Shown here: one piece after another, positions 1 to 64,000 of the stretch
Layout: the number at the start of each line of letters is the position of its first letter
Position numbering within the stretch: the first letter of the stretch is position 1
NCBI GenBank assembly: GCA_018063165.1
Contig: JAGOQU010000003.1
Location: 19,268 to 83,267 of the forward strand
DNA length: 64,000 bases
DNA from: Minisyncoccota bacterium
GTDB lineage: Bacteria; Patescibacteriota; Minisyncoccia; Phycocordibacterales; UBA5272
Direction of reading: 5' to 3'
Translations under genes and position numbers: made by a program
The notes under the pieces: generated by a model
Databases searched by the model: none
Told to the model about the DNA's origin: nothing
Seen by the model: the letters and a program-made list of their open reading frames with translations, nothing else

Positions 1-11
1 AAACTTCAGTA

Positions 12-1043
12 GTGTATTCTCCTGCTGTATCTTCTAAGGAAATAAAAGATTTAACAGATGGGGTCTGGTATTTTAATGCACAATTAGCAAATGATGCAGG
101 ATGGAGCGAAACAGCACATTATTCTGTTCATGTTGATACAAAAAAACCAGAGTATTGTACTGTTTCAAAAGTTGATGTAATAGATGATGCTGCTGGAACA
201 AAAGTTAACTTAAAAATAGAAGCAAAAGATGATGTTTCTGGTATAGATTATTATGAAATTAGTATTGATAATAATAAAGCTATTATTTGGAACGGTTCAG
301 ATAATGCTATATATACTACACCATTACTTAGTACAGGCAGTCATACTGTATTTGTTAAAGCAATTGATAAGGCGGGTAATGCTTGTGATAGTAAGACTGA
401 GTTTGCTATAGAGTCAAAAATTGTGCCACCTGTTATTGAAAAATATCAAGATAAAGTAATGTCTGGAGATACAGTAACAATAGAAGGAAAAACATATCCT
501 AATTCAAAAGTGGAAATGATAATTGAAAAAGAAGATGGTACAACAAGAACCGATTTAGTTACAAGTAATAACGAAGGAATGTTCTCGTACGTAACTAATG
601 CTACTTTAGAGAAGGGTACATACAAAATGTTTACTCGTGTGATAGATGATAAGGGGGTAAGAAGTATGTTGTCTGATGTTATGCGTATTGAAGTAATACC
701 TGAACCATCTACGTCAGATCATGATAGCACTACTATTATTGTAATCGTACTTAGTCTAGCTCTTACTATATCTATAATAGTTATATGTATAACCGTGTAC
801 AAGCTTTATAAAATTAAAGCAATAATAAGAAAAGAGACACTGCTTGCAGAAGGAAAATTCCACAGAGCATTTACTGTTCTTCGTGATGAGATAGTAAATC
901 AATTGCGTGTATTTGAAAAAGTGAAAAGTAAGAGAGATCTTACAAAAGAAGAAATAAAAATTATTAAAACATTAAGACTTGAATTAACAAAAGCAGAAGA
1001 ACTTTTGAACGAAGAGATAGAAAAGATAAATGATAAAGTATAG
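12..1043 (+). CDS. Ig-like (bacterial Ig/Big-type) repeat surface protein with C-terminal TM anchor and cytoplasmic coiled-coil tail. It begins at a GTG right after an in-frame TAG at 9-11, so the N-terminus is probably disrupted or encoded upstream.
   Basis: ORF translation shows repeated beta-rich motifs (KAIDKAGN / RVIDDKGV). A hydrophobic stretch IIVIVLSLALTISIIVICITVY is followed by a K/E-rich coiled coil. There is no signal peptide at the predicted start. Confidence 0.55.
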   Translation: MYSPAVSSKEIKDLTDGVWYFNAQLANDAGWSETAHYSVHVDTKKPEYCTVSKVDVIDDAAGTKVNLKIEAKDDVSGIDYYEISIDNNKAIIWNGSDNAIYTTPLLSTGSHTVFVKAIDKAGNACDSKTEFAIESKIVPPVIEKYQDKVMSGDTVTIEGKTYPNSKVEMIIEKEDGTTRTDLVTSNNEGMFSYVTNATLEKGTYKMFTRVIDDKGVRSMLSDVMRIEVIPEPSTSDHDSTTIIVIVLSLALTISIIVICITVYKLYKIKAIIRKETLLAEGKFHRAFTVLRDEIVNQLRVFEKVKSKRDLTKEEIKIIKTLRLELTKAEELLNEEIEKINDKV

Positions 1044-1049
1044 TGGTTT

Positions 1050-1769
1050 TTATGAAAAAAGGATCATTAGTTCGTAAAGAATGATAAGAGGTAACGACAT
1101 GATGATAAGAGAGAGACCGTCAGTAGGAGGTAGTAATGCTACGACAATAATAATCGTTGAATAAGCAATTTTTCTTCTGTGTACAAGCATTTTTCTGGTA
1201 ACGATACCAAGTTTTGAAAGTAAGAAGATAAATAAAGGAAATTGAAATAATCCACCTAAAATAACAGCAGTTGTTGATAGTTGTGCTATAAATGTTCCAA
1301 CATCCCAAAGATTTTGAAGTCCAAAAGAAACATTCACTTGTGCGATTATTTGTAATCCATAATAGAGTGATGTAAAGCCATATAGTGTTCCAAAAATAAA
1401 TAATATAAATGATATAGGTATAGCAAAGAAAAAAGATCGTAATTCACTTTTTGAAATAGCTGGACGTAAAAACATATATATTCTTATTATTGTAAAAGGA
1501 ATAGAAATAAAAAGTGCTATAAAAAGACTAATGTCAGTAGCTAGATCAAGAAATTGAAATGGTGATGTAACGACAACGGAGACACTCTTTATATCAAAGA
1601 GTGTTAGGAAAAGTTGTATTATTTTTCCTGAAAAAATAAAACCAACAATAAAAGTAATAATGAATAGTATTGTACTTTGATAGAGGAGTACACGCATATC
1701 TTCAAGGTATACATAGTATTCTTGTAATATGCTTGGTTTGTGTATTTCTTCTATTGTTTCTTCTTGCAT
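1050..1769 (-). CDS. tatC: Sec-independent protein translocase TatC
   Basis: ~240 aa polytopic membrane protein. The C-terminal LLPPTDGLSL resembles the conserved TatC TPPD..SQ motif, and size and TM count fit TatC. Confidence 0.55.
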   Translation of the reverse strand: MQEETIEEIHKPSILQEYYVYLEDMRVLLYQSTILFIITFIVGFIFSGKIIQLFLTLFDIKSVSVVVTSPFQFLDLATDISLFIALFISIPFTIIRIYMFLRPAISKSELRSFFFAIPISFILFIFGTLYGFTSLYYGLQIIAQVNVSFGLQNLWDVGTFIAQLSTTAVILGGLFQFPLFIFLLSKLGIVTRKMLVHRRKIAYSTIIIVVALLPPTDGLSLIIMSLPLIILYELMILFS

Positions 1770-1899
1770 GGTTTAATTTTAGCATTTAAAACAAATAATT
1801 GTTGTATTGTCATGTTACGTTTAAAAATATGATGAAATATGTTTCGTATTTATCTATCCACTAGTAACAACTAAAGAGTGGCTATATACTACGATCTAT

Positions 1900-2958
1900 A
1901 TGGATAAAAAAATACGAGTTGGAATAAATGGTTTTGGTCGTATCGGTCGTGCATTTTTTAAGATTGCTCTTGATCGAGATGATATAGAAGTTGTTGCTAT
2001 TAATGATCTTGGAGATATACATAATCTTGTGTACCTCCTTCAATACGATACAGTATATCGTGTCTCGCATTTTGATGTACACGCAGAGATTCATGAAGAG
2101 AGTAAGGATCAATATCTTGTTATAGAAGGTGACAAAGATATGAAAGTAAAAGTATTTCAAGAAAAAGACCCAGCTCTAATCGGATGGAATACTCTTGATG
2201 TTGATGTGGTTGTAGAATCGACAGGTCTTTTTGTAACATATGACAAAGCGTCAGCGCATTTACAGGGTGGCGCAAAAGCTGTTGTTATTTCTGCTCCCGC
2301 AAAGCAAGCTGAAGGTGACACGGTAGAAGGGGAAACTATTTTACTTGGTATTAATGAAGAAAAGTTTGGTACAACAAAAATAACATCAAATGCTTCATGT
2401 ACCACAAATGCATCAGCACCGATTCTTGCCATCTTAGATGCTTCTGTTGGTGTTGAAAAAGCAATACTAAATACAGTACATTCATACACTGCATCTCAAG
2501 GCATCGTAGATGGCCCTAATAAGAAAGATTTTCGCGAAGGGCGTGCCGCTGGACAGAACATCGTACCTTCCTCAACTGGTGCTGCTATCGCTGTTACAAA
2601 GGCATTTACTGCTCTAGAAGGCCTGTTTGACGGTGTTGCTATACGCGTTCCTACGCCAGCAGGATCGATTGCAGACATCACTTTTATTTCAAAGCGTCCT
2701 ACCACGGTAGAAGAAATTAATACTGCTCTTATTGAAGCATCAAGAACTGATCACTGGAAAGATCTTTTTGCTGTTACAGAAGAAGAACTTGTGTCAACCG
2801 ATATAGTAGGTCTTCCGTTTGCTTCTATAGCAGATCTTTCTATGACACGAGTAGTTGGAGGAAATCTAGTAAAAGTTCTTGCTTGGTACGACAACGAAAT
2901 GGGGTACACAAACACACTCGTAGAACATGTGTCTCGAGTAGGTAAAACTTTATACTAA
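1900..2958 (+). CDS. gap: glyceraldehyde-3-phosphate dehydrogenase
   Basis: N-terminal Rossmann motif VGINGFGRIGR. Active-site region SNASCTTNASAP matches ASCTTNCLAP of GAPDH. 352 aa. Confidence 0.92.
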   Translation: MDKKIRVGINGFGRIGRAFFKIALDRDDIEVVAINDLGDIHNLVYLLQYDTVYRVSHFDVHAEIHEESKDQYLVIEGDKDMKVKVFQEKDPALIGWNTLDVDVVVESTGLFVTYDKASAHLQGGAKAVVISAPAKQAEGDTVEGETILLGINEEKFGTTKITSNASCTTNASAPILAILDASVGVEKAILNTVHSYTASQGIVDGPNKKDFREGRAAGQNIVPSSTGAAIAVTKAFTALEGLFDGVAIRVPTPAGSIADITFISKRPTTVEEINTALIEASRTDHWKDLFAVTEEELVSTDIVGLPFASIADLSMTRVVGGNLVKVLAWYDNEMGYTNTLVEHVSRVGKTLY

Positions 2959-3020
2959 AACAATAAAAAAGATTTTTTAAATAACTATCGTATGATGGTT
3001 ATTTTTAGTTATATAAGAAA

Positions 3021-3920
3021 GTGATATACTTATTGTATATGAATTTTTTAAATGCATTTTGGAACCCTTCTTTTTATAAAAATAATACAGGTACGTTTTC
3101 TTTTTGGAAAGCGTTTTTACGTCTTCTTATTGTTAGTTTTTTTATAGGGATAGTTTACGCTACTTTATTTTATGTAAAAATTGGTAAAGATATACCTACT
3201 TTTTTGTATTCTTTTGATGCAAAAGTTTCTGATGGATATCCTAATGATTTAGTTATTTCAATTAAAGATGAGAAATTATCTAAAAATATTCCAGGAGAAA
3301 TAAAATTGTATCCAGTGTCTATGTTTGGAAAAGATATTGAGGATCTAGTAGAAAAGAATATATCTCATTTTATTGTTATAGACGATACAAAAGAAGCAAC
3401 AGTAACATCATTTGAGCAATCTGGTGGATTAATGTTTTTTGCAAAAGATGGTTTTCTTGCAAAAGATAGCAATAATAAAATAAGTATAAGTTCTTATGAA
3501 GGTATGGATGAATTTTCAAAAGATATTACTTTTTCTAAAGAAGTCTTAACAAAGTTTTTAACTGAAGCAAATGAATATATACCTAGTATTCCTAAGATAA
3601 TTACCATAACTATCGTTATTGTTTATACGCTTTTTGTGTCTATATGGAATGCGTTTTATTTGTTATTTGTAGCTTTACTTGTTATGGTACTTAGTATTCA
3701 TATTATTAAACGTAAAGTTACATTTGGAGAAGCGTATATACTTTCTATGTATGCACTACCGTCACTTATTCTTCTTGAAGCTGTATTGTCGTATATCCCA
3801 TATGTAACTAGTGTTATTTCTTTTATACCATTTTTTACAACAATAGGTATATGTTTGTTCTTGCTTTATATGTTTAAAGAAAATAATGATACAAAAAAGC
3901 ATGGAGTTGCTTCTCTGTAG
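3021..3920 (+). CDS. hypothetical polytopic membrane protein
   Basis: Long ORF with several hydrophobic helices flanking a soluble central region. No recognisable catalytic motif. Confidence 0.45.
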   Translation: MIYLLYMNFLNAFWNPSFYKNNTGTFSFWKAFLRLLIVSFFIGIVYATLFYVKIGKDIPTFLYSFDAKVSDGYPNDLVISIKDEKLSKNIPGEIKLYPVSMFGKDIEDLVEKNISHFIVIDDTKEATVTSFEQSGGLMFFAKDGFLAKDSNNKISISSYEGMDEFSKDITFSKEVLTKFLTEANEYIPSIPKIITITIVIVYTLFVSIWNAFYLLFVALLVMVLSIHIIKRKVTFGEAYILSMYALPSLILLEAVLSYIPYVTSVISFIPFFTTIGICLFLLYMFKENNDTKKHGVASL

Positions 3921-3958
3921 TTTCAAAATTACTATAAGAAAGGTATACTGCACAGTAT

Positions 3959-4426
3959 ATGAAAATTTATCTAGCAACAGATCACGCAGGTTTTCCGTTA
4001 AAAGAATCTATTAAAAAATATTTAGAAGAAAAAGATTACGAGGTTTATGATTGTGGTGCTCTTACGCTCGAGCCAGGTGATGGATATCCAGAGTATATGG
4101 CTTGTGCTGCAGAAAGTGTACAAAAAGATGCAATGCATGCACCTTCTATGGCTGTTATATTCGGTGGATCAGGTCAAGGTGAGGCAATTGTAGCTAATAG
4201 ATATCGTCATGTCAGAGCTATTGTATATGCAGGTGGTAATCTTGAGCTTGTTAAATTAGGTCGAGAACATAATGATGCTAACGTTATTTCTATTGGTGCT
4301 CGTTTTGTCACAGAATCTGAAGCTAAGCAAGCGATTGATTTATTTTTAGCTACACCATTTTCACATGATGAACGTCATGCAGAAAGAATTATTCAAATAG
4401 ATGAGATTACAAAAAACACTCATTAA
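3959..4426 (+). CDS. rpiB: ribose-5-phosphate isomerase B (RpiB/LacAB family)
   Basis: MKIYLATDHAGFPLKE...DCGA N-terminus is typical of RpiB. ~155 aa. Confidence 0.85.
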   Translation: MKIYLATDHAGFPLKESIKKYLEEKDYEVYDCGALTLEPGDGYPEYMACAAESVQKDAMHAPSMAVIFGGSGQGEAIVANRYRHVRAIVYAGGNLELVKLGREHNDANVISIGARFVTESEAKQAIDLFLATPFSHDERHAERIIQIDEITKNTH

Positions 4427-4478
4427 AAAGTATTGATACAGTATTTATTAACTTTTAAAGAACTAATATTAATTTTGC

Positions 4479-5129
4479 ATGCAAGTTACCCCAGCTATAC
4501 TTCCGATAACATTTAATGAGATTACAGATAAGCTAGCAAAGCTTGAATATGCTTCATCTCTTGTGCAAATAGATCTTTGTGATGGTGAGTTTGGTATGCT
4601 TACAACATGGTTACCTGTCGGAGATGAGCATTTACCTAATGATTATGAATATGAATTTGATATCATGATGAATGATTGGAAAACGTACACTAAACGAGCT
4701 ATTGATTTAGGTTCTGCGCGTATAGTTGCGCACGTGGATCATTTTTCTGAGGCAGATGCGAATGATCTTATTGATATTCTGGAACACACAGGTATAGCGC
4801 TCGGTGTTTCTGTTTCCAATACTGTACCAGTAGAAGATCATATAAATTTTATTAAATTTTTTGAAGAAAGATATCAAAATGTATTTGTTCAAGTGATGGG
4901 TATACGAAATATAGGAGCGCAAGGGCAACCATTTGACGAAACTGTACTTGCAAGAATAGAAGAGATAAAAAGTTGGTGTCCTAATCTACATATACAAGTA
5001 GATGGTGCTATGAATAACATTACCGCAGAAAAAGTAAAAGATGCTGGTGCTGATACGGTTATTTCTGGATCATATATTTTCGGTGCAGAAAATAGTGCAA
5101 AAGCTTTAGCTACACTTGAAGAAATATAA
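4479..5129 (+). CDS. rpe: ribulose-phosphate 3-epimerase family protein
   Basis: TIM-barrel epimerase pattern: IDLCDGEF (cf. HVDVMDGHF), VAHVDHF, C-terminal IQVDGAMN...AGADTVISGSYIF. Sits between rpiB and tkt. Confidence 0.65.
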   Translation: MQVTPAILPITFNEITDKLAKLEYASSLVQIDLCDGEFGMLTTWLPVGDEHLPNDYEYEFDIMMNDWKTYTKRAIDLGSARIVAHVDHFSEADANDLIDILEHTGIALGVSVSNTVPVEDHINFIKFFEERYQNVFVQVMGIRNIGAQGQPFDETVLARIEEIKSWCPNLHIQVDGAMNNITAEKVKDAGADTVISGSYIFGAENSAKALATLEEI

Positions 5130-5214
5130 TCATTAGCTGGTGGTTGATAATAATTCTTTCAACTAACTGCTATTCACTATCGTCTATTGGTTATAAGTTA
5201 TATACTACGTTTGT

Positions 5215-6081
5215 ATGCATTCACTTACTGACGTTGAAGTTCGTGCACTTACTCTTCGTGCTGAAGATATACGAGAAAGTATCATAAAGATGCTTGTAGA
5301 GGCGGGTAGTGGTCACACTGCAGGGTCTCTTGGTATGGCAGATGTTTTTACTGCTCTTTATTTTCGTATTATTAATCATAATCCACGACATCCTGAATGG
5401 ATACAGCGTGACAGAGTGATTCTTTCTAATGGTCATATAGCGCCAGTATTGTATGCAACCATGGCTCATGCTGGATATTTTTCTATATCAGAATTAAAGA
5501 CACTTCGAAGATTCGGTTCACGATTACAGGGTCATCCACACAAAGAAATGTTGCCTGGTATTGAGTCTTCGTCTGGTCCTTTAGGATCAGGACTTTCACA
5601 AGCTATTGGAATGGCACTTATGGATAAATTAGAAAATCATAAACCTGATAGATATTTTTATTGTTTAATGGGTGATGGTGAAATAAATGAAGGTCAGGTA
5701 TGGGAATCTCTGTTGCTTTTACATAAATATAAACTCAACAAGGTTATTTCTATTATTGATCGAAACACAATACAGATTGATGGGTATACCGAAGATGTGC
5801 TCCCACTTGAATCTTTAAAAGATAAACTCGAAGCTTTTAATTTTCATGTGATAGAAATTGATGGACATGATTTTAAAGATATTGTTCGTGCTGTTGGTAT
5901 GGCAAAGAGTACATTAGATAGAGCTACTGTTATTATTGCGCACACTATACCTGGTAAGGGGGTTACCGCATTTGAGGGTGATTATAGATGGCATGGTAAG
6001 GCTCCAAGTATAGAAGAAGGAAAAGTAGCCCTCAAAGAACTTCGTTCATTACGAGGAAAGGTTTCTTACGGAGAAATATAA
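5215..6081 (+). CDS. tkt: transketolase, N-terminal (TPP-binding) subunit
   Basis: GHTAGSLGMADVF and GDGEINEGQVWE motifs of the transketolase N-terminal section. 288 aa, i.e. a split tkt. Confidence 0.85.
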   Translation: MHSLTDVEVRALTLRAEDIRESIIKMLVEAGSGHTAGSLGMADVFTALYFRIINHNPRHPEWIQRDRVILSNGHIAPVLYATMAHAGYFSISELKTLRRFGSRLQGHPHKEMLPGIESSSGPLGSGLSQAIGMALMDKLENHKPDRYFYCLMGDGEINEGQVWESLLLLHKYKLNKVISIIDRNTIQIDGYTEDVLPLESLKDKLEAFNFHVIEIDGHDFKDIVRAVGMAKSTLDRATVIIAHTIPGKGVTAFEGDYRWHGKAPSIEEGKVALKELRSLRGKVSYGEI

Positions 6082-6089
6082 TATATAGT

Positions 6090-7076
6090 ATGATACGAGA
6101 AACATTATTTACAGCAAAAGAAGAAGAAAAAACAACACGAGAAGGCTTTGGTGAAGGTCTTCTTCATGCAGGAGAAAATGATACTCATGTTGTTGCGCTA
6201 TGTGCTGATCTCACAGATAGTGTACGCATGGATCTTTTCCGTGCTAAATTCCCAGCTCGTTTTTTTGAAATGGGGATAACTGAACAAGCTATGTCTGGTC
6301 TTGCGAGTGGAATGGCAGCATTTGGATACATTCCTTTTATGGCAAGTTATGCTGCTTTTTCTCCTGGAAGAAATTGGGAGCAGATACGTACTACAATTGC
6401 ATATAACGATGTGCCAGTAAAAATTATTGGAGCACATACCGGACTATCAGCTGGACCAGATGGTGCTACACATCAAGCGATAGAAGACATAGCACTTATG
6501 CGTATGATCCCTAATATGCAAGTATTTGTACCATGTGATGCAACAGAAGCAAGGGTGATCACAGAACACGTAGCTACTACGAAATACCCTTCGTATATTC
6601 GTTTAACACGTGAAAAAACTCCTCTTATGTTGCCAGATACATATGTATGGAATCATGGTAAGCCGTATGTTATGTTTATTCCAAAACAAAAAAATGGTGG
6701 TAGTTTTATGTACAATATAGGCGTTATTGGATGTGGCCCAATTATTTATCAAGCACTCAAGGCTGCTAAAGAATTAGAAAAAGAGGGTATAGGTGTAACT
6801 GTTGTTAATATGCCACAAATAAAACCACTTGATACTACATTTCTTCTTCGTTTTGTAAAAGATATGAGAGCTCTTGTAACCATAGAAGAGCATCAATCTG
6901 CAGGAGGTATGGGTAGTGCTGTGGCAGAATTTTTGAGTGAACATCATCCAATAAAAATTGCACGTATTGGTATAGATGATAGATTTGGGCAAAGTGGCAA
7001 GCTTCAAGAACTTTATGAAGAATACGGTCTTACATCGTCGCATATACAAGAAGTTATAAAACGAGTAATGATATAA
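6090..7076 (+). CDS. tkt: transketolase, C-terminal (pyrimidine-binding + C-terminal domain) subunit
   Basis: FEMGITEQAMSGLASGMA and downstream domains of the transketolase C-half. Immediately follows the N-terminal subunit. Confidence 0.85.
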   Translation: MIRETLFTAKEEEKTTREGFGEGLLHAGENDTHVVALCADLTDSVRMDLFRAKFPARFFEMGITEQAMSGLASGMAAFGYIPFMASYAAFSPGRNWEQIRTTIAYNDVPVKIIGAHTGLSAGPDGATHQAIEDIALMRMIPNMQVFVPCDATEARVITEHVATTKYPSYIRLTREKTPLMLPDTYVWNHGKPYVMFIPKQKNGGSFMYNIGVIGCGPIIYQALKAAKELEKEGIGVTVVNMPQIKPLDTTFLLRFVKDMRALVTIEEHQSAGGMGSAVAEFLSEHHPIKIARIGIDDRFGQSGKLQELYEEYGLTSSHIQEVIKRVMI

Positions 7077-7082
7077 AGAAAA

Positions 7083-7110
7083 AAAGCACCGACAAGCGGT
7101 GCTTTTACTT
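7083..7110. terminator. bidirectional rho-independent terminator between the convergent tkt and the 7112..7657 gene
   Basis: GC hairpin gcaccg-acaa-cggtgc flanked by an A-run and a T-run. Confidence 0.6.
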
Positions 7111-7111
7111 T

Positions 7112-7657
7112 TTAAAGTATATGTATTTCTTTTTTGATTGTTCCTTCTGGAACATAGAAATGATATTTAGAATCTCCTATTGTTGAAAATAAAGTAAAGT
7201 TTCTGTACTCTTTTTTTATAAAAGTTTCAGATGTTTTTAAAACACTTTTTTCATCTTTTGTTTCAGAAATTAAAACCGTATTCGTTTCAACATTAATACG
7301 ATCAAATTTGTATCCTTCTGCACTTTTTTCAAAGTACTCATAATAGGGGGTAGTTTTTACATCCCCTATAAAAAGTAACATACTTCCTTTAGATACATCT
7401 TTTTTTGCTAGTGAGACAATTTCAACAGTAGAAACTATTTTTTCTTCTGTTGGTAGTGTAAAACTATTGAAAAAAGCTAGTGTTAAACCCACAAGAGTAC
7501 CATGAAAAAGTTCATGTAGTATTTTTTTAGGTGTTAATTTTTCCTCTTGTCTTTTTTTGACAAAAAATAAAAATAAGGACATTGCTAAAAAAGTGAACCA
7601 ACCGAGAGCGATCATGTACATATATATTCCTTTATAAAATGATATTCCAACGAACAA
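7112..7657 (-). CDS. hypothetical N-terminally membrane-anchored protein
   Basis: N-terminal TM helix then a soluble domain. No known motif recognised. Confidence 0.4.
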   Translation of the reverse strand: MFVGISFYKGIYMYMIALGWFTFLAMSLFLFFVKKRQEEKLTPKKILHELFHGTLVGLTLAFFNSFTLPTEEKIVSTVEIVSLAKKDVSKGSMLLFIGDVKTTPYYEYFEKSAEGYKFDRINVETNTVLISETKDEKSVLKTSETFIKKEYRNFTLFSTIGDSKYHFYVPEGTIKKEIHIL

Positions 7658-7761
7658 AAAGCCTTTATTGTATGATTAAGATAGTAATCGTATTCTAAAG
7701 GACCATTTTTACACTACTATAAAAATATAGCATTGTCAAAAAAATATAACAAAAATGTTTG

Positions 7762-8772
7762 TTATATAACGTTTATTGTTGGTTCGAGTATTGTTAGTTT
7801 GTAACTTTCTGGAGCATTTTTTAAATAGTCTTCTATTTTGTCTTCTGTGAGCAAGCCTTCTTGTGCTCCAATATGTTGTACCACATTCATACTATTGATA
7901 GGTGCACGTTTGATAGCCTCTGTTGCATCATATCCTTTTGCCATATATGCAATAAATGTAGAAAAGAATGCATCTCCCGCACCTGTTCTTTCATATGGTG
8001 GTGCTATATCTGGATATACAGGCATATTAAAATAACTATTGTTGTACTTCATGTATGCTCCAAGTGGACCATCTGTAATTATTACTGTTTTTGGACCAAA
8101 AGTTTCCAAGCCGTCAAGTAACGCTATCATACTGCTTCCTTCCATATCAAGAAGACCTTCTGCTTCTTCTTTATTCATACATACTACTTCAGTTTTTTTG
8201 TATAGATCTACAATTTCATGACCATATGCCAGCTGAAATGTTCCTGGTTGGAATGCAAGTTTTATATCAGGGTGTGTATCTAAATACGTTATAATATCAA
8301 AGTGAAAAGGTAAAGTGTGTTTACCTAACGATGAAAGATAGAGCCATTTTGGACTTCCTATATCTGGAATGATTGGCGTGAAGAGTTCATGTTTAATAAG
8401 TATTGTTCTGTCATTTCCTTGCCATAACACGTAATGGTAATTTGTTTTTTTACCTTCTTCTTGTCTAATAAAATCAATAGCTACATTTTCTTTTTTAAAT
8501 TGTGTAAAACAATCTTGTGCATAAGTGTCATTACCAAGTGCTGTAATAATAGCAGATTTTAAAGAGAGTCTTGATGCTGACACTGCTGCATTAGCACTAT
8601 TTCCTACGGCAGGTAGAATATAAGCATCATCAAAAGGTATTTTTGCTCCATAAGGGATGCAAAGCTCACTGCCATGAGCCGTTTCTTGTATATGTCCAAC
8701 GGATAATTTTATAAATGCATCGATAACAGTATCTCCAATAGAGATGAAATCAAATTCGGTTGTATGTTCCAT
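7762..8772 (-). CDS. pfkB-family carbohydrate kinase (ribokinase/sugar kinase-like)
   Basis: C-terminal TGAGDAF motif (pfkB signature 2) and an N-terminal GG dipeptide region. 336 aa. Confidence 0.75.
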   Translation of the reverse strand: MEHTTEFDFISIGDTVIDAFIKLSVGHIQETAHGSELCIPYGAKIPFDDAYILPAVGNSANAAVSASRLSLKSAIITALGNDTYAQDCFTQFKKENVAIDFIRQEEGKKTNYHYVLWQGNDRTILIKHELFTPIIPDIGSPKWLYLSSLGKHTLPFHFDIITYLDTHPDIKLAFQPGTFQLAYGHEIVDLYKKTEVVCMNKEEAEGLLDMEGSSMIALLDGLETFGPKTVIITDGPLGAYMKYNNSYFNMPVYPDIAPPYERTGAGDAFFSTFIAYMAKGYDATEAIKRAPINSMNVVQHIGAQEGLLTEDKIEDYLKNAPESYKLTILEPTINVI

Positions 8773-8814
8773 ATGATTTAGTATACCAAGGACTTCCTGA
8801 TATACTATGTTGAT

Positions 8815-9705
8815 ATGAAATCATTAATACAACAAGGAGATATATATCTTGAAACAATTACTCAATATAAAAAAGCAGGACACGCAATTGCTCATTTTAA
8901 TATTTCAAATCTTGACCAAGTACGAGCTATAGTAGATGTTGCTGAAGAGCTTAAACAGCCTGTGATTATTGGAGTGAGTGAGGGTGAACGTGAATATATA
9001 GGTGTAGACATGGTAAGAAAAATAATTGATGAGCTTAACCAAGAGTATAGTGTTCCTATTTTTTTAAATGCAGATCACACATATTCTTTAGATAAAGTTA
9101 AGGAAGTTGTTGAAGCTGGATACGATAGTGTTATTGTAGATGGTGCAAAATTGCCGTATGAAGAAAATGTTGCTCTTGTGAAAGAGTGTGTTGATTATGT
9201 AAGAGGGTATGAGATAAAAAATAAAAAGCGTGTACTTGTTGAAGCAGAGCTTGGATATATTGGGCAATCGTCATCTTTAAATGCTTCTCTTCCTGAAGGT
9301 GTTAGTGAAGAAAATCTTACCACACCTGAACAGGCAAAAGATTTTGTGTTACGTACCGGTATTGATATGTTTGCTCCAGCTATTGGAAATGTACACGGAA
9401 TGCTTGTTGATGCCGTAGAGCCAGCTCTTCATATAGATAGATTAAAAGATATCTCTCTTGCTGTTGATGTGCCATTAGTGCTTCATGGTGCTTCTGGTAA
9501 CACAGACGAGGATTTGATTGGATCAATTGATAATGGGATAGCTATTATTCATATTAATACAGAAATACGTAAAGCGTTTCGTGATGGTGAAAAAGCTTAT
9601 ATAGATGAACATCCGAATGAGGTAGCTCCATATAAATTTGGACATGAAGGACAAGAAGAAATGAAAAAGGTTGTACGAGCAAAAATGATGCTGTACATGA
9701 AATAA
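8815..9705 (+). CDS. fba: class II fructose-bisphosphate aldolase
   Basis: HFNISNLDQV..., LNADHT, LHGASG motifs of class II FBA/tagatose-bisP aldolase. 296 aa. Confidence 0.85.
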   Translation: MKSLIQQGDIYLETITQYKKAGHAIAHFNISNLDQVRAIVDVAEELKQPVIIGVSEGEREYIGVDMVRKIIDELNQEYSVPIFLNADHTYSLDKVKEVVEAGYDSVIVDGAKLPYEENVALVKECVDYVRGYEIKNKKRVLVEAELGYIGQSSSLNASLPEGVSEENLTTPEQAKDFVLRTGIDMFAPAIGNVHGMLVDAVEPALHIDRLKDISLAVDVPLVLHGASGNTDEDLIGSIDNGIAIIHINTEIRKAFRDGEKAYIDEHPNEVAPYKFGHEGQEEMKKVVRAKMMLYMK

Positions 9706-9730
9706 TTGTTTTTTAAAAGAAGATTAAAAC

Positions 9731-9759
9731 AAAAACCCTTAGTGAATAAGGGTTTTTGT
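9731..9759. terminator. bidirectional hairpin terminator (fba / VIT convergent pair)
   Basis: aaaaaccctt-agtgaat-aagggttttt perfect stem with flanking A and T runs. Confidence 0.6.
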
Positions 9760-9771
9760 ATACATTGTTAT

Positions 9772-10263
9772 TTATACAATAGACGCTATCATTTGGCCAA
9801 CAAAATAAGCAACACTGGCACACAAACTTCCTATTACAACTGATTCTGAGATTGTTAGTAATTTGTTTTTATTAAGTACGTATCCACGTATATAACCAAT
9901 AAGAATAAAAGCTATTACTGTAAGAAATATTGAAAGAATAAAACTGTTTATAGGTAGAGTAAAAAATAAAGCTAGGAAAAATGGAATAAGTGGTATTGTT
10001 CCAACAATCACAAAAGATGTGAAAGTGATAAGTGCCTCAGTGAAAGATTTTTTTTCTGAAGCATGTTCTTTGGATTCTTCAGAAAGAAAATCAGCTGACG
10101 CCATAGAAAAACCGTCTGACGCTAAATTAGCACAACCCAGAATGAGAACTATCCTTGGATCTAACCCAGCACCAGCTGCACCCGCCATGACAGAAAAAGT
10201 AGTAACAGCACCATCTGAGCCACCGTAAACAATGGCAGGAAGTATTTTTCTTATCTGTTTCAT
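9772..10263 (-). CDS. VIT1/CCC1-family (iron/manganese transporter-like) membrane protein, short form
   Basis: N-terminal GGSDGAVTTFSVMAGAAGAGL and ASDGFSMASADFLSEES match the VIT family signature. Confidence 0.5.
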   Translation of the reverse strand: MKQIRKILPAIVYGGSDGAVTTFSVMAGAAGAGLDPRIVLILGCANLASDGFSMASADFLSEESKEHASEKKSFTEALITFTSFVIVGTIPLIPFFLALFFTLPINSFILSIFLTVIAFILIGYIRGYVLNKNKLLTISESVVIGSLCASVAYFVGQMIASIV

Positions 10264-10361
10264 TATAGGTAGTATATCTCTATATCTATTTTTGTATATA
10301 GTAAAAGTACTATATGGTGTATATAAAAATAATATAATAATGTTGTATACTGCTATATGTT

Positions 10362-10796
10362 ATGAAAATGATACATGTAATTTATTATTTGTTTGATAAG
10401 ATGGAAGACCATATTAGAGCAAAACTTTCTAGACATCCCTTTTTATATACATTTATAGGAGGGGCAGGAGTTGTGCTTTTTTGGAGGGGTGTTTGGCATG
10501 TTGCGGATGATCTTCAGAAAATAGGAGGTGTGTATGGAATTATTTTTTCTTCAACTGGCTCAATAATTCTTGGTGTTACGATACTTCTTTCTACAGGTCT
10601 TTTTGTTTCTGTTTTTGTTGGAGATTCTATTATTATGTCAGGTATTAAACATGATAAAAAGATTATTGAAAAAACTATAGAAGATGTAGAACTTGAAAAA
10701 AGTGATATAGAAAAATTGTTAGAAGTCGTTACTGATATGAAAAAAGAAATTGAGATATTGGAGAAAAAAGTTAGAAATAAATGTGAAATCGTTTAA
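10362..10796 (+). CDS. hypothetical membrane protein with C-terminal coiled coil
   Basis: Two hydrophobic helices then a charged helical tail. Confidence 0.4.
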   Translation: MKMIHVIYYLFDKMEDHIRAKLSRHPFLYTFIGGAGVVLFWRGVWHVADDLQKIGGVYGIIFSSTGSIILGVTILLSTGLFVSVFVGDSIIMSGIKHDKKIIEKTIEDVELEKSDIEKLLEVVTDMKKEIEILEKKVRNKCEIV

Positions 10797-10820
10797 TTAC
10801 TTATTATATTATTTTTTTAT

Positions 10821-11963
10821 ATGAATCATGATTACAATAAAGAGTCTTTAGAGCTTCATGGGAAATATCATGGCAAAATAGGTTTAATAACAAAGGTACC
10901 TATGAATGATCGTGACGATTTGTCTAGAGCATATACTCCTGGTGTGGCAGAGGTGTGTAAAGAAATTTCAAGAGATCCAACTCTTGCAAGAGACTATACA
11001 CTTAAAAGAAATACGGTAGCTATAATATCTGATGGTTCTGCTATTTTAGGGTTGGGTAATCTTGGTCCTCTTGCTGCTATTCCTGTAATGGAAGGGAAGG
11101 CTGCGATATTAAAATCATTTGCAAATGTTGATGCATTTCCTATATGTCTTGATACTCAAGATACAGAAGAAATTATTAAAGCCGTAAAGCAGCTTGCTCC
11201 AGTATTTGGTGCTGTTAATTTGGAAGATATATCAGCTCCAAGGTGTTTTGAAATTGAAGAACGACTACGAAGAGAACTTTCTATTCCTGTTATGCATGAT
11301 GATCAGTGGGGGACTGCGACAGTAGTTTTAGGTGGCCTCATTAATGCACTTAAAGTAACTAATCGTAATGAAGGAAAAGATATAAAGATAGTAGTAAATG
11401 GTGTAGGTTCAGCTGGTGTTGCTATTTCACGTCTCCTTCTTTCTTACGGATTTCACAATATGCTTTTCTGCGATAGTCAGGGTATTATTCATGATAAGAG
11501 GGGTGGTCTTAATAAGGAAAAAATTGAACTCATTTCTAAGAGTTCACTACAAGGAATGATAGGAACATTAGAAGATGCTATACAAGGAGCAGATGTTTTC
11601 GTGGGTGTTTCAAAAGCAGGAGCTCTTACAAAAGAAATGGCACAATCGATGAATAAGGATGCGATTGTATTTGCTCTTGCCAATCCTATTCCAGAAATTA
11701 TGCCAGAGATAGCGAAAGAGGCTGGTGTTGCAGTGATTGCAACTGGACGTAGCGATTTTCCTAATCAGCTTAACAACTCACTTATTTTCCCTGGACTATT
11801 TAAAGGAATGTTGGATGCACATTGTAAGCAGTTTGAGATTGCTATGTTTACAAAGGCTGCACTTGCACTTGCTGGACACGTAAAAAATCCAACCCAAGAT
11901 GCGATATTGCCAAACATGTTTGATAAAGAATTGGTAAATGTTATAGCAAGTACTGTTTCTTAA
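10821..11963 (+). CDS. NAD(P)-dependent malic enzyme (short form)
   Basis: N-terminal LELHGKYHGKIGL..., Rossmann VVNGVGSAGVAI. Typical short bacterial/archaeal malic enzyme, 380 aa. Confidence 0.85.
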   Translation: MNHDYNKESLELHGKYHGKIGLITKVPMNDRDDLSRAYTPGVAEVCKEISRDPTLARDYTLKRNTVAIISDGSAILGLGNLGPLAAIPVMEGKAAILKSFANVDAFPICLDTQDTEEIIKAVKQLAPVFGAVNLEDISAPRCFEIEERLRRELSIPVMHDDQWGTATVVLGGLINALKVTNRNEGKDIKIVVNGVGSAGVAISRLLLSYGFHNMLFCDSQGIIHDKRGGLNKEKIELISKSSLQGMIGTLEDAIQGADVFVGVSKAGALTKEMAQSMNKDAIVFALANPIPEIMPEIAKEAGVAVIATGRSDFPNQLNNSLIFPGLFKGMLDAHCKQFEIAMFTKAALALAGHVKNPTQDAILPNMFDKELVNVIASTVS

Positions 11964-11970
11964 TAAAAAG

Positions 11971-12003
11971 AAAACCTAATCATATACATGATTAGGTTTT
12001 TTT
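11971..12003. terminator. bidirectional hairpin terminator
   Basis: aaacctaatcat-atac-atgattaggttttttt. Confidence 0.6.
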
Positions 12004-12006
12004 GAT

Positions 12007-12609
12007 TTAAGATACTTCATATACTTTACAAAGTTTATCTAGTTCTTTGCGTGCATAAGTAATTGATTTTCTTATATTTTTTGGTACTTTTGTTTCCGCT
12101 ATATCACATAACTGAAAATAAAAAGCACGTGTTTCTTCTACTTGTCTTATTTGTTTTGATTGTTCACATTTATGTAGTGATCGTAAATTATGGATACGAT
12201 CCGCAAGTTTTACAACCATTGGTCTCCATTTATTACAAGAAAAAAGTCTAGAAAAGAAAACATCTTTACTCTCTTTATCATTTTTACTAACGAATTTTAC
12301 ACCTTGTGTTACTTCATTTTTGAAATTGATCCAAATTCTTCTTTCTGTAAGAAGGAATTGATCTTCTACTATGTCATGAAGAAGTGCGATAACTAGTACT
12401 CTCCAATCAAATTTTATATCAAAATCATTAAATATGATAAGAGAAACTTCTTTTGGATGATCAAAATATCTACCACCATCATCACGAAATTGATTTCTGT
12501 GTCCGTACTTTGAAAATGCATACGCTGTTTGTATTTCCTCTAGGTCTCTTTCCGTAAAATACGGAGAAAGCTTCTTGAGATACTGTATGCTTCCTCGTTG
12601 ATTTTCCAT
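12007..12609 (-). CDS. small alarmone hydrolase (RelA/SpoT-type HD-domain (p)ppGpp hydrolase, hydrolase domain only)
   Basis: LLHDIVED HD motif and VKLADRIHNLRSL (cf. the KLADRLHNMRT signature of RelA/SpoT hydrolase domains). Start placed at MENQ...; the ORF could extend to 12684. Confidence 0.6.
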   Translation of the reverse strand: MENQRGSIQYLKKLSPYFTERDLEEIQTAYAFSKYGHRNQFRDDGGRYFDHPKEVSLIIFNDFDIKFDWRVLVIALLHDIVEDQFLLTERRIWINFKNEVTQGVKFVSKNDKESKDVFFSRLFSCNKWRPMVVKLADRIHNLRSLHKCEQSKQIRQVEETRAFYFQLCDIAETKVPKNIRKSITYARKELDKLCKVYEVS

Positions 12610-12732
12610 GGTTAGATTCCTCGTGTGAACTTTGTAAAGAACGTCATTGTTTACACTATAATAAAAAGTCAGACTAGTCAACAATAGAATATGTCAGTAT
12701 TAAAAAACCGTTATCATGCTATGATAACGGTT

Positions 12733-13467
12733 TTATGTATGAATATGCATTTCGTGCGTTAGTTTTTTTTGTACACCAAACACTATCTCATCGATACGTT
12801 TTTTATTTTTTAATGTTCCTCTTTGGTGGAGACGTGAAAGAGTGCATTTAAGTTCTGTGTGTAATTTTGGAAACTCAAGCAATGTTTCATCCACATGTCT
12901 TTTTTTATTTTCTTCTGGTACTGAAGAAGATGTCATAAAATAATGTATTCTGTCTGCATATTTAAGAACAATAGTTCTCCATTTGCAATTAAGATCAGTT
13001 TCTCTTTTGATTCTTATCCAATAGACTTCTTTATTTGTTTCTTTTTTTTGTTTTGTCATAAGATCAACAATGTTTCTTACGCCAGAACCAAAAAGTTTGG
13101 ATATATCTTTAAGTGAAGTATCTGTATCTTCTACAACATCATGAAGTATTGACGCTATAATAATTTTAAAATCTAAAATATTAAGATCAAGAATTATTAA
13201 AACTACTTCAAGAGGGTGTAAAAAATAAGGTGTTATTTTATCTTTTCTATATATTCCTTGATGTTTTTTTGCGGAATATTTAAGAGCTTCTATTAATTTT
13301 TCTTGTTGAGTATTTGAAAAAGTTTCCTTTGTTACTCGTAGTATTTTTTCTATAAGAAATAATAAACGTCTATGTACTTTTCTTTGCTCAGTTTTTCCTT
13401 TTTCAAGAATACAAGGAGTGTATATATCGAGCTCTTTTGTAAGAGCGGTAGCAAATGACATAATCAT
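12733..13467 (-). CDS. second small alarmone hydrolase paralog (RelA/SpoT-type HD domain only)
   Basis: HPLEVVLI...ILHDVVEDTD and LKYADRIHYF motifs. Tandem with the previous gene. Confidence 0.55.
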   Translation of the reverse strand: MIMSFATALTKELDIYTPCILEKGKTEQRKVHRRLLFLIEKILRVTKETFSNTQQEKLIEALKYSAKKHQGIYRKDKITPYFLHPLEVVLIILDLNILDFKIIIASILHDVVEDTDTSLKDISKLFGSGVRNIVDLMTKQKKETNKEVYWIRIKRETDLNCKWRTIVLKYADRIHYFMTSSSVPEENKKRHVDETLLEFPKLHTELKCTLSRLHQRGTLKNKKRIDEIVFGVQKKLTHEMHIHT

Positions 13468-13569
13468 AAGAAACTCCTTACAAAATTATAAATGATCAAC
13501 TGAATGCATACTAACTTTTTTATAATACTTTGTCGATATCTCTATAGTTTGCTAGTATGGAAGTACGAT

Positions 13570-14814
13570 ATGTCATTTTCTTTTGAAATAATTAAAAAAT
13601 CAGACGAGGCAAAACTTGCTCGTGTTGGTATTATTCATACTCCTCATGGAGATGTAGAAACTCCTGCTTTTATTACTGTTGGTACAAAAGCAACAGTAAA
13701 AGCACTTACGCCTGAGCAAGTAAAAGATGTTGTAGGTGCTCAGTGTGTTTTAGCTAACACATATCATCTGTATCTTCAGCCAGGAGATGAACTTGTTGCA
13801 AGGCATGGTGGTTTTGCAAAGATGATGGGGTGGCACGGTCCAACATTTACTGATTCAGGAGGGTTTCAGGTGTTTTCTCTAGGTCAAGCTCTTGGTCATG
13901 GAGTGAGTAAAATTGCCACCAGTAAAGAAATTTCTGAGGTTGAGGCAAAGAGTAAGAGTCAGGAAAAACGTGATGCAAAAGAAGAAAATGGTATACATGA
14001 AAAACTTGCAAAAATAGATGACGATGGTGTTACTTTTAAATCTATTCATGACGGCAGTGAACATAGATTCACTCCAGAGAGAAGTATGCAAATACAACAT
14101 AATCTTGGAGCTGATATGTTTTTTGCTTTTGATGAATGTACATCACCACTTGCACCAATAGAATATCAACGTGAAGCAATAGAAAGAACTCACGCGTGGG
14201 CTAGAAGAAGTCTGGATGAACATAAACGTCTCGGAGTGTCTTCTGCTACTGGTTGTAAACAAGCACTTTTTGGTGTTGTGCAAGGTGGTGCGTATGAAGA
14301 TCTTCGTAAGGAATCAGCAAGAGTTTTGGGTGCTATGGATTTTGATGGATATGGAATAGGGGGTAGTTTTACAAAAGAAGACATGGGTACCGCTGTTAAG
14401 TGGGTGAACGAAATTTTACCAGAAGGGAAGCCTCGTCATTTGCTTGGTATTGGAGAGCCTCTTGATATGTTACTTGGTATAGAAAATGGTATAGATACAT
14501 TTGATTGTGTTTCACCTACTCGTGTTGCGCGTAATGGCGCTATCTATACTCTTGATGGTCGTATTAATTTACGTAGCGCACAGTACAAAGAGGATATGTC
14601 ACCGCTATCTGATGATTGTAATTGGTATACACATAGATATACAAAGGCGTATATGTCACATCTTTTTAGATCAGATGAAATGCTTGCCGCAACACTTGCT
14701 TCTATGCATAATTTGAAGTTTTTAACTGTGCTTTGCGAAAACGCTAGAAAACATTTGTTATCTGGAACGTTTAAAGAATTTAAAGATGCGTTTATAGAGA
14801 GATATTATAAATAA
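13570..14814 (+). CDS. tgt: queuine tRNA-ribosyltransferase (Tgt family) with internal insertion
   Basis: ARVGIIHTPHGDVETPAFITVGT, QCVLANTYHLYLQPG, FDCVSPTRVARNG motifs. The canonical CxCxxC zinc motif appears degenerate (DCNWYTHRY). The ORF could start at 13504, but M13570 (MSFSFEI...) is more plausible. Confidence 0.8.
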   Translation: MSFSFEIIKKSDEAKLARVGIIHTPHGDVETPAFITVGTKATVKALTPEQVKDVVGAQCVLANTYHLYLQPGDELVARHGGFAKMMGWHGPTFTDSGGFQVFSLGQALGHGVSKIATSKEISEVEAKSKSQEKRDAKEENGIHEKLAKIDDDGVTFKSIHDGSEHRFTPERSMQIQHNLGADMFFAFDECTSPLAPIEYQREAIERTHAWARRSLDEHKRLGVSSATGCKQALFGVVQGGAYEDLRKESARVLGAMDFDGYGIGGSFTKEDMGTAVKWVNEILPEGKPRHLLGIGEPLDMLLGIENGIDTFDCVSPTRVARNGAIYTLDGRINLRSAQYKEDMSPLSDDCNWYTHRYTKAYMSHLFRSDEMLAATLASMHNLKFLTVLCENARKHLLSGTFKEFKDAFIERYYK

Positions 14815-14815
14815 A

Positions 14816-14848
14816 AATCGTTACAATATATATGTAACGATTTTTTTA
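14816..14848. terminator. bidirectional hairpin terminator
   Basis: aaatcgttaca-atatatat-gtaacgattttttt. Confidence 0.6.
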
Positions 14849-14855
14849 GGTACTT

Positions 14856-15209
14856 TTATTCATGTTTATGTAATGATGACATAAAACGTATGATAGGAAA
14901 TAAAAGAGTTGCTAATATAGGTGTATAAAAGAACCCTGTTATTGTAATTATAATAATAAAAAGTAACCAAACATCTTTCTCTTTTTTTATTGTATGGTAA
15001 TGAAGTGTAAGTATAAAAGAAAATATTCCAAGAGCAACAGGTAAAGCTATAGTATTGCTACTATGCTTAATCCACATATAATACCCAATTAAGAAACATA
15101 TACACGTGATAATAAAAAGAGTGGATCTTTTAATAGTGTCGCGTGTTGATATTTTTTTTGGAATAGTTTCTTCATCAATGTCATGCCAAATATTAATTTT
15201 GCTATTCAT
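14856..15209 (-). CDS. small hypothetical membrane protein
   Basis: 117 aa with 3 hydrophobic helices. Confidence 0.35.
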   Translation of the reverse strand: MNSKINIWHDIDEETIPKKISTRDTIKRSTLFIITCICFLIGYYMWIKHSSNTIALPVALGIFSFILTLHYHTIKKEKDVWLLFIIIITITGFFYTPILATLLFPIIRFMSSLHKHE

Positions 15210-15278
15210 CTATAAAACCTTTCTGCATGCTTACGTTAGGAACTTAGTCAGATTATATGTTATAATTAAAACTCTTAT

Positions 15279-17324
15279 ATGTCAAGTAATCAGAAACAAA
15301 ATTTACAAGGAGTTTTTAAACTTAAAGGGTTTATACCAGCAGGTGATCAACCAAAAGCTATAGAAGGGCTTGTGTCTGGTTTACAAAAAGGAATGAAACG
15401 TCAAACATTGTTAGGTGCAACAGGTACAGGTAAAACATTTACTATTGCAAATGTTATAGAGCAGATTCAAAAACCTACACTTGTTATCGCTCACAATAAA
15501 ACACTTGCAGCGCAGCTTGCTCAAGAATTTCGTACATTTTTTCCAGATGCGGCAGTTCATTATTTTGTATCGTATTACGATTACTATCAACCGGAAGCGT
15601 ATATGCCAGTTACAGATACGTATATAGAAAAAGATGCACAGATTAATGAAGAAATTGATCGTCTTCGCCATGCTTCAACACAAGCATTGCTTACCCGAAG
15701 AGATACTATTATTGTTGCTTCTGTTTCGTGTATTTATGGACTTGGTTCGCCAGAAGATTATGAGCGAGAAAATATACTTTTATCAGTAGGTGACACTGTT
15801 ACTAAAGTAGGTCTTATGCAAAAGTTTGTTGGTGTACAATATGAGCGCACAAATGCAGATCTTTCTCCTGGTACATTTCGTGCTCTAGGTAATCGTATTG
15901 ATATTATGCCTATATCAGAAACAGTCATGCTTCAGATTGAAATAGCAGGAGGAAAAATTTCACACATGCAGATCGTAGATCCTGTATCAATGAAACTTAT
16001 TAATGTTGTTAAAGAATATTTTATTTTTCCTGCAAAACATTTTATTTCAGATGTTCCAACGAGAGAGCGTGCAGTAAAAACGATTGAAGCAGAATTAATA
16101 TCTCGTCTTAAAGAATTTGATGAACAGGGAAAAATTCTTGAAGCTGAACGTATTAAACGTCGAACAAGATATGATGTGGCTATGATAAAAGAAGTTGGTT
16201 TTTGTCAGGGTATAGAAAATTATTCTAGACATTTATCAGGAAAAGATGAAGGTGTTGCGCCTGACACATTGCTTGAATATTTTCCTCATACAAAAAAAGG
16301 GAATCCAGATTTTTTGACTATTATCGATGAATCACATGTAACGCTTCCTCAGCTTCATGCTATGTATGCAGGAGATCAGTCACGTAAAGGAACTCTTGTT
16401 GAGTATGGCTTTCGTCTTCCTTCTGCAAAAGATAATCGTCCACTTAAATATGAAGAATTTGAAACACGTGTAAATGAAGTAATTTATGTAAGTGCTACAC
16501 CAGGAGAATTTGAAAGAGGTAATTCAGATCAGATAGTGGAGCAGATAATTCGACCGACAGGTCTTCTTGATCCTGTTCTTGAGATTAGAAAAGTGGAATC
16601 TGTAGGTGCGTATAAAGGTCAGGTTCATGATTTTATTGAAGAGGTTGTGAAAGATGTTAAAAAAGGTGGAAGAGTTCTTGTAACTACATTAACAAAAAAA
16701 ATGGCAGAAAGTCTTTCTGAATATTTGAAAGAGCAAGGTGTAAAAGCAGAATATGTACATAGCGATGTGAAGACTATGGATAGAATACAAATACTTACTA
16801 GTTTTAGAAAAGGTACCTTTGATTGTCTTGTAGGTGTTAACCTTCTTCGAGAAGGTCTTGATCTTCCTGAAGTGACATTAATTGGAATCATGGACGCAGA
16901 TAAAGAAGGTTTTCTTCGTTCTGAAACATCACTTATTCAGACTATTGGTCGAGCTGCACGTAATTCAAATGGTAGGGTTATTTTGTATGCAGATATTCTA
17001 ACAGGATCAATGGATAGAGCTATTAAGGAAACAAATCGCCGTAGGGGGATACAAGAGGAATATAATAAAGTTCACGGTATTACTCCAACAACAATACAAA
17101 AAAACATTAAAGATATTACAGAAGAAATGCAAAGCGATCATGCTAAAGCAGTGAACGCTGAACTTGCTCTTGATAAGAAATTATTCGCTAAGAATCCTGA
17201 TAAATTAATTAAGCTTAAAGAAAAAGCTATGAAAGAAGCTGTTAAAATTCTTGATTTTGAAACAGCTGCAATACTTCGCGATGAGCTTGAAGTACTAAGG
17301 AATAAAGTAAGCGGGAAGGAGTAG
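15279..17324 (+). CDS. uvrB: excinuclease ABC subunit B
   Basis: Walker A LLGATGTGKTFTIANVI, helicase motifs, and C-terminal UVR domain (ILRDELEVLR). 681 aa. Confidence 0.95.
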   Translation: MSSNQKQNLQGVFKLKGFIPAGDQPKAIEGLVSGLQKGMKRQTLLGATGTGKTFTIANVIEQIQKPTLVIAHNKTLAAQLAQEFRTFFPDAAVHYFVSYYDYYQPEAYMPVTDTYIEKDAQINEEIDRLRHASTQALLTRRDTIIVASVSCIYGLGSPEDYERENILLSVGDTVTKVGLMQKFVGVQYERTNADLSPGTFRALGNRIDIMPISETVMLQIEIAGGKISHMQIVDPVSMKLINVVKEYFIFPAKHFISDVPTRERAVKTIEAELISRLKEFDEQGKILEAERIKRRTRYDVAMIKEVGFCQGIENYSRHLSGKDEGVAPDTLLEYFPHTKKGNPDFLTIIDESHVTLPQLHAMYAGDQSRKGTLVEYGFRLPSAKDNRPLKYEEFETRVNEVIYVSATPGEFERGNSDQIVEQIIRPTGLLDPVLEIRKVESVGAYKGQVHDFIEEVVKDVKKGGRVLVTTLTKKMAESLSEYLKEQGVKAEYVHSDVKTMDRIQILTSFRKGTFDCLVGVNLLREGLDLPEVTLIGIMDADKEGFLRSETSLIQTIGRAARNSNGRVILYADILTGSMDRAIKETNRRRGIQEEYNKVHGITPTTIQKNIKDITEEMQSDHAKAVNAELALDKKLFAKNPDKLIKLKEKAMKEAVKILDFETAAILRDELEVLRNKVSGKE

Positions 17325-17377
17325 GTTAAGAAAAAGAATTGTTTGAGTTATCTATATTTTAAGTTATAATAATTTTT

Positions 17378-17740
17378 ATGGAAAATACTACAACATTAGA
17401 CAATAAATTAGTTTTAAAAAGATATCCATTTTCAATAAAAATTATTTTTTTACTCTATATAATTTTTCTTTTAATTTCATCGATTTTAACGTATATTTTT
17501 AGTTCTGATACTTCAGGGCTTACCCTCGTCTTTTCTTTTCTTCCTGTTGCAATTCCAGTTTTTAGTCTGATAAGTATTATTTTTGGTTTTATTGGGGTTA
17601 GATTACTTAATCGTTATAGTCATGAAATATCATCTTCACAAAGAAATCTTAGTTTATTTCTTTTCTCTCTTATGCTTACGGTTGTATTTCCTATGATTTT
17701 AGTTTTTTTCTTTTCAGAAAAACTTACCTTATTAAATTAA
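17378..17740 (+). CDS. hypothetical membrane protein
   Basis: 120 aa, 3-4 TM helices. Confidence 0.4.
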   Translation: MENTTTLDNKLVLKRYPFSIKIIFLLYIIFLLISSILTYIFSSDTSGLTLVFSFLPVAIPVFSLISIIFGFIGVRLLNRYSHEISSSQRNLSLFLFSLMLTVVFPMILVFFFSEKLTLLN

Positions 17741-17817
17741 AACAATATTCACTATGTTTACATTCTAAAAATATGTGTTTTTGCACGTTTTAAAAAGTGG
17801 CGTATACTTAGAAACAT

Positions 17818-18357
17818 ATGAAAAAAAATGTAACCATTCTGATCGGCTTAGTAGTTGTTTTTGTAGTGCTGTACGCAGGTAATTCTTTTATGGGTAATGA
17901 TGATACACCTAAGACACTTAGTGTTAAGGATGTTGAAGAGGTTGTTGGTATGAAGTCTTTTAATGGTGAGGTGGTTCGTGTGTTTGAAGGAGAAAACATT
18001 CTTGAATATGGTTTTGATATTCCTGAAACAGCTACCACAACAGTTGAGATGGATGGTGCACTTATTAAAGTTGAAGATGCGGGTAATCCTTTAATAACTG
18101 TTTATATGAGTTATGAAGGTGGACGTGGTTATACAGCTATAGACTATATAAGTAATATTATTGCTAATCATGTTCCTGTTATTGATGTTGAAGAAACAAA
18201 AACAATTGGATTACTTGAGTGGCAGACAGCAACATCAGAAGGAAGTGAATGGTATATTACTTCTGTTCTTGATGGTAAATGGCTTATTGTGGTTGAAAAT
18301 AAAAAGACAGTACACGATACTGCAGAAAAAATATTAGAAAGTGTTTTTGCTAGATAA
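17818..18357 (+). CDS. hypothetical secreted/anchored protein
   Basis: N-terminal signal/anchor MKKNVTILIGLVVVFVVL then a soluble domain. Confidence 0.45.
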   Translation: MKKNVTILIGLVVVFVVLYAGNSFMGNDDTPKTLSVKDVEEVVGMKSFNGEVVRVFEGENILEYGFDIPETATTTVEMDGALIKVEDAGNPLITVYMSYEGGRGYTAIDYISNIIANHVPVIDVEETKTIGLLEWQTATSEGSEWYITSVLDGKWLIVVENKKTVHDTAEKILESVFAR

Positions 18358-18379
18358 AATTTCTTTAGATAGTATTATA

Positions 18380-18412
18380 AAACACCACATGCGTACAGTG
18401 TGGTGTTTTTTA
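18380..18412. terminator. bidirectional hairpin terminator
   Basis: acaccaca-tgcgtacag-tgtggtgtttttt. Confidence 0.6.
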
Positions 18413-18415
18413 TTT

Positions 18416-18604
18416 CTATAAAAGCAATGAATATGAATCTAAGCCAAGACTATCAGGGTCATCAGGATTGTAGTCTTCTTCTTCGTAGTTGTTTGTATTT
18501 TTTCTCTTTTCTGTAAAAAATTCTAACCCTTGAGGTATTAGAATAGGTAAAGAATCCCCAAATGGTAAAGGTAGTTGTGCTGCTTCAGATGTAAACATGA
18601 TCAC
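18416..18604 (-). CDS. small acidic hypothetical protein (62 aa)
   Basis: Strong SD (aaggagag) 5-6 nt upstream of the ATG on the minus strand. Ends at a bidirectional terminator. Confidence 0.4.
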   Translation of the reverse strand: MIMFTSEAAQLPLPFGDSLPILIPQGLEFFTEKRKNTNNYEEEDYNPDDPDSLGLDSYSLLL

Positions 18605-18689
18605 TCTCCTTTTCTATAAAGAAACTTTCCAAAGCAAGTATAATACATATATCTATGCGTATGCAATATAAATATGTTAGAGTTACTGT

Positions 18690-19727
18690 ATGAAGAAAAA
18701 AGTTTTTGTAGGTATGTCAGGAGGTGTTGACTCGTCGGTATCCGCAGCATTATTGAAGGAAAAAGGGTATGATGTAACTGGGGTATTTATTAAGGTTTGG
18801 CAACCTGATTTTGTTGAATGTACATGGAAAGAAGACAGATTAGATGCTATGCGTGTCGCTTCAATATTAGATATTCCATTTATTACTCTTGATCTTGAGA
18901 AAGACTATAAACAAGAAGTGATAGATTATATGATAGAAGAATATAGAAAAGGAAGAACACCTAATCCTGACGTTATGTGTAATAGGGAGGTAAAATTCGG
19001 TGCTTTTTATAGATGGGTAAAAGAACAAGACAAGAACGCATATATCGCTACAGGTCATTATGCAAAACATAATGGAGTTTCTTTACTAACTAGTGCTGAT
19101 GAGAATAAAGATCAAACATATTTCCTGTGGACTCTTTCTAAAGACATACTTCCGTGGGTTATGTTTCCTGTTGGTGATATAGAAAAAAGTGATGTACGGT
19201 TATTGGCAAAGAAGTTTAATTTACCTGTTGCTACAAAAAAAGATAGCCAAGGGTTATGTTTTGTTGGAACTATAGATATAAAGACACTTCTTAAACAATA
19301 TATAGAAGAAAAAAATGGCAACGTTTTAGATGAGAAAGGTGAAGTGATAGGTGTTCATACGGGGGTTATGTTTTATACACTTGGAGAACGCCATGGTTTT
19401 ACTATAACAAAAAAGAAAACAGATGATAGTCCGTATTTTGTTATCGCAAAAGATTTTAAAAATAATACTATTACTGTTTCTCATAATTCTGTTCGAGAAT
19501 CTTCTGGTGATACTGTTTTTCTTTCGTCATGTAATTGGACGATGAAATTAGAAAAAAATAAAATATACGATGCTCGTGCTCGTTATCGTGCACCTCGAGT
19601 AAAAGTGGTTTGTGATTCTGATAATTCTTTTAGGATTATAGAAAATGATTGTATTGCAACACCAGGTCAATCGCTTGTTATATATGATGGGGATATATGT
19701 ATTGGTGGTGGTATTATAGATCGTTAA
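18690..19727 (+). CDS. mnmA: tRNA-specific 2-thiouridylase MnmA
   Basis: PP-loop VFVGMSGGVDSSVSA, and catalytic Cys region consistent with MnmA. 345 aa. Confidence 0.9.
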   Translation: MKKKVFVGMSGGVDSSVSAALLKEKGYDVTGVFIKVWQPDFVECTWKEDRLDAMRVASILDIPFITLDLEKDYKQEVIDYMIEEYRKGRTPNPDVMCNREVKFGAFYRWVKEQDKNAYIATGHYAKHNGVSLLTSADENKDQTYFLWTLSKDILPWVMFPVGDIEKSDVRLLAKKFNLPVATKKDSQGLCFVGTIDIKTLLKQYIEEKNGNVLDEKGEVIGVHTGVMFYTLGERHGFTITKKKTDDSPYFVIAKDFKNNTITVSHNSVRESSGDTVFLSSCNWTMKLEKNKIYDARARYRAPRVKVVCDSDNSFRIIENDCIATPGQSLVIYDGDICIGGGIIDR

Positions 19728-19769
19728 GTAAGAGTTGTTGCGAAGTATATTTTTTTATTTGTGTTTATT

Positions 19770-20441
19770 TTAATGATCGTGATCAGTGTGTTTGTGTTTA
19801 ATATGAAAATGTATTTCGAGGTATATTATCCATATAACAATAGATGCAAGTGAAGAGATGCTAGCAATTTCAAGTGCTTGAAATTGATCATGATCTATTT
19901 TTTTACCAAGTATATATACAAACATTGCAGCAACAGGAGACCCTATTTGTGCGGTAATACCATAGATAATTGTTTTGTTAATAGAAAGCCCAAGACTTCT
20001 AAAAAGAGTAATTGTTCCTAGTATCTTTGGTAACTCATGCATAATAATACCAACAGTAGCAGCATAACCAAGAATTGGGTTCATGAGATACGTTGCTCCA
20101 ATTACTGCACCGTCAATAAGTGAATGAAAAGCTTCACTAATAACAATACCTTTCGCTCCATCTATTTTAGAATTATGTGTATGCGTGTGAGAGAAATGTG
20201 AAAGAATAAAAAATGTTACACCGGCTGTACATAAGCTAATAAAAAGATCAATAAGGGTAAGTTCACTGCCATGTTCTTTAAAGGTGCTATATATCGAAAA
20301 AGAAAGTAAAAGTATACCAATACTTAAAAATATGCTTTTCCATATTCCTTTAAATAAATTACGTCGCAATAGTAGTGCGATAACAGCTAGAATAGGTAGT
20401 GCGCTAGCACTTAGTATCATAAGAATAAAAGTTGAGTTCAT
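19770..20441 (-). CDS. ZIP-family divalent metal (zinc) transporter, ZupT-like
   Basis: HELPKILGTITLF (cf. the HELPQELGDF ZIP signature), HSLIDGAVIGA, and a His-rich C-terminal tail HFHIKHKHTDHDH. Confidence 0.65.
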   Translation of the reverse strand: MNSTFILMILSASALPILAVIALLLRRNLFKGIWKSIFLSIGILLLSFSIYSTFKEHGSELTLIDLFISLCTAGVTFFILSHFSHTHTHNSKIDGAKGIVISEAFHSLIDGAVIGATYLMNPILGYAATVGIIMHELPKILGTITLFRSLGLSINKTIIYGITAQIGSPVAAMFVYILGKKIDHDQFQALEIASISSLASIVIWIIYLEIHFHIKHKHTDHDH

Positions 20442-20479
20442 AGATATATACCGTATACTATACTCCTTGGTATGTGTCT

Positions 20480-20496
20480 ATGCAAGTTATTTGCAT
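20480..20496. promoter_or_regulatory. perfect dyad ATGCAA-gttat-TTGCAT in the divergent ZIP / Fur-family intergenic region (candidate metalloregulator operator)
   Basis: Seen directly. 6-5-6 inverted repeat within the 97-bp divergent promoter region. A near-identical dyad recurs at 53290..53306. Confidence 0.5.
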
Positions 20497-20538
20497 TATG
20501 TATAGACGTTTTTTTGATGATATGATACTATAAAATAT

Positions 20539-20967
20539 ATGGCAACATACTCAAAAGAAGATTTAATTCTTATGCTACATGAGGCGGAACTTAGAGTTAC
20601 AGACCATAGGCTATCGGTGCTTATGTATCTTTCAAAAGTAAAACAACCAGTAACTGTTTTTGAAATCATAGACGCACTTCGTAAAAAAGATAATATAGAT
20701 CAAGCTACTGTATATCGAAACCTACTTTCTTTACATGAATCAGGTCTCATACGTAGACTTGATTTTAATCATGGTCATGCTCATTACGAGCTCGAAACAG
20801 GTAGAGTTTCATATACTCTTGTTTGTAGCAAATGTGAAACAATAGAAAAAATAGAAGGGGTGTCTGTTGAGGATACTCTTAAAAAGATTTTAAAGAGAAG
20901 TAAAAAATTTAAAAATACCATCGTGCAATCTTTTGAAATATATGGAGCGTGTAAATCGTGTTCATAA
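20539..20967 (+). CDS. Fur-family transcriptional regulator (Zur/Fur-like)
   Basis: wHTH region VTDHRLSVLMYL...ATVYRNL, HxH plus two CxxC pairs (CSKC...CKSC). Divergent from the ZIP transporter. Confidence 0.8.
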   Translation: MATYSKEDLILMLHEAELRVTDHRLSVLMYLSKVKQPVTVFEIIDALRKKDNIDQATVYRNLLSLHESGLIRRLDFNHGHAHYELETGRVSYTLVCSKCETIEKIEGVSVEDTLKKILKRSKKFKNTIVQSFEIYGACKSCS

Positions 20968-20987
20968 TTTTTTATACATAGATATAT

Positions 20988-21446
20988 ATGATACGTATTA
21001 ATATGAAAGCACCAGAATTTTCATTGCCTGATCAGGAGGGTGTTGTTAGATCTCTTTCTGAGTATCGTGGTAAAAAAATAGTACTATATTTTTACCCTAA
21101 AGATAATACACCGGGATGTACTACAGAAGCGTGCTCTTTTAGAGATGTGTATGAAACTTTGCAAAAAGCTGGAGTAATTATTTTAGGTATAAGCAAGGAT
21201 TCTGTTAAGAGTCATGCAAAATTTGCACAAGCGTATACCTTACCATTTCCTATTCTCTCTGATGTGGATACATCTGTGTGTCAAAAATATGGAGTATGGA
21301 GACTTAAAAAATTTATGGGAAAAGAATATATGGGAATTGCAAGAATAAGTTTTTTAATTGATGAAGAGGGGAAGATTATTAAAATATACGAAACTGTAAA
21401 GCCAGACACTCACACTCAAGATGTTTTAAAAGATGTTGTGAAATAA
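20988..21446 (+). CDS. bcp: peroxiredoxin Bcp (PrxQ-type thiol peroxidase)
   Basis: FYPKDNTPGCTTEACSFRD peroxidatic/resolving Cys motif. 152 aa. Confidence 0.9.
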   Translation: MIRINMKAPEFSLPDQEGVVRSLSEYRGKKIVLYFYPKDNTPGCTTEACSFRDVYETLQKAGVIILGISKDSVKSHAKFAQAYTLPFPILSDVDTSVCQKYGVWRLKKFMGKEYMGIARISFLIDEEGKIIKIYETVKPDTHTQDVLKDVVK

Positions 21447-21508
21447 AAAAGTAGCCATGTAAACATGACTACTTCTGATAAAAGTGATAATTAGATATCT
21501 TTACAGGA

Positions 21509-21895
21509 TTACTGAATGTTTCTGAAAGGAAGAATTTTTTCGAGTTCTGGGTATATGTTGGCACTGAGTAAATTTTCTTCCGGAATAAGAATAAAACTTG
21601 CTCGTTCAAGATGAGGACTTTTCATAGCACTCTCAATAGTAGGTAGAGCAATAATTCTTAGCTTATTTATTTCTATTTCTTTTTTGTACAACTTTTGACA
21701 CTCCTCCGCTAATGTAAAAATACTATCAATACCATCGAAAGGATCTTTTGAAATAACAATAATAGTTACAATGTCTTGTGATTTGCGATGTATACCAAGC
21801 CTTTGAAATAATTGCTCTTGTATTTCTATACTTAATTTTTGTATAGTTACTAGTGCTGTAAGATATTTTTCATTAGAAAAAATATAATGTGCCAC
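21509..21895 (-). CDS. hypothetical protein
   Basis: 128 aa ORF between two terminator hairpins. No motif recognised. Confidence 0.4.
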   Translation of the reverse strand: MAHYIFSNEKYLTALVTIQKLSIEIQEQLFQRLGIHRKSQDIVTIIVISKDPFDGIDSIFTLAEECQKLYKKEIEINKLRIIALPTIESAMKSPHLERASFILIPEENLLSANIYPELEKILPFRNIQ

Positions 21896-21992
21896 AGTAT
21901 CTCCTTGTAGAAAGTCTTATATTATTATACAACTTTTTATAAAAAAGTAAAGGCGAAAGCTTAATGCTTTCGCCTTGAACACTAAAAAATAG

Positions 21993-22406
21993 CTAAAGTG
22001 TTTTAATTCCGTTTGTTTTTATAAACATAACATCAGGTGGTCCAAAAAGTCCTTCATATTCTTTCTTCTGACTAAAAGGAGCTGGTGCTTTAGATGTGAA
22101 CCATTGTTCAAATTTTTTACGGTCAGTTATTGTTTCTGTACGGTAGGTGACCCCTTTAACAGTAAAAGCTATCCAGGCTGTATTGATATATACGCTTTCA
22201 ACTTCTCCGTTAAGTATTCTATGAGGATCGCTCTTTGTTGCAAGAAGAATAGTAACACCATCAGGTTTTTCTAGTGCTTGTTTTAAAAAAAACTTAAGTA
22301 TTTCACTCATGTTGGTTGATGTGGGAGTTGTGCTGAGTGATAACGTACACGCTTCCATGATTACCTCTTTCATGTTGTAAAATCTAACAAATATGAATCT
22401 GTGCAA
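21993..22406 (-). CDS. hypothetical protein (start uncertain; may begin at an internal Met near 22373)
   Basis: 137 aa ORF flanked by hairpin terminators. Confidence 0.4.
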   Translation of the reverse strand: MHRFIFVRFYNMKEVIMEACTLSLSTTPTSTNMSEILKFFLKQALEKPDGVTILLATKSDPHRILNGEVESVYINTAWIAFTVKGVTYRTETITDRKKFEQWFTSKAPAPFSQKKEYEGLFGPPDVMFIKTNGIKTL

Positions 22407-22483
22407 TGTATAAGGAAACTTTTATTATAAAGAGCTTACAGAAATATACTACACTGATTTTTGATATATGTAAAGGGTATAGA

Positions 22484-22516
22484 AAAAGGGCGACACCTTA
22501 CGGTGTCGCCCTTTAG
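22484..22516. terminator. bidirectional hairpin terminator
   Basis: aaaaagggcgacacc-ttac-ggtgtcgcccttt. Confidence 0.65.
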
Positions 22517-22534
22517 TATTGTAAAACGATGTAT

Positions 22535-23416
22535 TTATTTTGCACCTAACGCTTCATCGATAACTGCTTTAAAGAATTCTTCTGGTCGTGCGCCGTCAAC
22601 CATGGACACCACATCATACCCTTTTTTTGTTTTAAGAAGAACAAATGTAGCAGGTGTTCCTTGTACACCAGCTCTAACTCCTTCATCAATAGAATTAGTA
22701 ACCTCTTGCTCTGTTTGCTTTTCTTTCATGCATGTAGCAAAAGCTGTCTGGTCTAGACCTATGGTACGAGCGAAGTCTTCTTTACCTGTTGAAGGAAGTG
22801 TAGCTGATTGCTTACTCATTTTGTAATCATAGAGAGCATTTATGTATTCATAGTATTTAGAAGATCCACCGATTTTTCCAGCACAAGCAATTGCTCGTGA
22901 TTCATCAAAAGCATTTTTGTGTATTTGTGTGAGTGGAAAATGTCTATACACAAAACCGACTTTATCACCGTAGTCTGCTTGTAATTTTTTAAGTGTTGGT
23001 GATAATTGAATACAATAAGGACATTCTGGGTCAGAATATTCAACAACCATCACCTTACTATTTTGTTTTCCTGTTATATAGTCAGAACTATCAATTGTTT
23101 TACCAGCGAAAGCTTTACGTACAACAGCTGGCTGTGCGTTGCTTGTAATAAAACCGTATCCCATGAGACCTCCAGCGATAATCATAGAAGCAATGATTAT
23201 TGCAAGTGGCGTACTTAATGTAAAACCTTTACTGCGATGAGATGGGTACGCATGAGCTTCATGTCTAGAAGCATCAATTGATTCATGGGTGATAGCACCT
23301 TCCTCTTGATAATGTTCCGTAACAGTGTGATTACTGTGACCATGTGGTGTAATATGTTCTTTCATAAAAATTGTTATTATAATGTTTTTTTTGTATATTG
23401 GTTTATACTGTACCAA
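22535..23416 (-). CDS. DsbA-family thiol:disulfide oxidoreductase, membrane-anchored, with His-rich N-terminal region
   Basis: SDPECPYC thioredoxin-fold CxxC motif, an N-terminal TM helix, and multiple His in the first 60 aa. Confidence 0.8.
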   Translation of the reverse strand: MVQYKPIYKKNIIITIFMKEHITPHGHSNHTVTEHYQEEGAITHESIDASRHEAHAYPSHRSKGFTLSTPLAIIIASMIIAGGLMGYGFITSNAQPAVVRKAFAGKTIDSSDYITGKQNSKVMVVEYSDPECPYCIQLSPTLKKLQADYGDKVGFVYRHFPLTQIHKNAFDESRAIACAGKIGGSSKYYEYINALYDYKMSKQSATLPSTGKEDFARTIGLDQTAFATCMKEKQTEQEVTNSIDEGVRAGVQGTPATFVLLKTKKGYDVVSMVDGARPEEFFKAVIDEALGAK

Positions 23417-23427
23417 ACAAGTATATC

Positions 23428-23994
23428 ATGAAAATTTTTCACGCAATGACGCCAAGAGTACTTAAGAAAATAGCGCTTGCTGGAATTTTTGAGTTTGGTC
23501 CTGTGCTAATCTTTCTTATAGCTTTTGAACTGTTTCATATATATAAAGCTACCATTGTGCTTATGATAGCAACAATAATATCAACTATTGTTACCTATCG
23601 AATGCAAAAACGTTTACCATACGTAGCTTTGTATATTGCACTTCTTACAGGTATCTTTGGATATATTACTGTAACAAAACATGAGCCAAAATTTATTCAA
23701 ATGAGAGACACACTTTATGATGCTACTCTTGCATTAACTCTTATAGTTGGTTTATTGTTTAATATACAATTTCTTAAAATAGCTTTTCATTCAATCATTC
23801 CTATGACAGATAGGGCATGGAAACGTCTTACATATTTTTGGATATCTTTTTTCTTTTTAATTGCCACGGCTAATGAATATGTAAGAAGGTTCATGTCACT
23901 TAGAGATTGGTTTGATTTTAAAAGTACAATGATTCTTGTGACACTTATTTCTGGTTGTATAGCATTGTATTATGTGTACGAAAAAGAAGACTAA
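23428..23994 (+). CDS. YciB/IspZ-like (intracellular septation protein A family) small inner-membrane protein
   Basis: ~190 aa with 5 TM helices. AWKRLTYFWISFFFLIATANEYV resembles the YciB conserved core. The ORF could start at 23398. Confidence 0.45.
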   Translation: MKIFHAMTPRVLKKIALAGIFEFGPVLIFLIAFELFHIYKATIVLMIATIISTIVTYRMQKRLPYVALYIALLTGIFGYITVTKHEPKFIQMRDTLYDATLALTLIVGLLFNIQFLKIAFHSIIPMTDRAWKRLTYFWISFFFLIATANEYVRRFMSLRDWFDFKSTMILVTLISGCIALYYVYEKED

Positions 23995-24045
23995 TTCTAT
24001 ACAGGTATTCTTATTTTAGATGTCTGTGATATACTGTCTTTTATT

Positions 24046-24879
24046 ATGCATGAAGAAACAAGCGTAGCACATGAAGGGTCAATACTTCATGTATACGAAG
24101 AAATCCCTACCATACAATCACCAATTATTGGTGATATTGGTCTTTTTACTATAGCAACATCAACAATTACTGTGATGTTTATAACTTTACTTTTTGTTTT
24201 TTTAGCTATTAAAGTTTCTAAATCAAAACGTATTCCTGGAAAGTTTCAACATCTTATGGAAATGTTTTATGAGGTGGTAACTTCTTTTATTACCTCAATT
24301 GTTGGTACCAAAGAAAAAGCAAAAGTCATTGTTCCGTATGTTGGAGCTATTCTTACGTATCTTCTTGTTGCAAATCTTTTGCCTATGTTTCCTGGAGTAA
24401 GTGGTTTATATGTTGTGATAAATGGGGAACATGTACCGCTTCTTCGTGGTGCTACTACAGATTTTAATACAACGTTTGGTCTAGCTCTTGCTGTTGTTGT
24501 AACTATGCAAATTGTTGGCATGAAAGAACAAGGTGTTTTTGGTTATCTTTCACATTTTATTCAAATTAAACAAGTTATTAAAGGGTTCAAAAAAAGTTTA
24601 GGCGAGGGAGCTGTTTCAATTGTTGGTTTTCTTGTTGGCCTTATTGAAATTATTGGTGAATTAGCTAAGATACTTTCCCTCTCACTTCGTCTTTTTGGAA
24701 ATATGTTTGCTCATGAAGTTCTTACAGTTATTTTGCTTGGTGCGTTTTCTATAGCCGTTCCAGCTATATGGATGGGGATGGGTTTTCTCGTTGGTGTTGT
24801 TCAGTCAGTTGTTTTTGTTGCTCTTACAACGGTGTACTATTCTTTGGTACTCAAAAAAGAAGGTAAAGACGCACACTAA
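24046..24879 (+). CDS. atpB: F0F1 ATP synthase subunit a
   Basis: LSLRLFGNMFAHE motif with the essential Arg. Polytopic, 277 aa. Confidence 0.9.
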   Translation: MHEETSVAHEGSILHVYEEIPTIQSPIIGDIGLFTIATSTITVMFITLLFVFLAIKVSKSKRIPGKFQHLMEMFYEVVTSFITSIVGTKEKAKVIVPYVGAILTYLLVANLLPMFPGVSGLYVVINGEHVPLLRGATTDFNTTFGLALAVVVTMQIVGMKEQGVFGYLSHFIQIKQVIKGFKKSLGEGAVSIVGFLVGLIEIIGELAKILSLSLRLFGNMFAHEVLTVILLGAFSIAVPAIWMGMGFLVGVVQSVVFVALTTVYYSLVLKKEGKDAH

Positions 24880-24916
24880 AATTTGTTACAAGGCTGTGGG
24901 GAAATGGTGATAAATA

Positions 24917-24951
24917 TTGACTTTTGCTCAATTATATTGTATACTATATTA
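24917..24951 (+). promoter_or_regulatory. sigma70-like promoter (TTGACT-17-TATACT) upstream of the small ORF
   Basis: Seen directly: ttgact tttgctcaattatattg tatact. Confidence 0.45.
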
Positions 24952-24981
24952 AGTATAGTTATTGTTTGAAAGGTGTTTATT

Positions 24982-25098
24982 ATGAGAAAGAATTATATCG
25001 TTGAAGGTGGAATGTTGATATATTTCGTTGTAATTTCTCCATTATTTTTAGTTCTTGCATTGTGTGGATGCTGTGCGTATCTCCACTCATACTCTTAA
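24982..25098 (+). CDS. 38-aa hydrophobic Cys-rich peptide (MRKNYIVEGGMLIYFVVISPLFLVLALCGCCAYLHSYS) inside the atp locus
   Basis: Own promoter, and an SD-like aaaggtg 7 nt upstream. A single TM helix followed by CGCC. Too short for the ORF track. Confidence 0.3.
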   Translation: MRKNYIVEGGMLIYFVVISPLFLVLALCGCCAYLHSYS

Positions 25099-25177
25099 AA
25101 CATCTCTATCACGCATACTCTTTTAGAGATTATGTGCATAGTTTTAGTTTTAGAACTAAATAATCTTTTTTTGTTTA

Positions 25178-25204
25178 AAAACAGCTCAAAAGAGCTGTTT
25201 TTGT
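25178..25204. terminator. bidirectional hairpin terminator
   Basis: aaacagctc-aaaa-gagctgtttttgtttt. Confidence 0.6.
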
Positions 25205-25205
25205 T

Positions 25206-25748
25206 TTAGTTTTTGACGGTGATTGATGCTAGTAGGAATAGAAGCATTATTGCTATTTGTAAGAGTAATCCATGTGTATGATGTATTTGTATGCTTCGTG
25301 CGTGTATCCATTTGTGGAATTTTTGTAAAGGTAGTAGAAAACGTGACCTTGTTTTCCAATAGACAAATTGAAGTGGGTCAGGAAGTATTCCTCCTAGAAT
25401 TGTTGCACATACAAGAGGAATCGAATGAATGTCTAATATATAGAATGCTAATGTAAAAGAAATAATAGCACCTATGAGTGCATCTATTCCAATACGAGTA
25501 AGATCAAAAAGAAATTTTTTACCAATGACCATGTCATGATTTAATTTTCCTTCAGGGTCTTTTTTAAACGATAGAAGACTATAGTCCCAGTGAGGAATTG
25601 AGTCAAGCATAAAATGGCTTCCAAAAGCTATTGTAAAAGCTATATAAGGGTTTGATGTAAGAGTTGTTGCGACTATTGTGCCAACAACTGCGTGTGTAGC
25701 AAGTATCATATGTACATAGTAACACATATAAAGTAGATTTTTATACAC
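25206..25748 (-). CDS. YdjM-like membrane-bound metal-dependent hydrolase family protein (DUF457-like), antisense to the atp operon
   Basis: N-terminal ATHAVVG (HxxxG), multiple TM helices, LPDPLQ, several conserved His. Confidence 0.35.
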   Translation of the reverse strand: MYKNLLYMCYYVHMILATHAVVGTIVATTLTSNPYIAFTIAFGSHFMLDSIPHWDYSLLSFKKDPEGKLNHDMVIGKKFLFDLTRIGIDALIGAIISFTLAFYILDIHSIPLVCATILGGILPDPLQFVYWKTRSRFLLPLQKFHKWIHARSIQIHHTHGLLLQIAIMLLFLLASITVKN

Positions 25749-25831
25749 TGTAATTATGTAGATATTTGTGTTATACTGTGTACAAAGCCGTTGAGGCGAA
25801 TTTTTATTGAATAATATCTAAAAACTATTTT

Positions 25832-26050
25832 ATGACTCCAGAAGCAGCAATTTATATCGCAAAAGGTATGTGTATCCTAGCCATGGTTGGAACAGCTATT
25901 GGCCAAGGGTATCTTATTGGTAAAACAATGGAAGCGATTGGACGTAATCCTGATATCGAAGGTTCTATTTTTTCAAAAATGATTATCGCTGTTGCGATGA
26001 CAGAAACAACAGCTATTTTTGCTCTTGTTGCATTCTTCCTTATAAAATAG
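25832..26050 (+). CDS. atpE: F0F1 ATP synthase subunit c
   Basis: 72-aa hairpin proteolipid with GRNP loop and a carboxylate (E) in helix 2 (AMTETTAIFALV). Confidence 0.9.
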   Translation: MTPEAAIYIAKGMCILAMVGTAIGQGYLIGKTMEAIGRNPDIEGSIFSKMIIAVAMTETTAIFALVAFFLIK

Positions 26051-26134
26051 CTTATAGACGTTGGTTTATAGTTGTTTAGCTTTTGTATTTTGCTGATAGC
26101 TATACACTGACATCTATTAGCTTGCTTATTATTT

Positions 26135-26632
26135 ATGCAAGAAATTTTAAACATTCTCGGTTCTGTAGGTTTTAATTGGCATGTAGCGCTTGCTAACTTT
26201 GTCAATTTTCTTATTATCTTATTTTTATTAAATAAGTTCTTTTTTGGAAAAATTGGAAAAGCTATCGAAGACCGACAAGCGGTAATTGAGCGTGGCCTTT
26301 CTCAAGCATCTGAAGCAGAAAGAGCTCTTTCTCACGCAGAACAAGAAAAAGAAAATATAATTAATAAAGCTCATAAAGATGGTCATGATATTATCGTCAA
26401 AGCTGAAGCTCATGCAATAGAACGAGCAGAAGGTATTTTTAGGGATGCAGAGGAAGAGGCACAGATACGTCTTGGTAAACTTGCTGAAAAAGAAAGAAAG
26501 GTTGAAGCAAAAATGGCTAAAGATTGGGAAGAGCGTGCGCCAGCACTAGTCGCAAAGCTTTATGCTAAGACACTTTCAAAAGAAATGAATGAAGCAGATA
26601 ATAATGCAATGATCGCTCGTATGAGTGTATAG
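26135..26632 (+). CDS. atpF: F0F1 ATP synthase subunit b
   Basis: Single N-terminal TM then a long charged A/E/K/R helix. Operon position. Confidence 0.75.
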   Translation: MQEILNILGSVGFNWHVALANFVNFLIILFLLNKFFFGKIGKAIEDRQAVIERGLSQASEAERALSHAEQEKENIINKAHKDGHDIIVKAEAHAIERAEGIFRDAEEEAQIRLGKLAEKERKVEAKMAKDWEERAPALVAKLYAKTLSKEMNEADNNAMIARMSV

Positions 26633-26655
26633 ATATTATTTTAAGATTATTTATC

Positions 26656-27003
26656 ATGACACTTTCACGTAAAATCGCAACACTACTTTTAGAGAAAAAT
26701 GTTTCTGTGGATGATGTTGTAAAAACTCTCACCACGTACAACCTTTTAGGGCTTATTCCTGCAATTAAAGAAAGTGTTATAGAAATGTCAGCGCATACAA
26801 AATCTGAAAATACTCTTGCTATTGAATCACCATTTCCGTTGTCTGATGAAATAATTGCTCACATAAAAAAGATAACAAAAAGTAATGATGTAACGCATGA
26901 GATTACAATTAATAAACATATTTTGGCTGGGTTTAAAGCAAGATATAAAGGTATATTATATGACGGAAGTGCAGAAAGAATTATTAGACAACTTATTAAA
27001 TAA
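26656..27003 (+). CDS. atpH: F0F1 ATP synthase subunit delta (OSCP), truncated to the C-terminal domain (115 aa)
   Basis: C-terminal AGFKARYKGILYDGSAERIIRQL matches the OSCP C-terminus. Operon position between atpF and atpA. Confidence 0.6.
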   Translation: MTLSRKIATLLLEKNVSVDDVVKTLTTYNLLGLIPAIKESVIEMSAHTKSENTLAIESPFPLSDEIIAHIKKITKSNDVTHEITINKHILAGFKARYKGILYDGSAERIIRQLIK

Positions 27004-27019
27004 CTAACAACAAAACACC

Positions 27020-28519
27020 ATGGCAGTAGAAAAAATCATCAAAGAATTAGAACAGAAGATACAAGATATTTCAACACAGGTTGAAATAAGTGAAATCGGT
27101 AATGTTATCTCTGTAAGTGATGGTATTGCTCGTGTGAGTGGTCTACTTTCTTGTGCTTCGATGGAGGAAGTTACTTTTGCTTCAGGTGCAAAAGGTATAG
27201 CACTTAACCTTGAATCTGACTTAGTTGGTATAGTTATTGTAAGTGGTGCTGACCTTGTTCGCGAAGGAGAGGAGGTGTCTCGCACAGGAAGAGTACTTTC
27301 TATTCCTGTAGGGGAATCGTTGCTAGGTCGTGTTGTTGATCCGCTTATGAATCCTCTTGATGGTGAAAAAATAAGTGGACTTACAGATACAGAACTCGTG
27401 GAAAAGATTGCTCCAGGTGTTATGGATCGTGAACCTGTAAATCAGCCAATGCAAACAGGTGTTAAGTCTATTGATGCCATGATTCCTGTTGGACGTGGAC
27501 AGCGTGAGCTTATTATCGGTGACCGACAAACAGGCAAAACAACAATCGCAATTGATACTATTATTAATCAAAAAGATTCTGGAGTTATTTGTGTATATGT
27601 TGCGATTGGTCAAAAAGAATCAAAAATTGCGCAAATTGTAAATAAATTACGTGATTCAGGTGCCATGGAGTATACCGTAGTTGTGCTTGCTGGAGCATCA
27701 CATTCTGCAGCGCTTTCATATTTAGCACCATATGCAGGTACTGCTGTTGCTGAGTATTTTATGAATAAAAGAAAAGATGTTCTTGTTGTATATGATGATC
27801 TTTCAAAACATGCTGTGGCATATCGTGAAATGTCACTTCTTCTTAAGCGTCCACCTGGACGTGAAGCGTATCCTGGAGATGTGTTTTACTTACACTCCCG
27901 TCTTCTTGAAAGATCATGTCGTCGTAATGTAAAAGCGGGAGGGGGGTCTATTACAGCGCTTCCAATTATCGAAACACAAGCAGGTGACGTATCTGCATAT
28001 ATTCCTACAAACGTTATTTCTATTACCGATGGTCAGATTTTTCTTGATGCCAATCTGTTTTATAAAGGTATGAGACCTGCTATTGATGTTGGGCTTTCTG
28101 TGTCACGTGTAGGTTCTTCTGCTCAAATAAAATCAATGAAGAAAAATGCCGGAAAAATGAAACTAGCTATGGCTCAATATCGTGAACTTGAATCATTTGC
28201 TCAATTTGATTCTGATCTTGATGTTGATACTAAAAGAACTATAGAAAGAGGAAAGCGTACAGCTGAAATGTTAAAACAGATAAACGGTAACCCGCTTCGT
28301 ACAGGACTTCAAGTTTCTTCTGTGTATGCTGTAAATAATGGTTTCCTTGATCATACTCCTGTGATGGATGTATTTGCTTGGGAAAAAGCAATGCATACTT
28401 ATATGGAATCAAGAGAAAAAGAGTTGCTTATTTCTATTGAAAAAGATTGGTCAGATGATATAGAAAAAAATCTTAAAGAAGCTCTTACTACATTTAGTAA
28501 ACTTCACAAAGAAGCTTAG
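27020..28519 (+). CDS. atpA: F0F1 ATP synthase subunit alpha
   Basis: Walker A GDRQTGKTTIAIDTI, and full-length alpha conservation. 499 aa. Confidence 0.95.
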   Translation: MAVEKIIKELEQKIQDISTQVEISEIGNVISVSDGIARVSGLLSCASMEEVTFASGAKGIALNLESDLVGIVIVSGADLVREGEEVSRTGRVLSIPVGESLLGRVVDPLMNPLDGEKISGLTDTELVEKIAPGVMDREPVNQPMQTGVKSIDAMIPVGRGQRELIIGDRQTGKTTIAIDTIINQKDSGVICVYVAIGQKESKIAQIVNKLRDSGAMEYTVVVLAGASHSAALSYLAPYAGTAVAEYFMNKRKDVLVVYDDLSKHAVAYREMSLLLKRPPGREAYPGDVFYLHSRLLERSCRRNVKAGGGSITALPIIETQAGDVSAYIPTNVISITDGQIFLDANLFYKGMRPAIDVGLSVSRVGSSAQIKSMKKNAGKMKLAMAQYRELESFAQFDSDLDVDTKRTIERGKRTAEMLKQINGNPLRTGLQVSSVYAVNNGFLDHTPVMDVFAWEKAMHTYMESREKELLISIEKDWSDDIEKNLKEALTTFSKLHKEA

Positions 28520-28553
28520 TCTATACTATACATAGTGTGTAATCTGCAAAAAA

Positions 28554-29402
28554 ATGCAAACAAAAGTAATCAAAGAAAAAATAAAAAGTGTTGGTAGTAT
28601 CAAGAAAATCACTAAAACTATGGAGATGGTTTCTGCTGCTAAAATGAAAAAAGCTATTGATAACGCTCATACACTTAGACCTTTTCACGAAGAAGCAAAA
28701 CATGTTCTAGAAGATATTTCTGTTGATTCAAAATGCCGCCACGAACTTCTTGTGCATAATAATGTAGATGGAGAAGTTGTTATTATTATTGCTTCTAATA
28801 AAGGGCTTTGTGGTAGTTATAATATTAATGTTTATAGAAAATTAATAGAAGCATATACAGAAGAAGAAAGAAAAAATCTTAAAATTATAGCTTTTGGAAA
28901 ATATGCAGAAAAAGTAGCAAAGAAATTACGTGTAGAAACACTAGCTTCTTTTACACATCCTGTGCTTTCATCTGACGATGCACACGCTACTGCCACTATG
29001 GTTATTGATTGGTATAAAGAAAAGAAAATAGGAACGGTTCGTATACTGTATACACATTTTACTTCAGCTACAACATTTACTCCTACTCTTCTTCAACTTA
29101 TTCCGTATGCAAATGACACTAGTACGAATAGTAAAGAAGAATCTCGTTATATTTATGAACCAGATCAGGAGTCTGTGCTTTCAAGTATTGTTCCTATGAT
29201 GCTTCATAATATTATTTATGGTGCGATTCTTGAAAGTTATGCGTCAGAACATTCAGCTCGTATGTTTGCAATGAAGTCAGCAACAGACAATGCAAGTGAG
29301 TTTCAGGACGAACTCAAACTTTTTTATAACAGAGCTCGCCAGGAAAGAGTTACTCAAGAGATTGCAGAAATTACTTCTGGTGCTATGGCTCAGTCAACGT
29401 AA
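28554..29402 (+). CDS. atpG: F0F1 ATP synthase subunit gamma
   Basis: N-terminal IKEKIKSVGSIKKITKTMEMVSAAKM, and C-terminal helix ITQEIAEITSGA. Confidence 0.9.
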   Translation: MQTKVIKEKIKSVGSIKKITKTMEMVSAAKMKKAIDNAHTLRPFHEEAKHVLEDISVDSKCRHELLVHNNVDGEVVIIIASNKGLCGSYNINVYRKLIEAYTEEERKNLKIIAFGKYAEKVAKKLRVETLASFTHPVLSSDDAHATATMVIDWYKEKKIGTVRILYTHFTSATTFTPTLLQLIPYANDTSTNSKEESRYIYEPDQESVLSSIVPMMLHNIIYGAILESYASEHSARMFAMKSATDNASEFQDELKLFYNRARQERVTQEIAEITSGAMAQST

Positions 29403-29457
29403 ATCCAGCAAATATTTAATTATCAACAACTACCAACTACCAACTATCAGCCATTAA

Positions 29458-30867
<1,410 letters not shown>

Positions 30868-30916
30868 TTGAATCTGATTTGTATCAACTAATCTCTAACA
30901 CTCATAACCTACCTCT

Positions 30917-31336
30917 ATGCTAAAACTAAAAGTAGTAACACCAGATAAAGTACTTGTTGATGAAATCGTTGACAATGTAAGTATTCCTACAACAACAGGT
31001 ATGGTTACTGTGCTTAATAAACATATTCCACTTGTGTCCACTATTAAAGCAGGGGAAATGACTATACGTAAAGGTGGTTCTGATATCGGTTACGCTGTGT
31101 ATAAAGGACTTGTTAATGTGCGTCTTCATACGAAAGGTTTAACAGAAGTGGTTGTACTTCTTGAAAAAGGTGAGTCAGTAGAAGAACTTGATCATGATAG
31201 AGCACAAGAGGCACTAGCTCGAGCAAAAGCTATGGCTGAAGAAAAAGAAGATGATGTAGATTTTGGAATATTTGAAGGTCTTGTGGAAAAGGAAGTTAAT
31301 CGTGTGAGAGTTGCAATGAAATATAGAAAGCATTAA
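30917..31336 (+). CDS. atpC: F0F1 ATP synthase subunit epsilon
   Basis: 139 aa beta-sandwich plus C-terminal helices. Operon end. Confidence 0.85.
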   Translation: MLKLKVVTPDKVLVDEIVDNVSIPTTTGMVTVLNKHIPLVSTIKAGEMTIRKGGSDIGYAVYKGLVNVRLHTKGLTEVVVLLEKGESVEELDHDRAQEALARAKAMAEEKEDDVDFGIFEGLVEKEVNRVRVAMKYRKH

Positions 31337-31369
31337 AATAAATTCTTTTTAATAGAAAAAACAAAAACA

Positions 31370-31400
31370 AAAGCGAAACCTTCGGTTTCGCTTTTGTTTT
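31370..31400 (+). terminator. rho-independent terminator of the atp operon
   Basis: agcgaaacc-ttcg-ggtttcgcttttgtttt. Confidence 0.7.
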
Positions 31401-31514
31401 ATTCAAGAAGATGTTGACGTACTGGTATTTTTTGTGCTGTTGTGATATACTTTGAACACTTTATTAAGCGTCTATTTTTATTAAAAAACGGCGCACATTT
31501 ATTTTTATTCGTAT

Positions 31515-33299
31515 ATGCAACAAGAAATTCGTAATATCGCTATTATCGCTCACGTGGACCATGGAAAGACTACACTTACAGACGCGCTTATGAAGCAGTG
31601 TGGTGTAGGTGTTGAAGGGCAAACTATGGACTCAAATCCAATGGAAAAAGAGCGTGGTATTACGATTACAGCGAAGAATACGTCTGTTCCATACAAGGGT
31701 GTAAAAATAAATATTCTCGATACTCCAGGTCACGCTGACTTCGGTTCAGAAGTTGAGCGTGTTCTTCGTTCTATTGACTGTGTGCTTCTTGTTGTCGATG
31801 CTCAGGAAGGTCCTATGCCTCAAACAAGATTTGTACTCAAGAAATCACTTGAGCTAGGTATTAAACCAATTGTTGTTATTAATAAAATCGATAAACCTGC
31901 TGCTGATCCTGACAAGGTACATGATGAGGTGTTTGAGCTTTTCATGGAGCTTGGTGCAAATGAAGAGCAACTCGACTTCACCACTGTCTACGCTATTGGA
32001 CGTCAAGGTGTTGCTATGAAAGCTATTGATGATGAGAAAAAAGATCTTACACCACTTCTTGATATTATTCTTGAAAAAGTTCCAAAAGCAACAGGAGATA
32101 TAAATAATCCTTTTAAGGCACAAGTATTTAATCTTGCGTATGACAATTTCCTTGGTCGTATGGCTATTTGTCGTGTGTATGATGGAATCGCAAAAGTTGG
32201 CGAAGAAATTACAGTAAAGAAAGCTACAGGAGAAACACGTAAAGGTAAAATTACAAAAATTTATACATTTAATGGTATAGAGCGTGTTGATGTGCAAACT
32301 GCTGAAGCAGGAGATATTGCAATGATTGCTGGATTCTCTGATATTTTCATTGGTGAGACTTTCGTTAAAAATGCTGATCAAGAACCAATGGAAGCAATAC
32401 ATATTGATGAGCCTACTATTGCTCTTAACTTCCTTGTTAATGATTCACCATTTGCAGGTAAAGAAGGAAAGTTTGTGACAGGTCGTCAAATTCGTGATCG
32501 TCTAGAAAAAGAACTCGAAATTAACGTTGGACTTCGTGTTGATTTTGATACAGAAAAGTATCTTGTATATGGTCGTGGAGAACTTCACATTGGTGTACTT
32601 CTTGAAACTATGCGTCGCGAAGGGTATGAACTTCAAGTGTCGCAACCACAAGTTATTTTCCATGAAAAAGATGGTGTTAAAGAAGAACCGTATGAAGATC
32701 TTGTTATTGATGTTCCTGTGGAATCTGCGGGTGTTGTTATGGAAAAGCTTGGACGTAGAAAAGCTATGATTACTGATATGTCTGAAAAGCACGGAGTTAA
32801 TCGTATTAAGGCAGAAATTCCTACTCGTGGTCTTCTTGGATATCGAGGAGAGTTTGTTATTGATACAAAAGGTCTCGGCATACTTTCTGCACGTTTTAGT
32901 AAATTTGGTCCATACGCAGGTGAAATCACTCGTCGTTTAGTTGGTTCTATGACATCAATGGCAACAGGTAAGTCTCTTGCGTTTTCACTTTGGAATCTTC
33001 AAGATCGTGGTGTTATTTATATTCTTCCTACAACAGAAGTATATGAAGGTATGGTTATTGGTAACACTTCAAAAGGCGAAGAAATGATGGTTAATCCTAC
33101 AAAAGGAAAACAGCTTTCTAACATGCGTTCATCTGGTGCTGACGAAGCTATTGTTCTTGTTCCTGCTTGGGAAATTAGTATTGAACGTGGTCTTGAAATT
33201 ATGAACGCAGATGAATATCTTGAAGTAACTCCAAAATCAGTAAGACTTCGTAAGCAGTTACTTACAGAGTCAGAACGTTCACGTGCAGGCAGAAAGTAA
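31515..33299 (+). CDS. typA: translational GTPase TypA/BipA
   Basis: IRNIAIIAHVDHGKTTL, DTPGHADF, NKIDK G-motifs, and TypA-specific C-terminal domains. 594 aa. Confidence 0.9.
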   Translation: MQQEIRNIAIIAHVDHGKTTLTDALMKQCGVGVEGQTMDSNPMEKERGITITAKNTSVPYKGVKINILDTPGHADFGSEVERVLRSIDCVLLVVDAQEGPMPQTRFVLKKSLELGIKPIVVINKIDKPAADPDKVHDEVFELFMELGANEEQLDFTTVYAIGRQGVAMKAIDDEKKDLTPLLDIILEKVPKATGDINNPFKAQVFNLAYDNFLGRMAICRVYDGIAKVGEEITVKKATGETRKGKITKIYTFNGIERVDVQTAEAGDIAMIAGFSDIFIGETFVKNADQEPMEAIHIDEPTIALNFLVNDSPFAGKEGKFVTGRQIRDRLEKELEINVGLRVDFDTEKYLVYGRGELHIGVLLETMRREGYELQVSQPQVIFHEKDGVKEEPYEDLVIDVPVESAGVVMEKLGRRKAMITDMSEKHGVNRIKAEIPTRGLLGYRGEFVIDTKGLGILSARFSKFGPYAGEITRRLVGSMTSMATGKSLAFSLWNLQDRGVIYILPTTEVYEGMVIGNTSKGEEMMVNPTKGKQLSNMRSSGADEAIVLVPAWEISIERGLEIMNADEYLEVTPKSVRLRKQLLTESERSRAGRK

Positions 33300-33350
33300 T
33301 ATTTTTTTGTTTATTTTCTTGTTTCGTTTATTCTGTGGAAATAGATAGCT

Positions 33351-33884
33351 ATGAAAAAAAATACAGATCATAAAAAACTACAACACCCTGTAGTTAAGAA
33401 AGCAAAAAGTAATATAGTGCTTTCGGGAATTATATTAGTGATATTCTTTTTTGTTGGTATGTATGGATATAGATGTCTTTCTGAAAAAGTCTGTGAAGTC
33501 GAAATGTTTAATAGATTTGTTCGTCAAGATGTAACAGTAATAACACCGAAAGGAGCAATTACTGCAGAGGTTGCTGACACAAAGAGTTCTCGAGAGCTTG
33601 GTCTTTCTGGTAGATCGCAAATGAATATAAACGAAGGTCTTTTGTTTGTGTTTGATGTGCCTGGAAAATATGGTTTTTGGATGAAAGACATGTTATACGC
33701 TCTAGATATTATATGGATAAATCAAAATGGTGTTGTTGTGGAAATAGAACGTAACGTAACACCTGAATCATATCCAAAAACTTTTATGAATAAATCTCCA
33801 GCTAGTTATGTTCTTGAGCTTAATGGAGGTGTTGCAGAAAAACAGGGGCTATATATTGGTTCAAAAATAAAGATAGTTGAGTAA
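33351..33884 (+). CDS. DUF192 (COG1430) family protein, N-terminally anchored
   Basis: ELGLSGRS...EGLLFVFD...GFWMKDM..LDIIWI pattern typical of DUF192. Confidence 0.65.
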   Translation: MKKNTDHKKLQHPVVKKAKSNIVLSGIILVIFFFVGMYGYRCLSEKVCEVEMFNRFVRQDVTVITPKGAITAEVADTKSSRELGLSGRSQMNINEGLLFVFDVPGKYGFWMKDMLYALDIIWINQNGVVVEIERNVTPESYPKTFMNKSPASYVLELNGGVAEKQGLYIGSKIKIVE

Positions 33885-34065
33885 AAGTTATAAATTGCAA
33901 ACCTGACTTGTTGTTAAGTTTTTCTTTTTAAGTTTCGGACTTGCTTATACGTACAGTTTAGTTGCGTATCCACTTTTTTAAACTATTCGAACCTTCATTA
34001 ATTTCTGACATTTATCATACAGTTGGTTATTTTTCAATTGATGTACGAATTTAGTTAGAAAGCAC

Positions 34066-34094
34066 TTGACAAATAAAAATGTGTGTGATATTAT
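34066..34094 (+). promoter_or_regulatory. strong sigma70-like promoter with extended -10 (TTGACA-17-TGaTATTAT)
   Basis: Seen directly: ttgaca aataaaaatgtgtgtga tattat. Precedes the RBS aggag (34112) and the small ORF, ~350 nt upstream of rnpB. Confidence 0.5.
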
Positions 34095-34124
34095 GTATTA
34101 GTAATTTTTTTAGGAGTTTCTTTT

Positions 34125-34367
34125 ATGTTTGCATTACGGATATCTGGTTACTGTTTTCTTTCAGCTCTTTTTTCAGGCTTCATTATGTGTTTTCTACTTC
34201 TTGTTGGATCCCTTTTCAATATTTTAGATCTACTGATTACACCAGCTACTTTCTGCAGGGGTGCCATGTTGTACCTTACTGGATTTGGTATTTTAATCAT
34301 TATGTTAGTAGCTTTATCTCAGTTAATAAAGACTACTATCACTGCGTCAAAGCATTTTTTTTGCTGA
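34125..34367 (+). CDS. small hydrophobic membrane protein (80 aa), hypothetical
   Basis: Canonical AGGAG SD 8 nt upstream of the ATG and a strong promoter upstream. Two TM helices. Could alternatively be a leader of the rnpB transcript. Confidence 0.3.
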   Translation: MFALRISGYCFLSALFSGFIMCFLLLVGSLFNILDLLITPATFCRGAMLYLTGFGILIIMLVALSQLIKTTITASKHFFC

Positions 34368-34439
34368 TCAAAAATTTGTTCGTTAAAGCCATTCAACTCG
34401 ATGTTGAGTGGCTTTTCTTGCATTTTTTACAATTTCATT

Positions 34440-34802
34440 GTATTGTTACAAAGTTCTATTGGGTAATCGCCCTTACGGCTTTAAATGTAGCTTATGAGGG
34501 AGGAAAGTCCGAACACATATCTATTACAATGTGATGGAGAGCGTAGCGGGTAACGCCCGTCGTGAGTAATCATAGAGGTGCGAGCAGTGACGCCAATGCC
34601 GAAAGGCTAGGATTCCTTCGGGAATATGCTTACCGAAAGGTAAGATTGAAACGGCTAAATCCTTACGTGTGTGCAAGACCGTGCTCGTAGCAATATGAGA
34701 GTGTCGCTAGAGCGTGATGGTAACATTACGCCCAGATACATGATTACACAGTGTCAGTAATGACACGGACAGAATTCGGCTTATAGGTAGAACAAAGATA
34801 AA
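34440..34802 (+). ncRNA. rnpB: RNase P RNA (bacterial type A-like)
   Basis: Conserved P4 strands GGAGGAAAGTCCGAAC (34497..) and ACAGAATTCGGCTTATAGG (34769..), and AGCGGGTAACGCCCGTCGTGAG (P10/11 region). A locally GC-rich non-coding block. Ends are approximate. Confidence 0.75.
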
Positions 34803-34858
34803 AGAGCGACCCTAAACTACCAGATTTACTTCTTGGAAGAAGGGTCGCTCTTTTCTTT
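34803..34858 (+). terminator. hairpin terminator after rnpB
   Basis: agagcgaccc ... gggtcgctct 10-bp stem with an internal sub-hairpin, followed by tttcttttg. Confidence 0.55.
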
Positions 34859-34878
34859 TGTTCACAACATATTTGCGT

Positions 34879-34887
34879 GGGGGGGGG
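34879..34887 (+). repeat. G9 homopolymeric tract in the promoter/5' region of surface-protein paralog 1 (candidate slipped-strand phase-variation switch)
   Basis: Seen directly: gcgt-ggggggggg-cgac, 12 nt upstream of a TATACT -10-like hexamer and 27 nt upstream of the ATG. It is the only such run in the window, and the genome is AT-rich. Confidence 0.6.
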
Positions 34888-34913
34888 CGACTAAATGCTA
34901 TACTATACTCATT

Positions 34914-37334
34914 ATGAAAAAATATTATCTATCAGCTCTTTTACTAAGTTTTGGTATTTCTTTAACAACAGTATCTGCTCAAGTAGTAGATACAGATACA
35001 TCAGATACTATATCTACATGTACAACAATAACTACTAATATTAGTTACAAGAATAGAAAGAACAATAACAAAGCTGACGTAATGAATCTTCAAGACTTTT
35101 TAAATAGTACTGGATATTTAAACTCTGACTCTATAACAGGATTCTTTGGAAGAGTTACAGAAAGTGCTGTAGCTAAGTTCCAGAAAGACAATGGACTAGT
35201 CGCTAATCCAGCTGGGTTTGTGGGGGCAGGGACACGAGCGAAGATAAAGATGATTTCGTGTAGTGGAAATACAGGTGTGAATACTGATAGTTCTAATGTA
35301 AATGTAAACACAAATACAACAGGTATTTCTCAGCTTACAAAAAATCAGGTATTGAATGGTTTTGATCAGTGTGGTACTCAATTCAAGAATGGTACAATTT
35401 CTATTGGTTATACCAAGTATACAGAATTAGAAAGAACATGTGAATCAGCAGCTGCAGACGTATCACTATTTTTAGATAGTATAATTTTTGCAGATTTAGA
35501 TAATGATAATGTTAATGAGGCACTTGTCACAATGAGATTAGTTCGGGCATCTAGTGGAGGAGGATTATATATTTTTAAGAATGTTAATGGTGTTGCTCGT
35601 GTTATTGACGGTGTAATTTTTGGTAAAGGAAATGGTAATATTGTTTCCGTTAATAAAAATATAATAGTTGTGGAAGTGGAGGATTTCATTAGGGGTGAAA
35701 ATGTTCCATATAAAGAAACTTACAAGTTTATTAATAATAAACTGGAAAAAGTATCTGGTGTTGCTATTGCAGAAGAATCTTCACTTAATAACTCTAATCT
35801 TCCAGAAGGGTGTAAAACAACATCAGGGTTTAGTCCTGTTACTGGGGTGAAGTGTTCAAGCGGACTACCTTTTGTTGTTTCTCAATCGGTGCCTGATGTT
35901 GTTTCTTCTGAGAATCAAATTAATAGTATTGAGACAAATAATTGGCAAAAGTTTTCAAAATATGGTTTTGAAATAAAGCGTCCAACGGAGCATATTATTG
36001 TTGCTGATCGAGAGACGGCTATGGGTTATAATTTTACATTTTCTGCTAATAGTCAAGCTAATAGATTGATAGTCGATGTACAAAATAAATCATGGGATAA
36101 AGGTATTGTAAAATCAGGTGCAAATTGTAATGAGTTTCTTGCTGGGGACAATGTTTCAGAGGTTAAAATTAATGGAATTAGTTTTGTTAAATCTGATGTA
36201 AGCAAAGATTTTAACACATCTAAAACTTCATATATGGCTACAGGATATTGTTATGTTAATAATGGTTTAGCGTATAAACTCAACAAAATAATTACTAAAA
36301 ATGATGTTGATTCAGAAGTATATAATAAGGTTTTTAATGCTATGATTTCATCTTTTGTTGTTTCTCAATCGGTATCTGACGATGTTTTTTCTGAAAATCA
36401 ATTAATGGAAAAATTAAAAAATAGTACATATACATTTTCTCCTATAGGAAAAGGTGAGGAAGGTTCTAATGATATTAAAGTAAATATGGTTGCAGGACAA
36501 TCAAAAGGAAGTGATGGTTGGTTTCGTAATGTGGTAAGTGTTGCCGTTGATAAAAAAACTAATAGAGCTATAGTTGCATTAGATATAACAGGAGGTGCTT
36601 CTTCGCGTTTGCCAGCGATTGTTTCATTTACAAATATTAATGATATCCCTGAACAAAAAGATTTTGTGTATCTTAATTATTATCGTGGAACTATTAAAAC
36701 AGTATCGTTTAATGATGCAGGAGAAGTGTTGGTTAAATTTTTAGAAAAAGATTTCACGTATCATTTAGATTCATTAGGTAAACTAATTCCAGTTAATGAA
36801 ACAAAAAATGATTCTAATATTGATTCTGTAATTAATACATGGAAGAATAGTGATGGTTTTGTGAAAGGGGAAAAGTACGATGGTGAACACCATGCAAGAT
36901 CTTTGGTAAATAAGTCAACATTTGGTAGTACTTATTTTGGAAAAACTGTTCCCTATGCAATCATGAATGAAAGTAGTCATGGTAATGTGGCGGGAGGTGT
37001 ATGGAAAGTAATAATACAACCTCAGCAAACTAATAATACAAGTGATTTTGTATATGAATTTAATAGAGTTCAAGGTTATAACCCTTGGAATATAGGTTCA
37101 GATATAACAATGAATGTTGCTCAAATTTCTCATGAGTTAGTAGCAGATGGTCAACTGCTTGTTACTTTTAGAGTGTCGAGTGATATCAATTTTTCTAATT
37201 CTTCTAATGCATGTATTAAATATGGAGATTATAAAGCTACTTTTACCTTAGATAAGGTAAAACATATGTATACACCTACAAGTAAAAAGGATGTACTTAT
37301 TGAAGCAGCTTGTCTTGCTCAAAATCGTGGTTAG
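34914..37334 (+). CDS. large secreted surface protein, paralog 1: signal peptide + N-terminal peptidoglycan-binding (PG_binding_1-like) domain + divergent middle + conserved C-terminal module
   Basis: MKKYYLSALLL signal. MNLQDFLNSTGYL...DGFFGRVTESAVAKFQKDNGL PG-binding pattern. Shares 100%-identical DNA blocks with paralog 2. The ORF track start 34833 lies inside the rnpB terminator, so M34914 is preferred. Confidence 0.8.
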   Translation: MKKYYLSALLLSFGISLTTVSAQVVDTDTSDTISTCTTITTNISYKNRKNNNKADVMNLQDFLNSTGYLNSDSITGFFGRVTESAVAKFQKDNGLVANPAGFVGAGTRAKIKMISCSGNTGVNTDSSNVNVNTNTTGISQLTKNQVLNGFDQCGTQFKNGTISIGYTKYTELERTCESAAADVSLFLDSIIFADLDNDNVNEALVTMRLVRASSGGGLYIFKNVNGVARVIDGVIFGKGNGNIVSVNKNIIVVEVEDFIRGENVPYKETYKFINNKLEKVSGVAIAEESSLNNSNLPEGCKTTSGFSPVTGVKCSSGLPFVVSQSVPDVVSSENQINSIETNNWQKFSKYGFEIKRPTEHIIVADRETAMGYNFTFSANSQANRLIVDVQNKSWDKGIVKSGANCNEFLAGDNVSEVKINGISFVKSDVSKDFNTSKTSYMATGYCYVNNGLAYKLNKIITKNDVDSEVYNKVFNAMISSFVVSQSVSDDVFSENQLMEKLKNSTYTFSPIGKGEEGSNDIKVNMVAGQSKGSDGWFRNVVSVAVDKKTNRAIVALDITGGASSRLPAIVSFTNINDIPEQKDFVYLNYYRGTIKTVSFNDAGEVLVKFLEKDFTYHLDSLGKLIPVNETKNDSNIDSVINTWKNSDGFVKGEKYDGEHHARSLVNKSTFGSTYFGKTVPYAIMNESSHGNVAGGVWKVIIQPQQTNNTSDFVYEFNRVQGYNPWNIGSDITMNVAQISHELVADGQLLVTFRVSSDINFSNSSNACIKYGDYKATFTLDKVKHMYTPTSKKDVLIEAACLAQNRG
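34971..35316 (+). repeat. 346-bp block 100% identical to 37642..37987 (PG-binding domain coding region of both paralogs)
   Basis: Direct alignment by eye over the whole block, with no mismatches found. The flanking signal-peptide and downstream regions diverge. Confidence 0.85.
35794..35909 (+). repeat. ~116-bp block ~98% identical to 38852..38967 (NLPEGCKTTSGFSP..FVVSQSVPDVVSS module)
   Basis: Direct comparison shows 2 mismatches. Confidence 0.75.
36805..36962 (+). repeat. ~158-bp block ~90% identical to 39509..39666 (start of the conserved C-terminal module NDSNIDSVINTW.NSDGFVKGEKYDGE)
   Basis: Direct comparison. Protein-level similarity continues to the C-terminus. Confidence 0.7.
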
Positions 37335-37361
37335 GTTTTATAGTTTTTAATTTCGAAGTAG

Positions 37362-37394
37362 AAAAACGATTCCGTATGGAATCGTTTTTGTTTT
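37362..37394 (+). terminator. rho-independent terminator after paralog 1
   Basis: gaaaaacgattccgta-t-ggaatcgtttttgtttt. An identical sequence (one loop nt different) follows paralog 2. Confidence 0.7.
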
Positions 37395-37590
37395 AGTCTT
37401 ACATCCATCTACTCTACTTCTTTTATTACTCCATGCAATATTTAGTTTATTATAGGGGTAGCTGCTGCAGAATTTTAATATATTTTGTATTTGTAATATA
37501 AAATATTTTGTAGCAAATTAATAAAAGTTTATTTTTTTGTAGGTATCTTCTTTGCAACGAGAAGTTACTAAATGTTACACTATTCTCATT

Positions 37591-40038
37591 ATGAAAAAAT
37601 ATTATCTATCAGCTCTTTTACTCACTCTTTCATTATCATATGTATCTGCTCAAGTAGTAGATACAGATACATCAGATACTATATCTACATGTACAACAAT
37701 AACTACTAATATTAGTTACAAGAATAGAAAGAACAATAACAAAGCTGACGTAATGAATCTTCAAGACTTTTTAAATAGTACTGGATATTTAAACTCTGAC
37801 TCTATAACAGGATTCTTTGGAAGAGTTACAGAAAGTGCTGTAGCTAAGTTCCAGAAAGACAATGGACTAGTCGCTAATCCAGCTGGGTTTGTGGGGGCAG
37901 GGACACGAGCGAAGATAAAGATGATTTCGTGTAGTGGAAATACAGGTGTGAATACTGATAGTTCTAATGTAAATGTAAACACAAATATTTTAAAAGCAGA
38001 AAGTTGGAAGACATATACGAACAAAGAAAAAGGATATCAAATTAAATATCCATTTAATGCGAAGCTTACTGTAAGTAATTTATCTTGTCTTCAGATTGAT
38101 ACAGTAGAATTTGGTTCTGTGTATATTAACAGTGAGTCAGGTGATCCTTGTGGTACTCCAACAGGTGTTAGTAATTCTAGTAGTAATGTCACTTCTACTT
38201 TGTTTATTGATAGTAAAGAATATAATTTTTCTGGACGTCAAAATTATAACAATGCTTATAGTTTTTTTGCTGGTAATATAAGCGATAAACTTTCGTTGGT
38301 CTATGGTGTTGAACATAGAAATTCATCTAGTCTTAACCCTGAAGAACTAGGTTCTTTAACAGAAACTGAATATCAAAAAGCTTTAGATTCTGCAAAAAAA
38401 GTTCTTTCGACTTTTAAGATTTTACCAAATATATATATAAATGATACAGTTTGGAAAAAATATAAGAACGAAAATCGTAACTTTGTGATTTCGTACCCGA
38501 GTGATGTAGAGGTACAAGAAGTTTATAGACAGGATACGATTGCTTGTTTTAATAAAAAAAGTGAATCATGTTTTGTTTATATAGCTGATGATACTTCTGC
38601 TGTAAACAGAGTAAATAATGTGTCTGTTTTTAATGAATTAAATATTGCTACATTAGAAAATAAATTACATACAAAAATTATCGCAGAAGTTAATAACGAA
38701 GGACGTTATTCTGTGTCAATGAATAAAATTGTTATTTCTAGTAAAGACAAACTTATTTTAAGTAGAATGCTTTCTTCCATTGAATTTACTGGTATTAATG
38801 AAGGGATAAGTAAAGGCTCATCATCTTCAATAGTTGATATATTTAATAATCCTAATCTTCCAGAAGGGTGTAAAACAACATCAGGGTTTAGTCCTATTAC
38901 TGGGGTGAAGTGTTCAAGCGGACTACCTTTTGTTGTTTCTCAATCGGTGCCCGATGTTGTTTCTTCTAAAAATCAATTAATTGATAAAATTAAAAATGCT
39001 ACGTACTACTTTAATCTTCCTAATGGAAAAGATGAAGGTTCTAAAAGTATAACACCACTTAAAATGATTAATGGGGAAGCTAAGTTTTCTCTTTCTAATG
39101 GTTATAGTGCTATTTGTTATTTTTTAAATGGTGGCCCTCATTTTGCTGTAAATAAAAATGGAGATAAAGTTGCTGTAGCTGTTTCTTGTAGCCATGGTGG
39201 ATCTACTATAGATAATTTTTTAATTGCATTTAAAAATATAAATAACACATTAATCCAGACCGATATTGCTAATTTATTAGAATATCCATCTACAAAAATT
39301 AAAAATTCACTTAGAATTAGTGTAGAAAATATTGATTTAAGTAATGATAACATCGTTTCTGTTGCTACATTAGTAGTCCCAGAATCATCGTATAGTCTTC
39401 CTCAGTATAAACAAGATGCCACAGAATCATTTGTTGTGAAATATCAATTAAATAGCTCTGGTAAGCTTTTGATTTTGCCAACTTTGTCTACAGCACTGTC
39501 TTCATTACAAAATGATTCTAATATTGATTCTGTAATTAATACATGGATGAATAGTGATGGTTTTGTGAAAGGGGAAAAGTACGACGGTGAACGTCACACA
39601 AGATCTTTGATAAATAAGTCAACATTTAAAAGTACATATTTTGGAAAAATTGTTCCTTATGCAATTGTGGGTGAAGAAAGTATTGGTGAGGCCATGGGGG
39701 GATATTCTGAATTCATTGTTCATCCTCAAATAAATAGCAAAATAAGTAATTTTGTTTATGAATTCAATCGTGTAGAAGGTTTTAATCCTTGGGGGGTAGG
39801 TTCTGAAACTGGCAATTCTCCAGAAAAAGTTTCTTATGAATTAGTTGCAGATGATCAACTTCTTGTTATTTATAGGGTATCGCGTGATTTTATGCATCCT
39901 GATTCTTCTAAACAGTGTGTAAAACGAGGAGATTACAAAGCTACATATCTTTTAAATAAAACAGAACATATGTATGTTTCCTCAAGCAAGAAAGATTTTC
40001 TTTACTCAAGTGATTGTGAACACCCTAGTAACGGTTAG
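37591..40038 (+). CDS. large secreted surface protein, paralog 2 (same N-terminal PG-binding domain and C-terminal module as paralog 1, different central region)
   Basis: Same signal peptide and PG-binding domain. Shared NLPEGCKTTSGFSPITGVKCSSGLPFVVSQSVPDVVSS and C-terminal KGEKYDGERHTRS...NFVYEFNRVEGFNPW...GDYKATY modules. Confidence 0.8.
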   Translation: MKKYYLSALLLTLSLSYVSAQVVDTDTSDTISTCTTITTNISYKNRKNNNKADVMNLQDFLNSTGYLNSDSITGFFGRVTESAVAKFQKDNGLVANPAGFVGAGTRAKIKMISCSGNTGVNTDSSNVNVNTNILKAESWKTYTNKEKGYQIKYPFNAKLTVSNLSCLQIDTVEFGSVYINSESGDPCGTPTGVSNSSSNVTSTLFIDSKEYNFSGRQNYNNAYSFFAGNISDKLSLVYGVEHRNSSSLNPEELGSLTETEYQKALDSAKKVLSTFKILPNIYINDTVWKKYKNENRNFVISYPSDVEVQEVYRQDTIACFNKKSESCFVYIADDTSAVNRVNNVSVFNELNIATLENKLHTKIIAEVNNEGRYSVSMNKIVISSKDKLILSRMLSSIEFTGINEGISKGSSSSIVDIFNNPNLPEGCKTTSGFSPITGVKCSSGLPFVVSQSVPDVVSSKNQLIDKIKNATYYFNLPNGKDEGSKSITPLKMINGEAKFSLSNGYSAICYFLNGGPHFAVNKNGDKVAVAVSCSHGGSTIDNFLIAFKNINNTLIQTDIANLLEYPSTKIKNSLRISVENIDLSNDNIVSVATLVVPESSYSLPQYKQDATESFVVKYQLNSSGKLLILPTLSTALSSLQNDSNIDSVINTWMNSDGFVKGEKYDGERHTRSLINKSTFKSTYFGKIVPYAIVGEESIGEAMGGYSEFIVHPQINSKISNFVYEFNRVEGFNPWGVGSETGNSPEKVSYELVADDQLLVIYRVSRDFMHPDSSKQCVKRGDYKATYLLNKTEHMYVSSSKKDFLYSSDCEHPSNG

Positions 40039-40064
40039 TTTTTCTAGATTTTAATATGTGTGTA

Positions 40065-40099
40065 GAAAAACGATTCCGTAAGGAATCGTTTTTTGTTTT
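40065..40099 (+). terminator. rho-independent terminator after paralog 2
   Basis: gaaaaacgattccgta-a-ggaatcgttttttgtttt. Confidence 0.7.
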
Positions 40100-40153
40100 A
40101 ATATTACATTGTCTATTCTCCTTCTTTCACTTTCCTGATATTATAAGGAGACT

Positions 40154-41428
40154 ATGATTCTTAAAAATTCGGCACTCCTTGCGATATTTAGCATGCTTTC
40201 AGTGCTTCTTGGTATTGTGCGTGACAGATTACTCGCGACACATGTAGGTGTTGGTCCAATTCTTGATATATACAATGCTTCATTTCGTCTTCCTGACTTT
40301 TTGTATGCAATGTCACTTGCCTTTGTAACAGCAGGAACCGTTGTGCCATTTCTAACTATTGAAAATAAGTCAGGAAATATTATTGACTCTCGTCATAAAT
40401 TTTCCTCGATTTCACTTTTCTTTGCAGGATTCGCTTCGCTTACTGGTCTTATTATCGCTATTACTATACCGCTCTATGCACGCTTTATTGTGCCTGGTTT
40501 TACTGAAGACCAACTCACTGTATTTATTAGTGTGACACGTCTTCTTATGCTTCAGCCGATACTTCTTGGTATCACGTCTCTTATTTCTTGTTTTGCACAA
40601 ATGAAAAATCATTTTGTGCTCTATGGTATTGCACCACTTGGATACTCTCTAGGTATTATAGGTGGTATTGTATTTTTATATCCACCTTATGGTGTTCATG
40701 GACTTATCTATGGAGTACTTATCGGTGCTTTTGTATCTTTTTTGATTCAACTCTATTCTCTTCGTGGAACAAGAATGATAGATGTTTTTCCTTATTTTTC
40801 GTTTAAGCATATTAAAGAATTATTTTCTCTTGCATATCCACGTACTGGGGTTAATATTCTGACACAACTTCGTACTATTTTCTTTACAGCATTTGCAACA
40901 ACACTTGGTCCTGGAATATTGTCGGCATATCTTTTTGCACAGAGAATTACAGATGCGGTAACACAAGTTATACAACAAAGTGTAACCACAGCGAGTCTGC
41001 CTGTACTTTCAAAAGAATTTGTTGAACATAAAATAGATACATATAAACATGTCGTTAAAAAATATGTACTTACTCTCGGTGCAATTGGTTTTTTTGCATC
41101 GTCCGCTATTTATTTTTTGAAAGATGTTGTTATTACTGTTTTGTACGGAAACACAAGTGCACATTCTTTGATATCATTTTTCTTAGTTGGTTTTCTTATT
41201 GTGCTTCCATTTCATATGATGACGGGATTCTTTTCTATTAGTCTTTATTCTGCAAAAGATACCAAAAGTGTTTTTTATTCTAATTTTGTTTCTACTGTAG
41301 TTGCTGTACTTGCTTGTTATGTAACACAACATATGGGAAATATTAGTCTTTTGTATGGTGTTATTGCTATGTCTCTTTCAAATTTTGTTGTTATTTCATT
41401 TTTATATAGTAGAAAAAAGTTATTGTAA
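40154..41428 (+). CDS. murJ: MurJ/MviN-family lipid II flippase-like membrane protein (short form)
   Basis: N-terminal LAIFSMLSVLLGIVRDRLLATHVGVGPILDIYNASFRLPDFLY parallels the MurJ N-terminus (SRVLGFARD...FG.G...DAF..AF.LPNLL). 12+ TM helices. Confidence 0.6.
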   Translation: MILKNSALLAIFSMLSVLLGIVRDRLLATHVGVGPILDIYNASFRLPDFLYAMSLAFVTAGTVVPFLTIENKSGNIIDSRHKFSSISLFFAGFASLTGLIIAITIPLYARFIVPGFTEDQLTVFISVTRLLMLQPILLGITSLISCFAQMKNHFVLYGIAPLGYSLGIIGGIVFLYPPYGVHGLIYGVLIGAFVSFLIQLYSLRGTRMIDVFPYFSFKHIKELFSLAYPRTGVNILTQLRTIFFTAFATTLGPGILSAYLFAQRITDAVTQVIQQSVTTASLPVLSKEFVEHKIDTYKHVVKKYVLTLGAIGFFASSAIYFLKDVVITVLYGNTSAHSLISFFLVGFLIVLPFHMMTGFFSISLYSAKDTKSVFYSNFVSTVVAVLACYVTQHMGNISLLYGVIAMSLSNFVVISFLYSRKKLL

Positions 41429-41552
41429 AAGAATTTTTTGAATTTAAGTAGAAATTTAGATTTTCTTCTTTTGAAAACTTTTAAGAGTAAGTAATTAGAA
41501 AACCATGATTCCCTTTATATTTTAGTCATTTTCGTGTAGTATAGAAGGATAT

Positions 41553-43355
41553 ATGGAAATTAGAAATTTCTCAATTATTGCTCATATTGATCACGGAAAG
41601 TCGACTCTAGCAGACCGTCTTCTTGAAGTTACTTCAACGGTAGACAAGCGTCACATGAAAGAACAGGTTCTTGACTCAATGGAACTTGAACGTGAACGAG
41701 GTATTACTATAAAAATGACTCCTGTTCGTATGAACTGGAAAAGTAAGGATGGAAAAGAATATGTTCTTAATCTAATTGATACGCCGGGGCATATAGATTT
41801 TTCTTATGAAGTGTCTCGCGCACTTCAGGCTGTAGAAGGTACACTTCTTCTTGTTGACTCAACACAGGGTGTGCAAGCACAAACACTTACAACTCTTGAA
41901 ATGGCAAAGAATTCTCATCTTACTATCATTCCAGTAATGACAAAGATTGATAGTCCTATTGCGAGACCAGATGATGTACGAGAAGAAATAGTTGAACTTC
42001 TTGGTTGTGATTTTGAAGATATTTTATCTGTTTCAGGAAAGACAGGTGAGGGTGTAGAAAATCTCCTTGAAGAAATTGTTAAAAAAGTTCCAAAGCCAAC
42101 AAGTGAATTTGGTGATAATACGTTCAATCAATCTCGTTCTCTTATTTTTGATTTTGAATATAGTAATCACATGGGGGTTATTCTGTATGTAAGAGTTCTA
42201 GACGGACATGTAAAGGCAGGGGATACACTACTCTTTACTCAATCGAATCATAAATTTATTATTCGTGAAGTTGGAACATTTACTCCTGGGAAAAAAGAAT
42301 GTAAAGGTATTGGTGCTGGAGAGATTGGATACATTGTGACTGGTATCAAAGAGCCAGGTATTGCTCGTGTTGGAGATACAGTAACAACACACAATAAGCC
42401 ACTTCCTGCATTTCCTGGATATGCTGAACCCGTGCCAATTGTTTTTGCATCGGTGTATCCTGAATCACAAGACGAATTCGACGATCTTCGTTCTTCGCTT
42501 TTTAAACTTAAACTATCGGACTCGTCTCTTACCTTTGAAGAAGAATCGTCCGGCGCTCTTGGACGCGGATTCCGTTGTGGGTTTCTTGGTATGCTCCACA
42601 TGGAAATCATTACAGAGAGATTAAGAAGAGAGTTCGATCAAGAATTAGTTGTTACAACACCATCTATTACGTATGAAGTAACTTTAAAAAATGGAGATGT
42701 GGAAATGGTATATACACCTATACATTTTCCTGATCATGGACAATATACGTCAGTGCGTGAGCCGTGGATATTATTGACCATCATAACGCCTCATGACTAT
42801 GTGAGCCCACTTATGCAACTTTTTCCTCCACATGAGGCTACAGTGGCAGATTTGGCCGACTGGGGGCATGATAGAGTCAGGATCAAGCTAGCTATGCCAC
42901 TTAGAGAGCTTATGCGTAACTTTTTCAATGAAGTTAAGTCTGCGTCATCTGGATACGCTTCTATTGTCTATGAACCTCTTGAAATGCGTCCGGCAGATGT
43001 AACAAGACTTGATGTATATGTTGCAGAAGAGCGTGTTACTGCTTTTTCTCGTGTAATACCAGAATATCGCGACCGAGAAGAATCAGAAGAAGTTGTGGAA
43101 AAGCTCGAAAAGATATTACCAACAGAAATGTTTCGTGTGAAGATACAAGCATATGTGCGTGGACGTATTATTGCTTCTCGTTCTATCGCTCCTATGAAAA
43201 AAGATGTGACAGGGTATATGTATGGAGGAGATATCACTCGTAAAATGAAGCTTCGCGAAAAGCAAAAGCGTGGAAAAGATAGAATGGAAAGAGAAGGAAA
43301 GGTGCATATATCACATGATACATTCTTAAAGATGATGAAACCTAATGAGAAGTAG
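41553..43355 (+). CDS. lepA: elongation factor 4 (LepA)
   Basis: IRNFSIIAHIDHGKSTLADRLL, DTPGHIDF, TKID G-motifs, and LepA C-terminal domain. 600 aa. Confidence 0.9.
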   Translation: MEIRNFSIIAHIDHGKSTLADRLLEVTSTVDKRHMKEQVLDSMELERERGITIKMTPVRMNWKSKDGKEYVLNLIDTPGHIDFSYEVSRALQAVEGTLLLVDSTQGVQAQTLTTLEMAKNSHLTIIPVMTKIDSPIARPDDVREEIVELLGCDFEDILSVSGKTGEGVENLLEEIVKKVPKPTSEFGDNTFNQSRSLIFDFEYSNHMGVILYVRVLDGHVKAGDTLLFTQSNHKFIIREVGTFTPGKKECKGIGAGEIGYIVTGIKEPGIARVGDTVTTHNKPLPAFPGYAEPVPIVFASVYPESQDEFDDLRSSLFKLKLSDSSLTFEEESSGALGRGFRCGFLGMLHMEIITERLRREFDQELVVTTPSITYEVTLKNGDVEMVYTPIHFPDHGQYTSVREPWILLTIITPHDYVSPLMQLFPPHEATVADLADWGHDRVRIKLAMPLRELMRNFFNEVKSASSGYASIVYEPLEMRPADVTRLDVYVAEERVTAFSRVIPEYRDREESEEVVEKLEKILPTEMFRVKIQAYVRGRIIASRSIAPMKKDVTGYMYGGDITRKMKLREKQKRGKDRMEREGKVHISHDTFLKMMKPNEK

Positions 43356-43392
43356 TTTTTGTTTCTCTTGTATAGATTGATATACTTAGAGT

Positions 43393-43956
43393 ATGAAACA
43401 AGAAAAATATATATTATGGGGGTCTATAGCTATCTTGATTATAAGTAGTGTTCTTTTTGTTGTTGTAGATGGTCCAAAAAAGACAAAAGAAGAAACTTCT
43501 CATACCTCAGTAAAAAAAGAAATATCGTTAGATACAGAAAATACTAAGAATGCAACTTCTAGTACAGGAGGATTAGGAACGACAACACCACAAGAACCTG
43601 ATGCAAGGTTCAATACAAAACTTTGGTCTGCGACATATACAAATAATACATATGGTTTTACGCTAGTTTTTCCAGATTCTTGGTCTAGTTATACAGCAAA
43701 AGAAATTGATAACGGTGTACAATTTGGTGTAGAAGGTCAAGAAGATGTTTTCACTATCGTTGCTTATACGAACAAAGAATGGGAAGAAAAAATACAGGAA
43801 AATAAAAGAGCTGGAACAGGAGAATTGCCTGGTGTCTTAAAAAAGAATGATGCGTATGTGTTTACTGTAAAAAGAGCAAGTACTTTTTCGGAAAAAGTGC
43901 TCACTGTTATTAATGTTTACCCTTCAATTCTTACAACATTTACGTTTAGAAAATAA
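43393..43956 (+). CDS. hypothetical N-terminally anchored secreted protein
   Basis: TM anchor, then a Ser/Thr-rich linker and a soluble domain. Confidence 0.45.
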   Translation: MKQEKYILWGSIAILIISSVLFVVVDGPKKTKEETSHTSVKKEISLDTENTKNATSSTGGLGTTTPQEPDARFNTKLWSATYTNNTYGFTLVFPDSWSSYTAKEIDNGVQFGVEGQEDVFTIVAYTNKEWEEKIQENKRAGTGELPGVLKKNDAYVFTVKRASTFSEKVLTVINVYPSILTTFTFRK

Positions 43957-43974
43957 GTAAGTTTTGTATAAAGA

Positions 43975-44008
43975 AAAAGCGATGACGTGTACTCATGTCA
44001 TCGCTTTA
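43975..44008 (+). terminator. hairpin terminator
   Basis: aaaagcgatgac-gtgtactcat-gtcatcgcttt. Confidence 0.5.
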
Positions 44009-44191
44009 GTTCTTTCTGAAATTACCCAATAAAAGCTACCAGTGAAAAACCGAGCATTCCAATGATAGAAACAACTGCGATCACTTTCCAGATAGTAAGT
44101 ATTATTTTTCTGTTTTTTGCTGCAAAAATCATATGTTTATTTAAATACTCTTAGATGAGTATGTTATTATAGATACAATAGTAGCAATTTT

Positions 44192-44584
44192 ATGCGAGAA
44201 TATCAACAAAAACATTTACTAAGAACTCTCTTTTATTCAAGGGTAACTATTGTTATTTTATTTTTACTTATTATTGTTCTTCTTAGATCTATTATGGAGC
44301 TTAATGATAAGCGTATAGAAGTTTCAAAACTAGCAGAAGAAGCAAATATTGAGAAACAAAAAATGGTTGCAAAAGTAGAAAAGGCTCAGATACAAAGTGA
44401 TGAAATAGCAACACAAAGAGGGTTTGAGTCATATGTAAGAACAACGTATCCTGTTGTTAAGAATGGGGAAGGTGTTATAGTTGTGTATGATGAAAATACG
44501 AGTTCGGTAAGTCAGGTGAGAGCTGATATGAATATCTGGGAGAAATTTGTTGTTATTTGGAGAAATATAACAAAAAAAGAATAA
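44192..44584 (+). CDS. FtsB/DivIC-like septum formation initiator family protein (putative)
   Basis: N-terminal TM, coiled coil, and C-terminal ...RGFESYVRTTYPVVKNGEGVIVV resembling the DivIC/FtsB C-terminal motif. Confidence 0.4.
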   Translation: MREYQQKHLLRTLFYSRVTIVILFLLIIVLLRSIMELNDKRIEVSKLAEEANIEKQKMVAKVEKAQIQSDEIATQRGFESYVRTTYPVVKNGEGVIVVYDENTSSVSQVRADMNIWEKFVVIWRNITKKE

Positions 44585-44623
44585 GTTTTTTGTTTTACTA
44601 TTTCTTGATATACTGAGTGGTAT

Positions 44624-44869
44624 ATGGAAACAAAAAAAGTAGAAATTTTTAGTACTGATACATGTCATTTTTGTCATATGGCAAAAGAATGGCTTGAATC
44701 AAAAGGTGTACCTTTTATTGAATATAATGTTGGAACAGATACAGAGAAAAGAAAAGAGATGATGGAAATGACAGGACAACTTGGTGTTCCTGTGGTTAGA
44801 ATTGGTGATAATGTCATGATTGGTTTTAATCCAGACCAAATGGCGAAAATACTTGAAATCGCTGATTAA
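44624..44869 (+). CDS. glutaredoxin-like protein (NrdH/YruB-like)
   Basis: 81 aa with CHFC active-site CxxC near the N-terminus and thioredoxin-fold pattern (GVPVV...G). Confidence 0.75.
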   Translation: METKKVEIFSTDTCHFCHMAKEWLESKGVPFIEYNVGTDTEKRKEMMEMTGQLGVPVVRIGDNVMIGFNPDQMAKILEIAD

Positions 44870-44919
44870 AAACTGTTCCTAGGTATTGCGCATGGCTATA
44901 TTTGCTGTGCAGATACTAT

Positions 44920-44992
44920 CCTCCGATAGTTCAAATGGATAGAACAGAAGCGTCCTAAGCTTTTAATGTGGGTTCAATTCCTGCTCGGGGGA
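44920..44992 (+). tRNA. tRNA-Arg (anticodon CCT), probable
   Basis: Cloverleaf folded by hand: acceptor cctccga/tcggggg, D-arm gttc-aaatggata-gaac, anticodon stem gaagc/gcttt with loop gtCCTaa, T-arm gtggg-ttcaatt-cctgc. It has a 4-nt variable loop and several G-U pairs, and no encoded CCA. Confidence 0.5.
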
Positions 44993-45032
44993 CAAATTAA
45001 GTATGTGTGATATTATTATAGTATTTATTACT

Positions 45033-45395
45033 ATGTCACAAGAAACATTTACTGTAAAACTTGATATTCATGACAACCTTTTAAAATCTTTATCGGTGAA
45101 TGAAGATGGTATTGTTACTTTTACAGAAGGAGATAAAAAAGAATGTGAACAAGTATCGTGTGATGCGATTGAAGACTTGAAGAGATATATACTGGAAAAA
45201 GATTTTTTTTCTTTAGAAGAAAAATATCTTGGAACAGAATGTTGTGATTTTGTTGCTCATACAGTTACTGTTTCTATTGGTGAAAAAACTCATACAGTAT
45301 ATTGTTATAATACATGTCCTATATATTTTGATGAGATAGTTAAGAAGATAAAAAATCTTTGGCCACGCACGATTGAATATACTGGTTTTTCTTAA
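45033..45395 (+). CDS. hypothetical Cys-containing protein
   Basis: ORF immediately downstream of the tRNA. Internal Met chosen as start because the 45003 ATG abuts the tRNA. Confidence 0.4.
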   Translation: MSQETFTVKLDIHDNLLKSLSVNEDGIVTFTEGDKKECEQVSCDAIEDLKRYILEKDFFSLEEKYLGTECCDFVAHTVTVSIGEKTHTVYCYNTCPIYFDEIVKKIKNLWPRTIEYTGFS

Positions 45396-45447
45396 TTTTT
45401 TATATTGTAAGATATACATTCTTTTTTGAAAAAGAATGTATAGTAAT

Positions 45448-46971
45448 TTATTTGTAATAATTCCTTAAAAAGGTGATGGCGTTTGTTATATCACTACTGG
45501 TATCTTGTGTACCAAAAGACATCATAAAAATAGGTCTAGTTGTGCCGTGTACAGGAAGTTCAAAAACTGAAAAATTATATCCTAGAGTGTTAGTTGTTTT
45601 TCCACTAATACCTCCAAAAAAGAATTCTTTTGCACTTAGTTCATTTGATTCTCCTAGAGCATCAAAAATACTTTTGCCGTACGTTGTTGTTTTTACTTTA
45701 CCCGATGTGATATTAAATAAAAAGCTACGATTATTATAAATATATTTTGCTAACATGAACATATCTTCTGGGGTTGATATATTCTTATCACTAAGACCAC
45801 TTGGATCTACGAATGTTGTGTGTGTCATGCCGATAGCTTTTGCTTTTGCATTCATACGAGCAATAAAAGCATCTCTACCATATAATCTTGCTATGGTTTC
45901 AGCTGCTTCGTTTGAAGATTCTCTAAGAAGCGGAAAAAGAAGTTGATATACATTTATTTGCATACCTTCGTACAATCTTGGTTTTTCTGTTTGTATGAGT
46001 GAAGTTTTTTGAACTGTTGCTGTTTTTTCTATATTAATATATTCCGTAGCAACTAACGCTGTCATTAACTTTGTAATTGATTCTGATGTTATTGTCGTGT
46101 TCTTATTTTTTTCTAAAAATATATGATTATTTAAAATATCTGACATCATACATGAAGAACAAGAGAGCTCCGGCTTAGGTTCTTTATATAAAAAAGTATC
46201 AGGAATAAAATCTTTTTCATACACAAGTATAGGTGTGCCTACAGTAACTGCATCAAATATTTTTTTAGAATTTTCATCGCTAAGTCTTACACATCCTCCA
46301 GAGAATGTTGAAGAAACAGGAGATCCATCGTCATAATAAGGCCATCCATGAATGAAAAAATTACCTTGAAATTGCATACTCCATGGTTGTGTTACATGAC
46401 CCATACTAGAATAATGTGTTTTTTCTTTAGTTTCTATTTTGTAGAGTCCAGCTGGTGTTTCCCACCAAGAACCTTCTTTTCCTTTAGTTTTAACTGGAAC
46501 TTCAACAAAAAGAACTCCTTCTTTATATACACGAGCAATCATTTGTGAAAGATCTACTTCTACAAAGGTTGCCTTACTTTCAATGAATTGATTTTTTACT
46601 TTAGTAAAAAAGTTTGGATTAGAGAGTGCTGATTGAACACCGTATGTGAAGTTGATTGTATCTTGATTAGGCATTTCTGGTGTTTGTAGTGTGTATGTTA
46701 CAGATTCTGTTCTGAAATATATAAATATACAAGCAAAAATAACGGTAAGTGATAATACAACACCGATAAATGTTGATTCTTTTACTGGAGACACAAGAAA
46801 TCTTCGTAAAGAAAAGTGTTTAATTTCTTCTGGGTGAAGAATGTAATAAAAAGCTTGATCTATATCCTCAGCACTCCATTCTTCTTTAATAAGTTCTTCT
46901 CGTATGATGTCGTCTGTAATATTAACAGATCTTCGTATCTCTATTTGTTTGATGAGTTGCTTGAGGTGCAT
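45448..46971 (-). CDS. membrane-anchored bifunctional peptidoglycan enzyme: L,D-transpeptidase (YkuD) domain fused to S11-family D-alanyl-D-alanine carboxypeptidase (PBP5/DacA-like) domain
   Basis: YkuD motif HGWPYYDDGSPVSSTFSGGCVRL. S11 motifs SITK (SxxK), SSNEAA (SxN), GKTT (KTG-like variant), and FIARMNAKAKAIGMTHTTFVDPSGL (cf. DacA [25 protein letters not shown]). N-terminal cytoplasmic segment plus TM. Confidence 0.7.
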   Translation of the reverse strand: MHLKQLIKQIEIRRSVNITDDIIREELIKEEWSAEDIDQAFYYILHPEEIKHFSLRRFLVSPVKESTFIGVVLSLTVIFACIFIYFRTESVTYTLQTPEMPNQDTINFTYGVQSALSNPNFFTKVKNQFIESKATFVEVDLSQMIARVYKEGVLFVEVPVKTKGKEGSWWETPAGLYKIETKEKTHYSSMGHVTQPWSMQFQGNFFIHGWPYYDDGSPVSSTFSGGCVRLSDENSKKIFDAVTVGTPILVYEKDFIPDTFLYKEPKPELSCSSCMMSDILNNHIFLEKNKNTTITSESITKLMTALVATEYINIEKTATVQKTSLIQTEKPRLYEGMQINVYQLLFPLLRESSNEAAETIARLYGRDAFIARMNAKAKAIGMTHTTFVDPSGLSDKNISTPEDMFMLAKYIYNNRSFLFNITSGKVKTTTYGKSIFDALGESNELSAKEFFFGGISGKTTNTLGYNFSVFELPVHGTTRPIFMMSFGTQDTSSDITNAITFLRNYYK

Positions 46972-47096
46972 GATAAGTATAAGCTAGTGTATTTTGAGTA
47001 TACTTTATTTTTAAAAGACGTATATATAAAAACTGTGTATTGTGATATGTTTAAAAGTCTGTGTAACTAGTAGGAAACTAGTGTTATACTTACCAT

Positions 47097-47474
47097 ATGT
47101 CAGTAAAAGATTTAAATAATGAAGAAAAGTTAGACGTTATCTACGAGATGACTATAGAGAATAATAAAATGCTTAGATCTCTTCGAAGGCAGCATTATTT
47201 TTCAAGTATTATGACTATTCTCTATTGGCTTATGGTAATAGGTGCTATTGGAAGTGCGTATTATTTTGTAAGGCCAGTGGTTACTCTTCTTTCTAATAAT
47301 TCTGGTAAAATAGAAGAGACGGTAGGGCAGTTTAATCAGATTCGTAATCAATTACCAGAGGCAAAGCTCATTAATCAACTTTTAAATAGTTTAACAGGAA
47401 AAAAAGAAATAAATAATGATGTTGCAATGCCAGATGATGGTGTTATTGATGTTAAAAGTGCAACAACTCCTTAA
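47097..47474 (+). CDS. hypothetical membrane-anchored protein
   Basis: 125 aa with one TM helix. Confidence 0.4.
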   Translation: MSVKDLNNEEKLDVIYEMTIENNKMLRSLRRQHYFSSIMTILYWLMVIGAIGSAYYFVRPVVTLLSNNSGKIEETVGQFNQIRNQLPEAKLINQLLNSLTGKKEINNDVAMPDDGVIDVKSATTP

Positions 47475-47542
47475 TTTTTAGATCTTCCAGATTTTTGTTT
47501 TTTATGATAGAATTCAACTATTGATTTTTAAAGAATCAATAT

Positions 47543-47615
47543 GCTGGGATAGCTCAGTTGGTAGAGCATTTGCCTGAAGAGCAAAGGGTCCCCAGTTCGA
47601 GCCTGGGTCCCAGCA
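47543..47615 (+). tRNA. tRNA-Phe (anticodon GAA)
   Basis: gctggga acceptor, tagctcagttggtagagc D-arm, anticodon loop cTGAAga, T-arm cccag-ttcgagc-ctggg, acceptor tcccagc + a. No encoded CCA. Confidence 0.9.
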
Positions 47616-47661
47616 CAGAACACAAAAAGCAACATTTTACGATGTTGCTTTTTGTGTTCTG
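47616..47661 (+). terminator. perfect 20-bp-stem hairpin immediately 3' of tRNA-Phe (terminator/processing structure)
   Basis: cagaacacaaaaagcaacat-tttacg-atgttgctttttgtgttctg with exact complementarity. Confidence 0.55.
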
Positions 47662-47891
47662 TGTTGGGACAGAAAGCTAACTGTCTGGCTTTCATATAGA
47701 TCCGAATAGGCGATTAGTAAATCGTACTGTGATGAAGTCGAGAAGTCTTTTATTTTTTGTAATCAAAAATTGACTTCGTGACCGAGTCTAATCTAGCAAC
47801 TGTGTGTTATATGATGGGTGAAATTAGATGAAAAAGTACAAAACTTTTTATTATCATGTGGATATGTTTTACATCCTCGTATGCTATTTAA

Positions 47892-48734
47892 TTGTATACT
47901 TGTATGGTTATTAATAAAAATAAAATGATGATGAATAAAAAATATTTAGGATTATTGGTTATAGGTTCTATTAATTTTGCTTTCGGGTTGACAACAGCAT
48001 CAATTCTTCCTACCGGTGCCGGTTCTTACTCTGCATGGACACCTTCAACAGGAACAACACATTATACACTTGTTGATGAATCTGCTTGTAATGGACTTAC
48101 TGATTATGTTTCGACGAATGTTGCAAATAATCGTGATTCATATGCTGTTTCTCTCGCAAATGTTCCAGACGGGTCAACAATTACTGGTGTTTCTATTACT
48201 CCTTGTGCATCAAAGTCAACAAGTAATAAAGTTGCTAATATGAAGGTCTTTTATAAATTAAATGGAGTAAATAGTACAGATAGTTCTGTATATTATTTAT
48301 CAGGCACAACTCCTGTTAATCTTACTCCATCAAATTATTATGGACTTTCAGTTGTAAAAGTACCTTCTACAACTCTTGAAGTAGGAGCTGTTCTTGTAAC
48401 AGGTGCAACAACTGGTGCTAGATTAAGTAGGATGGCTACAATGATTAATTATACTGCTCCTTCTGTTCCACCTATAGCACCAAGTAATCTAAATACAACT
48501 GTATCAAGCTCAACCAATGTATTTCTTTCATGGTTAGATAATTCATCAAATGAAACTGGTTTTTGGTTGGAAAGAGGTACCGATGGTATTAATTTTAATC
48601 TATTAGCAACTACAACATCATCTAATTATTTTAATGTAGGATTAAGCACAGGAACGTATTATTATCGTGTTCGTGCGTATAATTCATATGGTAGTTCTGC
48701 TTTCTCTAGTACAACAATAGCTGTTATCCAATAA
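47892..48734 (+). CDS. secreted protein with C-terminal fibronectin type III domain
   Basis: N-terminal signal (MMMNKKYLGLLVIGSINFAFG). C-terminal PSAPSNLN...VFLSWLDNSSNETGFWLERG...YYYRVRAYNSYGSS FN3 pattern. Start may be 47925. Confidence 0.55.
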   Translation: MYTCMVINKNKMMMNKKYLGLLVIGSINFAFGLTTASILPTGAGSYSAWTPSTGTTHYTLVDESACNGLTDYVSTNVANNRDSYAVSLANVPDGSTITGVSITPCASKSTSNKVANMKVFYKLNGVNSTDSSVYYLSGTTPVNLTPSNYYGLSVVKVPSTTLEVGAVLVTGATTGARLSRMATMINYTAPSVPPIAPSNLNTTVSSSTNVFLSWLDNSSNETGFWLERGTDGINFNLLATTTSSNYFNVGLSTGTYYYRVRAYNSYGSSAFSSTTIAVIQ

Positions 48735-49052
48735 TTTTAAAATTTAAATTAATTTTTGTAATAAGCACCGTAAGGTGCTTTTTACTTAACTTGAGCTCGG
48801 TGTTATGTATTTGACATTATTATTAAAAATGTTAGTGTATAGTTCTGTTCATTGTTTTTAGAAAGTTACAGTATGAATACTTTTATTTTGTATCTTCGTG
48901 ATGGTCGTGTTATGGCTTCACAGGGTCATAATATGATTGACGCCTGCTTCAGATCTTCTAGTTGCGTCAATTACAAAGAAGTCCAAAGTTACAGAGAAGG
49001 TAACAGTGAAAGACGTATTACTTTTGCTCAATAAAAAAGTAACAATAATGTA

Positions 49053-49083
49053 TAAAAAAACCTCCACAGTGGAGGTTTTTTTC
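49053..49083. terminator. bidirectional hairpin terminator (FN3 gene / hsp20)
   Basis: aaaaaaacctccac-agt-ggaggtttttttc. Confidence 0.65.
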
Positions 49084-49084
49084 T

Positions 49085-49657
49085 TTAAATACTTTTAACT
49101 TTAAGTTTTGTTTGTCTTGCTTTGTCTACTTTAGGAAGTCTGATGATGAGAAGTCCGTGTTTTTCTACAGCTTCCGCTTCTTCTATTTCTACTTCATGAG
49201 GAAGGAGTATGGTACGGGTAAATGTCCCCCAATAAAGTTCTTTATAGAAATAATCATCGTGAGTTACTGAGGTATTTCCATCACGTCGTCCTTTTACTGT
49301 TACCATGTCACGTGTAATAGAAAGATGTAGATCTTCTGGTTTAACACCTGCAACCATAGCTTCTATGATGATTTCATTTGCTGTTTGATATACATCAACA
49401 GAGAGTTCTCCTTCTTCCATGTCAGGATCAACTTCTTCCATGTCTTCATCAAGAGTTAGATGTCTTGGTTTTGCACGAGCGGGTGAAGCAGACTGAACTG
49501 GTTGTTCTTGTTGTCTTTTCGCTGGATGCTTAATCTGCACCTCTTCTACCTCCTCTTCAATTTCTTGTTCTGGAGTAAAGTCAACTTGTTCATCTTCATC
49601 ATCGACACTTATCGATCCGGCAAGGCGTTCGAAAAATGATTTTTTTTCTTTAAGCAT
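49085..49657 (-). CDS. Hsp20/alpha-crystallin family small heat-shock protein with acidic N-terminal extension
   Basis: Alpha-crystallin domain pattern ...DVYQT.NEIIIEA.VAGVKPEDL.L....D.V.VKG... Confidence 0.8.
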   Translation of the reverse strand: MLKEKKSFFERLAGSISVDDEDEQVDFTPEQEIEEEVEEVQIKHPAKRQQEQPVQSASPARAKPRHLTLDEDMEEVDPDMEEGELSVDVYQTANEIIIEAMVAGVKPEDLHLSITRDMVTVKGRRDGNTSVTHDDYFYKELYWGTFTRTILLPHEVEIEEAEAVEKHGLLIIRLPKVDKARQTKLKVKSI

Positions 49658-49863
49658 AATAATAGACAGTTATATGTGTATAAGCATAGTATACAACCAA
49701 GTTTGTCAATTTTGTGGAATAGTTATACACAGTCATAAAAAGAATGTTGTAAATGTATTATTTTTTTATAAAAATATATACAATCTTAGTATGAAAATGC
49801 GAGCGACCCCGAAGGGGTCGCTCGCATTATGTATCATTAACACTAAAATTTAATTTTTAATCT

Positions 49864-51996
49864 TTACCATTTTGTTATCATTAAGATATTGTCTGTATCT
49901 TTTTTGATATAGCTCCATACTTCTTCTGTAATAAATGGCATAAAAGGGTGTAGAACAATCATTTGCTCTCGTAAGAGTGTAAGAAGTAATGTCTCTGCAC
50001 TTTCTTTTTCGTTATTTTCTAGTATTCTTGTTTTTCTTGTCTCTATGATTTCATCACAAAATACTTTCCAGAAATAATCGTATATTTTTTGTGATGCTAT
50101 ATGAAGACGAAAGTTTTCAAGATCATCTGTAATATCTTTTTGTATCTCTCTCCAAGCTTCATACACAGCTTGGTCTTCATTGTTTAGCTGTACATCTTTT
50201 TCAAGGTCTGCTGTTTTTTCTAATACAAAACGAGTTGCATTCCATATCTTATTGGCAAATTTTTTATATGCTTCAACTTTTTTTGGATCAAGGTTCATGT
50301 CTACTCCTGGAGCATTATTTACTACAAGTCCCATACGAAGTGCATCTGTTCCATATTGTGTTGAAATTTCTAGAGGAGAAATAACATTACCTTTACTTTT
50401 ACTCATTTTTTTACCTTTAGCATCTCTAACTAATCCATGAAGATAAATATGACTAAACGGAGTTTTTCCTGTAACGTATATACCTAACATCATCATACGA
50501 ACTACCCAGAAAAATAAAATATCAAAACCTGTTTCCATTACTTGTGTTGGATAGTATTTTTCAAAATCACCTTTTTTTGTATTCATGAGCGTTGCAAATG
50601 GCCATTGACCAGATGAAAACCAAGTATCAAATGAATCTGTTTCTTGAATCAGATTACCTCCACATTGTTTGCACGTGGTGAGTGTGTTGTCTATATCTAC
50701 ATAACCAGCTTCGCAGGCGTTACAAAGTTTTGCAGGAATAGGAATACCCCACACGATTTGTCTTGAAATGTTCCAGTCCTGAATATTCTCCATCCAATGA
50801 TAAAACATTTTTTCATGTTGTTCTGTAATAATCTTTGTCTCATTATTTTTCACAGCAAGGATAGCTTTTTCTGCTAACGGTTTCATTTTTATAAACCATT
50901 GTGGTTTTATTTGTGGTTCAAGTTCTCTTTCACATTTGTAACAGACAGATACTTCATGGACATATTCATTATCTATTTTTACAAGCAAACCTTTGGCGTC
51001 TAGTTTTTCAACTATTTTTTCTCTTGCATCTTTAATGCTCATACCTGCAAATTCTCCTGCTATGGGTAGAAGTTTTCCTTTCTCGTCAATGATTTGCTCA
51101 TAGTCTAGTTTATATTTTTGAGCAATATCAAAATCTATAGCCGAATGCCATGGTGTAATTGTCATGACTCCTGAACCAAATTCTGGATCACTTGCTTCAT
51201 CTTTAATAATAGTTGCTTCGATCGGGCCATTAATCCACTCAACGGTTATTTTTTGGCCATGTGTATATTCTTTATATCTTTCATCATCTGGATGCATAAC
51301 AACGTACTTATCTCCAAATTTTGTTTCTGGACGAACCGTACCTATCACAAATGGTCCATATTTAAAATAATAAAATGGATCTTTTCTCGAAATGTGTTCT
51401 GTTTCTAAATTAGAAAGTGATGTTTGATGCTTAGTGCACCAATTAACAATTCTTTTTCCTCTATATAACAATTTATCGTCTTCTAGTTTTTTGAATGTTT
51501 GATTAACTGTTTTGATAATATGTTCATCAAGTGTAAACATCTCACGTGACCAGTCACAACTAGCACCTAATTGACGAATTTGACCTTCCATAAAAGATTT
51601 ATTGAAAAGTGTAAAATCTAATATTTCTTTATAAAGATCATCACGATTCATGCCAAAACGAGATCTGCCTTCTTTATCAAGTTTTTTTTCATATACGGTT
51701 TGTGTTTCAAAGCCTGCATGATCAGCTCCTGGAAGCCATAAAGCACTTTTACCATTCATTCGATTAAATCGTATAAGAATATCTTGAATAGTAACAAAAA
51801 GAGCATGTCCTGCATGAAGTGATCCATTAGCATTTGGTGGTGGCATGATTATTGTATACGATTCTTTTCTGTCTCCTGGAAGATTATCAGGATTAAAATA
51901 GCCACTTTTCTCCCACATGTTATAGAGCGAAGCTTCAACAGCTTCAGCATTAAAGGGTTTTGTTAATTGTTCTGGTACTTGTTTCATAATATACAT
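49864..51996 (-). CDS. valS: valyl-tRNA synthetase (short form lacking C-terminal coiled coil)
   Basis: HIGH region PPPNANGSLHAGHAL (cf. ValRS PPPNVTGSLHMGHA), KMSKSKGN, WCTKH editing-domain region. 710 aa. Confidence 0.85.
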   Translation of the reverse strand: MYIMKQVPEQLTKPFNAEAVEASLYNMWEKSGYFNPDNLPGDRKESYTIIMPPPNANGSLHAGHALFVTIQDILIRFNRMNGKSALWLPGADHAGFETQTVYEKKLDKEGRSRFGMNRDDLYKEILDFTLFNKSFMEGQIRQLGASCDWSREMFTLDEHIIKTVNQTFKKLEDDKLLYRGKRIVNWCTKHQTSLSNLETEHISRKDPFYYFKYGPFVIGTVRPETKFGDKYVVMHPDDERYKEYTHGQKITVEWINGPIEATIIKDEASDPEFGSGVMTITPWHSAIDFDIAQKYKLDYEQIIDEKGKLLPIAGEFAGMSIKDAREKIVEKLDAKGLLVKIDNEYVHEVSVCYKCERELEPQIKPQWFIKMKPLAEKAILAVKNNETKIITEQHEKMFYHWMENIQDWNISRQIVWGIPIPAKLCNACEAGYVDIDNTLTTCKQCGGNLIQETDSFDTWFSSGQWPFATLMNTKKGDFEKYYPTQVMETGFDILFFWVVRMMMLGIYVTGKTPFSHIYLHGLVRDAKGKKMSKSKGNVISPLEISTQYGTDALRMGLVVNNAPGVDMNLDPKKVEAYKKFANKIWNATRFVLEKTADLEKDVQLNNEDQAVYEAWREIQKDITDDLENFRLHIASQKIYDYFWKVFCDEIIETRKTRILENNEKESAETLLLTLLREQMIVLHPFMPFITEEVWSYIKKDTDNILMITKW

Positions 51997-52087
51997 ATTC
52001 TATCACTTTTTTTTAGATTTGACTTTTTTTTGCTAAAGCTATAGTATTTTTTTAGATGTTAGTTTTTATGAGTAGAAGGAGACACTT

Positions 52088-52348
52088 ATGGATTCTAAGC
52101 AAGCAATAAAAGGTAAAAAAGTTCGCTGTATCAATGCTACATTTAAAGATGATTCTCATTTTCCTTTTACAATGAAACAGCTCGTTCTTCCTAAAAGGGG
52201 ATCGGTATATACAATACGTGATGTAGAAAAGGGTAGTGATAACGAGCGGGGGATTCGTCTTGAAGAAATAGTCAATGAAAAATTTCCTTTTACAGCAGTT
52301 GGCATGAAAGAACCAATGTTCTTACTTCAAAGATTTACAGCACTATAA
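52088..52348 (+). CDS. hypothetical protein (86 aa)
   Basis: ORF followed by hairpin 52366..52390 (agagtaactac-tat-agttactct). Confidence 0.4.
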   Translation: MDSKQAIKGKKVRCINATFKDDSHFPFTMKQLVLPKRGSVYTIRDVEKGSDNERGIRLEEIVNEKFPFTAVGMKEPMFLLQRFTAL

Positions 52349-52432
52349 TTTTTTTAAAAAAGAGTAACTACTATAGTTACTCTTTTGTTGTATTGCTACA
52401 TGTTCTCTATATATAGTATGCTTATGTACATC

Positions 52433-52999
52433 ATGAAGAAAAATATTAAGAATAAGCAGTCAGAAATTTTACAAAAAGGTGGTTCCATAAAAACAGAAGC
52501 AGTAAAAAAAATAGTTAAAAAAACTATGAAGGTTGGTGGTGTTTTACATAAAGAAGCTCAAAAGTTACCTGATCACCATTTTAAAATAGTAAAAGTTAAA
52601 CGTGGTTTGGCGGGTCTTGGTCTTTTTGCTGGAGAATCTATTAAAAAAGGTGAGGTTATTATTGAGTACATTGGTAATATTTTAAATAAAGAGGAAGCAG
52701 ATAAGGTTGGGACAAATCAATATCTTTTTGAGGTGAATAGAAATAAAACAATAGATGGTTCTGTTAGATGGAATGTAGCTCGCTATTGTAATCATGCATG
52801 TGAAGAAGCTGCAAATGCTGAAAGTGAAATAAAAAAAGGAAGAGTGTTTGTTAAAGCAATAAAAGATATTAATAACGGTGAAGAAATTGTTTATGATTAT
52901 GGAGAAGAATTCGTTAATGAATATATTGCACCTAAAGGGTGTAGATGTATAGCAAAAGAACATAGTTATAACGCAAGAGTGATGCCAACGGTTGCATAG
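52433..52999 (+). CDS. SET-domain protein lysine methyltransferase (bacterial SET), Lys-rich N-terminus
   Basis: SET core: GLAGLGLFAGESIKKGEVIIEYIGNI, NHACEEAAN (cf. NHSCxPN), EIVYDYGEEF (ELxxDYG), post-SET Cys (CRCIAKEH). The ORF could begin at 52385/52400, but those overlap the upstream terminator hairpin. Confidence 0.7.
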   Translation: MKKNIKNKQSEILQKGGSIKTEAVKKIVKKTMKVGGVLHKEAQKLPDHHFKIVKVKRGLAGLGLFAGESIKKGEVIIEYIGNILNKEEADKVGTNQYLFEVNRNKTIDGSVRWNVARYCNHACEEAANAESEIKKGRVFVKAIKDINNGEEIVYDYGEEFVNEYIAPKGCRCIAKEHSYNARVMPTVA

Positions 53000-53042
53000 C
53001 TAATAGTGGATGGTCGGTAGCTGATAGTTTTAAATAATAAAT

Positions 53043-53087
53043 ACAAACACAGAGCGACCTTCGGTCGCTCTGTGTTTGTGTGTATAA
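53043..53087 (+). terminator. strong long-stem terminator after the SET gene
   Basis: acaaacacagagcgacc-ttcg-ggtcgctctgtgtttgt. Confidence 0.7.
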
Positions 53088-53282
53088 AATTACAGAAAAA
53101 TATTTTTATAACTTTATACAATGTATAAAATTTATTTTTATAAAATTTGTAAAAATAAATGTGTATAATTATTTTTTTAACAAAAAGTATATTTTTTATT
53201 TCTTTTTTATTTTTATATGATGTAAGTAGAGTGTGTTTAAAAAATATATTGATATATAAGGATAATATAATGATATATAAAG

Positions 53283-53316
53283 TGCATTTATGCAAGTGCT
53301 TTGCATTTGCATAAAT
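53283..53316. promoter_or_regulatory. nested dyad symmetry element containing ATGCAA-gtgct-TTGCAT (same 6-5-6 dyad as at 20480) within an AT-rich promoter region
   Basis: Seen directly: tgcatttATGCAAgtgctTTGCATttgcataaat. The outer arms atttatgcaa / ttgcataaat are also complementary. Confidence 0.45.
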
Positions 53317-53472
53317 AGAAAAAATAAAAATAAAAGTTATCCACAGAATTAACGTACAAAACTATTGTGTACTGATGTACGAATGTCATACTTAGTATAT
53401 CGAGAGTAATGGTCGCGGTCGTGATCATAAAAATTACAAACACTCTCTGATTTCTATAATAAATATATATTT

Positions 53473-53592
53473 ATGGCAGTAAAAAAAGTTGCTAAGAAAG
53501 CAGTAAAGAAAGTAGCCAAGAAAGCAGTCAAGAAAGTGGCTGTTAAGAAGGTTGCTAAGAAAGCTGTGAAGAAGGTTGCAAAGCGCGCATAG
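53473..53592 (+). CDS. 39-aa lysine/alanine-repeat basic peptide (MAVKKVAKKAVKKVAKKAVKKVAVKKVAKKAVKKVAKRA), histone H1-like/Hc1-like tail-type
   Basis: Clean ORF with TATAAT 16 nt upstream and a hairpin terminator (53613..53650) directly downstream. A (KKVAKKAV)n repeat. Too short for the ORF track. Confidence 0.45.
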   Translation: MAVKKVAKKAVKKVAKKAVKKVAVKKVAKKAVKKVAKRA

Positions 53593-53612
53593 TTAGCTTT
53601 GTTCCTCTTTAA

Positions 53613-53650
53613 AATAAATCACCCACTCCCATGGGTGATTTATTTTTTTA
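53613..53650 (+). terminator. hairpin terminator/attenuator between the K-rich peptide gene and the HMA-membrane gene
   Basis: aaatcacccac-tcccatg-ggtgatttattttttt. Confidence 0.6.
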
Positions 53651-53687
53651 TATCATCTACTCTTATTATCATGTATACTATTTGTAT

Positions 53688-54695
53688 ATGAATCGGTATA
53701 CTTTTTATATTTCAGGAACTCATTGTGAGTCATGTAAATTATTTGTAGAAGATGCTTTAGGTAAAAATGCTTCTGTTACTAATGTGTCAATGGATTTACG
53801 TAATGAAACAGTAACAATAGAAACACAAGAAGAAAAAAATAAAGAACTGTTTGCAGAAGAATTAACAAAACTTCTTCTAGATCGTCCATATACTATTACT
53901 GTACATAAGGTGTATGCAGAAAAATCTAACACGTATGAAACATGTATAGCGCTTCTTTTAGGTTTTAGTTTTACTCTACTCTTTTTTGTTTTTCAGAAAT
54001 ATAATACGATTTCTTTTGGAGATAATAGCGCTTCTATGTTTGTAACAAGTTTTTTTGTAGGTATTGTTGCGTCACTTTCAAGTTGTCTTGCTGTTGTCGG
54101 TGGACTTGTACTTTCTCTCTCTACAACATTAGTAGAAAGTGGTCTACGTACAAAAAAACCTTTTGTTCTTTTTCATATTGGAAGAATAGGAGGGTTTTTA
54201 TTTCTAGGTGGTCTGCTCGGATTTGTTGGGGGTACCCTTGGTGTTAACTATATTATTACTGGTCTTTTAGGTATCTTGGCGTCACTTGTTATGGTTGTGC
54301 TTGGTTTTAGTTTGCTTGGGGTTGGCAAAAGTGTAAGTCTTTCTCTACCTCGTTCTTTCTTTTCCTTTTTAAAAAGTAGTATGGCATCTACTAAGACTCC
54401 TTTTCTTGTTGGCGTTCTTACTTTTTTTCTTCCGTGTGGTTTTACACAATCAATGCAAATCTCTGCGTTATCTAGTGGCTCATTTATCTCTGGCGCACTT
54501 ATAATGTTTTTCTTTTCATTAGGAACTCTTCCAGTACTATCTCTTGTTTCTTTTGGGGCACTTTCTTTTTCAACATCAAGACATGCTACACTATTTTTTA
54601 AAACAGTTGGCGTTGTTGTGGTATCGCTCGGTCTTTTTTCTTTGTTTACTGGACTTGTAGGACTTGGTATTATTAATCCATTATTTAGTATTTAA
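53688..54695 (+). CDS. heavy-metal-associated (HMA) domain fused to DsbD_2/CcdA-like polytopic membrane domain
   Basis: N-terminal YISGTHCESCKLFVEDAL (GMxCxxC-type HMA). Then ~8 TM helices with a conserved FLPCGF Cys. The 53631 ATG overlaps the upstream terminator, so M53688 is preferred. Confidence 0.55.
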   Translation: MNRYTFYISGTHCESCKLFVEDALGKNASVTNVSMDLRNETVTIETQEEKNKELFAEELTKLLLDRPYTITVHKVYAEKSNTYETCIALLLGFSFTLLFFVFQKYNTISFGDNSASMFVTSFFVGIVASLSSCLAVVGGLVLSLSTTLVESGLRTKKPFVLFHIGRIGGFLFLGGLLGFVGGTLGVNYIITGLLGILASLVMVVLGFSLLGVGKSVSLSLPRSFFSFLKSSMASTKTPFLVGVLTFFLPCGFTQSMQISALSSGSFISGALIMFFFSLGTLPVLSLVSFGALSFSTSRHATLFFKTVGVVVVSLGLFSLFTGLVGLGIINPLFSI

Positions 54696-54703
54696 TTTTT
54701 TTT

Positions 54704-55132
54704 ATGAAAACCATTATTTCTCTCCTTGTTGCGCTTTGTATTATTATTGGTCTTGGTTATTTTTTTATAAATCCGTCTACTCAAAAAACACATGTAAACA
54801 TTTCAAGTGACGCTACTAAAACTAGTGAAACAGAAGTCGGTGTAACGAATAGTGTGATAGAAAATGGTGCTCAAATTGTAACTATTAAAGCAAAAGATGG
54901 ATATACTCCTCGAAAGTCTGTTGCGCAGGCAGGGGTTCCAACACTGTTTAGTTTAGAAACAGATAGAACATATGATTGTTCAGCGTCTATTGTTATTAAT
55001 TCTCTTAATGTTAGAAGAACACTTCCAAATACTGGAACAACACTTATAGATGCTGGTGTAAGATCTGTGGGTGATGTAATAGAAGGTGTTTGCTCTATGG
55101 GTATGTATAGTTTTAGTGTGGAGTTCAAATAG
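54704..55132 (+). CDS. secreted cupredoxin-like small beta-sandwich protein (putative metal-binding partner of the upstream membrane protein)
   Basis: Signal/anchor, then ~100-aa beta-rich domain with conserved Cys (DCSASIVI, GVCSMGMY). A 9-nt gap from the HMA-DsbD_2 gene suggests an operon. Confidence 0.4.
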   Translation: MKTIISLLVALCIIIGLGYFFINPSTQKTHVNISSDATKTSETEVGVTNSVIENGAQIVTIKAKDGYTPRKSVAQAGVPTLFSLETDRTYDCSASIVINSLNVRRTLPNTGTTLIDAGVRSVGDVIEGVCSMGMYSFSVEFK

Positions 55133-55218
55133 AAAATTGGGGTAGAATTGTGTAACATGTTTTATGTATTGTTTTGTATAAAAAGCTAATAAAATAAGGA
55201 GTTTTTAGATAGTATTTT

Positions 55219-55247
55219 TTGACATAAATACATTTATGATGTATACT
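55219..55247 (+). promoter_or_regulatory. canonical sigma70-type promoter (TTGACA-17-TATACT) driving the GC-rich gene
   Basis: Seen directly: ttgaca taaatacatttatgatg tatact. Confidence 0.55.
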
Positions 55248-55275
55248 ATATATAGTTCATTGATGCTATCTTAAA

Positions 55276-55340
55276 AAGTAGTCATAGCCAAAAGATTTTA
55301 TGTGTGTATTTTTTATGAGATTTTCTGGCTATGACTACTT
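55276..55340 (+). promoter_or_regulatory. 15-bp perfect inverted repeat (AAGTAGTCATAGCCA ... TGGCTATGACTACTT) with ~35-nt AT-rich loop in the 5' UTR of the GC-rich gene
   Basis: Seen directly. Lies between the promoter and the RBS, and no T-run follows it. Confidence 0.5.
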
Positions 55341-55379
55341 ACAGTTCTAGCTCCTTTACTCACGGACAGTGAGAAGAAA

Positions 55380-56000
55380 ATGAGCAAACAGCTCAAGGAG
55401 AAGATAATGAAATACGGCGAACTCACACTCGGACAAGTGGAAGCGATTGTAAACAAGCTCGGCGGTATGGAAGGTGTAAAGCGTTTCTTATCTGGTGAGC
55501 TACCTGTTTCTGCAAAGACAAAGGTCTGGAAGACGTGGAAAACCATTAAGCTCGGCACTGGTCTGAAGTCAGCTGATGACTTCCGCAAGGAGGTTGTGGA
55601 GGCAGGGATGAAGATTGGCGACTGGGCAAATGACATCCTCGGCAAGCCCGCCTTCACGGCGACAACCAGCGAAACGGAAGTTGAACTGGTCGTTGCCTCC
55701 GTGGCTGAACTCGGCTTCAAGGATGGTGCAACTCGCAAAGACATCTACGTTCGTGCCCAAGAGCTCGGACTGGACCTATGCCCACCCGAAGTCGGTCCGC
55801 AACTGCGTTTGCAGTACACGGACCAGCCCAAAGGTGAATGGCTTGTCATTGCGATGGAGCCCATCACTGACTCGGATGGCGACCTCAACCTGTTCCACGT
55901 TGGACACGGTGACGGTGTACGCTGGCTCGACGCTGACTACGGCGACCCTGGCTATTTCTGGCGCGGTGGCGGCCGTTTCGTCTTCCTCCGTCGGAAGTGA
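55380..56000 (+). CDS. unknown protein encoded in a compositionally foreign (about 50% GC) island; probable horizontally acquired cargo gene
   Basis: 206-aa ORF with strong G/C third-position bias (ctcggc, aagctc, gacatc). Other frames and the opposite strand give only low-complexity S/T/P/A ORFs typical of antisense GC-rich DNA. Own promoter, RBS-like gagaag, and terminator. Product not recognised. Confidence 0.6.
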   Translation: MSKQLKEKIMKYGELTLGQVEAIVNKLGGMEGVKRFLSGELPVSAKTKVWKTWKTIKLGTGLKSADDFRKEVVEAGMKIGDWANDILGKPAFTATTSETEVELVVASVAELGFKDGATRKDIYVRAQELGLDLCPPEVGPQLRLQYTDQPKGEWLVIAMEPITDSDGDLNLFHVGHGDGVRWLDADYGDPGYFWRGGGRFVFLRRK

Positions 56001-56022
56001 TGTTGGTAAAATGACTGTATCC

Positions 56023-56055
56023 AAAGGGTTCGCGTAAGCGAACCCTTTTTCTTTT
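56023..56055 (+). terminator. rho-independent terminator after the GC-rich gene
   Basis: aaagggttcgc-gtaa-gcgaaccctttttctttt. Confidence 0.7.
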
Positions 56056-56151
56056 GTAGTTATGATATTGTTTTTTTAGATCTGTTTAAATATGTTCAAT
56101 TTTTCTCTTTTTGTATATAAAAAGTCTATTTTATGCTATAATTACACAACT

Positions 56152-58692
56152 ATGTCTTTTATTTCCAAGCTTTTCCCCGACGAATCAAAAAAACTTATTA
56201 AAACCCTAGAACCTATAGCAGATAAGGTTTTTTCTCATGAAGATGTTTTAAAATTGCTTTCTGATGATGAACTTAAAGCAAAGGGTGTTGCTTTGAAAGA
56301 AAAGGTGATGAAGGAAATAGAAGGTCTTTCTGGTGAAGAATTAAAGAAAAAAGAAAAAGACGTTTTAGATGATGTGCTTCCAGAAGCATTTGCACTTGTT
56401 CGTGAAGCGTCACGCAGAACTCTTAAAATGATGCATTATCGTGTACAGGTTGTAGGAGGAATATTGCTTCATCGTGGTCATATAGCAGAAATGAGAACAG
56501 GAGAAGGAAAGACACTTGTGGCAACACTTCCTGCATATTTGAATGCACTTACTGGTCGTGGTGTACATATTGTTACTGTAAACGATTATCTTTCTAGACG
56601 TGACGCTGTATGGATGGGGCAGGTATATGACGCGCTTGGTCTTACTAGTTCTGTTATCAATAATCAATCTTCTTTTATGTATGACAGCACTCATTTGAGT
56701 GAAGAGGAAGAAAAAGATGATGATATTGCACGTGCTGAAATAGGGTCATACAAAGTGGTGTATGATTTTCTTAAACCATGTGGAAGACAAGAGGCGTATA
56801 GAGCAGATATTACGTACGGAACCAATAACGAATTTGGTTTTGATTATTTGCGTGACAATATTGGTTATAGTAAAGATGCTATTGTTCAACATACACATCA
56901 TTATGCAATAGTTGATGAAATAGATTCTATTTTAATAGATGAAGCACGTACACCACTTATTATTTCTGCGCCATCAGCAGAATCTAGTGATATGTATATG
57001 AAGTTTTCTCAAATAGCACAGGATCTTGTGGAAGGAGATGACTATACTGTTGATGAAAAACAGCGCGCTATTGCTCTTACTGAAGAAGGTATAACAAAAG
57101 CAGAGACATCACTTGGTATTTCTAATATATATTCTGTTGAAGGAATGAAATATGTGCACCATCTTGAAACCGCTGTAAAAGCAAAAGCACTATTTCTTCG
57201 TGAGCGTGAATACGTAGTAAAGGATGGAGAAGTAATTATTGTTGATGAATTCACTGGTCGTATGCAACCAGGACGTCGTTGGTCAGATGGAATACATCAG
57301 GCTGTAGAAGCAAAAGAAGGTGTAAAAATAGAACAAGAATCAAGAACACTTGCTTCTATTACATTCCAAAACTATTTCCGTTTTTATGAAAAGCTTGCAG
57401 GTATGACAGGAACAGCTGAGACATCTAAAGAAGAATTTTATAAAGTGTATGGTCTTGTAGTAACTCCCGTGCCTACACATAACCCTATACATAGAGTTGA
57501 TCATAGTGATTTTATTTTTCAATCAGAAAAAGGAAAATGGAAAGCTCTCGCAAAGAAAGTAAAAGAACTGCATGCTAAAGGACAACCTGTACTGATTGGT
57601 ACTATTTCTATTGAGAAAAATGAGGCAGTATCTGAATATTTAAGACATGCTGGTGTTCCTCATACTATACTTAATGCTAAGAATCATGAAAAAGAAGGAG
57701 AGATCGTAGCTGCCGCAGGAAGAAAAGGTGCTGTAACAATTGCAACAAACATGGCGGGTCGTGGTGTTGATATTAAGCTTGGCGGTCCACAAGCAACTGA
57801 TTCGGAACATGAAGATGTTGTAACTCTTGGAGGTCTCTTTGTTATTGGAACAGAACGTCATGAAGCTCGTAGAATCGATAATCAGCTTCGTGGTCGTTCA
57901 GGAAGACAAGGGGATGCAGGAGAGACACAGTTTTTTGTATCTCTTGAAGATGATCTTATGCGTGTGTTCGGTTCTAATAATATAAAGACAATGATGGGAC
58001 GTTTTGGTATACCAGAAGATGAGCCAGTGTCTAGTAAGATGGTGTCGCGAGCTCTTGAAGGAGCTCAAGAAAAGATAGAAGGGTTCCATTTTGATACACG
58101 TAAGCATACGCTTCAGTATGATGATGTTCTAAATCATCAGCGTACAAGTATTTATACCAAGCGTCGTAAGATTTTGTTTAATGATGAAGCGTTTACTGAT
58201 GAAGTAATAGCAGAGCTTATAGCAGAAAAGCCTGAGTTAGAAGAGATTTTTAAAGAAAAAGAGACAAGATATACCAAAGAAGCAGTGAGACATATACTTC
58301 GTATTATGATACTTCAGATTATAGATACATTATGGATGGAGCATCTTGATCAAATGGAACATCTTCGTAGTAGTGTGAATCTCCGTGCATATGGTCAGCG
58401 TGACCCACTTGTGGAGTACAAAAAAGAAGGTCTTAGAATGTTTAGAGGACTTGAAGCTTCACTTAGAGGAGAGCTTATAACATTTATCGAAAATATTGAT
58501 GGATTTTTTGCATCACAGCAAGCACAAGAACGTCAGCAAGAAAGTTTTGTACAAGTGATTCCTAGTGTTCCTTCAGGTGATTCTTTAATTGATTCACATA
58601 TAAAAGTAGGAAGAAATGACCCATGTCCTTGTGGCAGTGGAAAGAAAGTGAAGAAATGTGAATGTACAGAATACGAACATCTTAGAAAATAA
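56152..58692 (+). CDS. secA: preprotein translocase ATPase SecA
   Basis: DEAD-like motor motifs (MRTGEGKTLVATLPAYL, VTVNDYLSRRD), and C-terminal zinc-binding CPCGSGKKVKKC. The 56092 ATG gives a non-conserved extension, so M56152 is preferred. Confidence 0.95.
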   Translation: MSFISKLFPDESKKLIKTLEPIADKVFSHEDVLKLLSDDELKAKGVALKEKVMKEIEGLSGEELKKKEKDVLDDVLPEAFALVREASRRTLKMMHYRVQVVGGILLHRGHIAEMRTGEGKTLVATLPAYLNALTGRGVHIVTVNDYLSRRDAVWMGQVYDALGLTSSVINNQSSFMYDSTHLSEEEEKDDDIARAEIGSYKVVYDFLKPCGRQEAYRADITYGTNNEFGFDYLRDNIGYSKDAIVQHTHHYAIVDEIDSILIDEARTPLIISAPSAESSDMYMKFSQIAQDLVEGDDYTVDEKQRAIALTEEGITKAETSLGISNIYSVEGMKYVHHLETAVKAKALFLREREYVVKDGEVIIVDEFTGRMQPGRRWSDGIHQAVEAKEGVKIEQESRTLASITFQNYFRFYEKLAGMTGTAETSKEEFYKVYGLVVTPVPTHNPIHRVDHSDFIFQSEKGKWKALAKKVKELHAKGQPVLIGTISIEKNEAVSEYLRHAGVPHTILNAKNHEKEGEIVAAAGRKGAVTIATNMAGRGVDIKLGGPQATDSEHEDVVTLGGLFVIGTERHEARRIDNQLRGRSGRQGDAGETQFFVSLEDDLMRVFGSNNIKTMMGRFGIPEDEPVSSKMVSRALEGAQEKIEGFHFDTRKHTLQYDDVLNHQRTSIYTKRRKILFNDEAFTDEVIAELIAEKPELEEIFKEKETRYTKEAVRHILRIMILQIIDTLWMEHLDQMEHLRSSVNLRAYGQRDPLVEYKKEGLRMFRGLEASLRGELITFIENIDGFFASQQAQERQQESFVQVIPSVPSGDSLIDSHIKVGRNDPCPCGSGKKVKKCECTEYEHLRK

Positions 58693-58698
58693 CTTTAT

Positions 58699-59178
58699 AT
58701 GAGTGAAGAAAAAAAATCTTTACAAGTATCTGACTCAGGTATAAAAGTTGTCGCTGTTTCTGGTGGTTTTGATCCTGTTCACATTGGTCATGTGAGAATG
58801 TTTAAGGAAGCAAAAGCTCTCGGTGATAAGCTTGTTGTTATTATTAATAATGATAATTGGCTTAGAAAAAAGAAAGGTCAAGAATTTATGAAAGAGGAGG
58901 AAAGGAAAGAGATTATAGAATCTTTTGCTTGTGTTGATGAAGTATATATTACTACACATGAAATTAACCCAGAAGATATGAGTGTGTGTCGTGAATTACG
59001 AATAGTAAAACCAGATATTTTTGCTAATGGTGGCGATAGACACGCAGATAATGTTCCTGAGGTTCTTGTGTGTAAAGAAATAGGGTGTGAGCTTGTATAT
59101 GGAATTGGAAAAGGAGGAAAAGTGCAGTCGAGTTCGTGGCTTTTAGAGAGACATAATAAGAGAGAAGGTAAGAAATAG
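58699..59178 (+). CDS. cytidylyltransferase-like nucleotidyltransferase (RfaE domain II / RibL / TagD-like HxGH family)
   Basis: VAVSGGFDPVHIGHVRMFKEAKALGDKLVVIINND matches the (H/T)xGH nucleotidyltransferase signature and the RfaE-II/RibL pattern. 159 aa. Confidence 0.65.
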   Translation: MSEEKKSLQVSDSGIKVVAVSGGFDPVHIGHVRMFKEAKALGDKLVVIINNDNWLRKKKGQEFMKEEERKEIIESFACVDEVYITTHEINPEDMSVCRELRIVKPDIFANGGDRHADNVPEVLVCKEIGCELVYGIGKGGKVQSSSWLLERHNKREGKK

Positions 59179-59309
59179 GTTGTTTTTATAGAGAACAACG
59201 TCATGTATTTGGTTAGTTATTTCATGGTTAATGATATATACTTTTTGTATAAAAGAATGTGTAATTATTTTCTAATGTAATATGTGTTATTGGCTTTTTT
59301 TAAAATTGT

Positions 59310-60011
59310 ATGTTTAAAATAAAAAATATGTTGTATATAATTTTGGGTCTAGTACTGTTTTCTGGTATTGTAGCTGCTTCTGCTTTTTATGCTGGGCGAG
59401 TCTATGAAGCTTCATTATTATCTAACGACAGTGAACATGCTGATGAAAATCTTCCTAAGAAACCAATTATATATTTGTATCCTTCGAAAGAAACAGACGT
59501 ATCTGTTAAAGTGTTGTATAAAGGTGATTTGACACACACATATCCAGAATATGGTAACGGTTGGAAAGTTAGAGCGTACCCTGACGGTAAGATATTAAAT
59601 GCTGTTGATGGTAAAGAGTATTCTTATTTGTTTTGGGAAGGTGTAAGTAAAAAACCTGTTGTATATGATTGGTCAAAAGGTTTTGTGGTAGAAGGTAAGG
59701 ATGTGAGAGAGTTTTTGCAAAAGGTTCTTTCAGAAAAAGGTCTTACACCTAAAGAATATAATGAATTTATTGTATATTGGTATCCAAAACTTAAAGATAA
59801 TACATATAATCTCATACATTTTGCCTCACAGGAAGAATATGACGATAATGCACCTTTAGTGATAGAGCCACAACCTCAGTCTGTGCTTAGAATATTTATG
59901 GCATACAAATCTCTTCCTGAGCAAGTTTTTGTTACACCTCAAGAAATAGTACCATTTGAAAGAAAAGGTTTTACAGTTGTTGAGTGGGGTGGTGATGATG
60001 CTTCATATTAA
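59310..60011 (+). CDS. hypothetical secreted protein
   Basis: N-terminal signal/anchor, 233 aa. No motif recognised. Confidence 0.45.
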   Translation: MFKIKNMLYIILGLVLFSGIVAASAFYAGRVYEASLLSNDSEHADENLPKKPIIYLYPSKETDVSVKVLYKGDLTHTYPEYGNGWKVRAYPDGKILNAVDGKEYSYLFWEGVSKKPVVYDWSKGFVVEGKDVREFLQKVLSEKGLTPKEYNEFIVYWYPKLKDNTYNLIHFASQEEYDDNAPLVIEPQPQSVLRIFMAYKSLPEQVFVTPQEIVPFERKGFTVVEWGGDDASY

Positions 60012-60041
60012 AATTATTTAATATATATTAAACTTTAAAGT

Positions 60042-60653
60042 ATGCTGGAGACACTATTTTATAAAAAAAATGCAGTGTTCAGATTTATTTTTTTCTTTAT
60101 TTTTTTTAGTACCTTTTTTTGTATATTATTTTTTTTGGAAGTAAGGTTGTTATATTTAGTTTTTATTTTTGTATTAATGATGTTTCCTGAGTTTATTCGA
60201 TTTATAATAGATATTTTTACACGAATTTTTATAAATGATGAATATCTAGAAAAAAGAGTGTTATTTTTATCTTGGAAAATTTATCATAGAAACGTTAATT
60301 CAATTGAAATATGTGAAAATTCAGAATGGATTACCGGTAACTCTGGTGGTGATTTTTATGAAATTTATATAAAAGAAACATCTGGAAAAAAAGTTACGAT
60401 TAGGTTAGATAAACTCTTAGATGAAGATATAATAAAACTTTTTAAATTCCTTGTTAGTCATGTTGATTCTATAAAAAATGATAATGATTTTATTGAGATA
60501 TCTAAAGGTGATATTTCGTATGAGAGATTAGATAAAATATGTTCTCGCGGAGATCATGATCTTAGTCCTAGGGCTACAAAGATTTTTTTAATTTGTTCAG
60601 CTATTGTAACTATACTTTTACTTTTTATACTTTTTAAATATGGAACATTTTAA
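60042..60653 (+). CDS. hypothetical membrane protein (very AT-rich gene)
   Basis: Two N-terminal TM helices, a soluble middle, and a C-terminal TM. Composition is more AT-rich than its neighbours. Confidence 0.4.
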   Translation: MLETLFYKKNAVFRFIFFFIFFSTFFCILFFLEVRLLYLVFIFVLMMFPEFIRFIIDIFTRIFINDEYLEKRVLFLSWKIYHRNVNSIEICENSEWITGNSGGDFYEIYIKETSGKKVTIRLDKLLDEDIIKLFKFLVSHVDSIKNDNDFIEISKGDISYERLDKICSRGDHDLSPRATKIFLICSAIVTILLLFILFKYGTF

Positions 60654-60841
60654 TTGTGCTAAAATAATATTTTGTAAATGAAATATAAAACGTTGGTTAT
60701 AAAAATACATTATTTGAGTAGTTTAGAAGCGGATTTAGCAAAATAAAAATAATATCTCCAACACACGTCCTTTATGGTATAATTTTAGTATTCAAATTTG
60801 TGTGTTTATTTTCTAAAATCTAATCTCAAATATCTTCCATT

Positions 60842-62122
60842 ATGAAAGACTTTATTAAGTTCGTCGTGTTACGTATCATTACGTGGGAGGCAAAATTGGT
60901 ACTTGCAAAGCATAAACCATTTATTATAGGTGTAACTGGTAATCTCGGTAAAACAAGTACAAAGGATGCTATTTATGCAGTTATGAAGCAACAGTATTAT
61001 ACTCGCCGTAGTGAAAAGAGTATGAATAGTGAGTTTGGTGTACCTCTTACTATTTTGGGTCAAAAGTCTGGATGGAATAATCCAATAGAGTGGATGAAAA
61101 TTATAGTAGATGGTTTGTTTGTTGTTTTTCAAAAGAATTATCCAACACATATTATTCTTGAGATTGGTGCTGATAGGCCTGGTGATATTAAAACTATAGC
61201 AGAATGGATAAAACCAGATATTACTGTCGTTACTCAATTTGGACAAGTTCCTGTTCATATAGAATTTTTCCCTGATAGAGATGCTGTTGTTACAGAAAAA
61301 GGATATTTGGTTGAAGCAATTAAAGAGAAAGGTGTTTTTATTTTTAATGCAGATGATCATGATGCTCTAAAATTATTAGAAAAAACTCAGACAAAAAAAG
61401 TAAGTTTTGGTATCCATGAAAAAGCTGACATTAAAGCTTTGCATATAAAACAATATGGTCATCCAATACAAGGTACTGAAGCCGATATTGTTATCGATGG
61501 AAAAAATAATCATGTCGTTCTTCCTGAAGTAGCTGGAAAATCTCCGGTGTACTGTGCTTTGCCAGCGCTTGCTGTAGCAAGAGAACTCTCTATATCACTT
61601 GAAGTGGCGTGTGCTGCACTACGCGACGCTGATAAACCAAGGGGAAGAATGAGACTTCTTAGAGGTATGAATGGATCTGTTATTATTGATGACACATATA
61701 ATGCTTCACCAAAAGCAACCGAACACGGTTTAAAGACGTTGAATGAAATGCATACTGTTGGTCGTAAAATTGCTGTCATAGGAGATATGCTTGAACTTGG
61801 AACACATACACGCGATGAGCATTATAAGATAGGTTTAGAAGCATCAAAATGCTGTCATAAATTATATACCGTTGGAATACGAGCAAGAACCGTAGCTGAA
61901 GGTGCTCTTGACGGAAAGATGAATGATGAAGACATTATGCAGTGTGATACTGCTATAGATGCAGGTAAAGAGCTTGTACAGGTGCTTGGTCCACATGATA
62001 TTGTATACATGAAAGGATCTCAAGGTGTTCGTATGGAAAGAACAGTAAAAATGATACTCGCAGAAACACATGACCCAAAACAAGTACTTGTAAGACAGGA
62101 GAAGGAATGGCTTAATAGATAA
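60842..62122 (+). CDS. murF: UDP-N-acetylmuramoyl-tripeptide--D-alanyl-D-alanine ligase (Mur ligase family, MurF-like)
   Basis: P-loop IIGVTGNLGKTSTKD, and DDTYNASPKATEHGLKTL (cf. MurF DDSYNANP). Confidence 0.8.
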   Translation: MKDFIKFVVLRIITWEAKLVLAKHKPFIIGVTGNLGKTSTKDAIYAVMKQQYYTRRSEKSMNSEFGVPLTILGQKSGWNNPIEWMKIIVDGLFVVFQKNYPTHIILEIGADRPGDIKTIAEWIKPDITVVTQFGQVPVHIEFFPDRDAVVTEKGYLVEAIKEKGVFIFNADDHDALKLLEKTQTKKVSFGIHEKADIKALHIKQYGHPIQGTEADIVIDGKNNHVVLPEVAGKSPVYCALPALAVARELSISLEVACAALRDADKPRGRMRLLRGMNGSVIIDDTYNASPKATEHGLKTLNEMHTVGRKIAVIGDMLELGTHTRDEHYKIGLEASKCCHKLYTVGIRARTVAEGALDGKMNDEDIMQCDTAIDAGKELVQVLGPHDIVYMKGSQGVRMERTVKMILAETHDPKQVLVRQEKEWLNR

Positions 62123-62145
62123 TATATATTGAAAATGTTTTTATG

Positions 62146-62181
62146 AAAGAAGCGACCTTGTAAAGGTCGCTTCTTTTTTAT
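62146..62181. terminator. bidirectional hairpin terminator
   Basis: aagaagcgacc-ttgtaa-aggtcgcttctttttta. Confidence 0.65.
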
Positions 62182-62333
62182 TTCCTTTTCTTACTTGTTG
62201 TAGATTTTCTACATTTACTACTGCAGAATTTTACATGTTCCCAATCTTCTCTCTCCTTAAAACTTTTCACAGTGTTTAAGTCTATTTTACACACAACACA
62301 TTTTTTGTTTGCTTTACTTATTTCTTGTGACAT
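62178..62333 (-). CDS. 51-aa zinc-ribbon protein (DUF2256-like: CVVC ... CSSKC)
   Basis: Small ORF MSQEISKANKKCVVCKIDLNTVKSFKEREDWEHVKFCSSKCRKSTTSKKRK with two CxxC pairs. Too short for the ORF track. Confidence 0.3.
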   Translation of the reverse strand: MSQEISKANKKCVVCKIDLNTVKSFKEREDWEHVKFCSSKCRKSTTSKKRK

Positions 62334-62385
62334 AGAAGTGTAAGATTAGAGTATCATAATAAACGTGTAGTATCTAGACACTTTT

Positions 62386-64000
62386 TTACTTTGTTGATGG
62401 TGCTACTTTTTCTAGTAAACCATACGTAGATTTAATAAACATAAGTAGTTTTTCAAAAAGATTATTTGTTTTTATTTCTGTAACAGGAGTTGTTGTTGCT
62501 TTTTGAAGAACAAGCTCTTTGTAAGTAAACGTTTCCACCTTCTTATATATATTATTTTGTGGTACTTTTTCTATTTCACTATATATGACAGGTTGTATGT
62601 TTTGAAGTTTATTGAGAGTATTTCTTGTTTTTGGTCCGACTATACCCGTTAAAGGAGATATTAAATGATCTTTCTGGAATAGCATCACAGCATTTTGTGT
62701 TATTGGTCCAAAGTAACTAGTAATTGTTCCATATGTATAATAGCCATAATATGTTAGTAATTTTTGTAACGCATAAACATCTTTTCCTCGATATCCAATT
62801 GTCATAGTTCTTTCAAATAGATATTTTTCAGGTTTTTCTAAGGATATTTCTAGTGTAGGTTCTGTTGAGGTAGATACTTTTTGATTAGTTGATGTTGCTT
62901 TGATTACAGTTAACTGCGTGCTGGTTGAAGTTGTTGTACTCACGATAGGGGTTACAGGCTGTGTATACCAACCACTACCACTAAATGACGATCCTCCTCC
63001 TAACGGTTGTGCTATTACAGAAATTATAAATGTCTTTGTGGACGTATTTCCTGCTATGTCTGTAATAGTAAGAGATGTATTATATGTTCCTGTTGTGCTA
63101 TAGGTGTGAGATTGAACAATTGTGCCAATTGAAGTGGTTGTGCTTGTTAGTGTTGTTGAGTCACCAAAATTCCAAACGTATGTCCAAGTTTCAGGGAGAC
63201 TACTTGAAGCATTTGGGTCAGTACTTATATCTCTTAAAGTTGCAATTAAGTAATTGGTTGAAACTGTAACATTAGCTTTAGGTTTATAATTAATAATATC
63301 TACTAATGATACAGGTGTTGTTGTTGAAACAGTTGTTGTCGCACCTCCTGTAAAGATTTCACCACTTAATATTTGATCATTAACAACTACAGCATTAAAG
63401 AATATCGCATTTTCTATTGTTGAACTTGAAATAGTGGTTCCAGATAAGATCACATTAGTAAGTGTGCTATTTGTTGCGGTAGCATTATTTAATGAAGATC
63501 CTATGTCTATTGTACTGTTAGATAAATTTGAATTGATTACACTTGCACCTGTTGAAGTACTGTTATTTACTGTTGAACTTGCAATTGTAGAACCAGAAAT
63601 TATAGAAGATGTAACAACTGTACCATTTGTTATTGTTGAAGATGCTAAAGTGCTTAATGAAGATGAACTATTTGTAAGTAATGAATCATGTATTGTTGAT
63701 GTTGCAATATATGCATTTGTTGAAGTGGAATTTATAACATCAGAAACATATATTTCTGAAAAGAGAATAATCGATCCTGAAACGTCATTAAGAATTCCCA
63801 CTGGGTCAACTATAGAATCTGTTATTTGACAATCTGTTCCTCTGTAATTTTTGACGAACGAATTTACAACAGAACATTGTGTTAACTCAACATTTTCAAA
63901 ATGTGTACTCGTTGCTTCTACATTTATTAGAGAGCTACTTGCAATAATAACATTAAAGAAATTTGAATTTGTTATAGTTGTTTCTCCAAAAATATTATGT
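62386..64000 (-). CDS. large surface protein, N-terminus beyond the window: parallel beta-helix-like N(x)T/S-rich repeats + PKD domain + C-terminal peptidoglycan-binding (PG_binding_1-like) domain
   Basis: The listed ORF start at 63801 is a GTG (Val) inside a continuing reading frame that is open to the window edge. PKD pattern WNFGDSTTL...HTYSTTGTYNTSLTITDIAGN. C-terminal YRGKDVYALQKLLTYYGYY...FGPITQNAVMLFQKDHLISPLTGIVGPKT PG-binding pattern. Confidence 0.7.
   Translation of the reverse strand, partial: HNIFGETTITNSNFFNVIIASSSLINVEATSTHFENVELTQCSVVNSFVKNYRGTDCQITDSIVDPVGILNDVSGSIILFSEIYVSDVINSTSTNAYIATSTIHDSLLTNSSSSLSTLASSTITNGTVVTSSIISGSTIASSTVNNSTSTGASVINSNLSNSTIDIGSSLNNATATNSTLTNVILSGTTISSSTIENAIFFNAVVVNDQILSGEIFTGGATTTVSTTTPVSLVDIINYKPKANVTVSTNYLIATLRDISTDPNASSSLPETWTYVWNFGDSTTLTSTTTSIGTIVQSHTYSTTGTYNTSLTITDIAGNTSTKTFIISVIAQPLGGGSSFSGSGWYTQPVTPIVSTTTSTSTQLTVIKATSTNQKVSTSTEPTLEISLEKPEKYLFERTMTIGYRGKDVYALQKLLTYYGYYTYGTITSYFGPITQNAVMLFQKDHLISPLTGIVGPKTRNTLNKLQNIQPVIYSEIEKVPQNNIYKKVETFTYKELVLQKATTTPVTEIKTNNLFEKLLMFIKSTYGLLEKVAPSTK

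Follow-up and report, generated by a model that had tools for sequence, protein, structure and literature searches.

The window, by which we mean the whole stretch of 64,000 nucleotides that was analyzed, has a G+C content of 34% and holds a divergent gene pair, in which a ZIP-like membrane protein on the minus strand and a Fur-family regulator on the plus strand are separated by a gap of 97 bp, as the earlier note on this DNA had described (Table 1). A gene for a thiol peroxidase, bcp, starts 20 nt past the regulator gene, with no terminator in the gap between them, and the two are probably co-transcribed. By a database protein of 100% identity and its NCBI name, the window falls in a Candidatus Pacebacteria/Paceibacterota (CPR) genome. 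The gap between the divergent genes contains site 1, and farther along the window a matching site 2 lies within a conserved block, ahead of an HMA/DsbD_2 gene.

Table 1. Positions of the features discussed in the window, and genes adjoining the same box at other loci
Feature	Position or loci	Strand	Remarks
ZIP-like membrane protein, 223 aa, presumed regulated metal importer	19770-20441	-	profile-profile match
Putative promoter of the ZIP-like gene	20457-20485	-	-35-like TTGCAT (20485 to 20480), 17-nt spacer, -10 TATAGT (20462 to 20457)
Site 1 box, TGCAAGT-T-ATTTGCA	20481-20495	.	17-bp dyad (20480-20496) adds one W base per side
Putative promoter of the regulator gene	20503-20531	+	-35-like TAGACG (20503-20508), extended -10 TGaTACTAT (20523-20531)
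Fur-family regulator, 142 aa	20539-20967	+	PF01475, E 1.6e-19
Bcp/PrxQ-type thiol peroxidase	20988-21446	+	PF00578, E 3e-41; NF006960, 176 bits
Conserved 407-bp block	53243-53650	+	AT-rich promoter-like stretch, site 2, leader of ~165 nt, small ORF, terminator
Site 2 box, TGCAAGT-G-CTTTGCA	53291-53305	.	20.8 bits
39-aa Lys/Ala/Val-rich ORF (MAVKKVAKKAVKK...; in full, MAVKKVAKKAVKKVAKKAVKKVAVKKVAKKAVKKVAKRA)	53473-53592	+	first ORF past site 2
Intrinsic-terminator-like hairpin followed by a T run	53611-53646	+	between the small ORF and the HMA/DsbD_2 gene
HMA/DsbD_2 gene	53688-54695	+	start (not 53631) taken from a 335-aa protein, 100% identical
Window-type ZIP-like gene, divergent from regulator	45 loci
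Canonical ZIP adjoining box	L010, L014, L030, L038, L050		ZIP also in L051, L054, L056
ZnuA adjoining box	L062, L067
COG0523 (cobW + CobW_C) adjoining box	L025, L051, L055
Nicotianamine synthase (NAS) adjoining box	L049, L054, L060
ArsP_1-type permease adjoining box	L051, L055
CbiA/ParA-like P-loop NTPase, 277-304 aa, adjoining box	at least 9 loci

The protein encoded on the minus strand had been called a ZIP-family importer, a name that holds in part. On its own, the protein draws no match from Pfam or NCBIfam, and with 26-33 bits, relatives that share 41-43% identity stay below the PF02535 gathering cut-off of 35.1. When the family profile was compared with that of canonical PF02535 ZIPs, hhalign gave a probability of 94.5% (E 8e-8), with an alignment that spans the metal-site motifs HSxxDG of TM4 and HE/HD of TM5, and the corresponding residues of the family (H106, S107, D110 and G111 in H106-S-x-x-D110-G, and H135-E136) are invariant. 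A profile search of the PDB matched BbZIP (5TSA) over the same region at a non-significant E of 0.19, and canonical ZIPs hold the same genomic position at the five loci listed in Table 1. The profile-profile match and the motifs justify the term ZIP-like, but not full Pfam membership.

The two inverted repeats were found where they had been reported, with site 1 reading ATGCAAgttatTTGCAT and site 2 reading ATGCAAgtgctTTGCAT (53290-53306), and the flanking bases common to both extend the shared sequence to tATGCAAGTnnTTTGCATt. The 64 kb hold two exact copies of ATGCAA-N5-TTGCAT, where dinucleotide-preserving shuffles predict 0.01, and none of the shuffles (0/100) contained two or more. With up to two mismatches allowed, the window holds 7 dyads against 6.7 expected, so that significance is limited to the two exact copies. 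Scored with a weight matrix derived from orthologous sites (training-set median, 21.3 bits), site 1 reaches 22.7 bits, and sites of at least 20 bits are expected by chance at 0.013 per 64 kb. Two weaker box-like 19-mers, 137 bp apart at 24367-24385 (15.2 bits) and 24504-24522 (16.7 bits), lie inside an ATP-synthase-a-like gene (24046-24879); sites of at least 15 bits are expected 0.18 times per window, and this pair may represent chance or weak intragenic sites.

Conservation of the box was followed by scanning one genome per species, which gave 67 loci with relatives of the regulator (704 kb in total), 64 of them in Patescibacterial MAGs, at 30-75% identity, and the remaining three (L064-L066) in the form of non-Patescibacterial homologues. 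The core of the motif, TGCRA-N5-TYGCA, occurs 88 times in this DNA, against 4.2 expected, and for its strict 7-1-7 form the count is 47, with 0.2 expected. Of the 88 core copies, 62 are found in the 200 nt that precede the regulator gene, with 47 at -70 to -40, and the 6 kb downstream of it are free of the core at all 67 loci. The box is kept with regulator orthologues of 30-82% identity, at one locus (L039) with a mismatch, and is absent from the three homologues outside Patescibacteria; more distant boxes precede an operon in which the regulator gene comes last (as in L051, L053, L054 and L056). Copies above the chance level are all intergenic, at 12-110 nt from start codons; the promoter elements beside them are putative ones, read from the conserved TGnTAnnAT and TAGAC motifs. 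Patescibacterial DNA from elsewhere, taken as a control (466 kb), gave no match of 14 bits or more. At eight loci (L011, L012, L026, L027, L047, L058, L060 and L067), boxes are paired at distances of 27-62 bp, an arrangement that has been described for some Zur promoters (PMC6103462). The earlier note had proposed a metalloregulator operator, to be judged by the frequency of the motif in coding regions and by its presence in orthologous promoters. Both checks come out in favor of function: intragenic core copies number 3-4 across the 67 loci, against 4.2 by chance, with nearly all others at promoters, and the orthologous regulator gene is preceded by a box within 200 nt at 54/67 loci and within 1 kb at 60/67. 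The recurrence of the dyad at metal-uptake promoters and its near absence from coding DNA thus support the proposal.

In its architecture the box departs from what had been suggested, namely a 6-5-6 dyad unlike the classical 7-1-7 boxes. Among the 62 regulator-proximal sites, position 6 is R in 61, T7 and A9 are each present in 46, and Y10 in 53; 22 independent sites at other promoters carry T7 in 20 cases, A9 in 19 and Y10 in all 22. Positions 6, 7, 9 and 10 are each conserved at about 73%, against a background of 33%, the central base alone varies freely, the flanks of the 62 sites show no conservation, and the outermost A/T of the originally described hexamers reduces to W. As all but one of the five "spacer" bases (R, T, N, A, Y) are conserved, the motif is a 15-bp 7-1-7 palindrome, TGCRART-N-AYTYGCA, with the consensus TGCAAAT-N-ATTTGCA. 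The 6-5-6 reading arose from counting perfectly matched arms only, as the two arms of site 1 differ at position 6 (G in one, A in the other). Two heptamers around one base with an A/T-rich center, as found at the 62 and the 22 sites, are what defines a Fur-family operator; 7-1-7 is the classical minimal layout of such sites, and the Zur and Fur boxes in the literature, palindromes of 7-1-7 or 9-1-9, frequently lie over the -35 element (PMC5007448; PMC6103462).

The position of site 1 relative to the two divergent promoters suggests how it could act. On the minus strand, the putative -10 element TATAGT lies 15 nt before the ATG of the ZIP-like gene, and the -35-like TTGCAT coincides with the left half-site of the box plus one flanking base, so that site 1 would overlap this hexamer. 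A consensus promoter scanner did not list the ZIP-like promoter, TTGCAT matching TTGACA at 3/6 bases. On the plus strand, the box would sit upstream of the -35-like element of the regulator gene in the window, and not on it. Orthologues with the spacing of the window have a TAGACn element, also -35-like, 5-7 nt after the box. The -10 element of the regulator gene stops 7 nt before its ATG in the window, and in the corresponding DNA of L001-L063 an extended -10, TGnTAnnAT, is likewise followed at 7-10 nt by the start codon; Shine-Dalgarno sequences are missing both there and in the window. An extended -10 at this distance implies a leaderless mRNA; leaderless transcripts throughout the clade appear to be the case for the regulator gene, and are probable for the ZIP-like gene.

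Site 2 is set in different surroundings. The block that holds it is 97% identical to its counterpart in L148/L149, where flanking coding DNA is 78-90% identical, and the stretch 53377-53528 shows no change at all relative to the relative; an exact-sequence look-up brought up no more than two variants of this region. In the sole known relative, site 2 is retained as TGCAAGTGCCTTGCA, with a T10 to C substitution. Owing to a tandem duplication of TTGCAT at 53288-53314, site 2 overlaps a hairpin with a 12-bp stem, TTATGCAAGTGC-ttt-GCATTTGCATAA, and the leader (53288-53475) folds with a z of -4.5 against shuffled sequences. The 39-aa ORF is called as a gene in the relatives and is preceded by a TATAAT of its own; a protein search with a 40-residue query found no homologues at E <=0.001. 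No Rfam family reached its gathering threshold across the window, and the stretch 53200-53700 gave one chance-level match at E <=1. No convincing promoter geometry was found at site 2, and a gene or promoter on the minus strand was rejected for lack of an ORF and because the relative does not keep the -10 candidate.

The second dyad had been placed upstream of an HMA/DsbD_2 metal cluster, of which the dyad itself is real and the assignment is not borne out. The small ORF and the terminator-like hairpin intervene, and around 80 loci with HMA/DsbD_2 homologues (466 kb) there is no site of 14 bits or more. In L150, the orthologue is found within a copper operon, csoR-copA. In view of the box-free loci and the copper context, HMA/DsbD_2 was rejected as a general target of the box, and the gene is probably outside the system.

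What remains for site 2 is a choice between two readings, of which the one we favor is that it is probably a second box of the regulator, which would gate the conserved transcript with its long leader and 39-aa Lys-rich ORF. As an alternative, the sequence may be the 5' arm of a hairpin belonging to the leader and small-gene unit, with a coincidental match to the box, which we regard as possible but not likely. The predicted 12-bp stem and the z of the leader fold are in keeping with the hairpin, as are the location of the relative's single substitution in its loop and the distance of 167 nt from the box to the nearest ATG, that of the small ORF, unlike at all other sites; moreover, because the whole 407-bp block is conserved, conservation of the box at site 2 is uninformative by itself. 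Against coincidence stand the score of site 2, in a range expected at 0.013 per 64 kb, the fact that T10 to C is also permitted by the box matrix, and the regulator-proximal boxes in L011 and L025, which share the ATGCT-type spacer of site 2.

The genes that adjoin boxes elsewhere (Table 1) give the box its biological context. This set matches published Zur regulons (PMC6103462), and targets of the Zur type are thus found across the loci, within the window itself in the ZIP-like gene only. CbiA/ParA/MinD-like NTPases are among the most frequent box-controlled genes in the clade, often with a box or two of their own, and are not present in the window (examples are L011:4218-5054, L015:4295-5209, L023:2672-3505, L040:4379-5212, L048:5093-5965, L051:5041-5889, L052:4359-5192 and L053:5126-5980); they may be a metallochaperone analogue of COG0523. 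A box also precedes pairs of small ORFs (106-117 and 113-116 aa) at L020:3598-4270 and L027:4449-5116, which have no Pfam or NCBIfam match and, as calls from a crude ORF finder, are possibly not real genes.

Taken together, we interpret site 1 as the operator of the adjacent Fur-family regulator, acting as a Zur-like repressor of zinc uptake, and give this statement as a whole a probability of roughly 75%. That site 1 is the operator of this regulator is, as a part of it, very likely; the adjacent protein had been named as a possible binder, and it is now the best candidate, since the box travels with the regulator gene. Zinc as the signal is likely as well, and is drawn from the regulon alone because the protein keeps no canonical ligand set and falls into no one subfamily. 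A metal-bound dimer of the regulator would occupy the 15-bp palindrome, whose left half-site coincides with the -35-like hexamer of the importer and whose other end stops 8 bp short of the putative -35 of the regulator gene. With a half-site on one -35 and the box close to the other, the bound dimer would bar RNA polymerase from one or both of the divergent promoters, i.e. those of the importer and of the leaderless regulator-bcp transcript. Under metal shortage, the apo-protein would leave the operator, and importer and regulator would be expressed. Site 2 would, by the same switch, control its leader and small ORF rather than HMA/DsbD_2.

The regulator itself is predicted to adopt a Fur-family fold (AlphaFold, pLDDT 85), and carries a structural Cys4 site (C96, C99, C138 and C141) that is invariant in 31 relatives, as are H23, H78, H80, H82, E84 and E86. 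Its best PDB matches are PerR and Fur, its NCBIfam scores are 54 (PerR), 47.5 (Zur) and 46 bits (Fur), all far below the curated cut-offs, and NCBIfam, PDB sequence search and Foldseek do not separate the subfamilies for this protein. The canonical regulatory-site ligands of Streptomyces coelicolor Zur, D65, C79, H84 and H86, align with R72, L85, V90 and Y92, so that none is kept in the window protein, and the family consensus keeps H92 alone. In the window, the regulator has Y92 and Q130 where nearly all of 30 relatives have His at both positions, which looks like the paired loss of a would-be secondary metal site.

The same operator and regulator could respond to another metal, Fe or Mn, as Fur or Mur do, which is decidedly unlikely. 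This reading draws on the fact that sequence and fold do not separate the subfamilies, on the occurrence of Mn and Fe carriers among ZIP- and ZnuA-family transporters in some organisms, and on the sensing region, which offers H23, H78, H80, H82, E84 and E86 and no Cys. A His/Glu-rich, Cys-free sensing region resembles Fur and Mur more than the Cys-containing sites of Zur. In comparison with the Fur box, the one found here has equal length and symmetry, and five of seven half-site positions (T1, G2, A5, A6 and T7) are identical to those of the minimal 7-1-7 unit TGATAAT-N-ATTATCA, in the form in which PMC5007448 cites it from Baichoo and Helmann; positions 3-4, in contrast, are CA or CG here and AT in Fur. 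Against iron, no iron gene (feo, siderophore, ferritin or Fe-S) lies beside any of the 88 boxes, and COG0523, nicotianamine synthase and ZnuA, which do adjoin boxes, are hallmark Zur targets (PMC6103462).

Peroxide sensing is a further candidate for the function of the protein, with a PerR-type box that would control bcp together with metal import, and we hold it to be very unlikely. PerR provides the top PDB and NCBIfam matches, and the thiol peroxidase gene follows the regulator gene at 37/67 loci. In B. subtilis, PerR controls zosA and fur, and the PerR box is TTATAAT-N-ATTATAA. The two systems are alike in their 7-1-7 layout, in regulator-peroxidase linkage and in autoregulation, which is putative here. 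However, half-site positions 2-4 differ, and the PerR sensing ligands H37, D85, H91, H93 and D104 align with H23, H78, V90, Y92 and K104, so that one identical ligand is kept. Apart from bcp after the regulator gene, none of the 88 boxes has a peroxide-defense gene (catalase, ahpC or dps) beside it, and the box-associated genes elsewhere serve zinc acquisition.

Orthology to the nickel regulator Nur was raised by the shared TGCAA/TTGCA arms. The box of S. coelicolor Nur, tTGCaa-N5-ttGCAA, is bound by a Fur-family protein, has a 6-5-6 layout and has five central bases that are reported as non-conserved (PMC2691836). It is the sole earlier description of a 6-5-6 reading, and its outer arms, TGCAA...TTGCA, are identical to those here, where four of the five central bases are conserved. 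The Ni-site (His70, His72 and His126) and M-site (His33, His86, His88 and His90) of Nur are not reproduced in the window protein: hhalign to 3EYY places R73 and D75 opposite H70 and H72, and R89, S91 and T93 opposite H86, H88 and H90, H33 being the only ligand kept (as H23). There is also no nickel or SOD gene among the targets of the box, and Nur orthology was ruled out on ligand residues and targets. That the box is bound by some other, unlinked transcription factor and only happens to adjoin a Fur-family gene is extremely improbable, for although palindromes of this size fit many dimeric regulators, the box keeps a fixed distance from that gene across orthologues of 30-82% identity, stays while the neighbor varies (ZIP-like, canonical ZIP, NAS, ZnuA or the NTPase operon), and has the 7-1-7 layout of the Fur family with an AAT-N-ATT center.

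Zur-like repression of zinc uptake stays our preferred reading. In a more far-reaching one, the regulator senses its metal in a non-canonical manner, by the wing-hairpin ladder H78-x-H80-x-H82-x-E84-x-E86 together with H23 and without the ligand sets of Zur, Fur, PerR or Nur, and also gates the site 2 leader RNA and 39-aa peptide; this joint proposal is speculative, and we consider it unlikely as a whole.

Among known systems, the Zur boxes of Bacillus and Actinobacteria (7-1-7 or 9-1-9, e.g. TAAATCGTAATNATTACGATTTA) are alike in having a 15-bp 7-1-7 unit with an AAT-N-ATT center, in their position at promoters, often over the -35, in their ZIP/ZnuA and COG0523 targets, and in a regulator encoded beside its target. 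Differences lie in the half-site, where TGCAAAT here departs from TCGTAAT of Zur at positions 2-4, in a window regulator without the canonical Zur regulatory ligands, and in the host, an uncultured CPR lineage with putative leaderless transcripts. The box is most likely a lineage-specific version of a well-known bacterial metal switch, and the general picture of Fur-family regulation is unchanged by it. The searchable literature yielded no account of this box, and none of Zur in Parcubacteria/Patescibacteria. Almost nothing is known of gene regulation in CPR/Patescibacteria because these organisms are uncultured, and the present analysis of sequence offers a well supported candidate regulator-operator pair and a putative small regulon for one of the few CPR transcription factors, which comprises ZIP-like and ZIP importers, ZnuA, COG0523, nicotianamine synthase, an ArsP-type permease and the CbiA-like NTPase. 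With the 15-mer, metal-starvation genes could be annotated across thousands of MAGs, and the leader RNA and 39-aa peptide at site 2, if under control of the box, would be a previously unseen part of the CPR response to metal starvation.

Two further features were noted in the neighborhood of site 2. Just upstream, at 52385-52999, lies a gene for a SET-domain protein (PF00856, E 3e-23), which the relative also has; bacteria seldom encode such proteins, and this one has no connection with the box. Downstream, a GC island at 55350-56050 includes a 206-aa ORF (55380-56000); given a G+C of up to 59% in a genome of 34%, and no counterpart of the ORF in the syntenic relative L148, it is probably a foreign insertion.

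Follow-up and report, generated by a model that had tools for sequence, protein, structure and literature searches.

A nine-guanine tract in the core promoter of a surface-protein gene as a possible slippage rheostat in a CPR bacterium

An uninterrupted run of nine G residues (G9; 34879..34887) lies in the core promoter of a gene for a secreted, peptidoglycan-binding protein of an uncultured Paceibacteria (CPR) bacterium, and it is real and statistically unusual in the 64-kb window, the whole stretch of DNA that we analysed. We regard it as plausible, if somewhat short of an even chance, that this tract is a slippage rheostat for the gene, which is the first of a tandem pair (paralog 1); that the run has no bearing on regulation is nearly as likely. 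The genomes of CPR/Patescibacteria are tiny and encode few regulators, the cells are thought to be host-attached, and variation of their surfaces is essentially obscure. Feature coordinates below refer to the + strand.

The first-pass annotation of this DNA had reported the nine-G run, its distances to a TATACT hexamer and to the start codon, and G6 runs inside coding sequence as the next longest, and direct reading of the + strand confirms all of these. Eleven nucleotides separate G9 from TATACT, which starts at 34899, and the ATG (34914-34916) is offset by 27 from the tract. No other G/C run in the window exceeds 6 residues, and related loci totalling about 35 kb likewise contain none of at least 7; the remaining runs in the window are 15 G5, one C5 and three G6 (at 27941, 39696 and 39791), all three of the latter within ORFs. 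The numbers of G5 and G6 agree with base composition, which leaves G9 as the sole outlier: runs of at least nine G are expected 0.018 times in the window under an iid model and 0.009 times under a first-order Markov model, and G8 matches averaged 0.08 over 100 dinucleotide-preserving shuffles, of which a single one (1/100) reached the observed 2. Contingency loci carry uninterrupted G/C homopolymers of about 7–8 residues or more that are over-represented relative to base composition, and G9 resembles them in both respects. The 22 nt preceding the –10 element contain 15 G+C at paralog 1, against 0–9 at 24 other promoters.

The tract begins 24 nt beyond the terminator of rnpB, the RNase P RNA gene (34451..34799), a bacterial class A RNA in reduced form identified as a full-length cmscan match to RF00010 (97.7 bits, E 1.4e-30, model positions 1-367). 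This score is 2.3 bits below the RF00010 gathering score (100), so the gene is missed at the gathering threshold. As class A RNase P RNA requires, it contains both conserved cores, GAGGAAAGUCCG and ACAGAAnnCGGCUUA; several peripheral helices are absent, and its 3′ 65 nt are identical in two related loci, the syntenic ortholog of the region (L008) and a second rnpB locus (L009). The intrinsic terminator (34800..34859) consists of a 14-bp stem (34800-34813 / 34841-34854) and a T-rich tail; the fold of 34790-34920 has an energy of –44.9 kcal/mol (z = –8.3), and both relatives have simpler hairpins at this place. Because G9 is situated between this strong terminator and paralog 1, the gene needs a promoter of its own, for which the T-rich tail might double as an UP-like A/T element.

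The TATACT that had been proposed as the –10 element matches the genome's own consensus (T-A-t-A-C-T in 24 gene-proximal promoters of the window) and is part of an extended –10, TGcTATACT (34896..34904), placed 9 nt before the ATG. The same distance is 6–10 nt in the 24 promoters, a TG at –3/–2 occurs in 15–16 of them, and TGnTATACT is the dominant form in the window. Shine–Dalgarno sequences are rare in the window and none precedes the ATG of paralog 1. The gene therefore has the sequence features of an extended –10, leaderless-type promoter, which implies an mRNA that would be leaderless or carry a 2–3-nt leader. The analysis shows a genome largely served by extended –10, near-leaderless promoters, which is of importance for gene-start calling in such metagenome-assembled genomes (MAGs). 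Counted from the first base of the –10 hexamer, G9 covers positions –20 to –12. Just 5′ of it is the –35-like TTGCGT (34873..34878), the counterpart of TTGCAA in the promoter of the second gene of the pair (paralog 2), and the spacing between TTGCGT and TATACT equals the tract length plus 11, that is, 20 nt at G9 and 17–18 nt at G6–G7. The tract is thus inside the core promoter (with a predicted start site) of a gene for a secreted peptidoglycan-binding protein, as the first pass had held, and its length alters the geometry of the promoter elements. Further upstream, TTCACA (34861..34866) is 32 nt from TATACT and aligns with the promoter of the ortholog and of another family member (L010); it is probably a relic of the ancestral –35 of the family (TTGACA in both of these relatives) and is too distant from any –10 to function here. 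Two other readings of the region were rejected: a second, overlapping TATACT (34904-34909) is 4 nt from the ATG, outside the 6–10-nt range, and a sigma-54-type reading of TTGC lacks an upstream GG element.

Paralog 1 (34914..37334) encodes 806 aa with a Sec-type signal peptide (MKKYYLSALLLSFGISLTTVSA/Q), a PG_binding_1 domain (aa 53-110; Pfam PF01471, E 1.3e-11) and a mosaic of variable modules, and corresponds to NCBI entries MBP6948484.1 and MBP9866917.1. Single modules from it are found in about 70 other proteins, and the C-terminal part is modular and variable. The AlphaFold2 model has a mean pLDDT of 37.9, and a search of solved structures with this protein gave no match; nor did exact-protein look-ups with paralog 1 (as 806 aa and as 833 aa) and paralog 2. 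The product is predicted to be surface-exposed, as expected of the class of genes under contingency control. Paralog 2 (37591..40038; 815 aa) has the same N-terminal module, with PF01471, and a different middle part, and is 100% identical to P0001, a protein from a Candidatus Pacebacteria MAG that NCBI annotates as peptidoglycan-binding. A block of 346 nt (34971..35316) recurs in paralog 2 (37642-37987) with 100% identity, a sign that the N-terminal module of the two genes has undergone concerted evolution or gene conversion. A secreted, peptidoglycan-binding, modular product with this mode of evolution counts in favour of a switch, because contingency loci typically control such genes. The two promoters are homologous from TTTGC through the ATG, and that of paralog 2 (37552..37581; ATG at 37591), with TTGCAA, an 18-nt spacer and TGtTACACT, has no tract, as the earlier reading had stated. 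The corresponding spacer stretch measures 11 nt (aacgagaagtt) in paralog 2 and 13 nt (gtgggggggggcg) in paralog 1, and repeat family D6 starts at 34890 and at 37567, respectively.

A comparison of orthologous loci, which the first-pass annotation had suggested, revealed no shared invariant tract. The syntenic ortholog has A4G5 at the tract site, with gcgtAAAAGGGGG in place of gcgtGGGGGGGGG in the window; L010 has no G run in its promoter; and L009 contains rnpB with no G run after it and no surface-protein gene. Promoters of the related family carry a canonical TTGACA at 17–18 nt from the –10, which, together with the A4G5-containing sequence of the ortholog, indicates that the tract is a lineage-specific expansion of a purine-rich spacer. 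Further sampling added little. A search of genome contigs with a protein query yielded no further orthologous promoter, and one with the 3′ end of rnpB yielded one relative, L009; an N-terminal profile found no match in metagenome contigs and distant relatives only in a protein database, and viral contigs gave no match. In JGI metagenomes, a DNA pattern tolerating any tract length from 3 to 18 had no match. For the same strain, length data come from the window and one nearly clonal, separately deposited assembly (GCA_017992935.1, contig JAGONQ010000002.1; L004), which differs from the window at 1 base in 14,193; both have G9. Three short contigs of the same species, obtained from neighbour-protein look-ups, end before the tract, leaving this assembly as the sole other source of the full locus. 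The species is also present in sequencing runs SRR11088367 and SRR11088409, and a contig of ERZ1426853 encodes P0003, a syntenic ortholog of the protein.

We propose that paralog 1, which like its tandem neighbour would encode a cell-wall-anchored surface protein, is transcribed from the extended –10 TGcTATACT into an mRNA that begins at the ATG or no more than about 3 nt from it, with leaderless translation. The slippage-prone G9 would occupy the spacer just 3′ of TTGCGT, so that tract length would set the hexamer spacing. Slipped-strand mispairing during replication would add or remove G residues, shifting TTGCGT and the A/T-rich terminator tail relative to the –10; G6–G7 would bring back normal spacing (17–18 nt, as in paralog 2 and the family promoters), the assembled G9 would represent a low-expression state, and the tract-free paralog 2 would show constitutive expression. 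The hypermutability of the tract, the transcription start and the dependence of expression on tract length are what we infer from the sequence.

The contingency switch through –35/–10 spacing that the first-pass annotation had put forward stands in part. The position in the core promoter, the rarity of the run, the tract-free paralog 2 and a spacing of 20 nt rather than 17–18 nt all speak for it; a clean ON/OFF behaviour, however, is less certain than in Neisseria, given the extended –10 and a –35 zone that holds at most 0.5 bit per position among the window promoters. Because an extended –10 can work without a –35, graded, rheostat-like output is expected instead of strict ON/OFF. Scoring tract-length variants against the matrix of the 24 promoters favoured G4–G6 in the –35 zone, a result too noisy for reliance. 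That neither the ortholog nor the paralog conserves the tract counts against a rheostat, as do the identical G9 in both assemblies of the strain and the lack of a further long G/C tract in the window and the related loci. Contingency loci tend to number several to a genome and/or to go with weak mismatch repair; among the 16 window ORFs scanned against Pfam, we found no mutS or mutL.

The nearest competitor of the rheostat, to which we give almost the same weight, holds that the tract is incidental: slippage would have enlarged a purine-rich spacer (A4G5 in the ortholog) at a tolerant intergenic site, and the extended –10 alone would set expression, so that the tract may vary in length yet serve neither regulation nor adaptation. 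In the 24 promoters the –35 region carries almost no information, and TGnTATACT is perfect in paralog 1, so that transcription may be insensitive to the tract. The run is likewise not conserved in the ortholog, the other family member and the paralog, stands alone in 64 kb and has the same length in two assemblies, and an iid extrapolation gives about 0.3 chance runs of G9/C9 per 1 Mb, a number that cannot be neglected if slippage is also considered. Against this, a hit within the approximately 40-nt core promoter of one of few surface-protein genes would be an unlikely coincidence, and in a genome of 33% G+C, mutation should break G9 unless it is recent or selected. Moreover, the hexamer TTGC, homologous to that of the paralog, is displaced by exactly the 2–3 nt that would matter.

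An improbable third reading takes G9 as a cis element of fixed length that acts as it now stands, either as a regulator site or as a rigid, G+C-rich spacer conferring low constitutive strength and insulation from the highly transcribed rnpB. The identical tract length in two assemblies would fit such an element, as would the syntenic ortholog, in which the stretch from the rnpB terminator to the –10 is likewise G-rich (GGG...GGGGG). Yet the window offers no partner motif, palindrome or second copy; rnpB of L009 has no G run behind it; the promoters of L010 and paralog 2 serve homologous genes without one; and a homopolymer is ill suited to specific binding.

In a metagenome-assembled genome, as here, an exact homopolymer length is open to miscalling, but it is very improbable that an artefact of sequencing (poly-G from two-colour chemistry, for instance) or of assembly (such as a chimeric join) produced the run: the same G9 recurs, with one SNP in 14 kb, in the separate assembly with its different contig structure (37.7 kb versus 83.8 kb), so the assembly artefact that the first pass had considered is not borne out, and a chimeric join at G9 is excluded by the order rnpB, terminator, promoter, gene and murJ, which the syntenic ortholog shares on either side of the tract. 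Dark-cycle poly-G artefacts are, in addition, usually far longer than 9. Slighter still is the chance of a translational switch, a reading that we reject, in which length changes shift the frame of an extension from 34833, adding or removing 27 N-terminal residues: the reading frame is open from there through the tract to the ATG at 34914, but the supposed upstream ATG reads TTG and falls in the loop region of the hairpin that terminates rnpB, no promoter lies between terminator and tract (the –10 consensus being downstream of the tract), the extension would bury the signal peptide, and orthologs and the NCBI annotation begin at MKKYYLSA. We also rejected G9 as a Shine–Dalgarno sequence for an out-of-frame ATG at 34895; the 7-nt spacing fits, but the ORF is a Y/N/S-rich peptide of 47 aa and there is no promoter upstream of the tract.

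Should the rheostat exist, a hypermutable promoter tract would be a simple, regulator-free source of surface heterogeneity, and clonal populations would differ from cell to cell in a host-attachment or phage-receptor protein with no trans-acting regulator. Our literature searches found no report of phase variation by simple sequence repeats in Patescibacteria/CPR. That the poly-G rheostat is the first simple-sequence contingency locus to be described in CPR, and that in a putatively episymbiotic Paceibacteria cell it stochastically tunes one member of a tandem, gene-converting pair of modular, peptidoglycan-anchored surface proteins, is a broader claim that we hold to be rather unlikely as it stands. 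The mechanism is classical, and the gain would be its extension to a poorly understood lineage, with no new principle.

Among the closest known parallels are the promoter homopolymers of Neisseria meningitidis, namely the poly-G of porA and the poly-C of opc and fetA in the –35/–10 spacer. There, as here, the spacer that separates the –35 and –10 of a gene for a surface protein contains an uninterrupted G/C run (about 9–14 nt in Neisseria), and in Neisseria the length of the run sets the hexamer spacing and hence the level of transcription. By contrast, the Neisseria promoters depend on a recognisable –35, whereas the promoter described here has an extended –10, a weak –35 and a near-leaderless start, and length variation and expression effects are documented in Neisseria but predicted here. 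Promoter tracts are also found in Mycoplasma hyorhinis (vlp poly-A) and Bordetella (fim poly-C). Those systems share with ours tandem, variable surface-protein families with conserved N-terminal and promoter modules, homopolymer-switched there, and a small genome in a host-dependent organism; every vlp paralog, however, has its own tract, in contrast to one of two here.

In Helicobacter pylori, which is AT-rich and has few regulators, promoter-proximal homopolymers act as rheostats (PMC4081817). Like G9, the T-tract of the adhesin gene sabA adjoins the –35 zone of its promoter in a genome that is AT-rich and poor in regulators, and the output there is graded because tract length alters how upstream A/T (UP-like) elements line up with the core promoter; the T-rich terminator tail 5′ of G9 would fit such an arrangement (PMC4081817). 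The sabA tract differs in being poly-T upstream of the –35 and experimentally demonstrated, whereas ours is poly-G in the spacer, with a predicted role. Campylobacter jejuni also has a low-G+C genome, and its few outlying G/C runs of 7 or more mark phase-variable genes for surface structures; most of these tracts are in reading frames and act by frameshift, unlike G9, which is intergenic and would act, if at all, on transcription (PMC4965091, PMC3025981). Strain NCTC11168 has 29 loci with G/C tracts of at least 7, a density of about 1 per 57 kb that is similar to the one tract per 64-kb window seen here (PMC4965091).

Direct reading of the tract region (gcgtGGGGGGGGGcgactaaaTGcTATACTatactcattATG) bore out the first-pass annotation in placing a run of nine G residues (G9; positions 34879-34887, + strand) ahead of a first TATACT hexamer (34899-34904, +) and the ATG of the surface-protein gene paralog 1 (34914-34916, +). 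Consistent with the earlier claim that long G/C runs are otherwise absent and that the next longest is a G6 in coding sequence, a homopolymer census of the 64-kb window found G9 to be the sole G or C run of more than 6 nt; the remaining runs are fifteen G5, three G6 (all within ORFs) and one C5. At a window G+C content of 33%, the expected number of G runs of at least 9 nt is 0.018 (iid) or 0.009 (first-order Markov), and G8 had a mean of 0.08 across 100 dinucleotide-preserving shuffles. Given that the G5 and G6 counts match composition, G9 is a true outlier. The window also holds repeats of other kinds: an imperfect heptamer, CAACTAY, occurs six times at 29427-29468 (+), directly upstream of the ATG (29473) of an ATP synthase beta-like gene, and tandem 12/24-nt repeats (GCAGTAAAGAAAGTAGCTAAGAAA; about 2.8 copies, 53476-53583, +), located where G+C is locally higher and shortly ahead of an ORF at 53631, might encode a lysine/alanine-rich repeat.

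For a promoter survey, we examined the upstream 60 nt of each long ORF and then collected all TAnAnT hexamers located 5-11 nt ahead of an ORF-opening ATG. TATACT lies 6-10 nt ahead of the ATG at about 24 real gene starts (T24 A24 t19 A24 C16 T24), with T at -3 in 16/24 and G at -2 in 15/24, and few Shine-Dalgarno-like sequences were found upstream of long ORFs. Taken together, these features indicate that most promoters in this genome appear to be of an extended -10, leaderless or near-leaderless type whose -35 is very weak. In the 24-promoter set, no position of the -35 zone exceeds 0.5 bit, and a TTnnAA motif spaced by 17 nt is faint. Examples of TGnTATACT ahead of a gene without a Shine-Dalgarno sequence are seen at 1885, 3944, 5201, 8801, 17803, 24030, 43381 and 47085. 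In paralog 1, a perfect TGcTATACT precedes the ATG by 9 nt; an overlapping second TATACT was rejected as the -10, as it lies 4 nt from the ATG, beyond the observed range. Counted from the -10 hexamer, G9 occupies -20 to -12, and the 22 nt ahead of the -10 contain 15 G+C in paralog 1 and 0-9 in the other 24 promoters.

Upstream of G9 lies a reduced, class A RNase P RNA gene, rnpB (34451-34799, +), which matches RF00010 over the full model length (97.7 bits, E = 1.4e-30) and contains both RNase P RNA cores (GAGGAAAGUCCG and ACAGAAUUCGGCUUA); the default Rfam scan missed it because its score is just below the gathering score of 100. Two further Paceibacteria-like contigs, L008 and L009, share the 3' 65 nt of this RNA exactly. 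Beyond rnpB is a strong terminator hairpin (34800-34859; fold of the region, -44.9 kcal/mol, z = -8.3), and G9, starting 24 nt past the stem and 20 nt past the T-rich tail, is therefore not part of the RNA gene. Further upstream, an F/Y/C/W-rich 151-aa ORF (34079-34534, +) that public collections list as a gene (contigs L002 and L004) is probably spurious, because it crosses a terminator (34385-34415) and reaches 84 nt into rnpB; the real gene there is likely an 80-aa hydrophobic ORF (34125-34367, +) with aGGAG 8 nt upstream.

The gene downstream of G9 encodes a secreted PG-binding protein, as had been proposed: its 806-aa ORF combines a Sec-type signal peptide (MKKYYLSALLLSFGISLTTVSA/Q) with a PG_binding_1 domain (E = 1.3e-11), and two NCBI MAGs annotate it at 806 aa, which places the start at the ATG at 34914. 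Paralog 2 (815 aa, 37591-40038) lies in tandem; an NCBI entry from a Candidatus Pacebacteria MAG, annotated as a peptidoglycan-binding protein, matches it with 100% identity. The locus is flanked by rnpB and murJ, and homologous terminators follow both paralogs (37329-37394 and 40033-40098). A 346-nt block is 100% DNA-identical between the two genes (34971-35316 and 37642-37987), which points to gene conversion of an N-terminal anchor module; the C-terminal third is 44% identical and the middle is unrelated. Outside the block, the genes are 0-75% identical. Modules of around 150 aa make up the variable, mosaic part of paralog 1 and are found singly in some 70 other proteins. This region (35301-37331, aa 130-806) holds at least three modules (aa ~133-280, ~330-485 and ~630-806), joined by a Cys-containing linker (NLPEGCKTTSGFSPVTGVKCSSG), and each stands alone elsewhere in small proteins of ~200 aa. 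Pfam and PDB searches with the variable region gave no match, and the AlphaFold2 model of paralog 1 was poor.

The paralog 2 promoter (TTGCAA-18 nt-TGtTACACT-9 nt-ATG) is homologous to that of paralog 1 from tNTTTGC to the ATG and, as previously noted, has no G tract, with aacgagaagtt (11 nt) in place of gtgggggggggcg (13 nt). By gapless repeat detection, the duplicated unit has its left boundary at 34890/37567, 2 nt past G9. Paralog 1 has TTGCGT as its counterpart of TTGCAA, separated from the -10 by 20 nt, a distance that G7 would reduce to 18 nt and G6 to 17 nt. A second assembly (L004; GCA_017992935.1, contig JAGONQ010000002.1, 37.7 kb) matches 30154-44346 with one mismatch (44220) and also carries G9, but says little on switching because it is nearly clonal. 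The Logan contig L008, which comes from a related species, is syntenic across rnpB, terminator, promoter, the MKKYYLSAF... gene and murJ, and its promoter (TTGACA-18-TAGAAT-tgacacat-ATG) has gcgtAAAAGGGGG where the window has gcgtGGGGGGGGG. The more distant family member L010 reads TTGACA-17-TACAAT-tgacacat-ATG with no G run, the distant members L006 and L007 have no long run, and L009 has rnpB and murJ with neither surface-protein gene nor G run; G/C runs of at least 7 nt are absent from every other fetched locus. Because the tract differs or is missing in paralog 2 and relatives, G9 is, judged by sequence comparison, a lineage-specific expansion of a purine-rich promoter spacer and not a conserved element. 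Same-species contigs L001-L003 stop at 34014-34569, short of G9; JGI metagenomes scanned for the G9 flanks with any tract length of 3-18 gave no match, and scans guided by protein sequence added no further loci from genomes, metagenomes or viral contigs. The metagenome contig L001 (GCA_020054605.1, 2405-2715) follows the window with 100% identity as far as 34014, shortly after a DUF192 gene, beyond which it diverges completely; it is either chimeric or reflects structural variation at strain level. L009 and the locus of the syntenic ortholog P0003 (TraX, GIY-YIG) likewise differ in gene content between DUF192 and murJ, so this looks like a variable region.

G/C runs of at least 8 nt slip at high rates, and those in the spacer or adjoining the -35 modulate transcription, as in the promoter tracts of Neisseria porA, opc and fetA. 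The best-supported explanation for G9, though a tentative one, is a candidate slippage-prone spacer tract within an extended -10 promoter. How far TTGCGT and the T-rich terminator tail lie from the -10 depends on tract length. Given that the G9 spacing is 2-3 nt above that of paralog 2 and other family promoters, we infer reduced expression at G9 and high states at G6-G7. Extended -10 promoters can act without a -35, so graded rather than all-or-none changes would be expected; paralog 2 would be expressed constitutively. The Helicobacter pylori sabA rheostat works through the alignment of UP-like elements (PMC4081817).

Nearly as likely is that G9 is incidental and without regulatory consequence, in line with the genome-wide weakness of the -35, the lack of conservation of G9, its being the only such run seen and its equal length in both assemblies. 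A fixed-length cis element is an unlikely reading, to which the G-rich L008 spacer lends some support and little else does. An assembly artefact, which would have undone the original proposal, is highly improbable, as the second assembly also has G9. Least credible is a switch adding an N-terminal extension from an in-frame start at 34833, as the supposed ATG reads TTG and falls within the rnpB terminator hairpin.

Literature searches found no report of phase variation by simple-sequence repeats (SSRs) in Patescibacteria/CPR. By analogy, the candidate G9 locus would functionally resemble promoter-class SSR contingency loci, with which it shares the sequence hallmarks of length, rarity, promoter position and gene class. 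If confirmed, it would bring this known contingency mechanism to a new lineage.

Follow-up and report, generated by a model that had tools for sequence, protein, structure and literature searches.

Probable old tandem duplicates of a predicted wall-anchored surface-protein gene in a Paceibacterota bacterium, with a pattern consistent with local gene conversion

Two genes that are identical over one block and strongly diverged over others may be a system for varying a surface protein, or may be old duplicates that have exchanged sequence. This question is raised by two adjacent, head-to-tail genes of an uncultured ultra-small Paceibacterota (CPR) bacterium. The window, the whole stretch of DNA analysed, is 64,000 nucleotides long. 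The pair occupies a slot between rnpB and murJ, and its main features are as follows.

34451..34799, plus strand: rnpB (RNase P RNA), left border of the slot, full-length match to Rfam RF00010
34800..34855, plus strand: rnpB terminator hairpin (-27.8 kcal/mol, z = -5.65)
34914..37334, plus strand: gene 1, ORF of 806 aa, ATG start kept as MKKYYLSA in homologs
37362..37389, plus strand: intrinsic terminator of gene 1, 12-bp stem and T-run (-15 kcal/mol, z = -4.4)
37424..37566, plus strand: AT-rich spacer between the units, with no counterpart elsewhere in the locus
37591..40038, plus strand: gene 2, ORF of 815 aa, identical to P0001 (MBP6948483.1 / MBP9866918.1)
40066..40093, plus strand: intrinsic terminator of gene 2, homologous to that of the single gene of locus L083

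The rnpB match scored 97.7 bits against a gathering score of 100 (E = 2e-30). An Rfam scan of the window at the gathering score returned two tRNAs only, and rnpB appeared only under the E-value threshold. An earlier sequence-only reading had proposed two head-to-tail genes of about 830 aa. The arrangement stood, and from the conserved ATG the lengths became 806 and 815 aa. Lengths of 833 and 828 aa were rejected as they need TTG starts further upstream, and gene 1 read from its TTG would enter the rnpB terminator. Exact look-ups of the 815-aa form of gene 2 and of a third paralog, P0004, returned no record. A second assembly was identical across 19.4 kb including the locus, save one distant SNP, although it may not be independent of the first.

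The units are homologous from 24 nt upstream of the ATG until approximately 90 nt after the stop codon, a stretch that takes in the terminators. This homology stops at 37423 and resumes at 37567, leaving the 143-nt spacer. As a counterpoint, the spacer has no homolog and gene 2 could be an inserted foreign gene that later captured the N-terminal module (N-module). The two terminator stems are identical, with loops of GUAU and GUAA; the near identity reported in the sequence-only reading was therefore correct, and there is also one extra T in the tail. The closest matches between the coding regions were the following.

34971..35316, plus strand: exact 346-bp block, copy 1, encoding the signal-peptide end, PG_binding_1 and an N/T-rich tail
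37642..37987, plus strand: exact 346-bp block, copy 2, 346/346 match to copy 1
35785..35924, plus strand: linker island, copy 1 (NLPEGCKTTSGFSPVTGVKCSSGLPFVVSQSVPDVVSS), 95-96% identical to copy 2
38843..38981, plus strand: linker island, copy 2, 95-96% identical to copy 1

Both blocks had been reported in the earlier reading and were recovered as described. The first is a maximal exact block, and the second, at 35794-35909 and 38852-38967, has 114 matches in 116 positions (~98%). A third block, claimed at approximately 90%, is probably the 63-nt block of 5' leader and signal-peptide start at 34890-34952 and 37567-37629, which is 90% identical. The leader and signal-peptide stretch overall is about 87-90% identical. 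The C-terminal parts are about 59-79% identical, with 74-79% in the C2 region.

A chance origin of the exact block was excluded. The longest perfect run in 20,000 permutations of the mismatch positions over alignable columns was 48, compared to 346 observed. The block contained no differences in 346 positions and the adjoining 5' flank had 11 in 75 (Fisher p = 3e-9). Homology continues beyond the 5' edge of the block, and across 34970/34971 the divergence rises from 0% to about 14% over only a few bases. The 3' edge, at 35316 and 37987, is the end of all homology. Synonymous divergence (dS, Nei-Gojobori) was 0 in the N-module (77.7 synonymous sites), 0.066 in the linker, 1.06 in C1 and 0.665 in C2. 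The similarity thus falls into at least three age classes, which argues for repeated conversion events. Near-saturated dS in C1 and C2 allows the duplication to be dated only roughly. It had been claimed beforehand that the copies recombine or convert each other, and the grossly non-uniform dS (0, 0.07 and 0.7-1.1) makes it probable that old tandem duplicates have undergone conversion recently and more than once. As read from one consensus haplotype, conversion would be the process.

The pair was judged likely to represent old tandem duplicates of a modular wall-anchored surface-protein gene which were later locally homogenised by gene conversion. The whole transcription unit, from -10 box to terminator, would have been duplicated long ago between rnpB and murJ. 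The copies would then have diverged, with domains gained, lost or replaced in their centres. Stretches similar enough to pair would since have been made alike again by ordinary homologous recombination between the adjacent copies, in the form of non-reciprocal gene conversion. The 346-bp anchor module would have been converted very recently and the linker, of roughly 135 bp, somewhat earlier. The protein plan would be a Sec signal peptide, a PG_binding_1 anchor, a small Cys-loop linker and a chain of extracellular beta-rich domains.

Gene 1 encodes, in order, the signal peptide, the N-module (PG_binding_1), domain A, the Cys-loop linker, domain B (PsbP-like), C1 and C2. Gene 2 encodes the signal peptide, the N-module, two WKTY/PsbP-like domains, the linker, C1 and C2. 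The Sec signal peptide, MKKYYLSALLL...VSA|QVV, was assigned by eye. PG_binding_1 (PF01471) was matched above the Pfam gathering score in both proteins, with E = 1.3e-11 at aa 53-110 of gene 1 and E = 1.5e-11 for gene 2. The scores were 44.9 and 44.8 bits, with a cut-off of 23, and positions 2-56 of the 57 in the profile were covered. NCBIfam and PDB sequence searches matched only the PG_binding_1 domain, weakly. Cys36 and Cys116 were invariant in the N-module alignment (A1) and further Cys pairs were present in the linker and C2. The linker motif LPxGCxSxxGFSxxTGxxCS was also present in P0002 and P0003 and twice each in P0004 and P0008. The signal peptide and the PG_binding_1 match above cut-off suggest that the proteins are secreted and wall-anchored. 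Most likely the disulfide-bracketed N-module would tether the protein to the cell's own peptidoglycan. Both proteins are predicted to bind peptidoglycan and to be surface exposed, and they may have an adhesive role. The proposal that they serve in immune or phage evasion or in host attachment is speculative.

The central and C-terminal domains were delimited as follows.

35316..35789, plus strand: domain A of gene 1 (aa 135-292), no counterpart in gene 2
35934..36359, plus strand: domain B of gene 1 (aa 341-482), WKTY/PsbP-like, aligns with WKTY...YP...STFKF domains
36396..36833, plus strand: C1 of gene 1, a distinct domain in the profile search
36834..37331, plus strand: C2 of gene 1, 58% aa identity to C2 of gene 2
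37999..38826, plus strand: two very diverged WKTY-type domains of gene 2 (aa 137-287 and 288-412), from motif alignment
38983-39540, plus strand: C1 of gene 2, within the C1 and C2 stretch 38983..40035
39541-40035, plus strand: C2 of gene 2, within the same stretch

The centres had been described as unrelated. Pairwise BLAST between them gave no significant match, but they are not wholly unrelated in kind because diverged WKTY...YP...STFKF domains are present in both (one in gene 1, two in gene 2). A word-indexed search with the centre of gene 2 returned zero homologs. PsbP_2 (PF18933) was matched by one of nine aligned WKTY family members (E = 3.4e-4), and the WKTY profile matched CyanoP (sll1418) weakly in the PDB (E = 0.15). 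Domain A was 53-62% identical to membrane-anchored CPR proteins of approximately 200 aa (P0037-P0042). It was also akin to the C-terminus of P0005. Its match to the C1 profile in hhalign was weak (E = 0.0026, probability 12%). Structure prediction had been suggested for the divergent centres; the AF2 model of domain B was of low confidence (pLDDT 47) and unusable. Full-length and A+L+B alignments (A7, A10) contained misplaced fragments and were excluded from structure prediction.

A conserved C-terminal module of about 300 aa had also been described. It is shared, but as two domains, of which C1 is 31% and C2 is 58% identical at the amino acid level. The AF2 model of C1 and C2 of gene 1 (pLDDT 88) contained two beta-rich domains. 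C1 (pLDDT about 90) was predicted as one helix and a beta-sheet domain at model residues 14-146, and C2 corresponded to residues 156-319. Foldseek with C1-C2 gave no match with a meaningful TM-score. Six other C2 homologs (P0010-P0014, P0029) were found among 1.84 billion representatives. All four with complete N-termini (P0011-P0013, P0029) had a hydrophobic N-terminal anchor, by eye. Domains A, C1 and C2 occur in other CPR bacteria in proteins of approximately 200 aa with hydrophobic N-terminal anchors.

Repeats of one family (D4) lie at the domain junctions.

35869..35947, plus strand: junction repeat, copy 1, with the exact 22-nt core CTTTTGTTGTTTCTCAATCGGT
36352..36430, plus strand: junction repeat, copy 2, with the same exact 22-nt core
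38927..39005, plus strand: junction repeat, copy 3 (gene 2), 82% identical to copy 2 overall

Copies 1 and 2 bracket domain B. Copy 3 is like copy 1 in its left half and like copy 2 in its right half, and its first part lies inside the linker island.

The putative regulatory elements upstream of the genes were as follows.

34879..34887, plus strand: G9 homopolymer, 12-20 nt upstream of the -10 hexamer of gene 1 (spacer or -35 zone)
34896..34904, plus strand: extended -10 of gene 1, TGcTATACT, 9 nt before the ATG
37573..37581, plus strand: extended -10 of gene 2, TGtTACACT, 9 nt before the ATG

The arrangement TGnTATACT-N6-12-ATG was found at 24 ORFs in the window, and a Shine-Dalgarno-like motif was absent from 35 of 38 ORF starts. 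The promoter calls rest on this genome-wide pattern. The gene 1 mRNA is probably leaderless or near-leaderless. With a -10 box and a terminator each, genes 1 and 2 would be complete and separately transcribed units. A -35-like TTGCGT of gene 1 was placed 20 nt from the -10, and the distance was 18 nt in gene 2 and L083 (by eye). In gene 2 the -35-like element is TTGCAA at 37552-37557, at the 3' end of the spacer (by eye). The G9 tract is the sole G/C run of seven or more in the 64 kb, with a chance expectation of about 0.02 per window. At the aligned position, the L083 promoter spacer has five Gs (G5); this difference is divergence between species and not phase variation. G9 could tune transcription of gene 1.

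An alternative, put forward in the sequence-only reading, is that the locus is a contingency or antigenic-variation locus. The conserved blocks, and the junction repeats around domain B, would act as recombination handles through which exposed modules are swapped or lost often enough to be useful, and G9 slippage would switch or tune gene 1. The population would then be heterogeneous in surface proteins for host attachment or phage avoidance. The position of G9 fits, as two or three fewer Gs would give a spacing of 17-18 nt, and such a tract is unusual in a sequence of 34% G+C. The non-homologous centres are flanked by conserved islands, the 22-nt repeat brackets domain B and the gene 2 junction resembles a recombinant of the two gene 1 copies. 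The content of the rnpB-murJ slot also varies among relatives. However, extended -10 promoters (TGnTATACT) depend little on -35 spacing, and a consensus promoter scan called neither promoter. There are two copies only and both are complete. A tblastn search of both proteins against the 64 kb for silent or partial cassettes returned none; the only matches were the two complete genes and, at 62623-62781, an unrelated PG_binding_1 domain. Genes for a recombinase, an invertase or a diversity-generating reverse transcriptase were absent from the neighbourhood. G9 is of the same length in both assemblies, the whole locus is identical in them, and no variant alleles were present in the 90% protein clusters. 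The homogenised parts are the buried anchor and the linker; since the identical blocks are these conserved parts, conversion homogenises and does not diversify exposed parts. This alternative was considered unlikely. The stronger claim, that the rnpB-murJ slot is a genuine CPR contingency locus, was considered distinctly unlikely. Here a slippage-prone poly-G within a leaderless extended -10 promoter would tune gene 1, anchor, linker and junction sequences would be the recombination handles, and putative ligand-binding modules (A, PsbP-like, C1, C2) would undergo swap, deletion or duplication on a peptidoglycan-anchored stalk. If such a reading were true, it would mean population-level variation in the host-attachment specificity of an obligate episymbiont and the first such CPR system.

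In the relatives that encode P0003 and P0002, the interval between BipA/DUF192/(rnpB) and murJ-lepA is occupied by one N-module gene with other passengers. L083 has a single orthologous gene, also with rnpB upstream. The upstream flank of this single gene is kept by gene 1 and the downstream flank by gene 2. Two relatives thus have the same anchor with different passengers in the rnpB-murJ slot, which indicates module replacement on evolutionary time. P0019 consists of the middle domain of P0002 and a gene-1-type C1 domain. The module shuffling suggested in the sequence-only reading therefore held on evolutionary time but not as a dedicated cassette or antigen-variation system.

P0004, the third N-module paralog, lies outside the window and is only 63% identical in amino acids to gene 1 where the two align, namely across the N-terminal 17% of gene 1. 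Since it has both protein-accession series in common with genes 1 and 2, it evidently belongs to the two assemblies that contain them. Conversion would be local, as the N-module of P0004 stays diverged from that of gene 1. A GTDB genome scan with the N-module found one locus only, L002, in a different genomic context. The DNA inserted at L002, which carries the gene, is flanked on both sides by a duplicated 109-nt stretch from the 5' end of the adjacent ABC ATPase gene. A metagenome scan returned 80 loci, mostly distant PG_binding_1 proteins from unrelated organisms, and these were uninformative about the present pair. One 1.1-kb metagenome contig (L087) matched gene 1 at 100% from 36380 on and started with 104 unrelated GC-rich bases including an in-frame stop. 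L087 is more likely a chimeric contig than an alternative junction.

The occurrence of N-module genes in other contexts, e.g. L002, favours a second alternative, in which gene 2 (or gene 1) is a recent chimera. A single event would have grafted the resident gene's promoter-proximal anchor module onto a passenger gene of other origin, and the block would be identical in both genes because this one fusion is young. A graft would also fit the loss of all homology right at the 3' edge of the exact block and the lack of any homolog of the spacer at 37424-37566. However, the leader and signal peptide, linker, C1, C2, terminator and 3' flank are all homologous, and a single graft does not explain at least three divergence levels. 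The 5' edge of the block lies within continuing homology, as expected at the end of a conversion tract. A recent chimera was thus considered highly improbable.

An assembly or polishing artefact, in which cross-mapped paralog reads were homogenised or a repeat was misresolved, was considered very unlikely: the sequence comes from a metagenome-assembled genome, typical k-mers and short reads are shorter than 346 bp and both agreeing assemblies are possibly from the same project, but a collapse would leave one copy and not two, the reported linear graph path is the only one using both gene bodies (reasoned, not computed), the abrupt switch from 0% to about 14% is unlike polishing and the paralogs were kept apart at the 95% linker island and the 74-79% C2 region.

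Old duplication with local gene conversion thus remains the preferred reading. The pattern is familiar in bacterial surface-protein families and is not a new kind of variation system; a programmed cassette system is not indicated. Few of the molecules by which CPR/Patescibacteria contact their hosts are known. A literature search for phase variation or gene conversion affecting CPR surface proteins found no such study. The nearest was a hypervariable repeat gene in a Gracilibacteria genome, a different phenomenon (bioRxiv 10.1101/595074). The present locus shows a building plan for CPR surface proteins, in which a predicted PG-binding anchor and a Cys-loop linker are combined with interchangeable, rare extracellular domains. 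At this genomic slot the plan is recast from one close relative to the next, and the anchor evolves in concert. Its proteins are candidates for attachment, and strain-level variation could be sought here. The locus is of value chiefly as a description, both for the biology of CPR bacteria and as a help in annotating four uncharacterised domain families.

A number of known systems share parts of this pattern. As in SleB and phage endolysins (phiKZ gp144), the N-module matches PF01471 above threshold. Unlike these enzymes, the present proteins have no catalytic (lytic) domain and PG_binding_1 is N-terminal to non-enzymatic, uncharacterised beta-rich modules.

Tract-length polymorphism with an effect on expression is documented for Neisseria meningitidis porA and opc and Mycoplasma hyorhinis vlp. 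In these surface-protein genes a homopolymer separates the -35 and -10 positions, and G9 may be placed likewise in gene 1. Here, however, there is a single length (G9) and a promoter of extended -10 appearance.

Neisseria pilE/pilS, Borrelia vlsE, Treponema tprK and Mycoplasma genitalium MgPar have one expression site and many promoterless partial donors. Non-reciprocal recombination between related surface-protein sequences is common to these systems and the present locus. In those systems the exposed regions are diversified, whereas here two complete genes are homogenised in their conserved regions.

The homologs of the Campylobacter fetus sap S-layer family lack promoters of their own, and inversions bring a single promoter to one or another of them. 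A conserved 5' region encoding an anchoring N-terminal domain and a variable remainder are found in both, and in sap the 5' block is the recombination substrate. Unlike sap, the present genes are each equipped with a promoter-like element and a terminator, and inverted repeats are absent.

The adhesins encoded by Helicobacter pylori babA/babB and sabA/sabB are outer-membrane beta-barrels, their genes lie at distant loci, and experiments have revealed chimeras and ON/OFF variants. Phase variation in H. pylori results from a simple repeat close to the 5' end. There is no sequence or fold kinship with babA/babB, and the present genes differ in being in tandem, in their PG_binding_1 wall anchor, in their diverged 3' parts and in showing no variants in two assemblies. 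What is similar to babA/babB is the combination of full-length paralogs, near-identical 5' segments, divergent middles, conversion between the copies (RecA-type in H. pylori) and a simple repeat near the 5' end.

Genes 1 and 2, the tandem surface-protein paralogs, lie head to tail on the plus strand with an RNA gene directly upstream.

34451-34799, plus strand, RNase P RNA gene (rnpB) with a strong terminator (Rfam 97.7 bits, gathering score 100)
34914-37334, plus strand, gene 1, ORF of 806 amino acids, starting at the ATG common to all homologs (MKKYYLSA...)
37591-40038, plus strand, gene 2, ORF of 815 amino acids, starting at the ATG common to all homologs (MKKYYLSA...)

A default Rfam scan misses rnpB as its score is slightly below the gathering score. 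The sequence-only reading had described two head-to-tail genes of about 830 amino acids. The arrangement was confirmed and the length was revised, the conserved ATG giving the sizes listed as against 833 and 828 amino acids for TTG-initiated forms. The TTG forms are unlikely because that of gene 1 would begin within the rnpB terminator. Both proteins are annotated in the deposited Candidatus Pacebacteria/Paceibacterota MAGs as "peptidoglycan-binding protein". The downstream neighbours are murJ and lepA, and an ATP synthase operon, bipA and a DUF192 gene are found farther upstream. The gap of approximately 560 nt between the DUF192 gene and rnpB (33885-34450) contained nothing but spurious low-complexity ORFs; TraX and GIY-YIG genes occupy this position in a relative. 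A hairpin at 34385-34446 resembled a bidirectional terminator and had a weak RefA9 match.

Both proteins begin with a signal peptide, as read by eye, followed by an N-module containing PG_binding_1 (PF01471, E about 1e-11, above threshold). In the N-module alignment the invariant Cys36 and Cys116 flank the PG_binding_1 module. The linker NLPEGCKTTSGFSPxTGVKCSS follows in both, and its motif LPxGCxSxxGFSxxTGxxCS was also present in other CPR proteins. The order in gene 1 is domain A (amino acids 135-292), linker, domain B (341-482), C1 and C2. The order in gene 2 is two B-type domains, linker, C1 and C2. B-type domains share a WKTY...YP...STFKF signature on motif alignment and gave weak PsbP-like signals (PF18933, E = 3.4e-4 for one member; CyanoP, E = 0.15). 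The AF2 model of domain B (pLDDT 47) was too poor to confirm a fold. A HMMER search of the C-terminal region against 1.84 billion representatives returned only 27 proteins and divided the region into two independent domains, C1 with approximately 18 homologs and C2 with six. Domain A also had six homologs (P0037-P0042, 53-62% identity). These six and most C1/C2 homologs are proteins of about 200 amino acids with a hydrophobic N-terminal anchor, as judged by eye. AF2 modeled C1 and C2 from a 26-row alignment with a pLDDT of 88 as two domains, in both of which a helix precedes a beta-sheet domain. Foldseek of this model against PDB and BFVD matched only propeller or fibre fragments (TM 0.27 or less). 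A further PG_binding_1 protein is encoded on the minus strand at 62386-63801. Its domain is C-terminal, after a long Ser/Thr/Asn-rich part, and is just 44% identical to that of the N-module.

The two genes share a 346-bp block (34971-35316 and 37642-37987) which was exact at 346/346 positions and could not be extended. A second block of about 98% identity (35794-35909 and 38852-38967) matched at 114 of 116 positions and is part of an island of 95-96% identity (35785-35924 and 38843-38981). A 90% block (34890-34952 and 37567-37629) comprises the 5' leader and the first part of the signal peptide. The terminators have the same stems, and a single loop base and an additional T in the tail distinguish them. 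The first two blocks and the near-identical terminators had been reported in the sequence-only reading and were all reproduced; the 90% block is probably the third one reported there. Identity between 36805-37423 and 39509-40127 was approximately 74%.

By the Nei-Gojobori method on the codon alignment of the two genes, dS was 0 in the N-module (0 differences at 77.7 synonymous sites), 0.066 in the linker, 1.06 in C1 and 0.665 in C2. When mismatch positions were permuted across all alignable columns the longest perfect run was 48. The block held 0 differences in 346 positions compared to 11 in 75 in the adjoining, still homologous 5' flank (Fisher p = 3e-9). Synonymous differences are not removable by protein-level selection. 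Taken together, this pattern indicates that recent non-reciprocal recombination has probably occurred between gene 1 and gene 2, in support of the gene conversion first proposed. Divergence between the units fell at levels of 0%, about 5%, about 13% and 21-41%, and three or more levels of similarity indicate that there was probably more than one recombination event. It is unlikely that the 346-bp identity is an assembly artefact, as a collapsed repeat would leave one copy rather than the two present, the assembler held the paralogs separate at 95% and 74% identity, the shift in divergence where the block ends is sharp, and a second assembly agrees. This assembly (GCA_017992935.1, JAGONQ010000002.1) was identical to the window across 19,433 bp except for one SNP at 44220, distant from the pair.

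A third N-module paralog, P0004 (MBP6948537.1 / MBP9867230.1; 1,114 amino acids), is encoded outside the window, evidently in the same two assemblies, judged by both protein-accession series. It carries two linker motifs and a second, C-terminal PG_binding_1. Its amino-acid identity to gene 1 was only 63% over the matched N-terminal stretch. Homogenisation would thus be limited to the adjacent pair, as expected under ordinary homologous recombination.

Homology between the units extends from 24 nt 5' of the ATG to about 90 nt past the stop, terminator included, and the pair therefore appears to be a duplicate of an entire transcription unit. A relative on contig L083 (Logan SRR22388068) has one gene, encoding P0002, with rnpB on one side and murJ-lepA on the other. 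The sequence upstream of this gene matched the upstream flank of gene 1, and on the downstream side the terminator and flank matched those of gene 2. The contig carrying P0003 also has one gene in the same synteny. The N-module is common to both relatives (74-76% identity) while their passenger domains are wholly different. The slot therefore seems to have been kept across lineages and its occupant rebuilt, with two occupants in the lineage of the window. P0019 consists of the middle domain of P0002 fused to a gene-1-type C1. The rnpB of L083 (39-172) has an insertion of approximately 130 nt relative to 34685-34698 of the window. In L002, a related Paceibacterota genome, an N-module gene (5882-7249) is carried on an insertion that separates an ABC ATPase gene from gap. 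The 5' end of the ATPase gene is present in direct orientation on both sides of the insertion as a 109-nt duplication (94%; 5008-5116, 7301-7406). The syntenic site in the window (about 1770-1899) has no gene.

A 79-nt element with the exact 22-nt core CTTTTGTTGTTTCTCAATCGGT, encoding FVVSQSV, was found at 35869, 36352 and 38927. The first two copies flank domain B of gene 1. The lone copy in gene 2 resembles the first in its left half and the second in its right half. Domain B may have been gained by an insertion that duplicated the junction, or deleted in the ancestor of gene 2 by recombination between copies. By inference, the repeats could mediate low-frequency loss of domain B. A metagenome contig of 1,144 nt (L087; GCA_020054605.1, JAHZTR011266134.1) was 100% identical to 36380-37419. 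Its positions 1-104 are unrelated GC-rich bases with an in-frame stop, and the breakpoint is 6 nt 3' of the 22-nt repeat core. The contig may be chimeric, or it may carry an alternative junction.

An SD-like motif was absent at 35 of the 38 ORF starts in the window. A TATACT/TATAAT-like hexamer was present 6-12 nt 5' of the ATG in 24 ORFs, usually preceded by TGn (for example 1882-1899, 3941-3958, 8797-8814, 17800-17817, 34896-34913 and 37573-37590). Extended -10 promoters and leaderless mRNAs thus seem to be widespread in this Paceibacterota genome. The putative -10 elements of gene 1 (TGcTATACT) and gene 2 (TGtTACACT) both end 9 nt before the ATG. In L083, TTGACA-18-TAGAAT ends 8 nt before the ATG. 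G9, a nine-G homopolymer at 34879-34887, is the sole G/C run of at least 7 in the window, with about 0.02 expected by chance. Relative to the gene 1 -10 hexamer it spans -20 to -12, and it aligned with a G5 run of L083. In gene 1, with G9, the -35-like TTGCGT is at a distance of 20 nt from the -10; the corresponding distance in gene 2 is 18 nt, and slippage in G9 could hypothetically alter the strength of the gene 1 promoter by changing this distance. However, the -35 element is of little importance to promoters of the extended -10 type, and G9 was present in both assemblies. G6 runs at 39696-39701 and 39791-39796, in C2 of gene 2, are two of three in the 64 kb.

The locus had also been proposed as a cassette system for a variable surface antigen, and this was not supported. 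No other copies or fragments of either gene were found in the 64-kb window, no recombinase or reverse transcriptase near the pair, no inverted repeats suggestive of an invertible element, and no variant alleles in the 90% protein clusters. Conversion would have affected the conserved anchor and linker and not the variable centres. The locus is therefore without the hallmarks of silent-cassette antigenic variation. Gene conversion between surface-protein paralogs is already known, and the value of the locus is mainly descriptive of how CPR surface proteins are constructed and evolve. In Helicobacter pylori, babA and babB are full-length paralogous surface-protein genes undergoing gene conversion, and the sap gene family of Campylobacter fetus has a conserved 5' region encoding the anchoring part. 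By analogy, the pair would be best compared to babA/babB for its gene conversion and to sap for its conserved anchoring 5' region.

Follow-up and report, generated by a model that had tools for sequence, protein, structure and literature searches.

The DNA analyzed here, a 64-kb stretch referred to below as the window, contains a conserved two-gene neighborhood in which a gene for a SET-domain protein lysine methyltransferase (SET) is followed on the same strand by a gene for a tiny polycationic protein (PEP). Our working proposal, which we consider possible but somewhat short of probable, is that PEP is a nucleoid polycation and the prime candidate substrate of the SET enzyme. The window derives from a member of the Paceibacterota (Parcubacteria), confirming the CPR-like origin suspected in an earlier note on this DNA. 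That note had read the locus as a SET methyltransferase lying next to a lysine-rich, histone-like candidate substrate, and its overall interpretation is partly supported by the comparisons described here.

The SET gene (52433..52999, + strand) encodes a 188-aa protein that matches the Pfam SET family (PF00856) over profile positions 1-105 of 105 (E=3.2e-23; 82.6 bits with a cut-off of 22.4). The motifs G61-L-G63, E78-Y79-I-G81, N120-H121-A-C123, and Y154-D-Y156-G are invariant among 22 homologues, and these catalytic and SAM-binding motifs align with those of MLL3. The post-SET segment reads GC170RC172xAxxH177, or C-x-C-x4-H, and residues C123, C170, C172, and H177 are likewise invariant (n=22 homologues). 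Plausibly, these four residues form a Cys3His variant of the post-SET zinc cluster. An AlphaFold model based on the 22-sequence alignment was too poor (pLDDT 42) for the post-SET geometry to be judged, because the available homologues are all at least 69% identical. The N-terminal tail (residues 1-45) is Lys-rich with a net charge of +10, and the catalytic core is neutral. The nearest solved structures in a PDB comparison were the SET domains of MLL3/KMT2C, MLL, and SET1 (best E=3e-19). The prior assignment of this ORF as a SET-domain protein with the characteristic motifs and a post-SET Cys is thus well founded, and its sequence is that of a canonical SET/post-SET protein with predicted lysine methyltransferase activity. 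Across the same 31 genomes (Paceibacterota/Parcubacteria MAGs), the median identity was 82% for the SET core versus 80.5% for SecA and 57% for ValRS. Conservation at the level of SecA fits a conserved endogenous function.

PEP (53473..53592, + strand) starts 473 nt past the SET stop codon and encodes 39 aa of (KKVAKKAV)n repeats ending in AKRA (MAVKKVAKKAVKKVAKKAVKKVAVKKVAKKAVKKVAKRA). The clean 39-codon Lys/Ala/Val ORF said to lie about 470 bp 3′ of SET is therefore present as described, and it is the only ORF of this kind in the window. PEP was retained in every one of the 43 related loci with sufficient sequence, and it has diverged in the manner of coding DNA. Differences were concentrated at third codon positions (40/40/149 and 8/9/44), codon changes were synonymous in 126 cases versus nonsynonymous in 62, and DNA with 8-10 differing sites was found to specify identical peptides, as in loci L012 and L018 with 10 nucleotide differences. 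Arg codons have undergone synonymous AGA/CGA swaps, the AKRA C-terminus is conserved, and AAG is favored among the lysine codons (AAG:AAA = 497:214 in SET-clade PEP, about 70% AAG, in a genome that favors AAA; the ratio is 4:62 in the ValRS gene of the window). As far as substitution patterns can, these signatures establish PEP as a true, translated protein gene under purifying selection. The alternative of a purine-rich, non-coding RNA was also considered and was ruled out by the codon-position statistics and the synonymous Arg swaps.

In the SET clade, PEP consists of 47% K, 30% A, and 11% V, with the number of repeats varying among species; K+R accounts for 50-60% of PEP residues and median lengths are 21-35 aa. 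SET-linked PEPs had a median length of 35 aa versus 21 aa for the others (Mann-Whitney p=1e-7) and an Arg content of 2.7% versus 12.3%, both comparisons being ones in which kinship is ignored and GC content is a confounder. Pfam and NCBIfam searches, including the Hc1, linker histone, and H1-like models, gave no match for PEP even at E<=10, and a PDB profile search returned only cupiennin-1a (E=0.28, not meaningful). The H1/Hc1-like label given to PEP in the earlier note thus holds for its composition of K/A-rich repeats, but not for family homology. When the peptide profile was run against a protein database, every match was an N-terminally extended mis-call of the PEP gene, and none carried a name. 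The failure of PEP to match any known nucleoid-protein family in these searches is a point against a nucleoid role.

PEP is predicted to have a control region of its own. A DnaA box with the perfect consensus AGTTATCCACA (53335..53345, + strand) is located 19 nt 5′ of the −35 element of promoter P1 (53365..53392, + strand), which combines a −35 of TTGTGT (53365-53370), a 16-nt spacer, and a −10 of CATACT (53387-53392). The box is invariant in 44/44 aligned loci. The geometry is conserved as well: all 44 SET-clade loci, which were collected independently of the promoter pattern, have the box, 18-19 nt, TTGTRT, 16-17 nt, and [CG]ATA[AC]T in this order, and P1 has the sequence of a canonical sigma-70 promoter. 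Within the window, the TTATCCACA box has a single occurrence, and of the 52 perfect DnaA boxes counted over 519 kb of related loci, 46 occupy the site upstream of PEP. The same box is found 5′ of PEP in non-SET lineages, and its distance to the −35 element across PEP loci is 17-19 nt. A perfect box at a set spacing from the core promoter makes this region a putative DnaA-regulated promoter. An oriC at the box and the AT-rich spacer was also considered, but was rejected on the monotonic rise of the cumulative GC skew across the window and the presence of a single box.

A second promoter-like site, P2 (ATTACA-16-TATAAT; 53433..53460, + strand), scored 10/12 and best in the region in a promoter scan, and its TTTG(T/C)ATAAT sequence is conserved in the SET clade. 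Use of P2 would yield a near-leaderless PEP mRNA. At the 3′ end, a terminator scan identified an intrinsic terminator (53611..53653, + strand) with a 15-bp stem, the loop CUCCCA, and a T-run. This terminator is present in essentially every locus, with covarying stems and the loop YCCCR kept in 38/44 SET-clade loci. The same scan detected a 17-bp GC-rich hairpin between SET and the PEP unit, just past the SET stop codon (53043..53079), and everywhere among the loci compared PEP has its own promoter and terminator. These signals agree with the earlier view that PEP has its own TATAAT (that of P2) and terminator, and that the two genes are transcribed as separate units.

The PEP leader (53394..53472, + strand; about 75-80 nt) shows conserved pairing. 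It includes an outer inverted repeat of GAGAGT (53402-53407) and ACTCTC (53442-53447), and a covarying inner hairpin (53410-53427, + strand) whose loop carries GGUCG (53417-53421) on the 3′ side. Overall, 93% of cells were paired, three pairs change on both sides, and 0/500 shuffles reached the covariation score. Across lineages, 36 distinct stem pairs in 70 loci all end just past GGUCG, with hairpin loop insertions of 3-55 nt. RNAalifold recovered only a 4-bp inner hairpin with weak energy from the SET-clade leaders, so the case for the structure is made by the counts for the named pairs and the stem variation across lineages. Rfam returned no family for the window, for the intergenic region at E<=5, or for nine other loci, and we take the GGUCG-loop hairpin to be a new motif among leader RNAs. 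With neither SRP RNA nor tRNA among the Rfam results, resemblances of the leader to these two RNA classes were also set aside.

Either PEP or, at a contig end, its promoter was found 3′ of SET on the same strand in 46/46 loci from related GTDB species with enough downstream sequence; in two SET loci that end at the contig edge, the PEP promoter is still present. The reading in the earlier note depended on a small ORF that is conserved in relatives and co-occurs in synteny with SET, and both features were observed. The two genes are directly adjacent in 35/43 loci, with a gap of 184-473 nt, and 0.9-3.1 kb is inserted between them in the other 8/43. By comparison, a direct PEP-secA junction is found in 12/43 loci of the SET clade. 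The SET-PEP adjacency also holds in the deepest SET lineages (L043-L048, 51-57% identity), where the downstream gene is hpf, not secA. In the window, three inserted genes (53631-56000) separate PEP from secA (56092..58692, + strand; Pfam SecA domains), which elsewhere usually lies immediately 3′ of the PEP unit. On the other side, SET is preceded by Hsp20 (49085-49657, − strand; Pfam HSP20) and by a gene (49864-51996, − strand) that we take to be ValRS on our own reading of its translation. In nearly all of the 48 loci, the genes ahead of SET fall into the corresponding clusters (c3 and c1). The Hsp20-ValRS-SET synteny is as strong as that of SET-PEP, and the SET-PEP adjacency may therefore reflect inherited gene order or phylogenetic inertia.

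PEP belongs to a family that extends well beyond the SET clade. Its members are polycationic K/R/A ORFs of 12-69 aa embedded in a unit consisting of the invariant DnaA box, a sigma-70 promoter, the GGUCG leader hairpin, the ORF, and an intrinsic terminator, and the usual place of this unit is just 5′ of secA or hpf. In about 33/39 non-SET loci, secA (cluster c0) directly follows PEP; hpf (Pfam S30AE) follows it in the SET lineages L043-L048 and in L150. PEP is also retained where minus-strand genes follow, or where there is no secA within 6 kb. No adjacent SET gene is present in about 37/39 metagenomic PEP loci, and PEP is not a SET-specific partner. A search for recurrent modifying enzymes 5′ of PEP in the non-SET lineages found none; the 5′ neighbors there include MurB, Ddl, an O-antigen-ligase-like protein and, judging by eye, probably RNase HII and Nudix. 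Taken at face value, these distributions make the PEP unit ancestral in Parcubacteria. Since PEP is older and far more widespread, SET is a later, clade-specific addition in a Nomurabacteria-like Paceibacterota clade. Because PEP predates SET and occurs without a neighboring SET gene, its function does not need SET.

We propose that PEP, expressed from its own unit, would be a trans-acting polycation that binds nucleic acids. Its most probable role would be that of a minimal, H1/Hc2-like counter-ion in the nucleoid, with synthesis linked to DnaA; a ribosome-binding role appears less likely. The connection of PEP to DNA is an indirect one, through the invariant DnaA box in its promoter. SET was acquired immediately 5′ of PEP in the clade of the window and has stayed there. 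It may methylate lysine residues in an abundant basic protein of the cell itself, and PEP, which in this clade is nearly Arg-free, about 47% Lys, and longer than elsewhere, would be its prime candidate substrate. Judged from sequence and gene order, an enzyme-substrate relationship between SET and PEP is plausible, with cpnSET-Hc1 of C. pneumoniae as a known analogy. A bolder version, to which we give little credence, would make PEP a protamine-like polycation and the main DNA counter-ion or compaction factor of Parcubacteria, with its synthesis coupled through DnaA to replication initiation, methyl marks written by SET in the Nomurabacteria-like clade, and feedback through the GGUCG hairpin. 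S-phase histone synthesis provides a loose parallel to such coupling.

It is also conceivable, though on balance somewhat doubtful, that the adjacency is simply inherited gene order, with the substrate of SET located elsewhere (uS19-like A/K tails, translation factors, or basic proteins) and PEP unrelated to it. The much wider distribution of PEP, the separate transcription units, the insertions that interrupt 8/43 SET-PEP junctions, and the equally syntenic Hsp20-ValRS-SET block all favor this explanation. Other A/K-rich targets do exist in Parcubacteria and weigh against a SET-PEP pair, for example the C-terminal tail of uS19, whose A/K-rich character is specific to this group (PMC9297842). 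Against inherited order, the linkage is kept in 46/46 loci, down to 51% SET identity and despite a rearranged downstream context, a protein with about 47% lysine is an obvious target for a lysine methyltransferase, and the PEPs linked to SET are longer and nearly Arg-free. SET enzymes that act as effectors on host histones are known from other bacteria (Legionella RomA/LegAS4, Chlamydia NUE, B. anthracis BaSET), and CPR bacteria are symbionts. The SET protein of the window could likewise be secreted to methylate host histones, its basic N-terminal tail resembling an NLS, and PEP would then be irrelevant. This is very unlikely despite the fact that most characterized bacterial SET proteins are host-directed (PMC3980110), that the sole NCBIfam match, far under the cut-off, is the Legionella effector AnkI/LegAS4, and that eukaryotic H3K4 methyltransferases come closest to SET among solved structures. 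The 82% identity of the core, similar to that of SecA and spanning many species, is unlike that of fast-evolving effectors, no signal peptide or neighboring secretion-system genes were found, and the invariable linkage to PEP would be left unexplained.

PEP might instead be a tiny ribosomal protein, an analogue of bS22, eL41, or bL37 in a setting of SD-less, leaderless translation. SET, if it acts on PEP, would then be a ribosomal-protein methyltransferase like the SET-domain enzymes Rkm1-4 of yeast, rather than a chromatin writer. We regard this as unlikely, although a number of features fit it. bS22 is about 30 aa long, is about 61% K/R, is often unannotated, and has been linked to leaderless mRNAs (PMC10618245, PMC12123416), and the anti-SD has been lost in a Parcubacteria subgroup (PMC9297842). 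SD-like sequences were detected at 5/60 genes of the window, a −10-like box precedes the ATG by 7-10 nt in most genes, and by these signals the genome is essentially SD-less with leaderless mRNAs. Together with the hpf gene that lies 3′ of PEP in some lineages (L043-L048, L150), this points PEP toward the ribosome, and the structured leader hairpin resembles the autoregulatory leaders of ribosomal-protein genes. On the other hand, PEP matched neither the bS22 family in Pfam (AURKAIP1/DUF1713) nor solved ribosomal peptides, and a PDB search with M. smegmatis bS22 returned actinobacterial bS22 and mS38 only, none of them PEP-like. A protein that ranges from 12 to 69 aa by repeat expansion and lacks hydrophobic anchors is unlike a fixed rRNA-pocket peptide, and an invariant DnaA box would be unexpected for a ribosomal-protein gene. 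The Lys-codon ORF could also be read as a leader peptide acting in cis, an attenuator or SecM-like monitor of read-through into secA, rather than as a functional protein. The arrangement in most lineages of a very short ORF with about 50% of one codon family, a terminator 20-40 nt on, and then secA recalls the his, phe, and thr leader peptides, where a short ORF is likewise followed by a terminator. Even so, such a role is highly improbable. secA has its own extended −10 promoter past the terminator, and PEP remains intact ahead of minus-strand genes, several kb before secA (as in the window), or with no secA within 6 kb. Selection acts on its amino acids, as reflected in the Arg codon swaps and the AKRA C-terminus, its preference for AAG avoids stalling on A-runs, whereas a stalling sensor would require the reverse, and no alternative antiterminator was identified.

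Hardly any endogenous substrate of a bacterial SET enzyme is known, and the synteny of SET with PEP supplies a concrete candidate. If the proposed roles are correct, a protamine-like PEP together with SET would constitute a minimal bacterial system of histone-like protein and writer. As a nucleoid protein or a ribosomal peptide, PEP would bear on DNA packaging in ultra-small CPR bacteria or on SD-less translation, respectively. The PEP family also illustrates how tiny proteins are missed or mis-called in annotation, the existing database entries being N-terminally extended artefacts, and its control region of DnaA box, promoter, new leader motif, and terminator is unusually rich amid leaderless mRNAs.

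Among known systems, a functional model for SET-PEP is provided by cpnSET of Chlamydophila pneumoniae, which binds to both Hc1 and Hc2 and has been found to methylate Hc1 (Murata 2007; review, PMC3980110). In both cases, a small bacterial SET enzyme is paired with a Lys/Ala-rich, basic, endogenous protein. However, Hc1 and Hc2 both far exceed 100 aa (165-237 aa for Hc2; PMC2848022) and Hc1 has a Pfam family, whereas PEP is 12-69 aa without a family match. The cpnSET-Hc1 pair has biochemistry behind it, whereas SET-PEP is a candidate pair proposed from conserved adjacency. The chlamydial cpnSET and Hc1/Hc2 genes are, to our knowledge, not adjacent. Go1-SET, which methylates MC1-alpha (PMC3980110), is similar in being a prokaryotic SET enzyme with an endogenous, DNA-associated substrate, but MC1 is a folded archaeal chromatin protein with one methylated lysine, whereas PEP is a low-complexity polylysine peptide. 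By structure, the best matches of the enzyme are in the SET1/MLL family (KMT2C, KMT2D, KMT2A, yeast SET1; E=3e-19 to 1e-15), with alignments that cover SET plus the start of post-SET and shared GxG, YxG, NHxC, and YDY motifs. It differs from these in being a stand-alone 188-aa bacterial protein with a Lys-rich N-terminal tail and no WDR5/RbBP5-type partners, and in having C-x-C-x4-H in place of the canonical C-x-C-x4-C.

With hisL, pheL, and SecM leaders, PEP shares a short ORF dominated by one codon family and an intrinsic terminator, but not the obligatory cis linkage or the antiterminator. It resembles bS22, eL41, mS38, and bL37 (about 24-33 aa, >55% K/R) in being tiny, polycationic, missed by annotation, and linked to leaderless, SD-less expression. 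bS22, which is predicted in more bacteria (PMC10618245, PMC12123416), carries hydrophobic anchors and hardly varies in length or sequence within a lineage, whereas PEP varies from 12 to 69 aa, is built of K and R plus A, V, and T only, and has no sequence match to any of the four. In composition, PEP is like the K/A-rich, low-complexity repeats of Hc2, AlgP, HupB/HupS, TopA, and Ku tails. These K/A(/P/V) repeats are described as varying in copy number among strains and as binding polyanions such as DNA or polyphosphate. In those proteins the repeats are domains or tails of something larger, whereas PEP consists of nothing but the repeat and has a DnaA-box promoter of its own and a structured leader.

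The SET gene of the window (52433..52999, +) encodes a 188-aa protein that matches the Pfam SET profile over its whole length (E=3.2e-23, 82.6 bits; cut-off 22.4), and the earlier note's call of a SET-domain methyltransferase gene was borne out. In an alignment of 22 sequences the motifs GLG, EYIG, NHAC and YDYG are invariant, as are C119, C123, C170, C172 and H177. In the post-SET region, for which a Cys had been claimed, C170 and C172 belong to a C-x-C-x4-H arrangement; the canonical form is C-x-C-x4-C. A database search returned 721 homologues, the best 120 of which are 69-93% identical and include one from a Candidatus Paceibacterota MAG. The nearest solved structures found by profile search were the SET domain of MLL3/KMT2C (E=3e-19), followed by MLL4, SET1 and MLL1, with NSD, EZH2 and G9a ranking after these; an AlphaFold model built on a shallow alignment reached a pLDDT of only 42, too low for use. 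The core is electrically neutral and is preceded by a Lys-rich tail (residues 1-45, net +10), and the KKIVKK within this tail recalls the sequence of the small peptide encoded downstream. In the 31 species whose retrieved loci include SET, ValRS and SecA, the window proteins are matched at median identities of 82% for the SET core, 80.5% for SecA, 76% for Hsp20 and 57% for ValRS; SET is accordingly constrained at housekeeping level. Just upstream lies an 86-aa ORF (52088-52348) with its own terminator (52358-52386); a family search with it gave no match, and the sole public contig carrying this exact SET protein (L169) has it annotated as a gene.

The small gene, here called PEP, begins 473 nt past the SET stop (53473..53592, +), exactly where the earlier note had reported it, and encodes MAVKKVAKKAVKKVAKKAVKKVAVKKVAKKAVKKVAKRA. 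It is the sole K/A/V-type ORF of the 64-kb window. Searches of Pfam, NCBIfam and the PDB with PEP found no matching family, and its only database entries are nameless, N-terminally extended miscalls. Comparisons among relatives show PEP to be a real coding gene whose amino-acid sequence is under selection. In equal-length pairs from the SET clade, the lineages carrying SET beside PEP, differences at codon positions 1/2/3 number 40/40/149, codon changes are synonymous in 126 cases against 62 nonsynonymous ones, and identical peptides are encoded by L012 and L018 despite 10 nucleotide differences and by L028 and L030 despite 8. In SET-less lineages the corresponding counts are 8/9/44 and 39 to 9, the synonymous changes including Arg AGA/CGA swaps. 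About 70% of PEP Lys codons are AAG (AAG:AAA 497:214 in the SET clade), while AAA:AAG is 62:4 in the window's ValRS and 21:6 in its SET; this preference looks like avoidance of slippery A-runs, i.e. selection for faithful translation.

The 140 nt upstream of PEP are strikingly conserved. They contain an invariant, perfect DnaA-box consensus (AGTTATCCACA, 53335..53345), followed 18-19 nt later by a -35 element TTGTRT (53365..53370) and, after a 16-17-nt spacer, by a -10 element [CG]ATA[AC]T (53387..53392). The box sequence TTATCCACA occurs once in the window, at PEP, and of 52 perfect boxes counted across related loci (519 kb in total), 46 lie at the PEP site. A second perfect TTATCCACA box is conserved ~2.4 kb upstream of SET in the deepest SET-bearing lineages (L043, L044, L045, L046 and L048, at about 3590-3725 of these loci) and is a second candidate DnaA-bound site of the neighbourhood. 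In the leader of ~80 nt between the -10 and PEP, GAGAGT (53402-07) pairs with ACTCTC (53442-47), and inside this pairing lies a second hairpin (53410-27) with GGUCG (53417-21) on the 3' side of the loop. In the SET clade this structure is 93% paired, three pairs are changed on both sides, and its covariation score was reached by 0/500 shuffles; RNAalifold by itself gives weak support. Among lineages the hairpin recurs with wholly different stems (GCAATAAA/TTTATTGC, GCATCG/CGATGC, CCAATGAACAT/ATGTTTGTTGG), of which 70 loci show 36 distinct pairs, and with loop insertions of 3-55 nt, and it always ends 0-2 nt past GGUCG, a comparison that supports an RNA structure well. The leader matched no Rfam family, and the sole Rfam matches of the window at the gathering threshold are two tRNA genes (44920-44992 and 47543-47615). 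There is a likeness between the 3' half of the hairpin (GCGGUCGUGAUCA, 53415-53427) and helix 45 of 16S rRNA (3' strand plus linker, GCGGUUGGAUCA in E. coli); since conservation outside the SET clade is limited to GGUCG, it is probably a coincidence.

The TATAAT and terminator earlier ascribed to the small ORF were both found: ATTACA-16-TATAAT at 53433..53460 (P2), and a 15-bp hairpin with T-run at 53611..53646. With a 17-bp hairpin (53043..53079) following SET, the two genes form separate transcription units, as had been proposed. P2 is plausible as a second, near-leaderless promoter because the genome is almost devoid of SD sequences: an SD-like motif precedes 5/60 window genes, and in most of the genes the ATG follows a TATACT-like -10 box by 7-10 nt (e.g. 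1900, 3959, 5215, 7762-8772, 8815, 10362, 24046), so that mRNAs would be predominantly leaderless, in agreement with the reported loss of the anti-SD in a subgroup of Parcubacteria (PMC9297842). On a freely covarying stem, the terminator loop YCCCR (CUCCCA in the window) is kept in 38/44 loci of the SET clade and is absent from non-SET lineages; its conservation suggests an extra function, e.g. protein binding or RNA pairing. Between PEP and secA the window, ~33% GC overall, has an insert of three genes (53631-56000): one for a DsbD_2 membrane protein that carries an HMA metal-binding domain at its N-terminus (53631-54695), a 142-aa ORF (54704-55132) and a 206-aa ORF (55380-56000), the last in a stretch of 40% GC with several long overlapping ORFs, which may be a foreign insertion.

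A pattern scan based on the SET alignment, in which each GTDB species was represented by one genome, gave 48 loci at 51-80% identity. Exactly one K/A/V small ORF lies downstream on the same strand in all 43 loci reaching more than ~400 nt past SET; two others stop before the ORF yet already include its conserved promoter, and in the last three the sequence stops at SET or inside it. SET and PEP co-occur in 46/46, down to 51% SET identity and including the deepest lineages (L043-48), where hpf lies downstream, and by the criteria set in the earlier note its hypothesis of a SET-peptide pair stands unrefuted. The distance from SET to PEP is 184-473 nt in 35/43 loci and 0.9-3.1 kb in 8/43 (L001, L005, L011, L022, L027, L033, L042, L045). 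One inserted minus-strand ORF cluster, c36, possibly a mobile element, is shared by L011, L016 and L045.

PEP extends well beyond SET. Metagenome contigs scanned for the box and promoter pattern yielded at least 120 loci; some, with several DnaA boxes, are plainly chance matches or resemble an oriC, and chance probably accounts for most of the others without an ORF. Among the matches listed, ~39 show, 50-175 nt downstream of the pattern, a tiny ORF rich in K/R/A and 12-69 aa long (e.g. MAKKKKAAKKGKKRA, MAKKRKAAKKKKR), always with an intrinsic terminator 20-40 nt past its stop; only two of these carry SET (L098, L146), and secA directly follows in ~33/39 by neighbour clustering. L150 has hpf in that place, upstream genes vary (MurB, Ddl, an O-antigen-ligase-like protein), and many loci have an extended -10 promoter for secA after the terminator. 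In SET-less L060 the SecA has its nearest relatives among Adlerbacteria and Kaiserbacteria, and the PEP unit therefore spans Parcubacteria. PEP is ancestral, and SET was added in one clade, immediately upstream of the unit.

PEP is a gene in its own right rather than a mere secA leader: it has its own promoter and terminator everywhere, is retained away from secA and is under selection for its amino-acid sequence. It is intact despite minus-strand genes or several kb in between (the window, L010, L011, L015, L017) and where secA is missing within 6 kb (L036-38, L043-48). Its H1/Hc2-like composition, repeat-number variation and invariant DnaA box favour a nucleoid polycation. A serious rival is a ribosomal peptide of the bS22/eL41 kind; such proteins are ~30 aa long, ~60% K/R and often unannotated, and are expected in more bacteria and tied to leaderless translation (PMC10618245, PMC12123416). 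The leaderless window genome, the hpf adjoining PEP in some lineages and the structured leaders typical of ribosomal-protein autoregulation all suit this reading, but Pfam and PDB searches found no sequence match to these proteins, PEP spans 12 to 69 aa and is without hydrophobic anchor residues, and the DnaA box would be left unexplained.

That SET and PEP are enzyme and substrate is a tentative reading, to which we give somewhat less than an even chance. The 46/46 linkage, persisting through the downstream change to hpf, argues for it, as does a direct SET-PEP junction commoner (35/43) than PEP-secA (12/43) in the SET clade. SET-linked PEPs would also suit it: they are longer than the others (median 35 vs 21 aa; p=1e-7) and contain hardly any Arg (2.7% vs 12.3%), in comparisons that ignore kinship and are confounded by GC content. 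A further argument is precedent, since cpnSET with Hc1 and Go1-SET with MC1-alpha (PMC3980110) already pair a prokaryotic SET enzyme with a basic endogenous protein, as a lysine methyltransferase beside the 47%-lysine PEP would. Adjacency could, however, be inertia, because the Hsp20-ValRS-SET block is equally syntenic; the separate transcription units, the insertions in 8/43 loci and the existence of other A/K-rich targets, such as the uS19 tail of Parcubacteria (PMC9297842), also speak against a link. A possible lead is that after Met removal the PEP N-terminus would read A-A/V-K-K; its Lys4 would then lie as far from the free Ala as does K4 of histone H3 (A-R-T-K4), on which the nearest SET proteins of solved structure act.

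The earlier observation is thus confirmed and its interpretation partly supported: a chromatin-modification module survives the synteny test, but the far wider distribution of PEP than of SET weakens it, as does the chance that PEP is not chromatin-associated. More solid as a finding is the PEP unit, which usually sits upstream of secA or hpf: an unannotated family of tiny polycationic proteins whose genes have a promoter with a DnaA box and a leader with a new RNA motif.
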